Below, piece after piece: positions 1-64,000 of a DNA stretch of 64,000 nucleotides. This DNA comes from Octopus sinensis (Eukaryota). A program made the translations under genes and the position numbers. Location: contig NC_043000.1 of assembly GCF_006345805.1 (NCBI RefSeq), positions 129,766,001-129,830,000 of the forward strand, read 5' to 3'. The notes under the pieces are model-generated. The model was given only the letters and a program-made list of their open reading frames with translations, did no database searches and was not told the origin of the DNA. Numbering within the stretch: the stretch's first letter is position 1; each line of letters opens with the position of its first letter.

Positions 1-769
1 GCTCACTTCTGCTGTTTTCAGCAGTGCATGGAAGGAAGGTGCACAGCGTGTATTCGTCGCATTGACCATGACAGAGAAAGTTGTCATGCCGATACCTTCT
101 CAGAGGCCTGCGTAAAGTTGCAGAAAGTATGGAGTGGAGTGTATGAACCACACACAAGTGTACGAGTGGTTCTGGCGTTTCCAAGTCGGCCGAAAAAAAT
201 GTTGTTATTGACGAACATTCTGGGAGACCCGCAACTAGCAAAACAGAAAAACATTGCAGATGTGAGCTTAGCTGTGCGGGGAAATCATTGAATCACCATC
301 TGTGAGTTATCAGAGGATGTACAAATTAATCACGATTCAGTTCAGTCCATTATCACCGAAAATTTGTGTATGACGCTCATATCTACCAAGTTTGTGTCAA
401 AACTGCTTTCAACTGACCTAAAAGACGCCCGGGTTTCAGTTGCACAAGATCTTGGTTGTGTCGAGAACGATGAAAACTTTTTGAAAACTTTGTGTAGGCT
501 TCTGAGCTGGTATCGCAAGGCTTTTTGGCAACATTTGATGCAAATTCTCTGCTCAACGTTCTCTGTCATTGTCAATGTGACGATCACACGCGACACACCT
601 TCCTTCTAACCACTGCTATAAACAGTGGAGGAGTGAACTAGAATGCTAAAATTTAGAATGCATGCACCGCAGGGTTCATGGTCAATGCGTGCCAAGCAGC
701 TTCACTCTGCGTGCTTTAGCGTTGTTACTATGGCAACAGTCCAGATACCTATTGATCAGACCACGCATA
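1..769. mobile_element. Mariner-derived fold-back element: transposase N-terminal HTH remnant plus an inverted copy of the element's 5' end; truncated by the window start
   Basis: + strand ~68-485 encodes, with frameshifts, TQVYEWF..F..GR....DE.SGRP.TS, ITI.ELSEDV and KFVSKLL, typical of the mariner HTH region. - strand 487-640 is an inverted copy of 1-119 (MTENVEQRICIKC). A mariner-type TIR (rc TATGCGTGGTCTGATCAATAGGTATCTGGACTG) lies at 737-769. Confidence 0.8.
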
Positions 770-778
770 CACACACAC

Positions 779-821
<43 letters not shown>

Positions 822-830
822 TTATGTATG

Positions 831-877
<47 letters not shown>

Positions 878-1011
878 GTGTGTGTGTATGTGTGTGTGTG
901 TGTGTGTGTATCTCCTCTACATAAACAGGGGAAGGAAATGGACGATGTGTGAAAATGAGGTATGCAGCGGGTGTGAGAAGGAATTGTACAGATAAAAAGG
1001 CTGACACAGAA

Positions 1012-1061
<50 letters not shown>

Positions 1062-1099
1062 AAGAGAGGTAGAGAGAAGATAAAAGAGAAGAAAAAGAA

Positions 1100-1130
<31 letters not shown>
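768..1130. repeat. Compound microsatellite (CA)n-(TA)n-(TG)n, then (GA)n and (AAT)n
   Basis: Directly visible. Confidence 0.95.
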
Positions 1131-1684
1131 TGAAAAGAACAGAAAACGGGAAGGATAACAATGCAAAAATTGTATGCAACAAACGAATAAAAAGCCTAAA
1201 CCTGACTAGATGTAGTCAGAACCGAGGAAGAATAGAACTTGAATAATGTCAGCTGCCTACTTTCTTATTCCTCTCGCAATTCTCTCTAATAAACACTACC
1301 TTTTTCTATAAAGCTAGTTGAAATTATGTTATACAGAGAGAGTTCCACTTCATTCTATATTTCGTCTCTGTCATTCCGTTATGTTTCTTTAGCTTTCTTT
1401 TTCACTTCCTCTCTTTTTCTTTGCGTACGCCTTGTTACTTTCTCTAATGATATATTGTTGCTTTATCCCTTTACATATTTTACCCTTCATCCCGCCTCCC
1501 CAGTCAACATTCCATGCTTTGACCCGATTTAAATCTTGAATGCTTAATTTTCACTTGGACAATCACAGTATTTACAAATTACGTTGTGGGCAAATATCTA
1601 TCAGTCTGTCTCTGTACTACTTTACATTTGTTGAAGTGGTGTGTATATATATATATATACATACACACACACATAATCGTACAC

Positions 1685-1715
<31 letters not shown>

Positions 1716-2287
1716 ATATACATATATAAATTGATGTGTGTATTTCCCCTTGTTAACAATTAACACGGAAAAAAATATATATAGTTACCAGGGTAGCAAA
1801 AAATCACACAAGTAAAAAGGTTGTAACTCCTTGTATTTAAACGTAGAAACTTCGGATTTACGTGAAACATTTTCTATAATATATATAAATAAATAAATGG
1901 AGTTAAACGCAGGTGTTAATTCTCTCAATCTCGATACCTTATGACAAAGGCAAGGAATTCTGTCTGCTCTGTGATTCTGATCTATTTTTTAATACTTTTT
2001 TTCTAAAACCCCCTTGTAAACACGGTTACAGAGCGTGCATACCGATGTAAACATTAGCAGAAACACAGTTTTAGTTCATATAAGTGATATCCATCATTAT
2101 ATATAATTTAAACATTAATTGTTTTGTTACATTACACATTCACTAGATATATCTTTTTCCAAGTCTATATGGTTTTATTTAATATACATATAGTTATATA
2201 CTTCTCATTTCTTTAGGTATTCTTTCCTTTATCCCTCCTCTTTCTATATACATATACATATATATACATATACATATATATATATAC

Positions 2288-2350
<63 letters not shown>

Positions 2351-2369
2351 TCTATATATATATATATTA

Positions 2370-2403
<34 letters not shown>

Positions 2404-2407
<4 letters not shown>

Positions 2408-2923
2408 GAAAAGAACTATTGGGAGAGGCTTAGGAACTCAATTTGTACTCCTTGGAACGAAGACGAGAGAGAGATATGCAGTGATATACATATGGAAAAT
2501 CCTGGAGGGACTAGCACCAAATTTTGGAATTGAGAGCTGTTCCAATCCCCGTACAGGACGTCACTGTGTGGTGCCAAAGGTCCCGTCTTCCACATCCAGG
2601 GTAAGAGAGCAGATACTGTAATAGCCTGGGGTTCAGGGGCCCTCAGCTGTTCAACAAACTGCCAAGAAAACTAAGAGATCTACATGATGCGGATGTGGAC
2701 ATTTTCAAAAAACATCTAGACAAGCTGCTTTCCAGGGGATCCCAGATGAAACCCATGCAAGGTACGAAGGTAACCTAAGGGCAGCAGCTACAAACTCTCT
2801 CTTAGATCAGTGGCCAGCCACGGCAAACTGGACTTAGAGAGGGTAGCAACAAGGCGCGGTGCCCAGCATGGCCTCAGCCGGATGGCTGAAACAAGTAAAA
2901 GAGTAAAAGAGTAAAAAAGAGTA
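2404..2923 (+). mobile_element. 5'-truncated CR1/L2-group LINE 3' end inserted in (TA)n
   Basis: With frameshifts it translates [37 protein letters not shown]...GPQLFNKLPRKLRDL...FKKHLDKLL. It ends in CATGGCC-hairpin-GAAAC plus a (GTAAAAGA)n tail. Confidence 0.88.
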
Positions 2924-2969
2924 ATATATATATATATATATATTATTATATATAATATATATATATATT

Positions 2970-3012
<43 letters not shown>

Positions 3013-3199
3013 TATATATATATACACATATATATATATACCATATCTATATACACACATATATATATATATACACATATATATATATACATATATATAT
3101 ATTATATATATATATATATACAACATATATATATACACACATATATATACACATATATATATATATACACATATATATATATATACACATATGTATATA

Positions 3200-5242
3200 T
3201 GGACCTAGTGTTTTGGACCTAGTGTTTAGTAACCACACTAACATTTTGGACCTAGTGTTTAGTAACACAACTAACACTATACATAACGTTACAGTGGAAA
3301 AAAACCTTCTTTCAGACCATGACATGGTTCTCTGTAACATGAAATTCCACCAGCTGAAAGCTAATCCTAGTGACCTTCCCAGCCCACCCATTTGACAACA
3401 TGGATCTCCATAATGCCAACTGGGATGCATCAGGAACGAGCTATCACATGTTGACTGGTCCTTTACACATACACACATCTCCACCAACCATAAAACATCT
3501 TGGCAGATCTTTGTAGACACCGTCACAGACATATGTGCAAACACACTCCCACCAAGACTGTGAACAAAAAGTGCAGAATCCCCCAAAACAGAAAAAACCA
3601 TTATCAGAAAAATAAAAAGAACAAACAAAAAAATTAACAAACTAAAGTACTGCCAACAGCAACACACACATTCGACGGCTATCGCACTGCTTGAATCTAA
3701 AAAATATAACCTCCAACAATGCATGAAGACCCTCATCAATAACAAAGATCAGCTGAGTAGAAGTGGGCCATTGAAAAAATCAAACTCACCCCAAAGTGTT
3801 CTTTTCCTTTGCGAGGAAACGCAGGTCACTGTCTCCACTGTAGGCCCTCTAATTGACGAAACTGGCACTCTCCAAGATAATGCCAAATCCATGGCCGAGA
3901 TACTGCAGAAACAATACTGCTCTGTTTTCAGCAATCCTGATATGGCCGATCTGGGCTGTATCAGCGATGTCAACCCCCAACACACTATATCGGACATAAC
4001 GTTTAGTGCCCCTGATGTCTTAGCGGCGATAAACGAAATAAAACACAATTCAGCAGTAGGCCCCGATAGGTTCCCTGCTTGTGTCCTGAAGGTGTGTCGA
4101 CACCAACTTGCATCTCCCCTTGCTAATCTGTGGAGAAACTCACTGGATGCTGGCTATATTCCAAAAACCTTCTGTCCCAGTCTGTTGTCCCAGTTTTCAA
4201 AAAGGGAAACAAGTCCCTTGCAGTGAATTACCGTCCGATCTCACTCACCTCTCATATCATCAAGGTATTTGAGAGGGTGGTGAGATCTCGAATAACCCAA
4301 TTTCTGGAAAGCAACAGACGGCTGATCTCCAACCAACATGGGTTCCGTAATGGAAGGGACTGCCTAACGCAGCTCCTGCATCACTTTGAGGACATTTTGA
4401 GAGCTTTGGGAGAGGGCTCCAACACCGATGTCATCTACCTTGATTTCAGTAAGGCCTTCGACAGGGTCGATCACAAGATCCTATTGAAAAAACTATCCAA
4501 CACTGGTGTCTCTGGAAAGTTACTGAAATGGATCAAGTGTTTCCTGACAGACAGATCTCAACATGTTGTAGTTGAAGGGGTGTAAATCAAGCAGCCAGCC
4601 AAAGTCAGTAGTGGCGTTCCGCAAGGCACTGTGCTGGGCCCACTTCTTTTCATCATTTACATTAATGACATTAATGACATCATAAAAGTATCATAAAAAG
4701 TTGAAGCACCTCAAAAGGCAATCACAAAAAAGATAGATGGCGACAGGCCTCGACTATTGGGGTCGACTAGAAAAGCTAAAACTCTATTCTCTCCCAACGT
4801 CGTCGTGAGCGCTACATCATCTGCATGATGTGGAAAATATTCCATCAGCATTGCCCAAATGATGTTGGCATCACCTTCAAGGTACATCCAAGGCTGGGGC
4901 CCCGTGCCATCCGCCCAAAACAAAAAAATCGCACTCTCATCTCATAACAACAATACGGCACAATTATTTCACCTCAATGGCCCCGCTCTCTTTAACATTA
5001 CACCAAAAACACATTTAAAACAGAAACTGACCCTATAGGGTTCAAGAAGTCTTTGGACAGATTCCTTCAAGAAATCCCGGATAACCCCCTACACCCGGAT
5101 ATGTCTCTGTAAACAATAACTCTCTACTTGAGTGGGCCATAGTGCCCAAATCCTGACTTGAAATACTTCACCAGGTGGTGCTATTAAGTTAGACATGGCC
5201 TGGGCCAATAATGGCCGAAACCTATCAAAGTATCAAAGTAAG
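3200..5242 (+). mobile_element. Degraded CR1/L2-group LINE (end of APE endonuclease, RT, C-terminal region, 3' tail), internally deleted, inserted in (TA)n
   Basis: LDLVFSN...LSDHDMV marks the APE end; RT motifs follow; C-terminal DYWGRLEKLKLYSLQRRRERYI; (TATCAAAG)n tail. Multiple stops and frameshifts. Confidence 0.92.
4030..4680 (+). pseudogene. Non-LTR reverse transcriptase domain fragment; catalytic (Y/F)ADD region missing
   Basis: [74 protein letters not shown]; the sequence then jumps to the C-terminal region at ~4700. Confidence 0.9.
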
Positions 5243-5307
5243 TATATATACACACATATATATATATACACATATATATATATATACACACATATATATA
5301 TATACAC

Positions 5308-5339
<32 letters not shown>

Positions 5340-5352
5340 GTATATATACACA

Positions 5353-5386
<34 letters not shown>

Positions 5387-5581
5387 CACATATATATATT
5401 TGTTTATACACACATATATATATATATACACACATATATATATATTACCAACATATATATATATACATATTATATATATATATATATACACATATATATA
5501 TACACATATATATATAATATATACACATATATATATAACATATATATATATATACATATATATACACATATATATATATAC

Positions 5582-5627
<46 letters not shown>

Positions 5628-5783
5628 CATATACATATTTATACATATATATATCTATATACATATTTATAATATGTATATATACATATACATATATATA
5701 TATATATATTTATATATACATATTTATACATATATATATCTATATACATATTTATACATATATATATATACATATACTATTAT

Positions 5784-5845
<62 letters not shown>

Positions 5846-6250
5846 TATTTATACACATATATATATATACATATATATACATATTTATACACATATATAT
5901 AACATATACATATTTATACATATAATATATACATATACATATTTATACACATATATATATACATGGCCACAGCTCATGAGCTGAAACTGAATCAATCAAT
6001 CATATATCTATATACATATTTATACATATATATATATATATATATCTATATACATATACATATTTATGCATATATATATATATCTATATACATATACATA
6101 TTTATACATATATATATATATACTTATTTATACATATATATATATATATATTCTATATCTATATACATATACATATTTATATATATATGTGTGTGTGTCT
6201 CTACATATTTATACAAACACACACAGACACATATATATAGATACATACAT
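5243..6250. repeat. ~1 kb degenerate (TA)n/(TACA)n microsatellite
   Basis: Directly visible; source of the YI/CV-repeat ORFs. Confidence 0.95.
5962..6001 (+). mobile_element. 40-bp LINE 3' terminus (extreme 5' truncation) inside (TA)n
   Basis: CATGGCCA-CAGCT-CATG-AGCTG-AAAC-TG(AATC)3 has the same layout as the tails of the two neighbouring LINEs. Confidence 0.7.
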
Positions 6251-7999
6251 AGTTGGAAACGCACCACTTCAACAAATGTAAAGTAGTGCTGACGTTTCTC
6301 TCCTTTATGGCAATTAATTCTTTGAGCGGCTTGAAGCAAAAGATCAAAAGCGAAGTACAATACCAAAGTGTAAATCTAACACCAATCAACTGTTAATCCA
6401 CTTGTAGTAATTAGCGAGAATAGCCTGTTGAAATTATTCATTAATAATAATGACTTGCGTAGCCCCCATCCGACCTATATATACACATGCATATATATGT
6501 ACATGAATATGCGCGCTAGCTTGCGTATGTGTGTGTTTTTGTATGCGTATATATATATACGCACATAGATACATTCATATATGAAAAATGTATACAAGTA
6601 TACACATGTAAAAATCACTGAAGGATATCTACATATACATGTAAATACATCTGTACACACACACACACACACACGTGTTTGTGTGTGTGTATTTATGTAC
6701 TTCTAATGTTAAGCAGTCATATAAATCTCCGCAACTTCAGATATGATTCAGTTAACCTCAAATTAATGAATGTCAGTCATTTAATTTTTATTACCCACCT
6801 GATTAATTAATTTCTGTGGCTCATTCAAATATTGAATAGTCGACTGAGGGAGAAACCGAATGACTGTAACAGTAGGCGTTCAATTGTTTAGGGAAATAGA
6901 CCAATTGAAAGTTACACGGGTTAGTATTGTTTTAAATTATAGATATGGATACCAATACCCTTGCGGAAATGGTGTTGAACAAATAAAGCGAATATTAGTT
7001 GAGACGAGGTCGCAATTTTGGGAATACTGTCAGCAACATAGATATATAAATTTCTACTCTTGGATAATTACTGTTTCATATAGTAGATTGCATTTTTAAT
7101 ATAATATATAAAATTCTCTTTTGAGGAAATAATAGCTAAGAGCTTCAGTTTAATATAAGTTTTGTTTTTATAACAACCGGTCATGGTAAGTCTAACTTAC
7201 TGCGTCTTTTTATGTGTGATATGAACAGTAAACTTGGAAGATTCAACGTATGAATATAAATCATTCAGCCTATTTGACGTTACCGCTCTGTCCTTAGGAG
7301 CATTTGGTGGGGGGTCCACTCAGTTGCAGCCCTTCAGGACAAGTCTATGGTCTGAAAATAAAATTTATCACTCTCAGGAAGACTGAAAAGGATTTTGAAC
7401 TCTGTCTTTTTTCTTTTGTCAAAGTGTTAGATAAAAACATTAAGGATGTAAGTAGATGTTTTTAGAACACATTTATAACCATGTATTAATCGGAGTTATT
7501 TTAAAGTTAGCTATTGATATTTCCTTTAAAGAAGCTTTCCTTTCATTGGCAGAATTGAATAAGGTAACAGCATTGCAGAAATTGACACCCAGAGCCATCC
7601 TCCTCTCCGCTTGCTCTCTCTCTGTGTCTAGTTATGTGTCTGTTCGTCTCTTTAAATATATATATATACGCACACATACACACACACATATATGTATATT
7701 ATTATTTTTTGTGCACGCATGTATTGTATATATACGTGTGTATATACGACTGCATCCTTTAATGACTGCATGTATATATATTTGTAAGAATGGGTAAGAA
7801 ATACTGATGCATATGAATATCTAAATGCTTACTCACGAAATCGTTAACAAAAAGTCAGAGCACACAGAAATGATTTTTGGAAAGATGCAGATGGAGCTTT
7901 ACATATCTCTGACGCACACACAAATGCGTGCGCAATTTACCAAGATAAATACGAAGAGCTATAAAAGCAAGTGCGTATGCTGATTCAAAACTTGTGTAC

Positions 8000-8048
<49 letters not shown>

Positions 8049-8320
8049 ATATATATATGAATATATGTGTGTGTGTGTGTTTTGTATGCATGAATGTCGG
8101 CTCCACAAGCGAATAGATTAAATTATTCTATAGAATTCCCCCAGCTTACATGTGCACTGCAGACACAGTAATCTGTGCATAAGTAAATAACAATGCAGCT
8201 GTAGTTCCATGTAATTACATTTGAATTCTTCTTCTACATCAAACAATAACAGACAACCTCGTCGTCCATGAATGTTCCACGTTGGTTTACTGAGTTGCCG
8301 AATACATTCCTTTATGCATG

Positions 8321-8378
<58 letters not shown>

Positions 8379-8380
8379 CA

Positions 8381-8412
<32 letters not shown>

Positions 8413-8736
8413 CACACGGGCGTACATGTGTGTGTATGTGTGCGTGCGTATATGTGTGTGGCTATATTTATCATGGATGTAACTATTTGCATCCTACAGA
8501 CGCATATATATTTCATATATATATGTTTATATATGCACATATACACATTTATTTAAGTACATATACACACACATGCGTGTGTGTGTATAGTTACAAAGTT
8601 ATCGTAGTCATACATATTTTATCCTGCAAATATATATATATAGATATACTACCCCGGCAATGGTACAATACGTATCATATTCCCTAATATGTATTTGAAT
8701 TTGTTTAACTGATGACCAACCCTGGTTTCGTATATA

Positions 8737-8866
8737 CAGGGTGTCCCAAAAAATGTATATACACCTTAAATAATTGTAAATTTGTTATTCTTTGTAAGCC
8801 TAGTACTTATTCTATCGTTCTCTTTTGCCGAACCACTATGTGTATACATTTTTTTGGGACACCCTG
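8737..8866. mobile_element. Tc1/mariner-type MITE carrying an internal SINE fragment
   Basis: TIRs CAGGGTGTCCCAAAAAATGTATA / TATACATTTTTTTGGGACACCCTG with TA on both sides. Internal ~8784-8834 matches SINE family B on the minus strand. Confidence 0.85.
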
Positions 8867-8964
8867 TATATCATTAAATGGACTCCAATTATGAACACCG
8901 TCATTGGTTTAGGCATTGTATATGTGTAACTATGTAATCAAATATGTTTCTATGAACATATAAA

Positions 8965-9124
8965 GCGTAGGAGTGGATGTGTGGTAATTAGCTTACTTAC
9001 GAATCACATGGTTCCGGGTTCATTCCCATTGTGTGGCACCTTGGGCAAGTATCTTCTACTATAGCCTCTAGCCGACTAAAGCCTTGAGTGGATTTGGTAG
9101 ACGGAGACTGAAAGAAGCCCGTCG

Positions 9125-9156
<32 letters not shown>

Positions 9157-9388
9157 AGTATGTGTGTATATGTTTGTGTGTCAGTGTTTGTTACCCCTAA
9201 CGTTGCTTGACAACCGATGGTGGTGTGTTTACGTCCTCGTAACTGAGCGGTTCGGCAAAAGCGACCGATAGAATAAGTACTAGGCTTACAAAGAATAAGT
9301 CCTGGGGTCAATTTACTCGACTAAAGGCGGTGCTCCAGCACGGCCATATTCACATGCCTGAAACAAGTAAAAGAGTAAAAGAAAGAGT
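8965..9388 (+). mobile_element. tRNA-derived SINE family B (CORE-like ACCTTGGGCAAGT, internal microsatellite, LINE-derived tail)
   Basis: A/B-box-like head (GGTTCATTCCC), central motif, tail GGCGGTGCTCCAGCA...GAAACAAGTAAAAGAG; several copies in the window. Confidence 0.88.
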
Positions 9389-9573
9389 ATACTAGTTCAG
9401 TATTTAGTTGTTCTCTTGTAAGATTTTCTCAAGTGCCTCTCGATAAAGGCATTTCATGATCTCTCCGAACTCTTCCAAAATATCTACGATATCATAAAAT
9501 AAGCTCATCATAAATATACCGAGATATAAGGACATGACATACTTGACTTGGTTTTTACGAACAATACGGGCCA

Positions 9574-9800
9574 TATCATCATCGTCATCGTTATTTAGCG
9601 TCCGTTTTCTATGCTGGCATAGGTTAGACGTTTCACAGGAAATGGTAAGCTGGAGAACTGTACCAGGCTCTAGTCTGATTTTGGCTTGATTTCTACGACT
9701 GGAAGCCCTTCTTAACGCCAACCACTCCAAGAGTGTAGTTGGTACTTTCATGTGTCACCGGCACGGTTGCCTTTTACGTAACATCGGCACGGGTGGCTTG
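9574..9800 (-). mobile_element. 3' part of a SINE/LINE with an RTE-type (GAT)n tail
   Basis: Minus strand ends ...ATGCCAGCATAGAAAACGGACGCTAAATAACGATGACGATGATGAT. Recognised from memory as a common cephalopod retroposon tail. Confidence 0.6.
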
Positions 9801-10152
9801 TACCTTTCACCCTTGACATAGATAATTAAATTATTTATGTATAAAATGGATAGAATATATGAAATCTATAGAAAGGTATGGTTATATGAAGTAGAATTTA
9901 CGTTACGAATTATTTTTATTATTTCAAGATTTTTTCAGTAGCTTTACCAGAGAAAAAGGAGTAGCGTCCATGATACTTTTCAAGACTTACAAGTTGGTGG
10001 GAGAAAGGGAGATAGTTATTCTTAGATCGGAGATCTGTTCTGAATTCATGCAACGAATTGACTATCAGATATTAGAAAACAAAGAGTCAGAAAATTCATA
10101 ACACAGTAATTAGAACCATATTTCTAGAAGTCGGATTGAGGAAGTTTCTGGA

Positions 10153-10584
10153 TACTCTTTACTCTTTTGTTTCAATCATTTGATTGTGGCCATGCTGGAG
10201 CACCGCCTTTAGTCGAGCAAATCGACCCCAGGCCTTATTCTTTGCAAGCCTAGTACTTATTCTATCGGTCTCTTTACCGAACTGCTAAGTTACGGGGACG
10301 TAAACACACCAGCATCGGTTGTCAAGCGATGTTGGGGAGGGGGGGGCAAACACAGACACACAGACATATACGCACACACACACATACACACACACATATA
10401 TATATATATATACATATATACGACAGTCTTCTTTCAGTTTCCGTCTACCAAATCCACTCACAAGGCTTTGGTCGGCCCGAGGATATAGTAGAAGACACTT
10501 GCCCAAGTTGCCATGCAGTGGGAATGAACCCGGAACCATGTGGTTTGGTAAGCCAGCTACTTCCCACACAGCCACTCCTATGCC
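10153..10584 (-). mobile_element. SINE family B, full length
   Basis: Colinear reverse complement of 8965-9388. Confidence 0.9.
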
Positions 10585-10989
10585 GGATAGTGTAATCATT
10601 GAAAAACATTTATACCCTCTCTCACTTTCTCCTCTCTCTCTCTGTCTGTATCTGTCTCTTTATGTGTTATAGAACCGTCTCAAAATTTCAACCAGGAGAA
10701 AAAAAATCCGACAAAATATAAAACAAATTATCTTATAGATGGAAAAAAAAATTTATGCATAAAATCAAAATCTGGTTAAAACGCTTAAAAGAAAATTCTT
10801 CATACGTCTTAGACTGGATAAAAAATGATAAGAGTTATAGCGATTTCCTGAGGTCACTTTGCAAGAGTGCTGTGTATTTTTAACCGAACTCAAGCTTGTA
10901 AAACATTTATATAACACTTTAATCTCAGATTAGACTATGGAAATAGTGAAATAACTGAAATATATAATAAGGAAACGATACTAATGTGT

Positions 10990-11160
10990 CGACGAGAACC
11001 TTGAATGTGGTTGCTCGATCTGTTAGAAATAGTAGCAAAATCTTTCTCAAATCATGTTCTAATACAATGTTTGAAATATTGACTGAATGGCAACGGGTGA
11101 AATACTGTCGATCATACGACCGGGCCATGAGGACCGTCTTGAGGTTAAACAACAACAACA
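10990..11160 (-). repeat. Old dispersed repeat; diverged relatives at ~11780-11855, ~19245-19300 and ~37480-37690
   Basis: Shared motif TGATTTGAG..AGATTT.GCT.CTATTTCTA.CAG.TCGA.C.ACCAC, preceded by (GTT)n-TTTAACC in two copies. Confidence 0.55.
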
Positions 11161-11195
11161 CTGCTGCTGCTGCTGGCGCCGCCACCACCACCACC

Positions 11196-11226
<31 letters not shown>

Positions 11227-12792
11227 GCTGATAGAGAAATGTTTTCCTGTAGCCCACATTAAGTAAATAACGAAAACAGTTGAGACTGACAACTTTACAG
11301 TTTACAGAGCTAATATGACATGTTAGACTTTACTCCAAACTTTATTGTGGATTTAAAATATTAATTTACTAAACCTCAGCTCTATAAACCTGAAACCAAG
11401 GGCTTATATAAGAACCCAATAATATTTCCCTTTAACTGTTCAGCTTCTTTTGAAAAGTATAATGAAAATTATGAAGTAATTAATACTGGTAACCAGTATG
11501 CGAGATAATTGATTGCTTTATGGCTGAAGTATATATGTTTGCTTTAGGCCATAGCTTCGCGGATTTGACATAAGAGAGACGTTTGAAATTTTATGTATTC
11601 ATGAAATTTGAGATTAAAGAGAAGGAAATTTATGAAAAGTCTGTGAAACTCGGGATCAACGCAGATAATGTATATATATTACCAAAGGTGTTCCAGTCAT
11701 GCCCATCTCGTCTTTCATTCAGACACAATGTATCTAGAGCTACATCATATAACGTACCTTTTATATTATATTTCAAGGCAAAATGCGATTAGAGGGAAAT
11801 GTGACTGCTGTTTCTAGTTAGTCGAACGATAACATAGAGAGTCTTTCATTGGCTCAAAGAATGAAATATTTGTCGGCCATGATGTTATTTTTTGTCCAAG
11901 AATATTAACTATGTAAAATAAAGAGATGTCATCTGGGAATCAAAACTGGCCATATTGTCAGTTCATCAAAAAAATTGTTGCTAGTTGATTGAATGCACAA
12001 AAAAAATGCGTTCTAGCGACAAAAAATGGGCGAAGGATAGAGAAAGAAAGAAAGAAAGAAAAGAGAGAGAAAGGGAGAGATAAAAAGAGAGAGCCGAAAA
12101 AACTCCATTAATGACAGTTCATAGCAATTTCTAAATCAATTGTGACGTTGAAAGATTCTTTCCAAAAGGGAAAACTGGCTTCATAAGATAAAAAAAAAGA
12201 AGAAAAAGAATCCAAAAATGGAATAAAAAATGAACAAATTGCAGAGACAAGGAAAGACAACTCAATTAATAATGTCTAAAACTGTGGAAACATCAGTTAC
12301 GAATTGCTTTCCAAATACCAATGTAGATATGAGGGAAAGCAGAATACAAGATGGGGTGTTGCTATGTAAACAGGTCAGCCTCTCAGCGTTCTTATATTCG
12401 ATTTTGTATTTGTTCACCATATTATACATTTCACCTTAGACGGTCAGTAAAGTAAATGAAAAGAATATCTGATAATTAATCTAATCAATTATATCTACTT
12501 TCATTGAGAGTGTCCGCTATGTGTGTGTGTGTGTATATGTGTGTTTCTGTGTTTGTATGTGTATGTGTGTGTATGTGGGCATGTATTTGTGAGAGAGAAA
12601 GAGAGAATGAGGTAGAGAGAATAAGGGAAAGAGAATGACGGAAAGAGAGTGAGGGAGAGCGAGAGAGGGAGAGCGAGAGAGAGAAAGAAATAGAGAACAA
12701 ATGTTTGCTGTATTCTACTGTCATTAAATAACATCTAATATCCACTCCCTCATTCTTTCTTTTTCCCTCACATATATCCAACACGCACGCAT

Positions 12793-12862
<70 letters not shown>

Positions 12863-12908
12863 GCGCGCACACACACACACGCACATTTCTGTTTCATGCA
12901 TAATTATA

Positions 12909-13463
12909 CTGGGTGGCCTAAAAGTAGGTATACAGTTATTCAACTGTTTCTTTCTCATTCATATATTAACGGTTTAGATCTTAAATATATAAAAAAAATA
13001 TGAAACCATTATTCTATGCTAATTTAGTTAATTTTGTCAACCGCTCTTTTCAGTTTGTAAGAAAGAAATTTAAATGTAATAAAATGTTTTAAAAGAAATT
13101 TAAAGTGCCTACGTGATAACTACATGGAGACATATGGCCTAGTTGTAAGAGCAGCGGACTCGCGGTCGTGGGATCGCCGGTTCGAATCTCAGACAGGGCG
13201 ATGTGTGTGTTTATGAGCGAAACACCTAAGCTCCACGCGGCTCCGCAAGAAGGTAATGGCGAACTTCTGCTGACTCTTTCGCCACAACTTTCTCTCACTC
13301 TTTCCTCCTGTATCTTGCAGCTCACCTGCGACGGACGGGCGTCCCGTTTCAGGTGGGGAACCTATACGCCAAGGAAACCGGGAAAACGGCCCTTATGAAC
13401 CAAGCGTGGCTCGAAGAGGAACAAACAACGGGATAACTGTAAACCTACTTTTGGGCCACTCTG
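12909..13463. mobile_element. Tc1/mariner-type MITE interrupted by a SINE
   Basis: TIRs CTGGGTGGCCTAAAAGTAGGTATACAGTTAT / ATAACTGTAAACCTACTTTTGGGCCACTCTG with TA flanks. Confidence 0.8.
13126..13429 (+). mobile_element. tRNA-derived SINE family C (V-domain-like CCTGCGACGGAC.GGCGTCCCG), (CAA)n tail
   Basis: A box TGGCCTAGTTG, B box GGTTCGAATCT; closely similar copies at 16336-16642 and 39935-40240. Confidence 0.9.
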
Positions 13464-14237
13464 TATATAACGACAGTTGAGCCTTAATTGAAGGTAACTC
13501 TTAATAATACATGTAGAAAAAAAAAAATTTACAAATGAGATGTCGTCAATAACTTCAAATGTCTTTTTACGACGTAAGGCTTCGTCAGACTGTAGCTATT
13601 ATAGTTGTTGATGATACGAGTTTTATGTGTAGTTTTGCCGTCCGAAATGGGGTTCTATGAATTACTTCTAGGTAGGTAAATGAAACCGAATTCTTGTAGA
13701 CTTTGCAGTAGAATAAAAACGAATTAGAAAATGTCGGAGTTGGACGCTTTGTGTGATTGTAGAGAGAATTATGGTATTTGTGTGTGAATTGAATATATCT
13801 CCGTTTACCTTCCAAGAAGAACATATTTAGTATTCATACATTCATAGACACATAAAAACATACATTTGCAATAGCAAATAAATACGATTCACAAACGCAC
13901 AAATGCAGTTACATACATGAAGACACAGATGCATACAATCACTCGCTCACTCACTCCCTCACTCACATACACCCAAACACACACATAATATGCATATATA
14001 AATGTGTATATATCAGCATCAGTCTTCAGTCTAGCTGCATATGTGTTATATATATTGTATGTATTATGACAATTGTATTATTTAGCAATATTTAAAGTTT
14101 CCTAATTTCCTATGCCGATGGGAGAGAAATTTCCAATATTTTGCACAAAGTCCTTCTCTGTGGAAAGGTCTATTTTTTTTTATCGTTAGGCACAAAATGG
14201 AAACTCACATTAGGCCTTAAATAAGAATTTCGCTTTA

Positions 14238-14616
14238 GGCGGCGAGCTGGCAGAAATGCTTAGCGGAATTTCGTCTGCCGTTACGTTCTGAGTTCAAATT
14301 CCGCCGAGGTCGACTTTGCCTTTCATCCTTTCGGGGTCGATTAAATAAGTACTAGTTACGCATTGGGTTCGATATAATCGACTTAATCCGTTTGTCTGTC
14401 CTTGTTTGTCCTCTCTGTGTTTAGCCCCTTGTGGGTAGTAAAGAAATAAGCATTTCGTCTCTCTTTACGTTCGGAGTTCAAATTCCGCCGACGTCAACTT
14501 TGCCTTTCATCCTTTCGGGGTCGATACATTAAGCACCAGTTGTGTACTGGGGTCGATTTAATCGACTGGCCCCCTTCCCCAAAATTTCAGGCCTTGTGCC
14601 TAGAGTAGAAAAGAAT
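14238..14616 (+). mobile_element. SINE family A, dimeric (Meta/MESC-like core GCCTTTCATCCTTTCGGGGTCGATAAA)
   Basis: Head GGCGGCGAGCTGGCAGAA; B box GAGTTCAAATTCC twice; imperfect TSD AATAAG(A/C)ATTTC(G/T)CT. Confidence 0.9.
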
Positions 14617-16335
14617 AAGCATTTCTCTATTCTTCTCTTTCAAATTTCACCTCATTTGTTTTCTATGGATATGCACTACGCTGAAAGCTTTCAGTAGTAT
14701 TTTTTTGATTTTTACGTGCAGGTGTATGTGTGGGCAAATGAGAACATGTAAGATGTAAGTACATCTTTCTATGTCCTTGTGTATCTTCTATAATATACAT
14801 AGGTGTGTCTATGCTACTGCTATACATGTGAGCATTTCTCTCAGTATATTTCACTCCCCCTCTCCCTCTCTCCCTCCCCTTTCGCGTGTGATGCTCGACA
14901 AGCATCGTGTTGGGATCAATCTCTTGACCTATTAAACTTCTCATAACTTTCGTTCTCTCTCCGCTTTATCATCTAATATTTTCCTATCTCTTTTCTATCG
15001 CTGTTATCTTCCTTATTATTTCTAATCTGCACAAGCGCAACTACTAATTTTAGGTCATTTCCCCTTGCTTCTCTCTCACTCTTTTTCTCTCTGTCCGAAG
15101 CAGGACATTCTTCCAAACTACAAAATTAAGCTTCGAACAGCATTACCATATTGGCCAGATTCTGAGATATGCAAATAGAAATGATTGACCAGAGTGTGCT
15201 TAGTCATTAAGTAACCAAATATAAATAAAAGTACAAGAGTTACTGGAACATGTTATCATAAGAAATATTATCGTAATGATATTTTGAGTAAGATAATAAG
15301 GTACCCACACATATAAGTCTAGCGTGTCAGTTTCGTCACCAGCATTGCTGTTAGAATACAAAGTGCCAAAACGGATAACGAAACGCATCTTGCCTGACCT
15401 TGAAACTCTTCTGCCAATCCTCTGCCCTACATAGGTACACAGATTAGAAATATCTAATTATAAGAAATAGAGCTACATAGATAAGAACTAGTTGCAAATC
15501 AGTTACTTATGTAACAAAATATTTGAATAGACGAAAGATATTGCCAACTCAAATTCTTCAAATTCACGTTATATGTGGCGAGTTTGATAAATGCAAGATT
15601 TTCAGAATGGATAACTGTTTTTATATTAACAAGAGAATACTGTTTGTTATTCAGTGACCGTTAATGTACTACATCAATATCCAGGATTAATATGTATATA
15701 TATATGCACTAACTTACATATCACTCTCTCACACACATACAAACATCTGCTCACACAGATATACGCACACACAAACATGTGCGTACATATGGTCTCCCTC
15801 CTCACTCTCTCTCTGTTGTCTGCTTATATATATATATATATATATAATGTAAATACATAGATACACATATGAATATGAAACTAGACACATACATGTGATA
15901 TACATTTCTTCAAATTGATATAATGATATGCACAAATATTTGCAGTGCCACTTACACGTAAATATAGCATAAGAGCACAGACTCACACATATTACCTACC
16001 TACCTACCTACATTCACACATACATACATACACGCGTGCATGCATACATTTATAATTCAGAAAATTGCTCAAAATGTTATCTTAATATACTTTACGGAAA
16101 CATATTTGTAACAGAATAATAAATACATAGATTGAAATTCACATGGAACCATCAATCTTTGACAGGTAAGCGTAAAGCAGTATAAGCACATGGCTTAATG
16201 GTTACGGTATTTGTCTTAAGATTATAAGGTTATAAGGTCGGTGGTTAAATTCCTGAATCAGATGGCACGTCTTCTCTTTGAGAACGTTAGTTTAATGAGG
16301 TAGTGCAAAGGAACATTTCACGTTAGTCTAATGAG

Positions 16336-16642
16336 GTTGTTGTTTGTTCCTTCTCGAGCCACGCCTGGCTCATAGGGCCGGTTTCCCGGTTTCCTTGGTG
16401 TATAGGTTCCCCACCTGGACATGATGCCGGTCCTTGGCAGGTTGTCTGCAAGATGCAGGAGGAAAGAGTGAGAGAAAGTTGTTGTGAAAGAGTCAGCAGA
16501 ATTTCGCCATTACCGTCTGCCGGAACCGCGTGGAGCTTAGGTGTTTCGCTCATAAACACACACATTGTCCGATCTGAGATTCAAACCGGCGATCCCTGGA
16601 CCGTGAGTCCGCTGCTCTAACCACTAGGCCATGTGCCTCCAC
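16336..16642 (-). mobile_element. SINE family C
   Basis: Reverse complement of 13126-13429; TSD AGT(C/T)TAATGAGG. Confidence 0.9.
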
Positions 16643-17204
16643 AGTTTAATGAGGTAGAGCTAAGGAAAACATCATACTAATTCAATTAGTATCATTGTTT
16701 TGTTCAGCAAGTGACATCTGCTTTAATTGGTTACATTTAATGTCTAAGATTATTAATTGGCTTGGGATCGCTTAGTCCCGTATCAAAACATAGATGTCAG
16801 CCTTGTATGCTAGTATAGGCCAAAAACTATAAAAGTACATTATCAAACCACACCTATTCAACAACGCGTAAGCCCCACCCACGAAGTAAGCCCAAACATA
16901 CATAAATGGTCTCGAAAATCAAATAAATATATTAAATATAATAAATACAAAATTTAAGAGTCTGACGATTGAACCTGGACTGAGACTTCAAAATCAATGT
17001 TTGACTTGTAAAGTATGGTGTGATTTTCTTCATAAATACGTTGGTTAATCCTTCAAAAAATGTTTGCATACTTTTATAAATAACTGTACATAAAATATGA
17101 AGGTATCTATCTATCTATCTGTCTGTCTGTCTATAATATATATGGTCACCCCACAGTGTAAAATTAACAGCTATGGTCACCCCACGGTGTAAAATTAAAA
17201 TCGG

Positions 17205-17362
17205 ACCTTGCAGCAGTCTCATTTTGCCAGCTGATTGGACTGGAGCAACGTGAAATGAAGTATTTTGCTCAAGAACACAACGCGTCGCTCGGTCCAGGAA
17301 TCGAAACTACAATCTTACGATCATGATACTGACACCCTAACCACTAAGCCACCCGCCTCCAC
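17205..17362 (-). mobile_element. SINE family D 5' fragment
   Basis: tRNA head plus TTGTGTTCTTGAGCAA...TTTCACGTTGCTCCAGT, shared with 50019-50369. Confidence 0.75.
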
Positions 17363-17368
17363 AAACGA

Positions 17369-17405
<37 letters not shown>

Positions 17406-17870
17406 CACATATATATATATAGTAATATTTCACCTAGATATTGCGATTGTCATACAAATAACCTGATGTGGAACTCAATGCACACACACACACACACATC
17501 ATATACATAAAAAGATTTTGCTGCTAGTTCTGGTTTGGATAAGACATATTTCGTTCAGGAAACAAATACTTGATATTAATATAGCAGAAGGGAAAAAAAT
17601 TTGATCCGAAACAAAACCCAAGCAAAACAAATGAAGAATAATATAATATCTGTGGATCTTAGATAAGGAGCTTGTAACTGCAATATCCAAAATGCATATT
17701 ACGCTATATTCTACTTATTATCGGCACGGAACGATACAGAGTAAACATAATAATACGTAGAGCTTATAATGGATTTAGAATGGAGAGAAACCGTTTTGTA
17801 ATCCGTAATAGCAGGAGGGATGGAAGAAGAAAGTAATTGAAGATAGTGATGGTAATAATAAAGATTATTA

Positions 17871-17928
<58 letters not shown>

Positions 17929-18450
17929 GTCCACGTTGAAGGAATTAGGTGAAGGACATCAGTGATAACAAAAGTGATGATAATAGTAATATTGAATCTG
18001 TTGTTAAGAAGGATGTTGATGGCCGTGTTGAAGTTGTTGATGCTGCTGCTATGATTATTAGCTGTGATGGAAATTAGATTGACGATGAAGGATAATGCTG
18101 AAGTTTATATAAATTCAAATAGAATAATTTATGAGAAAAGATAGAAAAGCAAAACAGCAAAAAAAAAAAAAAAAATGGAGTCAGTTTTATAACTAAAATA
18201 TTTTAGAGAAATGATAAGGAATTACAGAGCCAATATGATAAAACAATAAGAAACGCAGTCCTGAGAGAAATCCGCAACTCAAGTTTTAATTCCCATTAGA
18301 GGCAAACATATTTTCAGTAATGCCGCTAATGTCCTTGAGAAATGTACGAAAGTCACACAACTTCATGTACCGCTTCTGTATATTTGATGCCTTAATCTGA
18401 TTCATAACTGAATTGCTGAATTTTCTCTTAGTTCCTGCCTGCGTGCCCAC

Positions 18451-18522
<72 letters not shown>

Positions 18523-19695
18523 TTCCCATTATATTAAAAATATATTAGCTTGTTTTATATCAAGTTATGCAAAACCAGTTTAGATTAAACAGAATTATTC
18601 AATACTTTTTAGGAGAGTATATATTTACTAAACTGTTTGGAAGGAAATGGATGCTAGCCTTCGTAAGGCAGCCTGACGAAGGCAGGCAAGCCAATGTGTG
18701 TATGCATATGTGCGAGTACATGTATTTATACTTGTGTACCGTATTTACTCGAGTATGAGTTCTAACTTTACTTTCATCCATTTGGGGTCAATAAAATTTA
18801 ATATAAGATATAATAGAATGACCAGCCTCGCCCAAATTTGTTAAGCATTTGCCTGAAAATTGAGACGATAATTATCATCATATAAGGAAACGTATTATGA
18901 TTAACTTTAGAAAATTGTAAGCACATGTCCACTTTGCTGAGTGGACAGTGAGCCAGTTTGCCCAATAATTACTTTTGGAAATCGAATGTTTGCTTGTACA
19001 ATAACCATTACCTCACGCTACATCAAGAGTGGAATAGTTCTATATTTGAACCCTCTTTCTGTGAAAACAATTCTTCTACGATATTTTTGTTGTCAGTGTT
19101 CTTTAGGTCCAAAATCGTCTCTCACCAAATAAATATAAGATTAAAGGTATTAATGCGATTACTAACCCATAATTATATAATTAATACCATTCCTGGTATA
19201 TATTACTAGTTATGTTGTATTTTGAAAATGTTAAAGTAAAATTTAGGACTGATTTAGCTGCTTTTTCGAGCAAGTAGAGGGTTTACAAAGGCGCCCCACG
19301 TGATTAAAACCTTTACAGGCAATGTTAAATTGGAGAAATAAATTCTTAAGGACAAGTTTAAAGTAAAAACATTATTTGATGTTCTTCCCTGTAACCTCCG
19401 TTCTAATAATACAAGGAAAAAGGCTTTGGTGGTATCAGTAGAACCTATCGATGTATGGTCTCATAAAAGCTTTCTTCTATTTGTTTAAATATTACTTTTT
19501 TTTACTGCTTGTTATTACAGTAGCTTTCCCTGTAATTTAGTTCATACTTAGTAGCTGAAATATCAAATAACATTTCGTTTATTCTTTTACCAGTATGGTT
19601 TTAGTTAGCTCTTACACTATAATAATATGTCTTTGCAGTTATTTACGCACTACAATCAGATGACCATTTACAGACACCCACTCATATACCCTATA

Positions 19696-19781
<86 letters not shown>

Positions 19782-20037
19782 ATATATGTATATATATATT
19801 TATGTATGTATATATATATGTATATATATATGTATGTATGTATGTATATATATGTATATATATATGCATGTGTATATGTATATATATATGTATGTATGGG
19901 TGTGTGTGTGTGTGTTTATGTATGGTGATGCAAACAGGAAAATAGAACTCAGAATATGAGTATAAGTATATTTTTATTGATAATTAGCAGCAGCAACAGA
20001 GTGACTAAAAGGCCGTGAGTTTCGTGTGCTGGTACTT

Positions 20038-20087
<50 letters not shown>

Positions 20088-20103
20088 CACATACATACAT
20101 ATT

Positions 20104-21247
20104 CAGGCTGTGTAAGATATTCGAGGGGAGATTTATGTTTATAAAAAACAGATATATAATAACAGATAACTTTATCAAAAAAAAGCTAAGACGATAAAAA
20201 TAAACCTTCTGTCTATAATGTTATTCAATAAAGTCCCCTTCAGCTTCAACACCTACTTCTATATGCGACCTAAATCATCTACTTGCTCGAATCAAGTGGT
20301 CCTGGTTCATTTTGGACATTACTCTGACTATGGCAGCTTTGAAAGAATCTTAGGTAATGAGGTGCGTGTTCTTTGATTTCTCTCGACAACGCTTCACGTG
20401 TAATAGTCCAAGGATTGAAATCTGTGGAATTAGGAGACCAACATTTAGGGGTCATGTGATCATAAAAATTTTTAGCCACTGTGTGACAGTTCAGAGTCTT
20501 ACTGAAACACATGCCTTTCCAATGCATACAATATCTATCCAGGGCCTAACAATTATTTCCAGGACCTCAATGTAGGTGGCATAGTTAACTCTAAGGCCTT
20601 GTGTGAAGAGGTAAGGAGACATTACACGTCCTTCATTGCTGACAACCCCTAATACCATGACAGTTGCAGGAAACATTGTATGTATAACATTTGGAACTTT
20701 AGAAGGGTCTGCACATAACCATCTGTCATATCTTCTGTTTACTTTTTGATCTCGGTCGGAGTTTTTCTTGTTTGAGAAAAACCAAATCAAATTTTCTGCT
20801 GGATTTTTCAATTTGTTTAAGAGCATTTTAGATCAGATGTAGTGATTTTCTTTTGCTTTTTCTGATAAATTGACCATTCCTCATCATATAAGATTTATAT
20901 CTGATGTCTTCGTGGACAACATTTCTGACTGTTTCTTTTGACACATTGAGATCTTTTGCAATTGACCTCAAGGGCCCTCTTGAATTGTAATCAATGGTCT
21001 GTTGAACTTTCTGGATAAATTCAGGTATTCTGATGATTTTAGAGCGTTTAGAATGCTTTTAAAAATCGAGATATTTCTAAATTGCTATGCTCAGCCTTTA
21101 TAACCACAATAACAGCATGCCTCTTCATTTCTTGAGTAAGCTGAGGGTTTGTCATTATTATTTTCTGAAACAAAGATTATACAGAGTTAGCAAAAAATGC
21201 AGCAATGACCCAAAAGCGGTATGTCCTCAAATACCTTACGCACCCTG
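20104..21247 (-). mobile_element. Decayed Tc1/mariner-superfamily transposon (maT/DD37D-like transposase pseudogene) with both TIRs
   Basis: IWFFS(D>N)KK, DRWLCADP, FPATVMVLGVVSNEG, YIEVLEIIVRPW, FQ*DS, WSPNSTDFNP. TIRs CAGGCTGTGTAAGATATTCGAGG and rc CAGGGTGCGTAAGGTATTTGAGG. D-D spacing cannot be counted because of a deletion. Confidence 0.85.
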
Positions 21248-21366
21248 TATGTATATTGATAAGTGCATTGGCCATTGAGTCTGACGAGCCGTCTATAAGG
21301 CCTAGCACTTTATGAATGCAAAACCATTGGTCAATCTATGACCGACATATATCTAACTGCTTGGAA

Positions 21367-21400
<34 letters not shown>

Positions 21401-21684
21401 TATATATATATTATATATATATGTAGTGAACCATAGGTTTCGTCTTCCGGTGGTCAGTAAAAGAAAGATCGATTCGACTTGCGTCTAGTTTTATTAAACA
21501 GTCGTCAGAAAAAAAAATAAAATCCATCTCCTCTTTACGGAGAAATTTGTTAATTATAATTATTTATACTTATATAAATGATACAACTTAGATCATAGCT
21601 AAACTGTTCGGTCTAATTTGTATAATAGTGCATGAGCTGACAAGGTAGATTTATTCATTCACTAATCCACGGTGCATTACGCAG

Positions 21685-21705
21685 AGTTTTGAATAATTTG
21701 GAAAG
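21685..21705 (+). CDS. Candidate 21-nt micro-exon (xVLNNLEx)
   Basis: Branch-like CACTAAT, then TGC and CAG acceptor, 21 nt, AAG|GTAAGA donor. One open frame; non-repetitive context; weak pyrimidine tract. Confidence 0.3.
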
Positions 21706-22608
21706 GTAAGACTTCTTTTAACGCAAAAAAAAAACATACAAATCCTTACGCCGCAAATTTTGTCACTTCGTTGATAGAGAAAAGAATCATATCAATCAGA
21801 ACAATAACTGGTATTTCCTGAAGCTAAATTCACTGTATTTTCTGTTATTTCAAATTGTTTTCTTCATTTTTTTCTCTTGCTTCAAACTTTATTCTACGGA
21901 TTATAAACAGCTTGAAAACACGATGTTTATTATAACCGCCACACTGCTTGACCTTACAAAATATTAAAATCTCCAGAAAACCCCAATTATGTCAACATTT
22001 CTCAGCATAAAAATGCCTTAAAATTCATCACCTCTGGGACCTATATGCGACGTTGGACCTATATTACATGGTTTTATGCCTTCTTGAACATGCAGTGTTG
22101 TAATTAAGGTACGACTAATATACCAGTGCGTCTTTTATGCCAATATATATATACAATTATTTTCAGTATATATTTTGATAATAACCGTATTTAATCACGT
22201 AGTTTTCTAACGGTTTTTAAAAGCAAAACTTTAAAATAATCAAACTCTCATGTTTTATTACATGAATATACAACCAGAGTCCCTTTCAAGATCTCTATTC
22301 ATCATACTTAGTAATCAATATTCCTGTCCCTTTGTTTTTCATCATTCTCCTGACGATGAACAGAATATACATTAGGAGTAGAGGCCTTTCACCTATTGCT
22401 AATGGCTAGTAATACATGTTTTATATTTTAGCATTTCAACTGTCAATGTACAGCATTCTGTATTTGACTGATATTCATTTCTCTCGATATCACGTGTATA
22501 TTTTTTGTTCCTTCGGAAATAAAAAAAAAAGCAAAAATGGACAGAAGTAACTAAGAGATGGCATATATAAAAATATACTTACATTATACAAGTATGTATG
22601 TGTGTATG

Positions 22609-22651
<43 letters not shown>

Positions 22652-24285
22652 TGTGTATATATATATAAGTATATATATATGTGTATATATATGTGTGTGT
22701 ATATATATATATGTGTATATATATGTGTGTGTGTGTATATATATGTGTGATATGTGTATATATATATATGTGTGTATGTGTATATATATATATATATATA
22801 TATACTCATATATATATCAAGAGTGTAAGAGAGAAAGAAAATGAAAGAGAGGGAGAGAAAGAAAGAGATATGGATATAGATATGTACATATGTACATATA
22901 CATATATATTTTTACATATGTGTGTTTGCGTGCATGTCGGTTCGTATATATACATGTACACATTCATACACTTTACTCGTGAAAAGCACACCGTATTTTT
23001 AGACATTGTGCAATACCGAGAGAAATAGAAACTGACATTGTGTATTTATGGCTATGGAGCAATATCTATTTATGGTATAGACTGTGTTATATAAAGGTAA
23101 GATTATCTGGCCCCCACCCTATGGCTCCCCCATGGTTCAGTAAGTTTCACACACTATTGTGGCAATATGTGAAGTGATATCTCAAATCTGATATATACGT
23201 CTGGAAATCGATATCCCAATATTACCAAGGAACAAAGTGGTATGTTTACGTTAGTGGAAGTCCTGCTGAGTGCTTGTTATGTTACGTAACTGATGAAGGA
23301 TATATTTATACTCTGAGTAATAGTAAAATGAATGGCTTTTCGTTAATGATCGTGTGGAGTTCGATACCTAATAGGTGGGTATCCTGGAATGCTGCTGTAA
23401 GTAAATTGTTACGTAGAATTCTTCTTACAAATGAGATGTGAGGTCGATTTCAGCAAAATTCCTTTTCTAAATTTTTCTTTGTCATTCTGTGAAAGAGATT
23501 CGGCGAACATAGTATAATGATGTGGTGGAGATGACGACGACAATGACGATGTTGAGGGCGATGATGATGACGAAGACAACGATGATGATGATGACGATGA
23601 TATTGATGATAATAATGATAAGAATCAGTACTATTTAAACCTCGTACGATCTCAAAGAACATGCCTGCCAAATATATGCGGAGTATTCTGTTACATATCA
23701 AGATAAAACAAGTCATGTTTTCTTTATCAATTAGTACCATTTTAGATCTTTCACACTCTTGTTTTCTTCTTCACGCTTGATCCAACTCGCACCTCTCCTC
23801 ACTTGTGCTGTCTGTTGATGCTGCTGCTGCGAATGATGTTGTTGTTGTTCTTTTTCTTCTTCTTCCTTTTTTCCTCCCCCTCCTTCACCTACATACTACG
23901 TTCGCTGTATTTCTCTTTATTTTGCACCATTTTCTATTATAGTATATGATCCGATAAACATCTTACAGCAATACACACACACAACACACACACACACACA
24001 CACACACACACTCGCACACATACTTGCACACACACAGAGAGACATGTACATAAACTACAACATGACAGAAAACAGCGAAAACTATTTATGAGTCAGCAGT
24101 AAGTTCATGGTGAGCTCAATTTAGGATTCGGTTTTGATTCCAGTATGAAAACGTTTCACTTCACTTGCGACGTCACTAATGTTTCTTCAGGACATCTTAA
24201 GCATCAGTAATCTCATTTCCTCTCAACTTAATCATTAAGGTGCCATTCATGCATAACGGCAGAATGAAATGTGAAACCGCCTGTT

Positions 24286-24332
<47 letters not shown>

Positions 24333-24426
24333 TATATATATGTATATGTACATACATATGTACATACACAAATATATATAGTTATGTACATATTTATATG
24401 TAACCGAATATATATAAGTAAGTATA

Positions 24427-24465
<39 letters not shown>

Positions 24466-24766
24466 TAAATATATATAATATATATATATATATATATAAG
24501 TATAAATGAGTGTGCGTGTATGATCATAATATATATGCGAGTGTGTGTGTGAGTGTAGATACATACACATACACACAAACTTTACAAATATGAAAGTGTC
24601 CTCAATTTTGACATCTTAATCAATAATTGTCCTCAATCTTAACCATATTCCACGAAAGAAAGAATAAATATTAAAAACCTCATCATAACATTCAATGATC
24701 TACGGTACTTATGGTCATACAAGATAATCGTTGGAACGTCGAGAATACACACACACACACACACAC

Positions 24767-24805
<39 letters not shown>

Positions 24806-24807
24806 GT

Positions 24808-24844
<37 letters not shown>

Positions 24845-25321
24845 AGAGTTCCAGGTACATACACACATACAGACACTCGAGTATGTGTTTGTGTGTTGTT
24901 ATCAGACAACCGATTAGGAGAGTCGTTTTAGGCGTCGAATAGACTGCAGTATGTTAATTGTTCCGGCTGAGTTAAATTCTTCAGTAAATGTTTTCTTATT
25001 TCATCGTCTGTGGGAACAGAACGATAAATGAAGTACCAATTCTATATTGCTGCTGTAGTTCCTATTTTTTCTTTGCCCATTTTCTCACTTATTCTATCTG
25101 CCTGTCTGACTGACTCTCTCTCATCTGGAAGAAAGCGGTCGCAGTCAGATCTGGAGAAGGTTGGGTTAAAGCGTCTCTTTTGATGTCTTCTATCACTATG
25201 TCAGCCCTAAAAATCCATTCAGCTATAAGCTGTGAAACTTCAACCAGGTAAAGCTAAATATATATTCTTGTGTATATACACACACACATATACAAATATA
25301 TTTATATATGTGTGTATGTTT

Positions 25322-25689
25322 GGAGGCGCAATGGTTAGGGCAGCGGACTCGCGGTCGTAGGAACGCAGTTTCGATTCCTAGTCCGGGCGTTGTGAGTGTT
25401 TATGGAGCGAAAACACCTAAAACTCCGTGCGGCCCCGGCAGGGGGTGGTGACGAACCTTGCTGTAATTTTTCATAACAACTTTCTCTCTTTCTTCCTGTT
25501 TCTGTTGTACCTGTATTTCAAAGAGCCAGCCTTGTCACACATTGTGTCGCACTGAATCTGCCCGGGAAATACGTTAAGGGTACTCGAGTCTGTGGAGTGC
25601 TCAACCACTTGCACGTTAATTTCACGAGGAGGCTGTTCTGTTGATCGGATCAACTGGAACACTCGTCGTCGTAATCGACGGAGTGCCAA
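25322..25689 (+). mobile_element. SINE with a family C head and a different 3' half
   Basis: Head GGAGGCGCAATGGTTAGGGCAGCGGACTCGCGGTCG...GAGCGAAAACACCTAA matches family C; the sequence diverges after ~25495. Confidence 0.8.
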
Positions 25690-25692
25690 GTT

Positions 25693-25729
<37 letters not shown>

Positions 25730-25730
<1 letters not shown>

Positions 25731-25834
25731 GAGGGGTGTATGAAAAGTTTTGCTCCTCAAAAAAACAAAACATGGTACAAGACTTCTGATGAAGGTACAA
25801 GACTTGAAGGCTCAAAACTTTTGGTACACCCCTC

Positions 25835-25835
<1 letters not shown>
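25730..25835. mobile_element. 106-bp mariner-type MITE in (TA)n
   Basis: TIRs CGAGGGGTGTATGAAAAGTTTTG / CAAAACTTTTGGTACACCCCTCG with TA flanks. Confidence 0.88.
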
Positions 25836-25867
<32 letters not shown>

Positions 25868-26343
25868 AGCACACACACGCACATCGACACAGGCATATGT
25901 ATAAACACACTCACAGACAGACAGACACACAAATACATACACACACATACAGACACGTATATACAACGCGCAAAGAAAGAAAATAATATAGCCTCACTCA
26001 CAATAATATACTTCAAAGAGGACATTCAACTACAAATATATATATTGATTTCTCGTATTGGCGCAAAATGTGTAAGCGTGCGCAATGTGTGTGTATGTGT
26101 GTGTGTGTATTTGTGTGCATGCAGTGTGTGTGTGTGCTTTCGTTTCTGAGTGTGTATAGGTGTTAACTATGAAGACTCACTTATATATAACATTCTATAA
26201 ATTATACTAGAGACGTATATTTTGTCTAGCCTGTCACAATTCCTCTCACAAGCTATTGGTCAATTTGAAGACGCCTATACAATACAGCAGATTAAAACCA
26301 AAACTTCTAAATTCTTAATCACAGACATACTTATCACAAAGTG

Positions 26344-26408
<65 letters not shown>

Positions 26409-27896
26409 ATGTGTGTGTGTGTAACATAGGATATTTATGAATGCATAAGTATGGGATAATTATAGATAGAAATGTATGTCTGTGTATGTATGTATGTATG
26501 TATATATATATATATATTATATATATATTATATAATATATATGCTGAGTATCTCTGTCTCTCTCTCGCTCTCTATGTATGTATGAAATGCGTAATAATGT
26601 TTAAGTGTAGCAATATTATACGAACAGTTGGTTCAACCGCAAAAAAAAACATACCTATATAGCAGAGAATTATTCTGTGACATTTTTTGTCACATTTTAA
26701 TACATTTTTATCTAACCATCTAGGAAATTAAAATAAAATGCGAAATATCGGACATTATTTTCGTTTAGATTTATCAATTCTCTCTAGTGAGACTTTTGCA
26801 TTCTTCTGTAAACTTTGTTAATGAAACGTAAAATAATGACTTTTAGACGGATTGTTTGTTTTATATACCTACACGTTAGGGGGAGCAAACCACGGATACT
26901 TGAAAAGCTGTAAACCGAAAATAATTTTTCCCGCAGAATCGAAATAACCACAAAATAACTGCAATATTAAGAGCCAATCGAAGCCCAAGTTCTGCATAGT
27001 GTTACTAAAATTTTTGAATCGACCCCATAGAAGTAAAAATATTTGCTCATTGAACGCTTCCACTTCGCTTGTCCTAAGCCATAAAGAGACTACAGTCTAC
27101 AATCGTGATGAAAACAGAAAGAAAGGCGATAGAAATATTGCAAAATTTACGACAGCGAACAAACACAGCAATGTCTCACTGAGTCACCAAGCGTCATTGT
27201 GAAGGACTAATATGAACGAAGCATGTTCAAAGTTGCTGCCAAGATGCAACATATTAGTCTAACACCCTACTGCCTCTTTATATTTAATTAATTTTAATTA
27301 ATTAAATTTGTAGGCTTTCCGTCTCTTCTTCCCAATATTTTGAAATCAGAATCAGTCATTTAGAAAAGAGATTTGTTCGTCACCACATGTTTAATTAAAT
27401 CCATGGCATTCTGTGTCAACTATGCCGGAGTCATCTCGACACGAACATGCTGCAATTTATTTAAGTGTTCAGTATTAATCATCAAGGTGTAAATCTGATT
27501 TTATGAATTTTTATTCTGGGAAATACTTAAAAGAACCGACCGCACGCTCTTAATCCCGAAGCACTTCTTTCTCTTCTTGACTCTACGGAAACTTGTCACT
27601 CAAGTTAAACCACTAACTCAGAACGCAAATTAACAAATTATGTGCGAGTCAACGAAGTTATCTTAATGGGGTAACTACCAAAATACGTTTGATCATGTCT
27701 GCTATCTGGGAATAAGTAACCACACATACACACACACACACACACATACACACATACACATTCTAGTCATCCAGGAACATTTACAAGTTTCCTGTATGAC
27801 TAGTTTGAATGAATATATATATACGCACACACGTATACATATACATACATATATACTTACATATGCATACACTTACACACACACACACATACGTAT

Positions 27897-27948
27897 CTTT
27901 ACTTTTACTTGTTCCAGTCATTTGACAGCAGCCATGCTGGAGCACCGC
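27897..27948 (-). mobile_element. Isolated SINE B/LINE 3' tail
   Basis: rc GCGGTGCTCCAGCATGGCTGCTGTCAAATGACTGGAACAAGTAAAAG. Confidence 0.75.
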
Positions 27949-27949
27949 T

Positions 27950-27987
<38 letters not shown>

Positions 27988-29629
27988 ACCAACCAACGAT
28001 GATTAAGGTAAACGCGCTTATTTATCGTTAAAGTCTCGGTACACTAATTCGTGAAAGGCATTTGTTGCGGGATTTTGTCGCGGAGAAAAAATTCACTCTA
28101 AAAACATTGCATGTCATTTCGAATTTCAAATGACACCATCCTTCTGTTGTACTTGTTTCGGCGTGGTTTCGTCTCTTACATGCTAGATACTGCTTGCATA
28201 TTTGGAGCTCAAGTTAAACAAATGATATATTTTCCGCCGTACTTTTGAAGCTTTGCCACCCGGAGTTAATTTGGTATAAGCACACAAATCAGTGAAAACG
28301 AAAATAAAGGCGTGGAAATTAATTTTTGGTACGTTCCCGCACACTGTCGCCTGTGAAGCATTCGCATCGCAATGGAGTTTTGTTCCGAAGAAAAACTTCT
28401 CCCTGTGGTCCTTCTGTGTGAAAATATACATCGAACCTAGCAAGGGGACAAAATCATGCAGAAACACGAATCTGGTAGTTTGATGACGTCAGTTGATCAG
28501 CATAGGTGTTACCTTAAGTTTCTTTTACGTCTAACAGTTCACCTAGCAATTCAACAAATAGTGGCGATAAAAATATGTACCATACAGAAATATGTATGAA
28601 GCTAGATAGGGTAAGCGTTGGGCATGGACTTGACTGCAGTTTGTTGACTGAAACTAGTGGTAAAAATAATGAGCAATTGATATAATATACATTTCAAACA
28701 TTTCATATACACCTTATACATTATTGAACAGAACGAGTTACCTTTCTTGATTTTTTTCGCCATCATCACTTCATCAAACACGATGAAGTCTATGCTCCTT
28801 TACTAATGGCGTCATAAAAAGCGGAAACACGCTAGAGTTGTCCCCCGTATTTGTTGAACTAATTTTGATAATACAAGTCATGAATAATTTTACTTTTTGC
28901 CTAACTGCACAAATATTTCTAGTTAGGCCTATTTTTATTGCTTGCCTACATTAACACAAGCTCAACTGTATTTTATACACTAGCCTCACTGAGAATCAGA
29001 ACAATAGATTAGAGAATTTTACACACACACACAGACACACACGTGTGTGTGTGTTTGTGACTGTGAGTATGCATGTTTGTGTATTTGTTCACATCTTTAT
29101 ATTAAACAGAATTGCGATTGTTCACTTTTCCAAAGAAGAATTACTGCTTTCTAATGGTGATGTTTAGATACGAAAATAAGGATTGCTGTTTTCAGTTTAT
29201 ACAGATATGAGTTTGAACAGACAATTGTCCCTTAGTTACAGAATTAAACTTTCAGAACTCTGAGCCAACGCGAATTACACGATGCAAGATATCTTGGTTA
29301 AAACAGAAGCTAATAAATAAGTTTGGATATTCTGTGAACTGCTTTGATATTCACTGAAAACTGACTTGAGTGAATGATGTCGGTTGATATGCTTTCTTTA
29401 CATCATACATGAATAAATTTGAAGTTTTTGAATGTAGCGGGGTACATTTTGTGATCCATATTAGTTTGCAGATCAATTAATATATCGATCTACTTTCTCT
29501 TTCACCCATTCATTCAATATTCCAAGCCATGAAACATAACATTTTATATCTACAAAAATCCATAAAATTATTCAACCAAATAACCAGCTAACCAGACGTA
29601 TGTAATACGAATATCCATAGCATACATGG

Positions 29630-29680
29630 TTGTCTATCTGTCTGTCTATCAATCTATCCATCTCTCTAACTAACCATCTA

Positions 29681-29776
<96 letters not shown>

Positions 29777-29798
29777 CATCTCTCTAACTAACCATCTA

Positions 29799-29875
<77 letters not shown>

Positions 29876-29930
29876 CTCTCTCTTTCTCTATCTATCTATC
29901 TATCTGTCTATCTATCCATCTATCCATCTC
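29630..29930. repeat. (TATC)n tetranucleotide array with an internal ~118-bp duplication
   Basis: CCATCTCTCTAACTAACCATC occurs at ~29658 and ~29776. Confidence 0.95.
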
Positions 29931-30102
29931 TCGCTCTCTCTTTCTTTCTATCTGTTTGTCTATCCGTCTGTCAATATAAATAACTCTCGATCGATCAATC
30001 GATCGCTCAGTTTACATAAATTGCATGTCTGTATGTCCTTGTTTCCATTATTTTTATACCCATCTATACACCACAAGTATACACAGTGCTAAAACACACA
30101 CA

Positions 30103-30143
<41 letters not shown>

Positions 30144-30779
30144 TTCTATTTTTCTTTGATTCTGTCTTTATTATTTCTCTTTCTCTCTCCCTCGCTTTCT
30201 GTGTATATGTTTATGTACACATATACATACCTTGCATATGTGTGTGTGTGCGCATGCGCGCGTGTATGAGTGCGTATTATGTTCATATATATGACTGTAG
30301 GCTTGTCTGTGTGCTTCTTTTAATATCTAGTCATTCAGAAAAACATACAAATATGTGTAGGATGTTTCAATATTATTGCTACGGGCCAACAGATATCTAT
30401 AGAAATAAATATTGATGTGGGATCATACATTTCATAAAATAAATATGTTCATTACTTCTCCAGTTTGCTCTTGAGAACATAATTAAGGCCATACTGAAGT
30501 CTTACAATCAAAATAAGAAACCTAACATTCTTTTTGCCATAATTTTCCATTCGCCGTTCGTAACACGAACATGTAAGCAAACATTTTATCGGGAATAACC
30601 ATCTCTTAGAATGGTGTCTTTTCTACACCCAGGTTATATTTCTCCTCAAGAATACCCAGAAACCTGTCAAGTAAGTCCTTGAGACTTGGTTATTAATTTT
30701 ACAGCAGTGACAGGAAGGAAGTTGTGCAATTTTGGAAATGGTTTCCTTGGCGGCGAACATCTTTAGTTTCCTTATAATT

Positions 30780-31150
30780 TAACTTTCTACGTGTTTTAGT
30801 CTCTGGAATACGATCATGCTGGAGCACTGCCTCGAAGGTTTTAGTCGAACAAATCGACCTCAGTGTTTCTTTTTGAAGTTTCGTACATATTTCATCGATT
30901 ACTTTTGCCGAATTACTAAGTTACAAAGACGTAGAAAATCCAACACCAGTTGTCAAATAGTTTGTTGGATCAAACACAAGACTCATACGCACACACGCAC
31001 ATGAAAACACACACACACACACAGAGTCTTATTCACAATCAACCAATTCCACTCACAAGGTTTTCGTCAGTCCAGGGCACTATAGCAGAAAATACTTGCT
31101 TAAGGTGCTGCGCAGTGGAACTGAACCCGAGACCATGCAGCTACAAGCCA
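30780..31150 (-). mobile_element. SINE family B, diverged
   Basis: CATGCTGGAGCACTGCC, TAGTCGAACAAATCGACC, TTCCACTCACAAGG and GTGGAACTGAACCC occur in family B order. Confidence 0.75.
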
Positions 31151-31347
31151 GCAGCATCTTGTAAAAGAAAAAAAATCTTCAAATAATTACATGGTCACTT
31201 TAATAGGGACCAGACTCAAACATTTTGAAGAAACTCATTTCTCATTTTTCTATGATGCAAGTGAAAGGAAGATGCGGATTCATAAATGCACGCAAGTTCA
31301 TACACAAACATTTCTATACATACACTAATATATATATATTAGAATAA

Positions 31348-31565
31348 GGCGGCGAGCTGGCAGAAACGTTAGCACACCGGGCGAAATGCTTAGCGGTATT
31401 GCGTCTGTCGTTGCGTTCTGAGTTCAAATTCCGCCGAGGTCGACTTTGCCTTTCATCCTTTCGGGGTCGATAAATTAAGTACCAGTTACGCACTGGGGTC
31501 GATGTAATCGACTTAATCCGTTTGTTTGTCCCCTCTATGTTTAGCCCCTTGTGGGCAATAAAGAA

Positions 31566-31566
<1 letters not shown>
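31348..31566 (+). mobile_element. SINE family A, monomeric
   Basis: Closely matches the first unit of 53849-54244. Confidence 0.9.
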
Positions 31567-31601
<35 letters not shown>

Positions 31602-31811
31602 TACATACATACAAGAGGGATGACCACTATGTGGATATCCATATGCTAGAAGTAGATCCCTATGGTCTTACCACTCAGTCGTCATCCCTCTTATATTTAT
31701 GTAATTCAATTCCTCTGAATTTTCAGATTTTTCTACATGCTAGACCACTGGTTTTAAATTTGATATTAATCAAATTAATATTCAATTTTTTACCCTTATT
31801 ATTTTAAATTT

Positions 31812-31847
<36 letters not shown>

Positions 31848-31869
31848 ATATATAATATATATATATATA

Positions 31870-32062
31870 TGTAACTGAAATTTAAAGAAAAAACAAAGAC
31901 GAAGACGCGTGTATGAACCACAAGCAAATGTAATAGTTTGACGCTCGGGTAAGTGAGAAATCTTTTACGTTTCGTAACTACGCTCTTCCACAAAAGGAAT
32001 AAGAGAAAATATACAGAGAGAGAGAGAGAGAGAACAAAAAAAACTTGTGGATTTAGCGACCA
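31870..32062 (-). mobile_element. Penelope-like 3' terminal fragment with a decayed hammerhead, abutting (TA)n
   Basis: rc ...TGTGGAAGAGCGTAGTTACGAAACGTAAAAGA...CCCGAGCGTCAAAC; layout parallels the 35353 and 62884 elements. Confidence 0.5.
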
Positions 32063-32136
32063 AGTATGGTTGCTCACACATACACACATACATGTATGTA
32101 TGTATATTTTGTTTAAATCTTTGTATGTCTATATAC

Positions 32137-32171
<35 letters not shown>

Positions 32172-32179
32172 TTATATAC

Positions 32180-32228
<49 letters not shown>

Positions 32229-32629
32229 ATATATATGCGTGTGTATGTGTATATGCTACATAAAATAACATATACAATGGTACAAAACTCACAAGAAAGG
32301 CCAAAATCTAAATGATCAACAGTAAAAAGCGTTAAGGAAGCCCTACACTTCAGCTATCTCATTATCATAAAGTAAAGTGGGGAGCGCCGCGTTAAGAGAT
32401 GAAGAAATTTGCCATTCATCGCTGAAGAAATATGGTCGGTAAGTTTTAAAGTCAGTAACACTTCAACAAGTACACTTCAGATCTTTGCTATCCATTCTTT
32501 CAGCTCTGTTTGAGATATCTGAAAACTGTTACTTATCAAAGCTGTGAACTGGTGATTTACAATTGAGACTTTACTTACTTTAAGACAGTTGCCTGTTTAC
32601 TTCAGTTTCATGCTTTTTTCTTCTTCTGA

Positions 32630-32701
32630 AACTACTAATACTACTACCACCACCACCACCACCACCACTACCATCACCACCACACTACTACTACTACTAG
32701 T

Positions 32702-32732
<31 letters not shown>

Positions 32733-32851
32733 ACTACCACTACTACTACTACCACTACCATCACCACCACCACCACCACTACCATCACCACCACTACCAT
32801 CACCACCAACCACCACCACACCACCACCACAACCACCACCACCACTACTAA

Positions 32852-32883
<32 letters not shown>

Positions 32884-33675
32884 TACTACTACTACTACTA
32901 ACTACTACTACTAACTACTACTGCTGCTGCTACTTGTTTTATGTTTTCTCTTCTGTTTATTTCGTTTCCTTCTACTCTAACTACACCCCAAATATGAAAG
33001 GAAGCTTGTTACTTCGACTACTACTACTACTATTACAACTACAGCATTGAGAGCAGAAAGTAGTAGTGGTAGTAGTAGCAGAAGAAAGAAGAAGAAGAAG
33101 CAGACGAAGACAAAGAAGAAGAAGTGTGATATAAAAGAGGCATGCTTTTAGAGACCGAGAGCAGTGTTATTATTGTCGTTGTTGCTGTTGTTGCTGTAAC
33201 CCTTTCTTTGTTGATATATCATTGTTATAATTGTTGTTGTTGTTGTTGTTGTCGTCGTCGACGTCGTTGTTGTTGTTATTGTCTCTGCCACTCTCATTGA
33301 TTTGCAAATATCTTCTTTTTGACATCTGAAGACTTCACTTTCACTCTTAAAATTTGTGCTTGTGGTATGCATGTACATAGAAAGGTAGATATAGATAGAC
33401 AGATTGAAAAAAGAGAGAGTAACACAGAGAGAGAGAAAGAGAGAGAGGCAGAGACAGATAGATAGTTATATGGACATTAGGCGCTTCAGTTCACCTTGAA
33501 AAAGATCGATAAAAATCAATAAATAATAGTAAAACCATGTCCTTTTGATTTCAGGCTGTGAACCCTATTCTAAAGGAAATTTCAAAGCAATCGCGTAAAA
33601 GCCACGCTGGTGCCAATGGTGACGAGGCTGATAGAAGAAAGAGCATAAAAATGTCATTAAATAATGAAATAAAGG

Positions 33676-33707
<32 letters not shown>

Positions 33708-34075
33708 ACGATGACGACGACGATAAAGGCAAAAGCGACATCAACGTTACCACTGCTGCTGCTACTACTACTAATGCTACTGTAGCTGCTGCTGCTTCTG
33801 TCGCTGCTGCTACTATTACTACTACTACTGATGATGATTATGAAGAAGAAGAAAAAATGATGATGATGAAGAAGAAGATGATGATGATGATGATGATTGA
33901 TGATGATGATGATGAAGAAGAAGATGATGATGATGATGATGAAGGTGATGATGATGAAGAAGAAGAAGAAGAAGAGAAGAAGAAGAAGAAGAAGAAGAAG
34001 AAGAAAAAGAAGAAGAAAAAGAAGAAGAAGAAGAAGAAGAAGAAGAAGAAGAAGAAGAAGAAGAAGAAGAGAAAG
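32630..34075. repeat. Cluster of trinucleotide repeats: (ACT/ACC)n, (GTT)n, (GAT)n, (GAA)n
   Basis: Directly visible; explains the poly-T/V/M/K/R/S ORFs. Confidence 0.95.
33555..33674 (+). CDS. Candidate internal host exon (120 nt, phase 0/0): AVNPILKEISKQSRKSHAGANGDEADRRKSIKMSLNNEIK
   Basis: Acceptor CCTTTTGATTTCAG|G, 40 open codons of non-repetitive composition, donor AAG|GTGATG. Protein not recognised. Confidence 0.45.
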
Positions 34076-34504
34076 CTAACAGTAACGACAGCCGTAATAA
34101 TCTCATTTTCTTTTACTTCGAAATAAAATACAAAGAATTAAAAAATATAAAAAGAAATAAAAATGTTACTACTAATAATAATAACTACTAACTAATAAAA
34201 CTGATTGTTTGACTGAGCAGAAAGCCTGAGATTTATAAAGGAGTGAAATATAAGAGATTTTGTGACGTGTCTGTCTTTCTGACTGGCATTAGCGGTGTAT
34301 TTGAAGTGGAATGGCATCAAACGGCAATGGATCAATGACAACAACAACAACCACAACAGGAACACTAAAAGCAGTTGCAACAGCAACACTAAGAATATAT
34401 GGAATGTTAGTATAATACTATCATACCAAAAGGCCTAAAATAGAAAGGCACTTACAAAGGCAAATTTTACAAAGAAATGGGAAGGGCGCTTAGAATGATA
34501 CAAG

Positions 34505-34564
<60 letters not shown>

Positions 34565-35352
34565 ATATATATATATACATATATAATATACATATATATA
34601 TATACATACATACATATTATATATATATACCATATATACATATATATATAATATACATATAGGTATATATATTATATATATTATAATATATATATCTATA
34701 TATATACGTATGTGTGTATGTATGTATGTGTTGTAATCTATACCAATGCATAATATATATATATGTGCACATATATTCACACACGTATATTCATTATATA
34801 TGTATGAGTTGTGTGCGTGCGCATGCGTATTAGAGTACTGTAGAAACCTGTCATTCCATGTTACTAATAGTTTCAAAGTTACCGAATGTGGTTGAGTGCA
34901 TATTAGGAGTAGTAGTCTATGTTACTCAATGCAGAACTATACCTTTATTTTTTCCTGTTTATAAACCAGTGGGAAAGGCAGTGCAATGGCCAATAAAGGA
35001 ACCTCCAAAGCTGGAGGAAAGGATGTTGAAGGGTATGTTCAAACAGGAAACCTGGTCCAAATACTTGCAAATAGGTCTAATGTACTAAATACATACAAAG
35101 TACCAGGAGATAAACTTCAACCGGTTCGCAGATTTCGTCAACCAGCCAAGTAGGCAATGGCGGAAATTTCCGTCCCGACATTCTTACAATGCTGCTACAA
35201 TACGGAAAAGACGGCACAAACATACATAATTTGATAGCTTTAGCACACGTAATTGTATAATTTGATATAATAATAAATCATCTAGTTATATGGCATAGCA
35301 TACATATATATTATCTATATATATATAATATATATATATAATATATATATAT

Positions 35353-35572
35353 AGGTTAATCCAAACAAGAAAACGAAAAAAAGAGAAAGAAAACACAGCA
35401 AACGCGAGGACGTGAACAATTAAAGTATTATTGACGCTCAGGAGAAGAAGGAAGGAGGGTTTAAACGTTTCGAGCGGAGCTCTTTCGTCGGAAACAAGGA
35501 GAAGGAAAGATCCCAAGAAGGAAGACAGAGGAAAAATATTTTTGCTGGGGTGGGCTCAAGAGATCACATGTT
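35353..35572 (-). mobile_element. Hammerhead-bearing Penelope-like terminal element in (TA)n; core mutated to CCGACGA
   Basis: Homologous to 62884-63083 over ~200 bp; rc GTTT CCGACGA AA GAGC TCC GCTC GAAACGTTT AAAC. Confidence 0.7.
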
Positions 35573-36547
35573 GATATATACATATATATATATATATTTA
35601 TATATATAATTATATAACCTATGATCTATCCTTGTAAAGCTGTGCTCCTATGCAAATTTTCAAGTGTCTGAGCGCAAAACTATGGCCTATATCTTCGGAC
35701 ATCCATATATATATATTTATATATAATATATATATACAAATATATATAAGAACATAGATAGACACACACACACACATATATAAATATAAGCTTATATATT
35801 AATACACATATATAAGCATATGTACATATACACACATATATAAGCATATATACATGCATACAAATACATAAAATATACATATTCATTTCTTTTCTATACG
35901 TACGCATATATACACGTGTGTGCGCGCGTGTGTGTTATATTTAATTATATATTAAATATTAAATCAAACTCTTTGGATGTAAAGCCTGAATGTCTGTCCT
36001 ACCCTATTTCTTCGTGCCTCTCAATAAGCATGTACGTCAGTATGTAAATATGAATGAGTGTATTTATATATGGATGTTCGAAGAAATAGGCCATAGTTTT
36101 GCGTCCAGACACTTGGAATTATGCATAGGAGCACAGCTTTTCAAGGAAGATCATAGGTTATGTGGCTTTCTCTGACACTTTCTGATCTTTCTGAAATAGC
36201 ACATTTATTTTTGTTAATTGAAATTGATTAATTATGTAAATTAGTACAGTATTCGGAGAAAAAAATTATTATTCCAGACAATAATAAACGAAGTGTAAGA
36301 GTAAATTTTTACGTTAGATTCGATTATTTTGTGTGTTTTTATGAAACTCAAACCGAATCACTTTCTGGATTGTTCGGATACACCAATGCTAATTCAAACA
36401 ACGTTTACGAACCAAGTAATAACTGCCAGCATGTTTTTGAAACACTTTATCCCAGATATGAGGAATTCATAGGATTATATATTTTTAAGGCATTAAAAAA
36501 TTGGGGCAAGCCCGGGTACTGTTGTTAGTCTTAGTACGAGTGTTTTC

Positions 36548-36629
<82 letters not shown>

Positions 36630-36656
36630 ATCTATCTATCTACTATCTATCATCTA

Positions 36657-36738
<82 letters not shown>

Positions 36739-36748
36739 ATATCTATCT
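36548..36748. repeat. (TATC)n array
   Basis: Directly visible. Confidence 0.95.
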
Positions 36749-37204
36749 GTTTGCATGCAGTCGTACATCTCTCTCTCTCTCTCTCTATATATATGCTGCT
36801 TTTGTCTTATACTTCGACACATGCCAATATTGTTCCACATTGCTCTTTACATTCATTTTGCCATCCAATTAATAATAGCATTATTTCCCCTCCAACTTAC
36901 TCCTGGTCTTACTTCCTTCACATCACTCAACTAAAGATTTCGTACACGTACACACACACAAACACCCCGCTATCCCACAACACAATATTTGCACATTTGC
37001 ACACCTCTGTACACATACTTATACTGCTGCCCCTTCTTATGCCTCTTTCACGATACGCCCTTATACTTTTGTCTACACAGCTGTCCCTGCCACCCTTCTA
37101 ACCTTCCCCTCATAGAACAGCATTTATACCTGGTTTCTACCGTTTGGACCGTTTGTTTGCTTTTGTTACCAGCTATTTCTCTTTCTCTCTACGCTATCTC
37201 ATTT

Positions 37205-37240
37205 TCTTTTGATGATGGACTCCTATCCGAAACGTTAAGA
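37205..37240 (+). ncRNA. Minimal type I hammerhead ribozyme motif with C3>U (probably inactive)
   Basis: TCTT TTGATGA T GGA-ctccta-TCC GAAACGT T AAGA: stem I TCTT/AAGA, stem II GGA/TCC, palindromic stem III ACGT. Confidence 0.6.
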
Positions 37241-37834
37241 CACTTTCTATCTTCTTTAAAACTTTCTTACTTCCTTATTGTCTTTTTCATTGTTCATTAG
37301 ATTTATACTACACTTGTATTTCATCAAAAGCGTTCTCTATTTTGTGAAGTCACCTAGAACAACTCTGACATATATTTCTCCTTTTAAAGATTTTATTTTG
37401 TGATATGTAAAAGGTTTGACAGCTATTTTTTGCACAAACAGTGCTTAGGTACTCTCACTGTTTATCTTGGATAATTTGTCGTTGTTGCTGTTGTATTTAA
37501 CCCTAGGTCACCTCACTTGGAGTGGACTTACGTTCAAAGTTATTCCATCTATGATCAACTCATCTTATTCCTATAAGAGGCGAAAATATTGCCACGTTAT
37601 CCAACGTATATTTTTTTGAGATGGAGGATGTGTAATCAGAGTTTGATTGGGCTGAGATTTAACAGGTCGAACGATCATATGGAATCTATATGGTGAGCAT
37701 CTGGGTAATTTTCACAGATAAATTTCTTGGCGAACTGGAGACACCAGAGGATATAATCGAACGATTTTTCTCTCTAAATATCTGCTTCTCCATCTATAAT
37801 GCTCTTCTGTCTTGGTATATTCTATTTTTATTTA

Positions 37835-38395
37835 TTTATTTCAGTCATTGGACTCCGGCTGTACAGTAGCATCGCATTGAAAGGGTTAGTTGAGCAAATC
37901 GACCGCTGTATTTGTTTCTTTTTATTATTTTTTATAGTCTGGTACTTATGCTATTTGTTTCATTTGTCAAACCGGTAAGTGACGGTGACGTTTCGTAAGT
38001 AAACCTGCACCGGTTGTTTAGCGGTCAAATGGAGACAAACACACAGACATACGTGCGCACACAGAAACACACACTCTCATACACAAACATACACACGCAT
38101 ACACAAATACACACACGCATATATATATATATTATATATATATATATATATACAACGAGCACCTACAGAGGTTGCATATATATACATATATACAACGAGC
38201 ATCTTCATAGTTTCCCTTACCTAAATTCACTCACATGGCACTAGACAGCCCGAGGCTATGATAAAAGATGCATAGCCAAACAGCGGGTCTGAACCCAAAA
38301 CCACATAGCTGATCCCAAAACCGCGTTGCTGAGCCCAAAACCACGTGGCTGAACCCAAAACCAACGCGAGTTTCTTAACCACACAGTTATGCCTG
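37835..38395 (-). mobile_element. SINE family B, diverged, with a 4x20-bp tandem expansion in the head
   Basis: TTTCAGTCATTGGACT tail, GAGCAAATCGACC, AAATTCACTCACA; CTGAACCCAAAACC repeats at 38289-38368. Confidence 0.7.
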
Positions 38396-38757
38396 TATGT
38401 TGAAAACTTTCCATGCCGGGATTCGAATATGAACCATCTGGGTGAATCCCAGGTATCCAATATGTATATGTTTAATACAGATTAATAATATCTTTATTTA
38501 TCGCTTCATCCCTACTACATACCCCTTTCACTTTAAAACAATCATTAAGTGCAAGTAGTTAATCTAATATTTACTCGTGTGAGCCTACAAGCTGTTTCAA
38601 GGTATGAAATAGATTCTTAATTTTTTCCGTTTTAAGGTGTACTTAATTACCTTGCCTTAGTGTCATAGATTTTCATTTCAAAACAATATCAGTTTGAATA
38701 TGGAATGAGTGACACACACACACACACACACACACACACCACACACACACACACACA

Positions 38758-38799
<42 letters not shown>

Positions 38800-39371
38800 A
38801 AAGTTAGATGTATGTATGTATTATTATTTTATTATTATGGGTGCCCCTGGAGCTGATGTCTTTGTTGAAATGACCATCATCATCATAGTAATAAATTATC
38901 ATCACTCGTCGACGTCATCATCATCATCATCATCATCATCACCGTCGTTGTCGTCACAGTCGCCGTCGTTGTTGCTCGTTTCCGTTATTGTTGTTGTTGT
39001 TGCTGTTATGACTGCAGATGTTGGTGATGATGTTGTTGAAAGGCAAAATTCCAGAAGAGATATCGATTTACGTTGAAAATCCATAGAAACGTCTACAGAA
39101 GTGGCCAATGGCAATGAATGAAAAGTTCAAATGGTAAAAAAAGAAAAAAAAAAAAGAAACTAATCGAGATATTTCTAAGAGAATTCCATAAAACCAGGAA
39201 AGGGAAAGAAACGGGGTGGAGGAGGGAAAAGAATGAGAAGGTGGGGAGGAAGGGAAGTAATCAAATGAAAAAGATAGCAAGCGACATGGAAGAATAACGA
39301 GACAATAGGTGCGAGAATTAGATAGATAAAGAAAAGAAGAAAGGTGTTAGAAAAGAAATGTACATACACAC

Positions 39372-39406
<35 letters not shown>

Positions 39407-39934
39407 AGTGCGCGCACATATACACATATACTTGTCTATTGAATATTTCTACCAAGCCTTAAAATTAATATTCATTAGCTCCCTAATTCCACAACCGTTT
39501 CTGCCAAATTTGTAAACTTCTCTGTTTTCATTGGCCACCTCGAACTCCCCACTGTTACCTCAGTCTCCCGGAACACTCTCCCCATTTCCCCTCAACCCAC
39601 ACCTTAACCATAACTCCTATCCCCTATTTCCATTTTACTCGCCTCAGCTCCTTCTGCATTCATATTCTTGACAGATTTTAATATGATAGAAGGTTAGCGA
39701 TGTGTTTCAACAGTTTGAATAATTAACTGTAATGTAATTAAAAGAAGCTGATACTAAATTAACAACGAGTATGTTCTCACGTGTGTGCAATTTTTATTCT
39801 ACGTATTTGTAAAATTAGAGCAAGGAGGTGTCGTTCTATTTTAAAACTCTCTGGAACTTAATTCCATCGAACTGGATTAATTAGTGTGTAGGACATAGGT
39901 TGAGATATTTGAAACGTGCTACTTTGGCAACTGT

Positions 39935-40240
39935 GGAGGCACATGACCTAGTGGTTAGAGCAGCGGACTCGCGATCGAGGGATCGCGGGTTCGAATCTAA
40001 GACCGGGCAATGTATCTGTTTATGGGCGAAACACCTAAAGTCCACGCGCCTCCTGCAGAAGGTACTAGTGAACTTCTGTTGACTCGTTCGCCACAACTTT
40101 CTCTCGCTTTTTCCTCCTGCATCTTGCAGCTCACCTGCGACGGACTGGTGTCCCATCCAGGTGGGGAACCTATGCGCCAAGGAAACCGGAGAACCGGCCC
40201 TTATGAGCCAGGCATGGCTCGAGAAGGAAGAACAACAAAC
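39935..40240 (+). mobile_element. SINE family C
   Basis: Colinear with 13126-13429. Confidence 0.9.
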
Positions 40241-41397
40241 TATGTTAAGACTAGGTGTTGTAAAAGCAGAAAAGTATGAGAAGAAATAGTACCATGTAGG
40301 ATATCCAATGGGCAGTATATGCTTTAAGATATACATTCTACTAAATTCTATGTAGCTATCCGTATGAGTGATTTACACTAGTACTATGTGTTTTAAAAGG
40401 AAGCGCAGTCCAGTTTCTGCAAATTCTGATACTTAATGCACTGGTCGACAATGGAGAAAATAAAATGAAAAAGAAAAAAAGACGAGGCAATACAGTTGGA
40501 ACTAAAGGTAGAAGTTAAAACTGTTAATATTGCGAAACCGGAATATATGATAGTAAAACCAAAATGTTTCAATATGTAGATTAAAAAGAATAATCGGATG
40601 CTATTTGGAAAGAAGTGAATTTAAATCGATATTTTGTAATAAATTTTTTTAAAATCAAAAACATAACAAAAAAAAAGCGTTGAAAATTCTGCATGCAGTT
40701 ATATCTTTAATGGATTAGGCGGATTGTAGATTCATATAATGTGTTACTCTAAATATATGTTACTGAGAGATGGTAAAGAAATATATTAAAAAAAAATTGA
40801 GTGCTTCCTATGAAACGAAGTTCATTAGTAAATTAATTAACACGATGCCTTATCTATTTATGTTTTTTTGAGAAATATTAAAACTTAGGATTGCAGTTCA
40901 TCGATAATGTCCATACTCTCATGTAAATGAACACTACATAACTTTCAAGTGGAAATATATTATTCTGGTATCAGATAGAATGCTCCGACCTTCTGAACTT
41001 TTGACTTGCCTATGGGTCTCCTTTCCATTTCATTATTTTGGAGTCGATGAAGTTGTAAACCAGGAAGGCGAATTAGCGCAGCTGTAAGAAAGTTCGTCCA
41101 GATGCCTTCCGGTATTAGCTCTGGCTCTTTGCGTTCAGAGTTCAAATCCCACTATAGTCCACTTGGTTGTTAGACTTAGCCAGTCACCCAGTTTGACTTT
41201 ATCTCCTCCTCTCCGCCATTACCACCTAGTATCTTGGGTGCTTTTAAGGGAATTCACTTCTGGAATCATTCGGTTCAGATCTCGAGTTTGGGAACATTTT
41301 GCTCTGTCCCATCAGTCTCGGAAGCCCTGTTTTGAATCATGGGCAATATCTTCCTTTCTGACTAACAAACACACAACCACAACACACACACACACAC

Positions 41398-41444
<47 letters not shown>

Positions 41445-41775
41445 ACACACACACACACACAAGAGAGTATTTTCGCAGCTAAATCACTTCTCACGTTTGA
41501 GTATAGACATTGCATGCATATACCGTATTCAACTTCCTGCGACTCTGTTTCATACGTAATGTGAGTGTGTGCGTGTGTCTGTGTATTTACGAATAAACAA
41601 ACATAAATGAGAAATAGGAATATGGCTTTTAGTCATCGAAAGCAATATCAAATGTAAAATGTAGTAAGGATATAACTGAGAATTGTTTTTCAGCCGAAGA
41701 GAAGTAGTAAGAATTGGAATGCTGGGGTAAAAATACATGCAGGCATATCAATGCCCCTGAATGTGTAAGAGACAC

Positions 41776-41807
<32 letters not shown>

Positions 41808-41814
<7 letters not shown>

Positions 41815-43039
41815 GCGTTTTTTATCCTTATTTCAATTTTCAAATTTAAGATAAACAAAGTTCATTTTAAATCTAAAATATATTCTCCTTAATTTTCTAC
41901 AATGATCTTACATCTGTCTGGTAGACTTGCAAAGCCCCTCTTCCAAAATTCAGTTGTCCGTCATGAAAAATACTCCTCCGGTAGTGTTCTGAATTCGTAT
42001 AGAGAATTCATAATTTTTCCGTTCAAATGTTTTGAAGACTGCGGAATAAATGATAATCAGATGGGGCAATGTCTGGCGAATACGGTGGTTGGGGCATAGT
42101 TTCTCATCCAAACTGCTCCAGCCTTTGGAATAGCATCCGCGCTTTATGTGGCTGAGCATTATACTGATGGAAGAACACCTTTCGTCTTGAAACCTGTTAT
42201 GTCGCATGTTCGGATGACCTCTGCTCAACTTTACTCTGACGTCTAGACTTCTCCCTCTATATCTACATATTGGGCTAGCCTACTTCATCGTCTGGGGGCG
42301 TTTCCCGATGGCACGCAGGTGTCGATGACTGGTTGAATGACCAATTCCAAGCTTCTTTGCTAGTTCCTCGACAGTTACGATGGGATTTTGTTCCGCCAGG
42401 GTTTGCAGCATGTCCTCGTCGAACTCTACAGATCTTCCAGGACGAGTTTAGTCTTCTACGCTGTAATTTCCGTCTCGGAATTTCTGGAGTTACTGTTGGA
42501 TCTGTCTTACGCTTATTGTCCGATCCCCATATATATTTCTTTACTACTCACAAGGGGCTAAACACAGAGGGGACAAACAAGGACAGACATAGGTATTAAG
42601 TCGATTACATCGATCCCAGTGCGTAACTGGTACTTAATTTATCGACCCCGAAAGGATGAAAGGCAAAGTCGACCTCGGCGGAATTTGAACTCAGAACGTA
42701 GCGGCAGACGAAATACGGCTACGCATTTCGCCCGGCGTGTTAACGTTTCTGCCAGCTCCCCATATACTGCATTAATATTCTTCGCACTTGCCGTTGCGTT
42801 ATTGCCTTTATTGAACTCGTAAAGCAAAATATGCCGAAAAGCTCCTTTGTCACTTCCATTGTAGCTTTGAAAAATTAACTGCTAAAATCGAACCGCACTC
42901 ATCAAAACTTGCAATAAAAATAAGCATAAAGTAAAATTACCAGCTGCTTTCATAGCAAACTGGCGACGGTAATTTGTCCCAGCCCCCTCTGATTTCTAAT
43001 TGAAGCAATTCAAAAAACCACATTATCTAAGGGATGACC

Positions 43040-43043
<4 letters not shown>
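41808..43043 (-). mobile_element. Decayed mariner (DD34D-type) transposon, internally deleted and interrupted by a SINE
   Basis: N-terminus HILLYEFNKGNNATASAKNINAVYG|DRTISVRQ...PGRSVEFDEDML...TVEELAKKLG; C-terminus FHQYNAQPH...PPYSPDIAPSDYHLFRSLQ; TIR rc TTGGGGTCATCCCTTAGATAATG at ~43021-43043. Confidence 0.88.
42534..42757 (-). mobile_element. SINE family A inserted in the mariner ORF
   Basis: 10-bp TSD TCCCCATATA at 42524-42533 and 42757-42766. Confidence 0.92.
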
Positions 43044-43086
<43 letters not shown>

Positions 43087-43150
43087 CATACTATATATAC
43101 ATACCTATATATATACATACAACATATAACATACATACATACATACATAT

Positions 43151-43183
<33 letters not shown>

Positions 43184-43741
43184 TATATATACCTATATAT
43201 ACATAAAGACATATATTATATATCCATACTACAATATATAGACATCAGACATACTATATATACATACATACATACCTATATACATACTACATATATATAT
43301 ACTACATATATATACATACATATACATACATACATATCATACATACTATACTACATACATATACCATACATACATACATATATACATACATATATATACT
43401 ACATATATATACATACATATATATACATATATACATATATACATATATACATATATATACATACATACATACATATATCTATATATCATATATACTACAT
43501 ACAGACATACATATATATATACATACATACATATACATACATATATATATACATCATATATATATATATACATATATACATACATACATACTATATATAC
43601 ATACATACTATATACATATACATACATATATATATATATATAATATATATATACATATACATACATATATACATACATACATATATATATACATATATAC
43701 ATATATATACATATACAACATATATCTATACATATACATAC

Positions 43742-43772
<31 letters not shown>

Positions 43773-44098
43773 CATACCTATAATATATATATACATATAT
43801 ATAAATAACTATAATACATACATATATATATATACATATAACATATATATATACAGATATACATACATAAACATACATACATATACATATACATACATAA
43901 TACAATATATATATACATATACATATATATATACATATACATATATAAAAAATACACATATATATATATACATACATATATATATATACATACATATAAT
44001 ATATAATATACATATATATAATATATACATATACATATATACATATACATACATATATATATATACATACATATATATATATACATATATAATATATA

Positions 44099-44705
44099 TA
44101 TCGCCATATTAATATGGCATTCTTATAGATATAAGAATAATCGCTGCCGCTGGTCAGCTCCATGAGGCCACCGCCTTAAGATAGCTATTGATACACGATC
44201 TGTATCCATTATAACCTTCGAACAATATATATAGATATTCTTATATCTATAAGAATGCCATATTAATATGGCGATAACAATTAATTTCCAGTAGACGCTG
44301 CCGTATTCTCTTTTATAGAGACTTAGTAATTTTAATATTTCTATTATTGAAAACAAGTGGATGTATTCCACTGAAACTAGGTAAATAGAAACCTTCGAAC
44401 AGAGACGTCAGTGGCGACACCTGCGGGGTCTGACTGCGCTACATTGACAAGGGGCAATACCCCGAAACGCGTCTGTAGCTGTCGGACTGGCAGTGTGAAG
44501 CGGCTGACCTCCCTTGTTCGAAGGTTATAATGGATACAGATCGTGTATCAATAGCTATCTTAAGGCGGTGGCCTCATGGAGCTGACCAGCGGCAGCGATT
44601 ATTCTTATATCTATAAGAATGCCATATTAATATGGCGATAACAATTAATTTCCAGTAAACGCTGCCGTATTCTCTTTTATAGAGACTTAGTAATTTTAAT
44701 ATTTC
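44099..44705 (+). mobile_element. Retrozyme-like / Penelope pseudo-LTR element: ~364-nt unit with ~105-bp terminal direct repeat and a 127-bp inverted 5' copy
   Basis: 44236-44341 is repeated at 44600-44705 (1 mismatch seen); 44099-44225 is the reverse complement of 44514-44640; central hammerhead; no ORF. Confidence 0.8.
44438..44479 (+). ncRNA. Type I hammerhead ribozyme, U3-A8 core variant, GUC cleavage site after 44473
   Basis: GCTACA TTGACAA GGGG-caata-CCCC GAA ACGCGT C TGTAGC: perfect 6-bp stem I, 4-bp stem II, palindromic stem III. Confidence 0.85.
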
Positions 44706-44802
44706 ATATATATATACATATATATATATATAAATACATATATATATATATATATATACATACATATATATATATATACATATATATATATACATACATA
44801 TA

Positions 44803-44843
<41 letters not shown>

Positions 44844-44900
44844 ACATACATATATATATACATACATATATATATACATACATATATATATACATACATA

Positions 44901-44940
<40 letters not shown>

Positions 44941-44985
44941 CATACATATATATATATACATACATATATATATATATACATATAC

Positions 44986-45018
<33 letters not shown>

Positions 45019-46088
45019 CATACTATATATATAATACATATATTATATATATACATACATACATATATATATAATTATATACATACATATATATATATAT
45101 ACATAAATATATATATACATACATACATATATAAATACATACATATATATATATATACATACATATATATATATATATACATACATATATATATACATAC
45201 ATACATATACATACATACATATACATACATATATATACATATATACATACATACATAATATATACGTACATACATACATACATAATATATACATAAATAT
45301 ATACATACATACATACATACATACATACATACATGTATGCATACATACATACATGCATACATGCATACATACATGCATGAATGCATACATACATACATAC
45401 ATATATACACGCACACTCAAACACACGCACGTTAACTCATACTAATATAAGGAGATGCAAATGAAAGATTTATTTAGATGAATATATTTGAATTCATATT
45501 AATAAAATTAATATGAATATAAATATATGTGATATGAATTCGACAAGTAGGAAGTTGCCGGAATCTATTCACGATCTTGTATACATACACAATTGGACAC
45601 ATCTGTAAAATTAAATAAATACTGGGATATGTATAAATATGTTTACGTATACAAACACATATGCACACAAATATACACACATATAACAACAAAAATTATT
45701 GATACTCATACATACACATACATAACAACAAAAATTAATAATACACATACACATATACACCATTCGTAGACATGTAATACAAATATAAGTTTACGCAGAA
45801 TTATGTATGCATGCGTGCATGTACACATACTTATATAAAGACAAGAAACACACAAAGACAGAAACAAGCGTAAATATTTCATAGAAAAGCAAATTGTGGA
45901 GTGCTACATAAGCTGAAGTATGCGAAAATGATACATTATATTCTGGTTAAAGGAAAGACAAATAACAAAAAGCTAGTATATAGGTTACAAAATAACGATT
46001 TATTTGGTGAGGCGGTTGAGATTTTAACATTTTAATGAAAAGATAGTGGTAAAAACTCAGTAATAAAATGAAGATTCAATACGTGTGC

Positions 46089-46114
46089 TTAACTATATGT
46101 TTATAAAATTTGGC

Positions 46115-46176
<62 letters not shown>

Positions 46177-46568
46177 ATCAGTAATTTTAGAGACAGAACC
46201 ACCTTCAACACAATCAACACAAAGATTTTATACCCGACCACTCCACAAAGTGTTAAAAATTAAATCATATACTAACTATATCTATTCTGAATTCTGTATT
46301 TTCCGTCTATAAGACTACATGTGTTTCATGAAAGTACGTCGGTATTGATTAGATACTTCCGTGAAACACGGAAAATACAGGATTCAGAATAGACTTAGTA
46401 TAAGATTTAATTTTTAACATTTTATGGAGTGGTCGGTTGATTGTGTTGAAGGTGATTCTGTCTCTAAAATTTCTTTTATATATACGAATTAAACATTGAG
46501 AGATGTTCATTTTAGTACATCTAATTTGAGTGTCTTTTTCCTGTGAACTCTGAAGTAATATTCCCTAA

Positions 46569-46622
<54 letters not shown>

Positions 46623-46657
46623 AAATTTAATAAACATAAAAGTGTAAATATAGTTAA
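46089..46657. repeat. Nested fold-back: outer IR, (TA)n, ~110-bp inner IR, central hairpin
   Basis: 46089-46119 vs 46615-46657; 46183-46306 vs 46368-46471; 46321-46336 vs 46354-46369. Confidence 0.85.
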
Positions 46658-47319
46658 TATTAGAAATAGATATATATACACAAACACACACATATGCATG
46701 TTTATATATAACTGAGTAAATATATTACAATAGTTTAGGGCTGGCCTGATTCTTGTGAGTGCAGCTGAGAGGATTGAAATTATGTTGAAACGCGTGCAAT
46801 GAATTGCAACTGTAAGTAAAAAGGCCAGCTTCGTTACGCAATGCTTTGCAAATTCTTTGCAAATTGGAAATTACGTTAAGGTACACGTTCGTGAGTAATC
46901 ATCACTCTAAACGACAGAAGATCCATTTTATACTATTCATATACATACATATATACTGAAGCCATCATTAGAACTGTAAAAATCTGTAAAACTTTCCAGA
47001 AGTTTATTATTTAAGTATATATGAGCATGTCTAGTTATGCAACTATATGCATGAAAAGACATGCATAAAACAAAACATACAAATCTGCACACATACATAT
47101 ATACATACATGCATACGTACATACCCTTTTGCTGATGTTGAAATTCCAATGATGGAGCCTTGGATCTATATTGGAAACCAGCTCTACCTCTATTGGTAAG
47201 AAATCTTGAAATAAAAACTGACCAATCACAAACACACACACGAACACACACGCATATATACTTACATAAATACATATATACATGCATACATATGTTGATT
47301 ATTCTGAAGGTATTTTAAC

Positions 47320-47783
47320 TAGATGGATCAGCGAAGGCTGGAGGTGTTCGACAATGACTGTCTCCGCCGCATTCTTCGTTGCCGACGCATTGATCGGGTT
47401 CCTACAGCCGGTCTTCGTCATCGCCTGAATCTCTGGCCCCTTTCCTTCGGTGCTTCTACAACGGCGCTTAAGGTGGTTCAGTCATGCGGCCCAGTGTCCC
47501 GCTGATTCGCGATGTCCTCCTCCCATCTCCACTTCCCAGCTGGCGCAAACGCACGGGCGGGCAGCTGAAGACCTGGGCAACGACGATAAAGGAGGACCTC
47601 TCCGAACTCTCAGGTCCGCAGGTGGTCGGTCTGCCCAGATGGAACCGCGAATGGCTCGCTATCCCCAGTGACCTCGCACAGGACCGTCGAGCGTGGAACG
47701 CCATGGTTCCTGATGCCGTTAGGATCAGAGAAGAAGCCGGCTCAACCCGCCCTGGGTGAACGCCGTCACAAGTACAAGTAAGT
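47320..47783 (+). mobile_element. RTE-clade LINE 3' end
   Basis: RRLEVFDNDCLRRIL, LQRRLRWFSHAA, RKRTGGQLKTW, LAQDRRAW; (CAAGTA)n tail. Confidence 0.9.
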
Positions 47784-49299
47784 AGTATTTTAACTACCTT
47801 TCTAAGATATACATACAATATTTCTCTGTAAAACATGTAGTGAGCGATTCATTTCTATCTCCAGTACCGGTCAATTTATTTAGAAAAATCTATTAGGACA
47901 TCTGCTATATATTGCGGGGCTGAAAGTCTTTAGTTGCAAAGTAGCTGAAGAGGCGAACAATTACCTCAATTACCTTTTGCTTCTCGAGGTAACGTATTTG
48001 CGTTGGACTAAAGGATTTAAGAGTATTCGATAACGTATTTGCGAGGAAATTCCGAGGTAATTCTTTGTTTCGGTTGCAAATCATAACAGCAGCTACCTGG
48101 GAGTAGCAATGCCCTTTCAATAGCTCGTGTATGAATTTACTACTACTACTGCTGCTGCTGCTACTACCACTACCACTACTAAAACTACCACTACTACTAC
48201 CACCACCACCACTACTACCACTACTACTACTACCACTACCACTATACTAACGTCTGTTGCTGCTTCTGCTGTTGCTATGTATCATTACTACTCATAACAT
48301 TGATAAGAACACAATTTAAACAAGTTAGGGTAAAGTGAAGTGAAACATATCTATCTATCGTGTCAGGTCGCTCTTTCTTTATTTCTTTTTTTCGGTATTT
48401 CCTTTTACACACACAGAACAGACCTCACAATTTTTTCTACTATTAATTCGGATTATATATTTGTTTCTTTGCTTGGATATCTTTATATTTGATTGTATTT
48501 TACATCTCCAAGTTTCGATTGTCACTACAATTCAGATAGGATTTTATGAATTTCAGGATTTATCTCTATGTCTTTGATTTGTAATGTGGAAACAAAGGCC
48601 AAACAAAAAAGAAAATAAAACAAAACAAACGAAAGAAAATACGTATAAATATCAAATCCACAAATAAATATCTAAAGTAACAAAATACATAAAATTAACC
48701 ATCAAACAAAAAAAGTATATAAATAAAATAAATTTAAAAAAATCACCCCAATAATTTTGTAATAACAAATGAAAAGATACAAACACGAAAGCAAAAAAAT
48801 AATTTCCGAACAAATCGAATCTTTGTTAGAACAAAACTTACTCATTGAAGATGTTTTCTTTATAGTTATTTCTATCGCTCATAAATCATGTTTATTTCTT
48901 TCTTTTTATCCATCGTTAATTTATAATTTGTTTATTTATGTATTTTATTATCGATCAATTTATCAAAATCTTTTATTTTTGTCTCTATTATTTCAGATTT
49001 CGATTTGAATTAATTTTGGATTAAATTTCTCTGTGATAATTTTGAAGGTTGCCGTGACATTAAGGTTATGGAAATAAATCTAAAATTAGAGGGTGAAGCC
49101 AATGGCAGGAGTTATAGCAGTAGAATGTTGGACTAAAGGATTTAAGAGTGTTAGAATTACACCCCTTGCCGCTACATATTTCTCTCATCTCTTGTAACTC
49201 AAGCGTAAAATGAATTCAGTGTAGCATTTATACATATATACAGTTGTTTCTAATTCCCCATTCTTTCTAGTCCCGTTCACACCGTTATCGTCATTTATT

Positions 49300-49590
49300 T
49301 TTCTTGGCATTTTCACTCACAAATGAGGTGTGGTTTTAGGTATTTTTATCGAGACACCATCTCTATCAAGGTAGTCCACAAAGGCGGCAGGGTCCTTTAC
49401 TCCCCTGGTTTTGGGCTTGGAGTGTTCCTTCTCCTCGCCTTTTCCCAAACTTTTCCTGTTGGTTTCGCGTAGGAGTCGGGCTTGACCACTGTGACTAAGT
49501 GGTCTTATCTCCACCGGATTTTAAATCAGAGTATTCCTTCTCCTAGTCAGACTGCCAACCAAGGCTCACGAGTTCTGTCTACCCATTTTC
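49300..49590 (-). mobile_element. Probable RTE-clade 5'UTR fragment
   Basis: rc CCTTGGTTGGCAGTCTGACTAGGAGAAGGAATACTCTGATTTAAAATCC resembles, from memory, the conserved RTE 5'UTR motif. Confidence 0.5.
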
Positions 49591-49976
49591 TAAATGGCCA
49601 TTGACTCTTTTAAGTTCCTCCGCTTTTTACTGGGGGTACAAACAAGAATGCCGACGAAAGAGAAAAAGTTGAGAAATACTGAGAATTGAGATCGCTAGGA
49701 TGTGGCAGCTACGAGGATCGAACATAAAGGTTATCCCTATTGTCATCGGAGCATTGGGCTCAATACTACCCAATCTGAAAAAAAAACATCTGAAAATCTT
49801 AGAAATACCCTACAATCTAGATGTATTGCAAAAGTCGGGTATTACTTGAAACTGCACGCATATTGCGTACAGTACCGACTGTCTGAAGTCCTTGTGATTT
49901 AACAAACAGTACAAATCCCTATTAGACACAATGTCTTCAATCAACAACCTCACGATATTGTATGTTGTGCGACCTC

Positions 49977-50018
<42 letters not shown>

Positions 50019-50020
<2 letters not shown>

Positions 50021-50369
50021 AGGCGCATGGCTCAGTGGTTAGAGCGTCGAGCTTACGATCGTGAGGTTGAGAGTTCGAATCCCGGATCGGGCTGAGTGTT
50101 GTGTTCTTGAGCAAGACACTTTATTTCACGTTGCTCCAGTTCACTCAGCTGTAGAAATGAGTTGCGACGTCACAGATGCCAAGCTGTATCTGATGTTGCC
50201 TTTCCCTTCGATAACACTGGTGGCGTGGAGAGGGGATGCCGGTATGCATGAGCGACTGCTGGTCTTCTATAAACAACCTTGCCCATACTTGTGCCTGGAA
50301 GGGTCACTTTCTAGGTGCAATCTCATGGTCGGTCATGACCGAAGGGGGTTTCAACAACAACAACAACAA
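50019..50369 (+). mobile_element. tRNA-derived SINE family D, full length, in (AAT)n
   Basis: A box TGGCTCAGTGG, B box GAGTTCGAATCCC, CORE-like TTCTTGAGCAAGACACTT, (CAA)n tail. Confidence 0.88.
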
Positions 50370-51304
50370 TAATAATAATAATAATTATTATTACTGAATT
50401 AAAATATAAATCTAAATAAAATCAACTCCTTTGCTTTTCCATGTTATAGTGTATTCTAATACCTGTACGTGTGGAAATTCCATGGCTATTTTGAAAACTA
50501 TGAAATTGTTGGAACTTTTAGAAGAATATAAAAAGGATTATTTCATTTTGAAACTGTATTTTCTCTGGAATGTTTGATTCCTTGAGATGGTGTAATGTCA
50601 TCATAGTCATCACTAAGATATAGTCTTTGGAGAAAACATTATTGAAACGGTATACTTTGCTATGCACATATCATTTCCTTTAACTTCAAAGGTTTATCTT
50701 TACGTCAGCGAGTAAACACTGTCAAGCTATGGAACGAAACAGAAGACACAAACTGTCAATAAGAATTTTCCACTAGAGTACGTTTATATAAGTAAATCTG
50801 TACAAAAGCTTAATATTTTATTCTACATTTTTACTTACATATAAAAGAATGTGCATGCGGATGGTGTTGAAACTCATAGTCACAGTGAGCAAAGTACCAG
50901 TGAGCTGTGCATAACATCTATCTGTTTGTCTGTCTGTCTGTTAGTCTGTCTATCTGTCTGTACGAGTTGCGCAAGTGTATATATTTATGTATGTATGTTT
51001 GTATTCATCTCTCTCTTTCTCTCTCCCGATATATATTAAACAGGCAGGGCTGTCTTGTTGATAAATTCATTTTCCTAATCACGTAGTTTCTGGGTCGGGC
51101 ACTCAGTTTCTCTATGTGATACCTTGGGCAAGTGTCTCCATTGTAGCCTTGGATTCACTAATACCTTGTGATGAAACGTTATTCCGTTACTTGGTTATTC
51201 CGAGAAACCATACAGACGGCCATTGCATATTCTTATGCATGTACGTGCTGAGGCTTATATAAATGTATTTATTACGTTTATATCGCAATAAACCTGTATG
51301 TTAA

Positions 51305-51862
51305 GGCAGCGAGCTGGCAGAAATGTTAGCACGCCGGGAAAAATGCTTAGCTGTATTTCGTCTGCCGTTACGTTCTGAGTTCAAATTCGGCCAAGGTCGA
51401 CTTTACCTTACATCGTTTCGGGGTCGATAAATTAAGTACCAGTTATCGACTGGGGGTCGATCTAATCGACTTAATCCCTTTGTCTGTCCTTATTTGTCCC
51501 TTCTATGTTTAGCCCCTTGTGGGCAATAAAGAAATAAGAAACGTTAGCACGTCAGGCGAAATGCTTAGTGGTATTTCGTCTGCCGCTACGTTCTCAGTTC
51601 AAATTCCGCCGAGGTCGATTTTGCCTTTAATCCGCTTAATCCGCTTGTCTGTCCTTATTTGCTTCTCTGTGTTTAGCACCTCGTGGGTAGTAAAGAAATA
51701 TATATTTCGTCTCTCTTTTTGTTCGGAGTTCAAATTCTGCCGAGGTCGACATTGCCTTTCATCCTTTCGAGGTTGACAAAATCAGTACCAGTTGAAAACT
51801 AGGGTCAATGTAGTCGAGTTACCTCCTCCCCAAATTGCTGGCCTTGTGCCAAAACTTGAAAC
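51305..51862 (+). mobile_element. SINE family A, trimeric
   Basis: Three GTTCAAATTC..CC.AGGTCGA units at ~51379, ~51597 and ~51728. Confidence 0.88.
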
Positions 51863-52389
51863 CAGTATATTGCACACCCTGTATTGTATTGAGTCATTCA
51901 ATTTTTTGTTCATACAGATCACATATTCACATGCATGCATGCACAGACTCACATGTAAGCACTTTGCTCAGACAACACTGCATATAATAGTTAGAGAGTG
52001 CATTCCCTATCGATTTGAAAGGTGAACACTCATGTGTTTGACCAACCGTTTCTGCTTTGTGGAATTAGCGTCTTAATGGCTGACTATGCATTGATGCATT
52101 GATACATGTACCTTAATGCAATTCTCGGATAGAATTAGCGTAATGCAATGTGCATAAGCTAGAAAGAGAGAGAGAGAAAGATAAGGAGCGAGAGAGTGAG
52201 TTTGGGTTACCACTGCTGGACTGGTGTGGTTCTGAAGTGTATGAAACAAATACTCTCCTGACCATTCAGTCGTCTTGAAAGTATGAAATATATTGTACTC
52301 AGTGGAATTTGAAATCAAAATAGAGAACGTTAGAAAGAACGGAACAAATACCACAAGGAACTTCTCATTCAACCCACTGACAAATCTTC

Positions 52390-52406
52390 CAATGCTGTAG
52401 GTTGCT

Positions 52407-52478
<72 letters not shown>

Positions 52479-52570
52479 ATGTATGTGTGTGTTTATACAG
52501 ACATCTCTCTCCCTCTCTCTCTGTATACATGTGCATACATATATATATATATATATGCATACATACATAC

Positions 52571-52605
<35 letters not shown>

Positions 52606-52740
52606 TAAACGTATGCATATATATATGCATACATACATATATATATATATATGCATACATACATATATATATATATGCATACATACATATATATATATAT
52701 GCATACATACATACATGTATATATGCATACATACATACAC

Positions 52741-52777
<37 letters not shown>

Positions 52778-52974
52778 AACGTATGCATATATATATGTAT
52801 GCATATATATATGTATGCATATATATATATATGTATGCATATATATATGTATGCATATATATATGTATGCATATATATATATGTATGCATATATATATAT
52901 GTATGCATATAATATATATGTATGCATATATATATATATATGTATGCATTATATATATATATGTATGCATATAT

Positions 52975-53022
<48 letters not shown>
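52390..53022. repeat. (TA)n-based minisatellite with an ATGCATAC / GTATGCAT orientation switch
   Basis: Directly visible; the switch is near 52780. Confidence 0.9.
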
Positions 53023-53023
<1 letters not shown>

Positions 53024-53848
53024 TTTGTAGGTAGTCAGTCGTAACATGACTGTTTTAGTTGTATTTAACTTTTTTTCTCGCTTTCACTCTCTCAATACAC
53101 TCACTCATCCATCCACTTGCTCAATCTTCCACTTCTCTCCCTCACGCACTCATTCTCCTCCTCACATACCCACACAGCGACAGCTGATACACATTTAGTA
53201 TGTAATTGATGTTAAGTTGAAATGGCTTTTCCTGGGTCATCAATAGAAAGATAGATCTCCATGCATCAACGCTGGACTTCTAAGAGGGTTAGATTGTATG
53301 AATTTCACTACATTTTTGCTGTAAAATTCATGAAAGAATAGAAGATCAAAGCCTTCGCTGTTTCCATATGAGCTGTCACTTAAATTTCATGATTCAGAAA
53401 TTTTAAGTTTATAAACATTTATATGTCTAATACTATTTCGTACTTTCACCTTCAATAGCTATTTTCTTTATTTATTTGAACTAAAGTCTTTTTATCATCA
53501 AAATAAATAATAATCAGTCTATAAAGTTAATGCTATCATGGAAAGAAATGCCAGCAACCAGGATTTAATGAGTTACATTTATCTGAAAATAACAGTTACA
53601 AGTTAATGAAGACAGATGATGTTAAAGCAATATTATACTCAAAAATGGCACCTGAACAGCGTAGAAAGTAATAGCAGACAGAGCATAACGAATTCGCTAT
53701 TAAAAGAAGTAATTACTAATCGAAGGTGGGTCATCAAGTTAAATCCGAGACACGTCAATAACATACCAGGCTACTGGCTGAAAAACCGACAATTCTCGTG
53801 ATCTGCCAATGCTGTACTATGTTCATAAAGATATTTCACTCAATTTAA

Positions 53849-54244
53849 GGCGGCGAGCTGGCAGAATCGTTAGCACGCCGGACGAAATGCATAGCTGTAT
53901 TTCGTCTGCTGCTACGTTCTCAGTTCAAATTCTGCCGAGGTCGACTTAGCCTTTCATCCTTTCAGGGTCGATTAAATAAGTACCAGTTACGGATTGGGGT
54001 CGATATAATCGACTTAATCCGTTTGTCTGTCCTTGTTTGTCCTCTGTGTGTTCAGCCCCTTGTGGGTAGTAAAGAAATAGGTATTTCGTCTGCCGTAATG
54101 TTCTGAGTTCAAATTCCGCGAGGTCGACTTTGCTTTTCTTCCTTTCGGGGTCGATAAATTAAGTAGCAGTTGCGTACTGGGGTCGATCTAATCTACTGGC
54201 CCCCTCCCATCAAAATTTCGGGCCTTGTGCCTATAGTAGAAAAG
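53849..54244 (+). mobile_element. SINE family A, dimeric, with a perfect 16-bp TSD
   Basis: TSD GATATTTCACTCAATT at 53830-53845 and 54245-54260. Confidence 0.93.
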
Positions 54245-56267
54245 GATATTTCACTCAATTCTACGATGAAATTTTATGCAAATTGACCGCTCTAAGAAGT
54301 CTGAGTGTTCTTAGAACGGTTAGCAGATGTATCGTTAGCTTGTTTCAAACAGCTCGAATCCTGTCTCTTTGTAGATAACTCGAAAGAAACCTAATGTTTT
54401 TATCATTCCATTTGAATATATCATTTCATATACATTGGAATTTTCATTTGTTTTCCAACGATTGAATTGTATATGGTAAAATTACTTATTCATAATCAAA
54501 TCCATAAGATACACTTGAGCGGTGCCTCTCCAGTTTGCGCATGCGCATGTGTACATTGAAATATGTACAAGATATTTCTTTAATACTTCAAAATTTACTC
54601 AAGTATAAAAGCAATATCATATTTTTTCACATCATAAATATAGATGTGCAGAGTCGATCATAACAAATCCTGTCATTTCTTTCTATTTTGTTGTAAAACG
54701 ATTTATTAAACAGAAAAATAATTTACTTGTTTATATACATGATAGGGAGAAAATCCCGGGATTTAATGAGTGTATGGGATATAGGTAAAACACGTACTAC
54801 ACATTGGCTAAGATTCAAAACAACCTCCATATCAGATGTGTGTTTGCATAAATATCCCAATGGGGAGTTTGCACTTTGGTTTAAGGTAACTAATACAGGA
54901 ATCTTTATATTAAGAGTTTTGTGGTTTGCATCATACTGACTTCGAATTTATACTTTCTCTGGTCTGAGTATTCTCATCTATCGTGTATCGCTTAGTTCAA
55001 AATTGAAACCACGCTTTCCCCGCCTGATTCTGCATTAATCAGGCGATGTAATATGAAGAAAAAAAGAATTCAAATTAATTTGGAGTGATCAACCTAGACA
55101 AATATTATACAGTGAACTTTGTGATTATATAAGTTTGTATCAGGTCGCTCATGAGAAATATGACGTTTGAGGAGAGACACTTCATCTGAGGAGAAATATA
55201 TTTCAATTAAGAGGGTTAGATGGCATTTAAGATATATAAATAAGAGAATGTAAGGAGATGCAGGTAAATAATATATAAATTAAGTGTTGCTAAAGGGAAA
55301 AAGCAATTAACAAATTAATTATTTGTAATGTCAACACAAAGGTTAGTGTCTTTGTCTGTGTATGTCTCCACGTGTTTGAGGCTGACTGTGGGCTTTTAGA
55401 TGTGTGTATATGAGTGCTGTGTACGTCTGTATATGTTTCTCTGTGCATGTGTTTGTGTGTATGCATGCACACGAGCGCATGTGTGTGTGTGTGTGTGTGT
55501 ATGTGTGTGTGTGTGTGAGCAGAAACTATAAATACAATGATATGGGTTTGTGCAGAAACTACAAATGCAATGAAATGGGTTTGTAGCTTGAAATCGTCGG
55601 ACGTAGCTGATCAAAGCTTGTTTGTATAGGTGTGTGTGATTATGTATATGCGTCTATGTATCTATATGTGTGCCAGTATGTGTATGCCTGTGTGTGTGTG
55701 TGTGTGTGTGTGTGTGGGCGCACCTGTATGTGTATGTGCACGTGTGGTGGTGCTTGTGTGGGAACGACGAAAATAATTGCATGATTGTGCAGGTGAATCG
55801 AAAATATATAAGCTTAAAATACCAAATCTGCGTATATGTGTTGAAATACCTAAGCTATTTCGAGCTATAACACTGGTGTGTCGAATATACCACAGATATA
55901 ATGATTTAAATATAAAGAAGGGTGCAATACTTTTATTAAAAAATTAATTCAAATTTCATTTTGTTATTTAAATGAAATGTAAATTTTACTAGTGAGTTTT
56001 GAATCAATAAGAATAGAGAGAAAATTACAAAGGGGCAACTAATGAAAAAATAACTGTACATTTTGTTGGTTGTTCCACCGATTCAGTCAGTCACAAACTA
56101 CTGTGCATTCATATTTCAATTAGAATGTTCCAAACCAGCAAAATATTCTGGGTAATGCAGCAATGCCACAAATTCTGAAAATCACCGTTGCCGACGAATT
56201 CAGACTTCACAAGCAATTGCGGATAATTTTATACACGCACACGCACACAAAAAACACACAAATAGTG

Positions 56268-56310
<43 letters not shown>

Positions 56311-56443
56311 GAGTGAGAGAGAGAGACAGAGAGACAGAATATTTGATGTTATTTAATCAAAATGGGATACAATAAATATTTATCCTTCACACACAGACAT
56401 ACACACAGACGAGCATGCGTATGTAAGTATGCATATACGTATG

Positions 56444-56489
<46 letters not shown>

Positions 56490-56548
56490 TATATTTATAT
56501 CTATGTGGGCGCGTGTGCGTACACACACACGTATATATATATATATAT

Positions 56549-56581
<33 letters not shown>

Positions 56582-56790
56582 CCAATGTATGTACATATAG
56601 AAAAAGATATACACAGTGTTATCTTATTTTGCATATCGACAGACTCGGTTTTAGCATATAGATATATTTTCCTTTGTTGCATAGAGATGTGATATTATAC
56701 AAAAGTTTTCCGCATTGAACACTGAGAGACAAAACAGATATACATGTAAGAGATAAGAAAGTAATAATAATAATACTCATAATAGGAAAA

Positions 56791-56844
<54 letters not shown>

Positions 56845-56899
56845 GTAATGTTATTTCTTTTATTTCCCACAGTACCTAAATATGATGCAAAACGTATCA

Positions 56900-58260
56900 C
56901 ACCAAGTTATTATATTATATGTGGGTTGGCACACATACAACGAACAGAGTAAATTAAAGTTAAAGCAGTAGACACTACACAGAAGAAAATTACAAATTTA
57001 CTAAAACTTTTAAGGGAAACTACAGTTACTAAGTGGCCGGAAGACACCATCTGTTTAGGGCAAGAATAGGCAACTGTTTTCGAGAAGCGAAGCGCACGAA
57101 ACATGGCTCAACGTCAAACAGGCTTCACTACTAAAAGACTCATAGTAACTTTTAATTATGCGTGTCGCCATTTGCTCATGATGGATTTAAGGTCAAAGCA
57201 GTCTACGGCTTCGATCACCTTCCTCTGAGCTTTGTGTATTTTTGACCAAAATTCGAAATAGCCCACATCCTCTAGAGAGCATCTGAATAATGCTGTATAG
57301 GCTACTAGGTTAGACACAAAGTTATCTCCGAGGAATTCTATAAAGAACACTAATATGGTTTTCTGTAATTTTGTTGATTGTGGTATTCGTCCATTTTCTG
57401 TATTTCGTTCATCCGATGCGTCCTTGTATCTTATTTCATTCTACTGCAAGTCCGCTAGGCCCTTTTAAAAACACAGAAACTTGCTAATAATTTCTTAACG
57501 TCATGCAATGTACTCAGGGGGAATTCAATTTATGAGGGACTTCCAGCTTCCTATTTGACTTTTGTGCACATTCGTTTCTTCTCTTACTGTCCCCTGATTG
57601 TCATTTCCGTGTTTTAGCCCTCTTCCGATCGCTGCAGTGGCGAGACGATGGCATGAAACTATTGCTCGGAGACATTGGATACCTTTGTACTGGGGAAATA
57701 AATCTCTCTTCCCCCAGGTTCTCAATACGTTACTAAGAAACAACCAGCAATGACATCAGCCATAGTTTTCGTCTACAGGAAAGACTGGCTGCTTTTGTCG
57801 AATGTCTTCGCTGCTGTTCATCATCACCTATATGTAATGTATATTTTTCTGAATCTAGAAAAATACCTTCAACTCACTGCTGCTATGCACCATCAGGTTG
57901 ACGTTTGACTATTTCCATTTCTCTCCCAGACGTGGGTACAGAGACGAGAAGACCTTGTGATTTTCGGTGTGCGACAAGACTAGGACACTCATATAGGAAC
58001 CATCTGACCACATGATGATGCTAGGCACACTCGTGCTCACCACCTCTCCATGTTCTACTGCAAGTATGACGAGAAGGCAAGAGACAACATCAGTATCAAT
58101 AATTGTGGCCGCAATCCTCGTATTCCATTCTCTCATGTATTGCAGCACCATTTTGGGGATAGGTGTACGTGCACAAGATCTGCTTGTCCTTTGGCTTGGT
58201 CCTCAGGTAAGAAGACGAAGCGCACGCTGCTATGTGTGCCGCCACAGTCGATAAAACACA
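56900..58260 (-). mobile_element. Possible highly degraded Tx1/L1-type LINE 3' region
   Basis: Only faint motifs (KGQADLVHVHLSP; CHR...LKHGN...EETNVH; QRKVIEAVDCF...SKW), in the expected order, followed by a T-rich 3'UTR-like stretch. Confidence 0.3.
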
Positions 58261-58395
58261 CACGGCTTTCTATTTATCCAACTACTCTTTGGAAAACGGA
58301 TGAACATCTGATCCACAACAGCATACAGAACATTAATGAAAATGAGGAACGATATTGGCAACTACAACGAAAAACAGCAACAACGACGCAACGAA

Positions 58396-58490
<95 letters not shown>

Positions 58491-58654
58491 GATATTAATA
58501 ATAATAATAAAACACTGACAAGCAAATATTTGCGGTAGTCCATATTTTACACCATGATAGAGATGTGAGGATGTTCAGCAGGAATTTTGAAAGTTGCACC
58601 AATTATAATTGAACTCTTAGACTGAATTCCTCATCCTTCAAATAAAGAAAAACA

Positions 58655-58698
58655 TGGTGTGGGGAGAAGCTTGCTCCCCAAACACACGGTCCCGGGTC

Positions 58699-58735
<37 letters not shown>

Positions 58736-59072
58736 TTTCTGTTTCTGCTTGTACCACCACCACCGCTTGACAACCAGTGTTGGTGTGTTTATGTCCCCGT
58801 AACTAAACAGGTCGACAGAGAGACCGATAGAATAAGTAGTAGGCTTTGAAAAAAAGGTCCTAACGTCGAACTGTTCGACAAAAACCCTTCAAGGCGTTGC
58901 TCCAGCTTGGCTGCAGTCAAATGACTGAAACAAATAAAGGAATGAAAAAAATTCTCTTGTATTCGAACTCAGACGCCCTTAATCTTTTATGGCTCTTCTA
59001 CTATAGCTCTGGGCCAACTAAAGCCTTGTGAGTGGATCTGGTACGGGGAAACTGAAGGAAACTCGTCGTATA
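58655..59072 (+). mobile_element. SINE family B, deleted or rearranged
   Basis: Head 58655-58700, tail to ~58945; the middle module TCTTCTACTATAGC...TCGTCGTATA lies downstream at 58994-59072. Confidence 0.75.
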
Positions 59073-59167
59073 TGTGCCTAGTGTACTGTTATTAGCCGTG
59101 TAATCATGATGGGTATATTGGGCATTGTATATTTTACCTCTATATCACGTAGATATTATTATTATTA

Positions 59168-59432
59168 TTCAGTAGTTTTATTTTTATAGCGTGCTTTCAC
59201 TACCGAGCGCGTGCCTTGGATATGTGCTGTGATTTGTTGTGATGCTCTGATGGTTACTGTATTGAAAGTGTTTTGTGTAGGATGTGTGCAGTGCCCAGTA
59301 GTGCAATTTTCTGTATGTTATATATATTTGGTAAGTCCTGGTGTTTTTGTTTGAATATTTTTTTATCATACCTAATGCGCCTAGTATGATAGGAATTGTT
59401 TCTGTTTTTAGATTCCACATTCGAGTTGCCTC
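59168..59432 (-). mobile_element. Dong/R4-like (restriction-like endonuclease) non-LTR 3' end between trinucleotide tracts
   Basis: RMWNLKTETIPIILGALGMIKK and NIQKIALLGTAHILHKTL; the 3' end runs into (TAA)n. Confidence 0.82.
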
Positions 59433-59440
59433 TATTTCTT

Positions 59441-59471
<31 letters not shown>

Positions 59472-59880
59472 TTATTATTATTATTATAAGCACCAAGTAA
59501 ATAACCAACTCGCTTTGTGATCATGAGTGCACCAATCCTCGCGTGTGCGTATGCTCACATTTTTGCTGATGCTTGTATGAGCGTGTGTACTCGTGCCATG
59601 CAGCTTGCCCGAGGGCGTTTATACATCCATATCTGTCAACGGTTATTTTCAATACTTTTCTCGCTGGATTACGTGTTCGTTTCTCTTTTTGTCATCTGCA
59701 ATTTTATTTTTGATCTTCTATATATAAGAAGATGTTTCCTCCTGTCTGTTTCTCTCTTTACAAAACGGAAAGTGACCTTGTGGGACAGTCATTTTAACGA
59801 GTTGTTTTTATTTATTTATTTATCAGCCTACGAGGTACATCTGCACCACCGGATGCCCCTGAACTAGTTGTTGAGTGTCC

Positions 59881-59936
59881 CATCCAAGAGGAATCGATGC
59901 TAGATGTGCCGAAACAATTGTCGTGATTAATAATAA
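59881..59936 (+). other. Decayed hammerhead remnant plus AATAAA before (TA)n (Penelope-like 3' end)
   Basis: ..AAGAGG AATC-gatgcta-GATGTGCC GAA ACAATTGT C GTGAT; palindromic stem III and GTC intact, CUGA core eroded. Confidence 0.45.
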
Positions 59937-59966
59937 ATTCCCGTACATTCCATCTTCTGTCTTTGT

Positions 59967-60077
<111 letters not shown>

Positions 60078-60104
60078 TAAAATAATAACAACCTTTAAAA
60101 ATAA

Positions 60105-60190
60105 ATCCTAGGGTAGATACATTCGATTAAGAATTCTTCAAGGCAGTGCCCCAGTATGGCCTGAGTCTAATGACTGAAACAAGTAATAGG
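60105..60190 (+). mobile_element. SINE family B 3' tail
   Basis: AAGGCAGTGCCCCAGTATGGCCTGAGTCTAATGACTGAAACAAGTAA. Confidence 0.7.
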
Positions 60191-60986
60191 TCATAGATAA
60201 AAGATACGATCTTGAAAGGTTGCAAGTCCAAATAGACATTATAAGGAATGTCAGCAATCTACCCGCTCTGGAAAACCTCATTTTCTTGGAAATTTTTACT
60301 TTTTAGGTAAGACCTTTTGTGAAGGCATATCAGTTAACATGAAACACATACGCGCGCGCGCACACAATAACCGATATTTTTTAATACAAACTTTGGAATG
60401 AAATAATAACAATAATAGTGATGATGATGATGCATACAATAGAGAAAGCCATAATGTGCTGAAGAAAAAGATAAGGACTAAACTTATATTGATATGAAAA
60501 TTCTAATAGCAAATTTCATCTAGAGCTGCGAATATAATTATATCAACACAAGCACATTAACTTGGAATAACTGCTTCTTACACAACGCTTGTACACATAT
60601 ACACACACTTCTATAACATAAACACAGGCAATACATGCACACATATGCATAAATACATTTGGGCACATGTATATGTTAATACATGTGTTACACGAATACA
60701 CTCACATACACGACGAAATCTGTACATGTGCACATAAATTACTACACATACTCACATGTATAACGGTGAATTCAGTAAGGCACCTTCATATAGCAAGCAT
60801 AAATTTATATATTTATATACATTCACAAATATTTATATATTAACATTAACGAAAATATATCTGCATATATGCAAATATATACATGAATACGAGGCGAAAC
60901 TGCATCTCTTATATTCACAAATATGCATACAACATTCTCACACACGTACACACACATACATACATGCATATATATACATACATGAA

Positions 60987-61024
<38 letters not shown>

Positions 61025-61167
61025 CACAAATGAAAGAGAGAGTGTTAAAAAAATCATTCCAATTGAATGGTGTACATCACCGAAATGAAGTTCAGAACTG
61101 CAGTAGACTTACCTGCAAAAGAGAAGAAAATAAAGAATTAAGGAAATGCAATTCATATACAGGAATT

Positions 61168-61198
<31 letters not shown>

Positions 61199-61351
61199 GT
61201 CTGTCTGTATGTATATGTAGGTGAGTGTGTATTTGTGTGTCTCACTGCGTGTATGAGCGCATGTAAAATGTGAGATCAAGAAATATCTAAAAGAAAGAAA
61301 AGATTTTAAAAAGTTTTATGAGTATAGTAATAATAGTACTAGCATAGAATA

Positions 61352-61386
61352 GGTTAACGTTTCGTACGGTAGTCCTTCTTCCGTAA
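61352..61386 (-). other. Decayed minimal hammerhead remnant
   Basis: rc CGGAAGA A GGAC-tacc-GTAC GAAACGTT AACC; core and stem II each have a mismatch. Confidence 0.4.
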
Positions 61387-61681
61387 GAGAAGTAGAGGTA
61401 GAGAATAATACCGAGAAAGTAAAATGTATAAAAATGTAAAACAATAATAACAATAAAATTAAAAATTAAAACACGACGAAACAAATTACTAAAAGGCAGA
61501 AGGAAGCAGCATTGTGAAGGTGATGTGACTGACACCACAAGGAAATCTGGTATTCTAACTCTTCATAGGCGGATTTATGAAGGTGCGAGCGTCTAGATGT
61601 ATGACACAGAATGTTTCTATGTTGAGAAGCAGGCATAAAAGAGAACAGTGTAAGCATGTGTGGTGGTCGTGTGTATATGTG

Positions 61682-62230
61682 TAATTTCTTTATTATCCAT
61701 ACGGATTAACACGGATGGGGACAATACAATGTTTGGGGTCAACATGGGACTTTTTACAATAAAATCGGGCGGGTTATTTACAATAATAATATTTACAATG
61801 AAAATTAAATAAGGACAAATAAACAAATGAAAATAAAAGAACAGGATAGCCGACCCCACGAGCCCTGTTATTTCAGCTGAAAACTTTTGGTAGGTGATCA
61901 TGGCGTGTTCATGCAGGGCCTTTCACACCCAGCATCCGAGCGACACGCATCCATCTTTTTTTGAATATAGACTCTGTCAGACACTCTTTCTCTAGCTCCA
62001 CCTTCCTCTTCAGATGGAATCTGAAGATGTTCGTTAGGGGGGTGCCAGAGGTCATGGTGTCTGACATTACACCTTTCACTCTGGTCTTCCATATAACCTC
62101 TTTCGCAACTGCTACTACCACGAGAAAGCAATGCTTACCTTCGTTCGTCATGAAACCAGGCGGGTCGTGTGTATATGTGTGTAATGTAGGAAGGAGGGAA
62201 TATAGCATCACCACACCCTTGCCTCCTGAG
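61682..62230 (-). mobile_element. Tx1/L1-clade LINE 3' end
   Basis: VAVAKEVIWKTR...FRFHLKRKVELEKECL...FKKRW, then a T-rich 3'UTR ending in AATAAA near 61688. Confidence 0.7.
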
Positions 62231-62429
62231 TTTCATTTTCCATACAGTATATGCGATTCTTTGTTTACTCATCTACTGTACACCACGTATTTTCTTTTAA
62301 TATATTTTAATTAATGTGTCATACTGTATTCTGCTCTATTATTATTTATTAATTTACTAATTTTTAGGCTTGAAAGTGCTTATATTACTACAGAAATAAT
62401 TAAAATATAAAAAAATATAAATACATGTC

Positions 62430-62550
62430 GGTCGCAGAAACCCGCAATATACTGAAGAGTCCGCAATATAAATTTACATATATTAGCCAGAAAAATCCGC
62501 AATGTATTGAGTGCGCGATAGTTGAAACTCGATTTGGCGATGGTTTACTG
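62430..62550 (-). mobile_element. pogo/Tigger-like MITE end
   Basis: rc TA|CAGTAAACCATCGCCAAATCGAGTTTCAACTATCGCG; internal CCGCAAT x3. Confidence 0.55.
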
Positions 62551-62556
62551 TACACA

Positions 62557-62613
<57 letters not shown>

Positions 62614-62844
62614 AACCACAGCGATATCCGTTTGGCAGCTGAATATGAAGATACATATTTGTTATGCTTATTTGTGGATTTTCATATCATTGTCTCGTTA
62701 TTCTAAATTCTCCTTCATTGTAGCAAAGTGGAAAGCGTTTGTAGTTTTAAGGTTTGGAGAGATAAGTTGCTGTGTCAATAGTTGTTTTTCTTTCGCTTAG
62801 ATAATGCATATATACTGGTGTCTAGCATCGGGCGGTTCTTTGGC

Positions 62845-62883
<39 letters not shown>

Positions 62884-62887
<4 letters not shown>

Positions 62888-63083
62888 ATCCAAACAAGAA
62901 AACACAACACTGCGAGGACGTGGAACAAATATAGTATTATTGGACGCTCAGGAAAGAAGGGAAGAAGGAGGGTTTAACGTTTCGAGCGGAGCTCTTCGTC
63001 AGAAACAGGAGAAAGAAAGATCCCGAGAAGGAAAGACAGAGGAAAAAAATCGCCAACGGTACACACGAGGTCACATTTTGAAA
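62884..63083 (-). mobile_element. Hammerhead-bearing Penelope-like terminal element in (TA)n
   Basis: Second copy of the 35353-35572 family with the same 3' junction (...GTTTGGATTAAC|(TA)n). Confidence 0.75.
62972..63006 (-). ncRNA. Minimal type I hammerhead ribozyme
   Basis: rc GTTT CTGACGA A GAGC-tcc-GCTC GAA ACGT T AAAC: intact core, stem I GTTT/AAAC, palindromic loopless stem III. Confidence 0.8.
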
Positions 63084-64000
63084 TACATATATATATGTAT
63101 GTATGTATGATAGAAAATCAATATTATTGATCTGTAATTGCTTCTCTATATGAAATATTAGCAATTTATAAAATTTATTACTCACAGGTTTATGTAATTG
63201 AATACATATTAGAGGCTTGTAAAGACAAGTGTCCACTGATATATATGTTTACGCCTATCTATCTATTTATCTATCTATTTATCTATCTATTATCTATCTA
63301 ACTATCTATCACTTGCGTGTCAGTCACATTCAGATTAAACACATGCATTAGAATATAATATAATTAAGAAAGTGAGCTTCGATAGTAAGACACATTCATG
63401 CAATACGAACTAAAATGGAAGTACTTTTACATGTACACACATTAGACTGGCACAAATAGACGCACGAATATACACACATGCACCACACCTCAAGAGAAAA
63501 ACATTAGCACAATACGGTACCGAGAAAAGTTTGCACACACCCAACAACAGAAAAGAACCCACAATGCTGTACACTCCCCAGCATCACAGAAGTGCAACAG
63601 GCGATACAGCAGAAATTAGCCTCAATGTTTGTGCGTGTATGTGTGTATGTGTTAGCATGAATTGTATACTTTATTATACATTGAAGTCCGGAGGACGTGT
63701 GACGTTTTGTCATTGTTATTAGTTGGTATGTGACATAAATACCTTTGAGTCTAGCCTGCAATGGCGTCGTAATCTTAGCTTGAATACTTGCTTAATCTAC
63801 GTTTCTTTCAATATATATTGCTAATATAAAAAGAAATTTTAGTTTCTAGTGATACATTCATAGACATTCACAGTCACAAATATATGTAAATTAGAATATT
63901 AATGCCTCTTTGATGTTTTGTTAGTCTTCATCCAGAAAAGAAAAAGATATATACAAATTCAAGTTTTGCAAAAAAAAAAAAAACAAAAAAAAATGAAAAA

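Follow-up and report, generated by a model that had tools for sequence, protein, structure and literature searches.

The closest described relatives of the repeat reported here are the metazoan non-LTR retrozymes, whose expression as circular RNAs has been shown (PMC7229834, Cervera and de la Pena 2020; 10.64898/2026.07.22.740005, Li, Clavereau and Pollet 2026). The 2020 study names Penelope-like elements as candidates for the return of retrozymes to DNA; the 2026 preprint bases its case on co-occurrence and on similarity to pLTRs, and only one of its nine dimers was cleaved. The insertions of endonuclease-bearing Penelope-like elements are described as having an inverted truncated copy, with a tail of 30–40 nt on one end (PMC8557442, Craig et al. 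2021). A purified Penelope-like protein, predicted to act as a dimer, starts reverse transcription at two internal sites, cuts both strands and uses AT-rich targets, and hammerhead cleavage is unnecessary for its insertion in vitro (PMC11167929, Frangieh et al. 2024). In Schistosoma elements, a covariant U3-A8 hammerhead core and a palindromic loop III have been described together with a dimer model, and circles have been proposed as templates for copies longer than one unit (PMC4209133). These and the later comparisons refer to portions of the cited sources.

The locus considered here lies in a window of 64,000 nucleotides of the Octopus sinensis genome (NC_043000.1, positions 129,766,001 to 129,830,000, forward strand), which is the whole stretch analysed. 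We place a probability of about 0.65 on the reading that its 364-nt unit is a dispersed non-coding hammerhead repeat, inserted into AT-rich DNA with a reverse transcriptase (RT) and endonuclease borrowed from a Penelope-like element, with a one-unit circular RNA as the likely template. Literature searches for hammerhead, retrozyme, Penelope and Neptune found no description from octopus or cephalopods, repeat libraries and the PMC7229834 supplement aside.

Results

The window element consists of two head-to-head arms, of 127 nt and 470 nt, with their 3' ends outward (Table 1). The forward arm has a period of 364 nt, and 44236–44341 recurs at 44600–44705 with 105 of 106 nt identical and one mismatch, in agreement with the period and the ~105-bp redundancy reported in the initial annotation; this 'terminal redundancy' is the forward arm running beyond one unit. 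Self-comparison of the window aligns 44099–44225 with 44514–44640 in inverted orientation at 100% identity over 127 nt. This arm had been overlooked, and the earlier description of a simple ~1.3-mer gives way to two arms that end at two fixed sites. In unit numbering (u1–u364 = 44236–44599), the inverted arm comprises u279–364 followed by u1–41. The unit contains no ORF of at least 120 aa other than TA-repeat frames. The window copy sits in a TA field, where a target duplication is unreadable. Elsewhere in the window, a broken LINE-type reverse transcriptase fragment lies at 3564–4585 (RVT_1, E = 1.9e-16).

Table 1. Coordinates of the two-armed element and its target fields in the window (u, unit position).
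Feature	Position	Strand	Description	Basis
Left (TA)n/(TACA)n target field	43043..44098	.		
Inverted arm	44099..44225	-	u279-364 + u1-41; stops near the 'short' 3' end (modal end u50)	
Filler, 10 nt, AT-rich	44226..44235	.	Where the two arms meet head to head	Sequence
Complete 364-nt non-coding unit, subfamily A	44236..44599	+	43% GC; ~64% paired as a circle	
Rod, a long interrupted helix extending hammerhead stem I	44390..44526	+	3 double changes in the rod helix	
Type I hammerhead motif	44438..44479	+	6-bp stem I, U3-A8 core, 4-bp stem II, palindromic stem/loop III (ACGCGT); predicted cut 44473/44474	Motif position and covariation
Start of second pass, u1-106	44600..44705	+	Stops near the 'long' 3' end (modal end u112)	
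Tail between the two end sites	44650-44705	+	Part of the second pass	
Right (TA)n/(TACA)n target field	44706..45409	.		

The hammerhead sits at the tip of a ~137-nt rod, and every helix named in the initial annotation lies where it had been placed. The rod arms pair 44390–44401 with 44515–44526, and stem I pairs 44438–44443 with 44474–44479; the core TTGACAA (44444–44450) is followed by stem II (44451–44463, 4 bp) and by GAAA-CGCG-TC (44464–44473). The core carries U3-A8 instead of C3-G8. The motif pattern matches once in the whole window, and the copy has a single hammerhead. Rfam models do not detect it, with no match for 44330–44620 at E <= 10; 53 Rfam hits within 42000–47000 were rejected as low-scoring matches to TA repeats.

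Several observations bear on the RNA fold. First, folding of the unit as a circle against shuffled controls, a check that had been suggested with the first description, gives a minimum free energy of -134.0 kcal/mol versus -88.3 +/- 5.1 for 100 dinucleotide shuffles (z = -8.9). The minus strand folds almost equally well (z = -8.6), and the strand is therefore fixed by the hammerhead only, not by the fold. Predicted pairing is 61–64% in five subfamilies folded as circles. Second, the U3-A8 core is intact in 65 of 73 full units, with N7 freely variable (C, T or A) across units, and loop III in the 65 intact cores reads CGCG in 40, CATG in 24 and CATA in one. Two copies pair through the 6-nt palindrome, which does not form a hairpin by itself; this fits the dimer model as set out in PMC4209133. 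Third, a structure folded from one subfamily-A copy was counted on 13 natural copies, and 94% of cells pair. Double changes occur at 9 of 110 pairs versus 0–2 in slid-partner controls, and cells with double changes number 33 versus 13.3 +/- 2.7 in shuffles, although the number of double-change pairs is itself unexceptional in the shuffle control (9 versus 7.2 +/- 1.3, reached by 68 of 500 shuffles). The stems covary and the loop-3 palindrome swaps between CGCG and CATG, which is apparent selection on RNA structure. Separately, L094:1535–2120 holds two small fold-back fragments that contain the hammerhead only, both stopping at the predicted cut position.

The repeat is a dispersed, recent, multi-copy family with at least five subfamilies. 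The 2.72-Gb genome contains 191 exact matches to the 29-nt hammerhead core and 2,150 to a 28-nt end motif, with none for the reversed controls. The best 42 matches, with 40 of 2,266 candidates scored, are 97–100% identical, in line with the recent origin proposed earlier. The 73 full units group into five clusters plus a singleton. Divergence among the five majority sequences is 4–15%, and copies of subfamily A, to which the window copy belongs, differ by ~2%. Tandem multimers, which the initial annotation had suggested looking for, range from 1 to ~8 units (~6 in L092, at least 8 in L181–L184), and most arms are shorter than two units. At the family level, head-to-tail arrays with two or more intact hammerheads are present at L019, L091–L093, L181–L184 and L191. 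The window copy has one hammerhead and is therefore predicted to be a product rather than a source of circles; monomer self-release is not expected from it. In L091:1080–2749, L092 and L093, runs of adjacent units have rare alleles in common, suggesting local amplification at the DNA level after insertion.

Arms stop at ~u50 (short) or ~u112 (long), ~62 nt apart, and their 5' truncation points are scattered. For subfamilies A and B, 80 loci were fetched and 16 dropped (15 duplicates and L094, which holds fragments only), leaving 64 non-redundant loci. Forty-three of these are two-armed: 40 are short+long, none has two ends alike, and three have one unclassifiable end. The 21 single arms comprise 12 short, 8 long and 1 other. 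In the end-motif sample of 30 loci, reduced to 20 by dropping 10 that overlapped or were locally duplicated, 11 of the 12 two-armed loci are short+long. Subfamily C (30 loci) yields 17 two-armed insertions, with 11 short+long, three long+long and three unclassifiable. Taken together, 62 of 65 classifiable two-armed insertions are short+long. A 'strict' pairing was rejected on account of the three long+long loci in subfamily C. In one long+long locus, L143:635–1857, the arms flank a duplicated TA spacer and begin at almost one position, and the locus may be a DNA-level palindrome.

Flanks are mostly TA repeats. Duplications of 8–14 bp are found at seven loci with unique flanks (L004, L011, L027, L029, L092, L098, L101), and five loci examined for duplications have none. 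The family thus shares with the published insertions of endonuclease-bearing Penelope-like elements an inverted 5'-truncated arm, an optional tail on one end and AT-microsatellite, (TA)n targets, and its two fixed ends match the two internal RT starts. Unlike those elements, the octopus unit has no ORF, and its tail is ~62 nt rather than 30–40 nt. Two fixed ends, one of each in most two-armed insertions, constitute the Penelope 'tail' signature and suggest a Penelope-type RT, as the initial annotation had surmised. That the unit is a non-autonomous, Penelope-mobilised element is highly probable.

Proposed mechanism and template

In the proposed mechanism, arrays with at least two hammerheads would be transcribed, and two hammerheads would pair through the 6-nt palindrome and cut. 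Released in this way, the 364-nt monomer would be circularised by ligation, and its lone hammerhead could then not form stem III. As the ends suggest, a Penelope-type RT-endonuclease, likely a dimer, would cut (TA)n DNA in staggered fashion, and cDNA would be primed from both strands at two fixed internal RNA sites ~62 nt apart. The product seen in the DNA has head-to-head arms with one short-site and one long-site end and scattered 5' truncation; it often exceeds one unit, with 8–14-bp duplications where the flank is unique. A fuller version, to which we give slightly less than even odds, is that such a dimer copies a single small ribozyme circle in trans. Synthesis would begin from both fixed internal starts simultaneously, with each strand of the cut target priming one of them, and could go more than one round; recognition would be by RNA shape, not by sequence in common with an autonomous element.

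Marker sites inform on the template. At six subfamily-A markers, the two arms of an insertion disagree in 6 of 114 comparisons versus 46.5 expected if arms were drawn independently, and passes disagree in 5 of 115 versus 44.3 expected; those of subfamilies B and C are uninformative, being for the most part rare sites. Five rare A alleles occur in every copy of their own locus, versus 140 singletons, and one of the five, at L019, occurs in all five passes of both arms (L095, with a misaligned junction, was excluded from the allele counts). Marker agreement and locus-wide rare alleles therefore indicate that a single template lineage gave rise to each insertion, although lineages that were active at different times would yield equal arm-to-arm marker agreement. 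Arms cross the cut site in 82 of 109 cases and exceed one unit in 46 of 109, in searches that favoured such arms, and there is no 5'-end pile-up at the cut site. Cleaved linear monomers were therefore rejected as the template.

An alternative is that the element is Penelope-mobilised from an uncleaved linear multimer transcribed from tandem arrays, with the hammerhead trimming transcripts or riding as a passenger, and with arrays growing by template jumps or unequal crossing-over. Arrays of ~3, 5, 6 and at least 8 units do exist, autonomous elements generate an identical two-armed layout from long RNAs, and uncleaved RNA is the main in vitro substrate reported for a Penelope-like protein in PMC11167929. 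The long arrays also offer some support: rare alleles are common to only some passes in L091, L092 and L093, a misfit to one circle that suggests local DNA duplication or a multimeric template in some arrays. Divergence between adjacent passes slightly exceeds that between the two arms, at 1.66% versus 1.40% in subfamily A and 2.92% versus 2.39% in subfamily C, suggesting that at least some arrays arose from multimeric templates or were duplicated later as DNA. However, most copies are shorter than two units and 5'-truncated, so multimers would need regenerating; hammerhead and palindrome are maintained by covariation; and passes of one locus agree at lineage markers. Templating by a linear multimer appears unlikely, at roughly one chance in four. 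A circle is the simplest account of the arm lengths and the conserved hammerhead, following proposals made in PMC4209133 and PMC7229834, and circular RNA is probably, by a modest degree, the main template. Four runs that may be RNA yield contigs over the unit, some of them spanning the cut site, with a control RT + GIY-YIG element covered in those runs at overlapping depths; such contigs cannot show circles, ends or level. A loose-end motif from these contigs has no genome match.

Candidate partner elements

Penelope-like elements of this genome were sought through GIY-YIG, with 150 of 5,029 candidates scored. A young family encodes a 479-aa ORF1 of no known family and a 781-aa RT + GIY-YIG ORF2, with copies 98–99% identical (L111:674–4374 plus the 3' end; L113–L115, L120, L226); older families are also present. 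The RT + GIY-YIG proteins encoded intact in the genome include one of 781 aa and one of 775 aa. By the cysteine linker described in the relevant part of PMC8557442, these families are putatively Neptune-like. Their 3' ends bear hammerhead motifs with a U3-A8 core and 4-nt palindromes. The motif of the young family has 518 exact genome matches and a stem I that looks weak, that of a sister family has 140 matches, and another RT + GIY-YIG family (L073, L125–L127, L162) has at its end a hammerhead-like motif of the U3-A8 type whose palindrome is GCGC. U3-A8 may thus be the usual core in Penelope-like elements of the octopus genome. In the young family, five of six distinct two-armed loci seen are short+long, and the sixth extends into ORF1 on one side; its tail is ~35 nt, versus ~62 nt in the unit.

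BLASTN finds no likeness of the unit to any RT + GIY-YIG element in 50 loci, bar one separate insertion. Within the same 150 of 5,029 scored candidates, the sequence common to both is limited to a 7-nt AT-rich end motif and the U3-A8 core. An RT + GIY-YIG ORF in register with the unit occurs in 0 of 94 loci and 0 of 30 end-motif loci. The initial annotation had raised the case that all copies are simply pLTR ends of an autonomous Penelope ORF; none is such an end in the 124 fetched loci. Penelope ORF remnants lie nearby in 5 of 94 loci; three of these, examined further, are separate neighbouring or nested insertions, and the other two (L006, L110) were judged by coordinates alone. None of the 30 end-motif loci has such remnants nearby. 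Candidate unit-plus-ORF arrangements at L128/L131, L156, L135 and L023 were rejected as neighbouring or nested independent insertions. At L164:2926–3420 (L023), a unit copy lies within a decayed RT + GIY-YIG ORF. The unit thus appears non-autonomous in all loci seen, with a candidate Penelope-type partner enzyme suggested by the insertion pattern.

A further explanation makes the unit a terminal repeat (pLTR) that has become detached from an unsampled autonomous Penelope-like element, with the copies as the truncated ends of that element. The U3-A8 hammerheads with 4-nt palindromes at the 3' ends of RT + GIY-YIG families favour this view, as do the small scored fraction of GIY-YIG candidates (150 of 5,029) and the derivation of retrozymes from pLTRs argued in the 2026 preprint. 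Against it, the sequence upstream of the unit is always further unit or unrelated flank, and the remnant counts and their separate insertions given above point the same way, rendering this origin improbable. A last reading is that recombination in TA fields spread a satellite or DNA-level repeat whose hammerhead-like motif is incidental. This would explain the head-to-tail arrays and some local duplication, but the end pattern, with its fixed 3' ends, 5' truncation at scattered points, target duplications and inversions, largely refutes it; RNA covariation also counts against it, and its probability is very small.

Discussion

The octopus unit resembles metazoan non-LTR retrozymes, as these are described in the sources cited, in being non-coding and arranged head-to-tail, within 150–450 nt, below 45% GC and without LTR or protein; it likewise has a type I hammerhead with a weak palindromic helix III, is highly paired, and shares its genome with Penelope-like elements. 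Its size is similar to that of the 350–390-bp mussel repeats. The retrozyme-like, non-coding character first proposed for it therefore holds, with 364 nt, 43% GC, a type I hammerhead and head-to-tail multimers. In contrast to those retrozymes, it has a U3-A8 core and places the hammerhead at the tip of a 137-nt rod; its copies are mostly dispersed two-armed insertions of less than two units, and two fixed 3' ends are absent from the retrozyme descriptions in the portions cited. Known from sequence alone, it would qualify by sequence features as a metazoan non-LTR retrozyme.

Similarities extend to other systems. Like the elements of PMC4209133, the octopus hammerhead combines U3-A8 with a palindromic loop III; unlike them, as far as that source is drawn on here, its stems I (6 bp, extended) and II (4 bp) are canonical, no extra base follows A9, and the motif is in a free-standing unit. 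Among Penelope-like elements, non-autonomous head-to-tail Chlamys derivatives provide a known parallel. According to the passages used, these generally share 3' ends with autonomous elements, whereas the octopus unit has no likeness to a sampled autonomous family. Overall, the unit is best classified as a putative non-autonomous, Penelope-mobilised retrozyme with predicted cleavage.

The return of animal retrozymes to DNA has so far been proposed, not shown. In the octopus family, the Penelope insertion signature can be read to the base. The predicted starts (~u50 and ~u112), the target preference and the young candidate enzymes that this genome encodes make the family testable in an existing in vitro system. 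If true, trans-copying of a circle by a dimer would turn the proposed partnership between retrozymes and Penelope-like elements into a defined, testable reaction.
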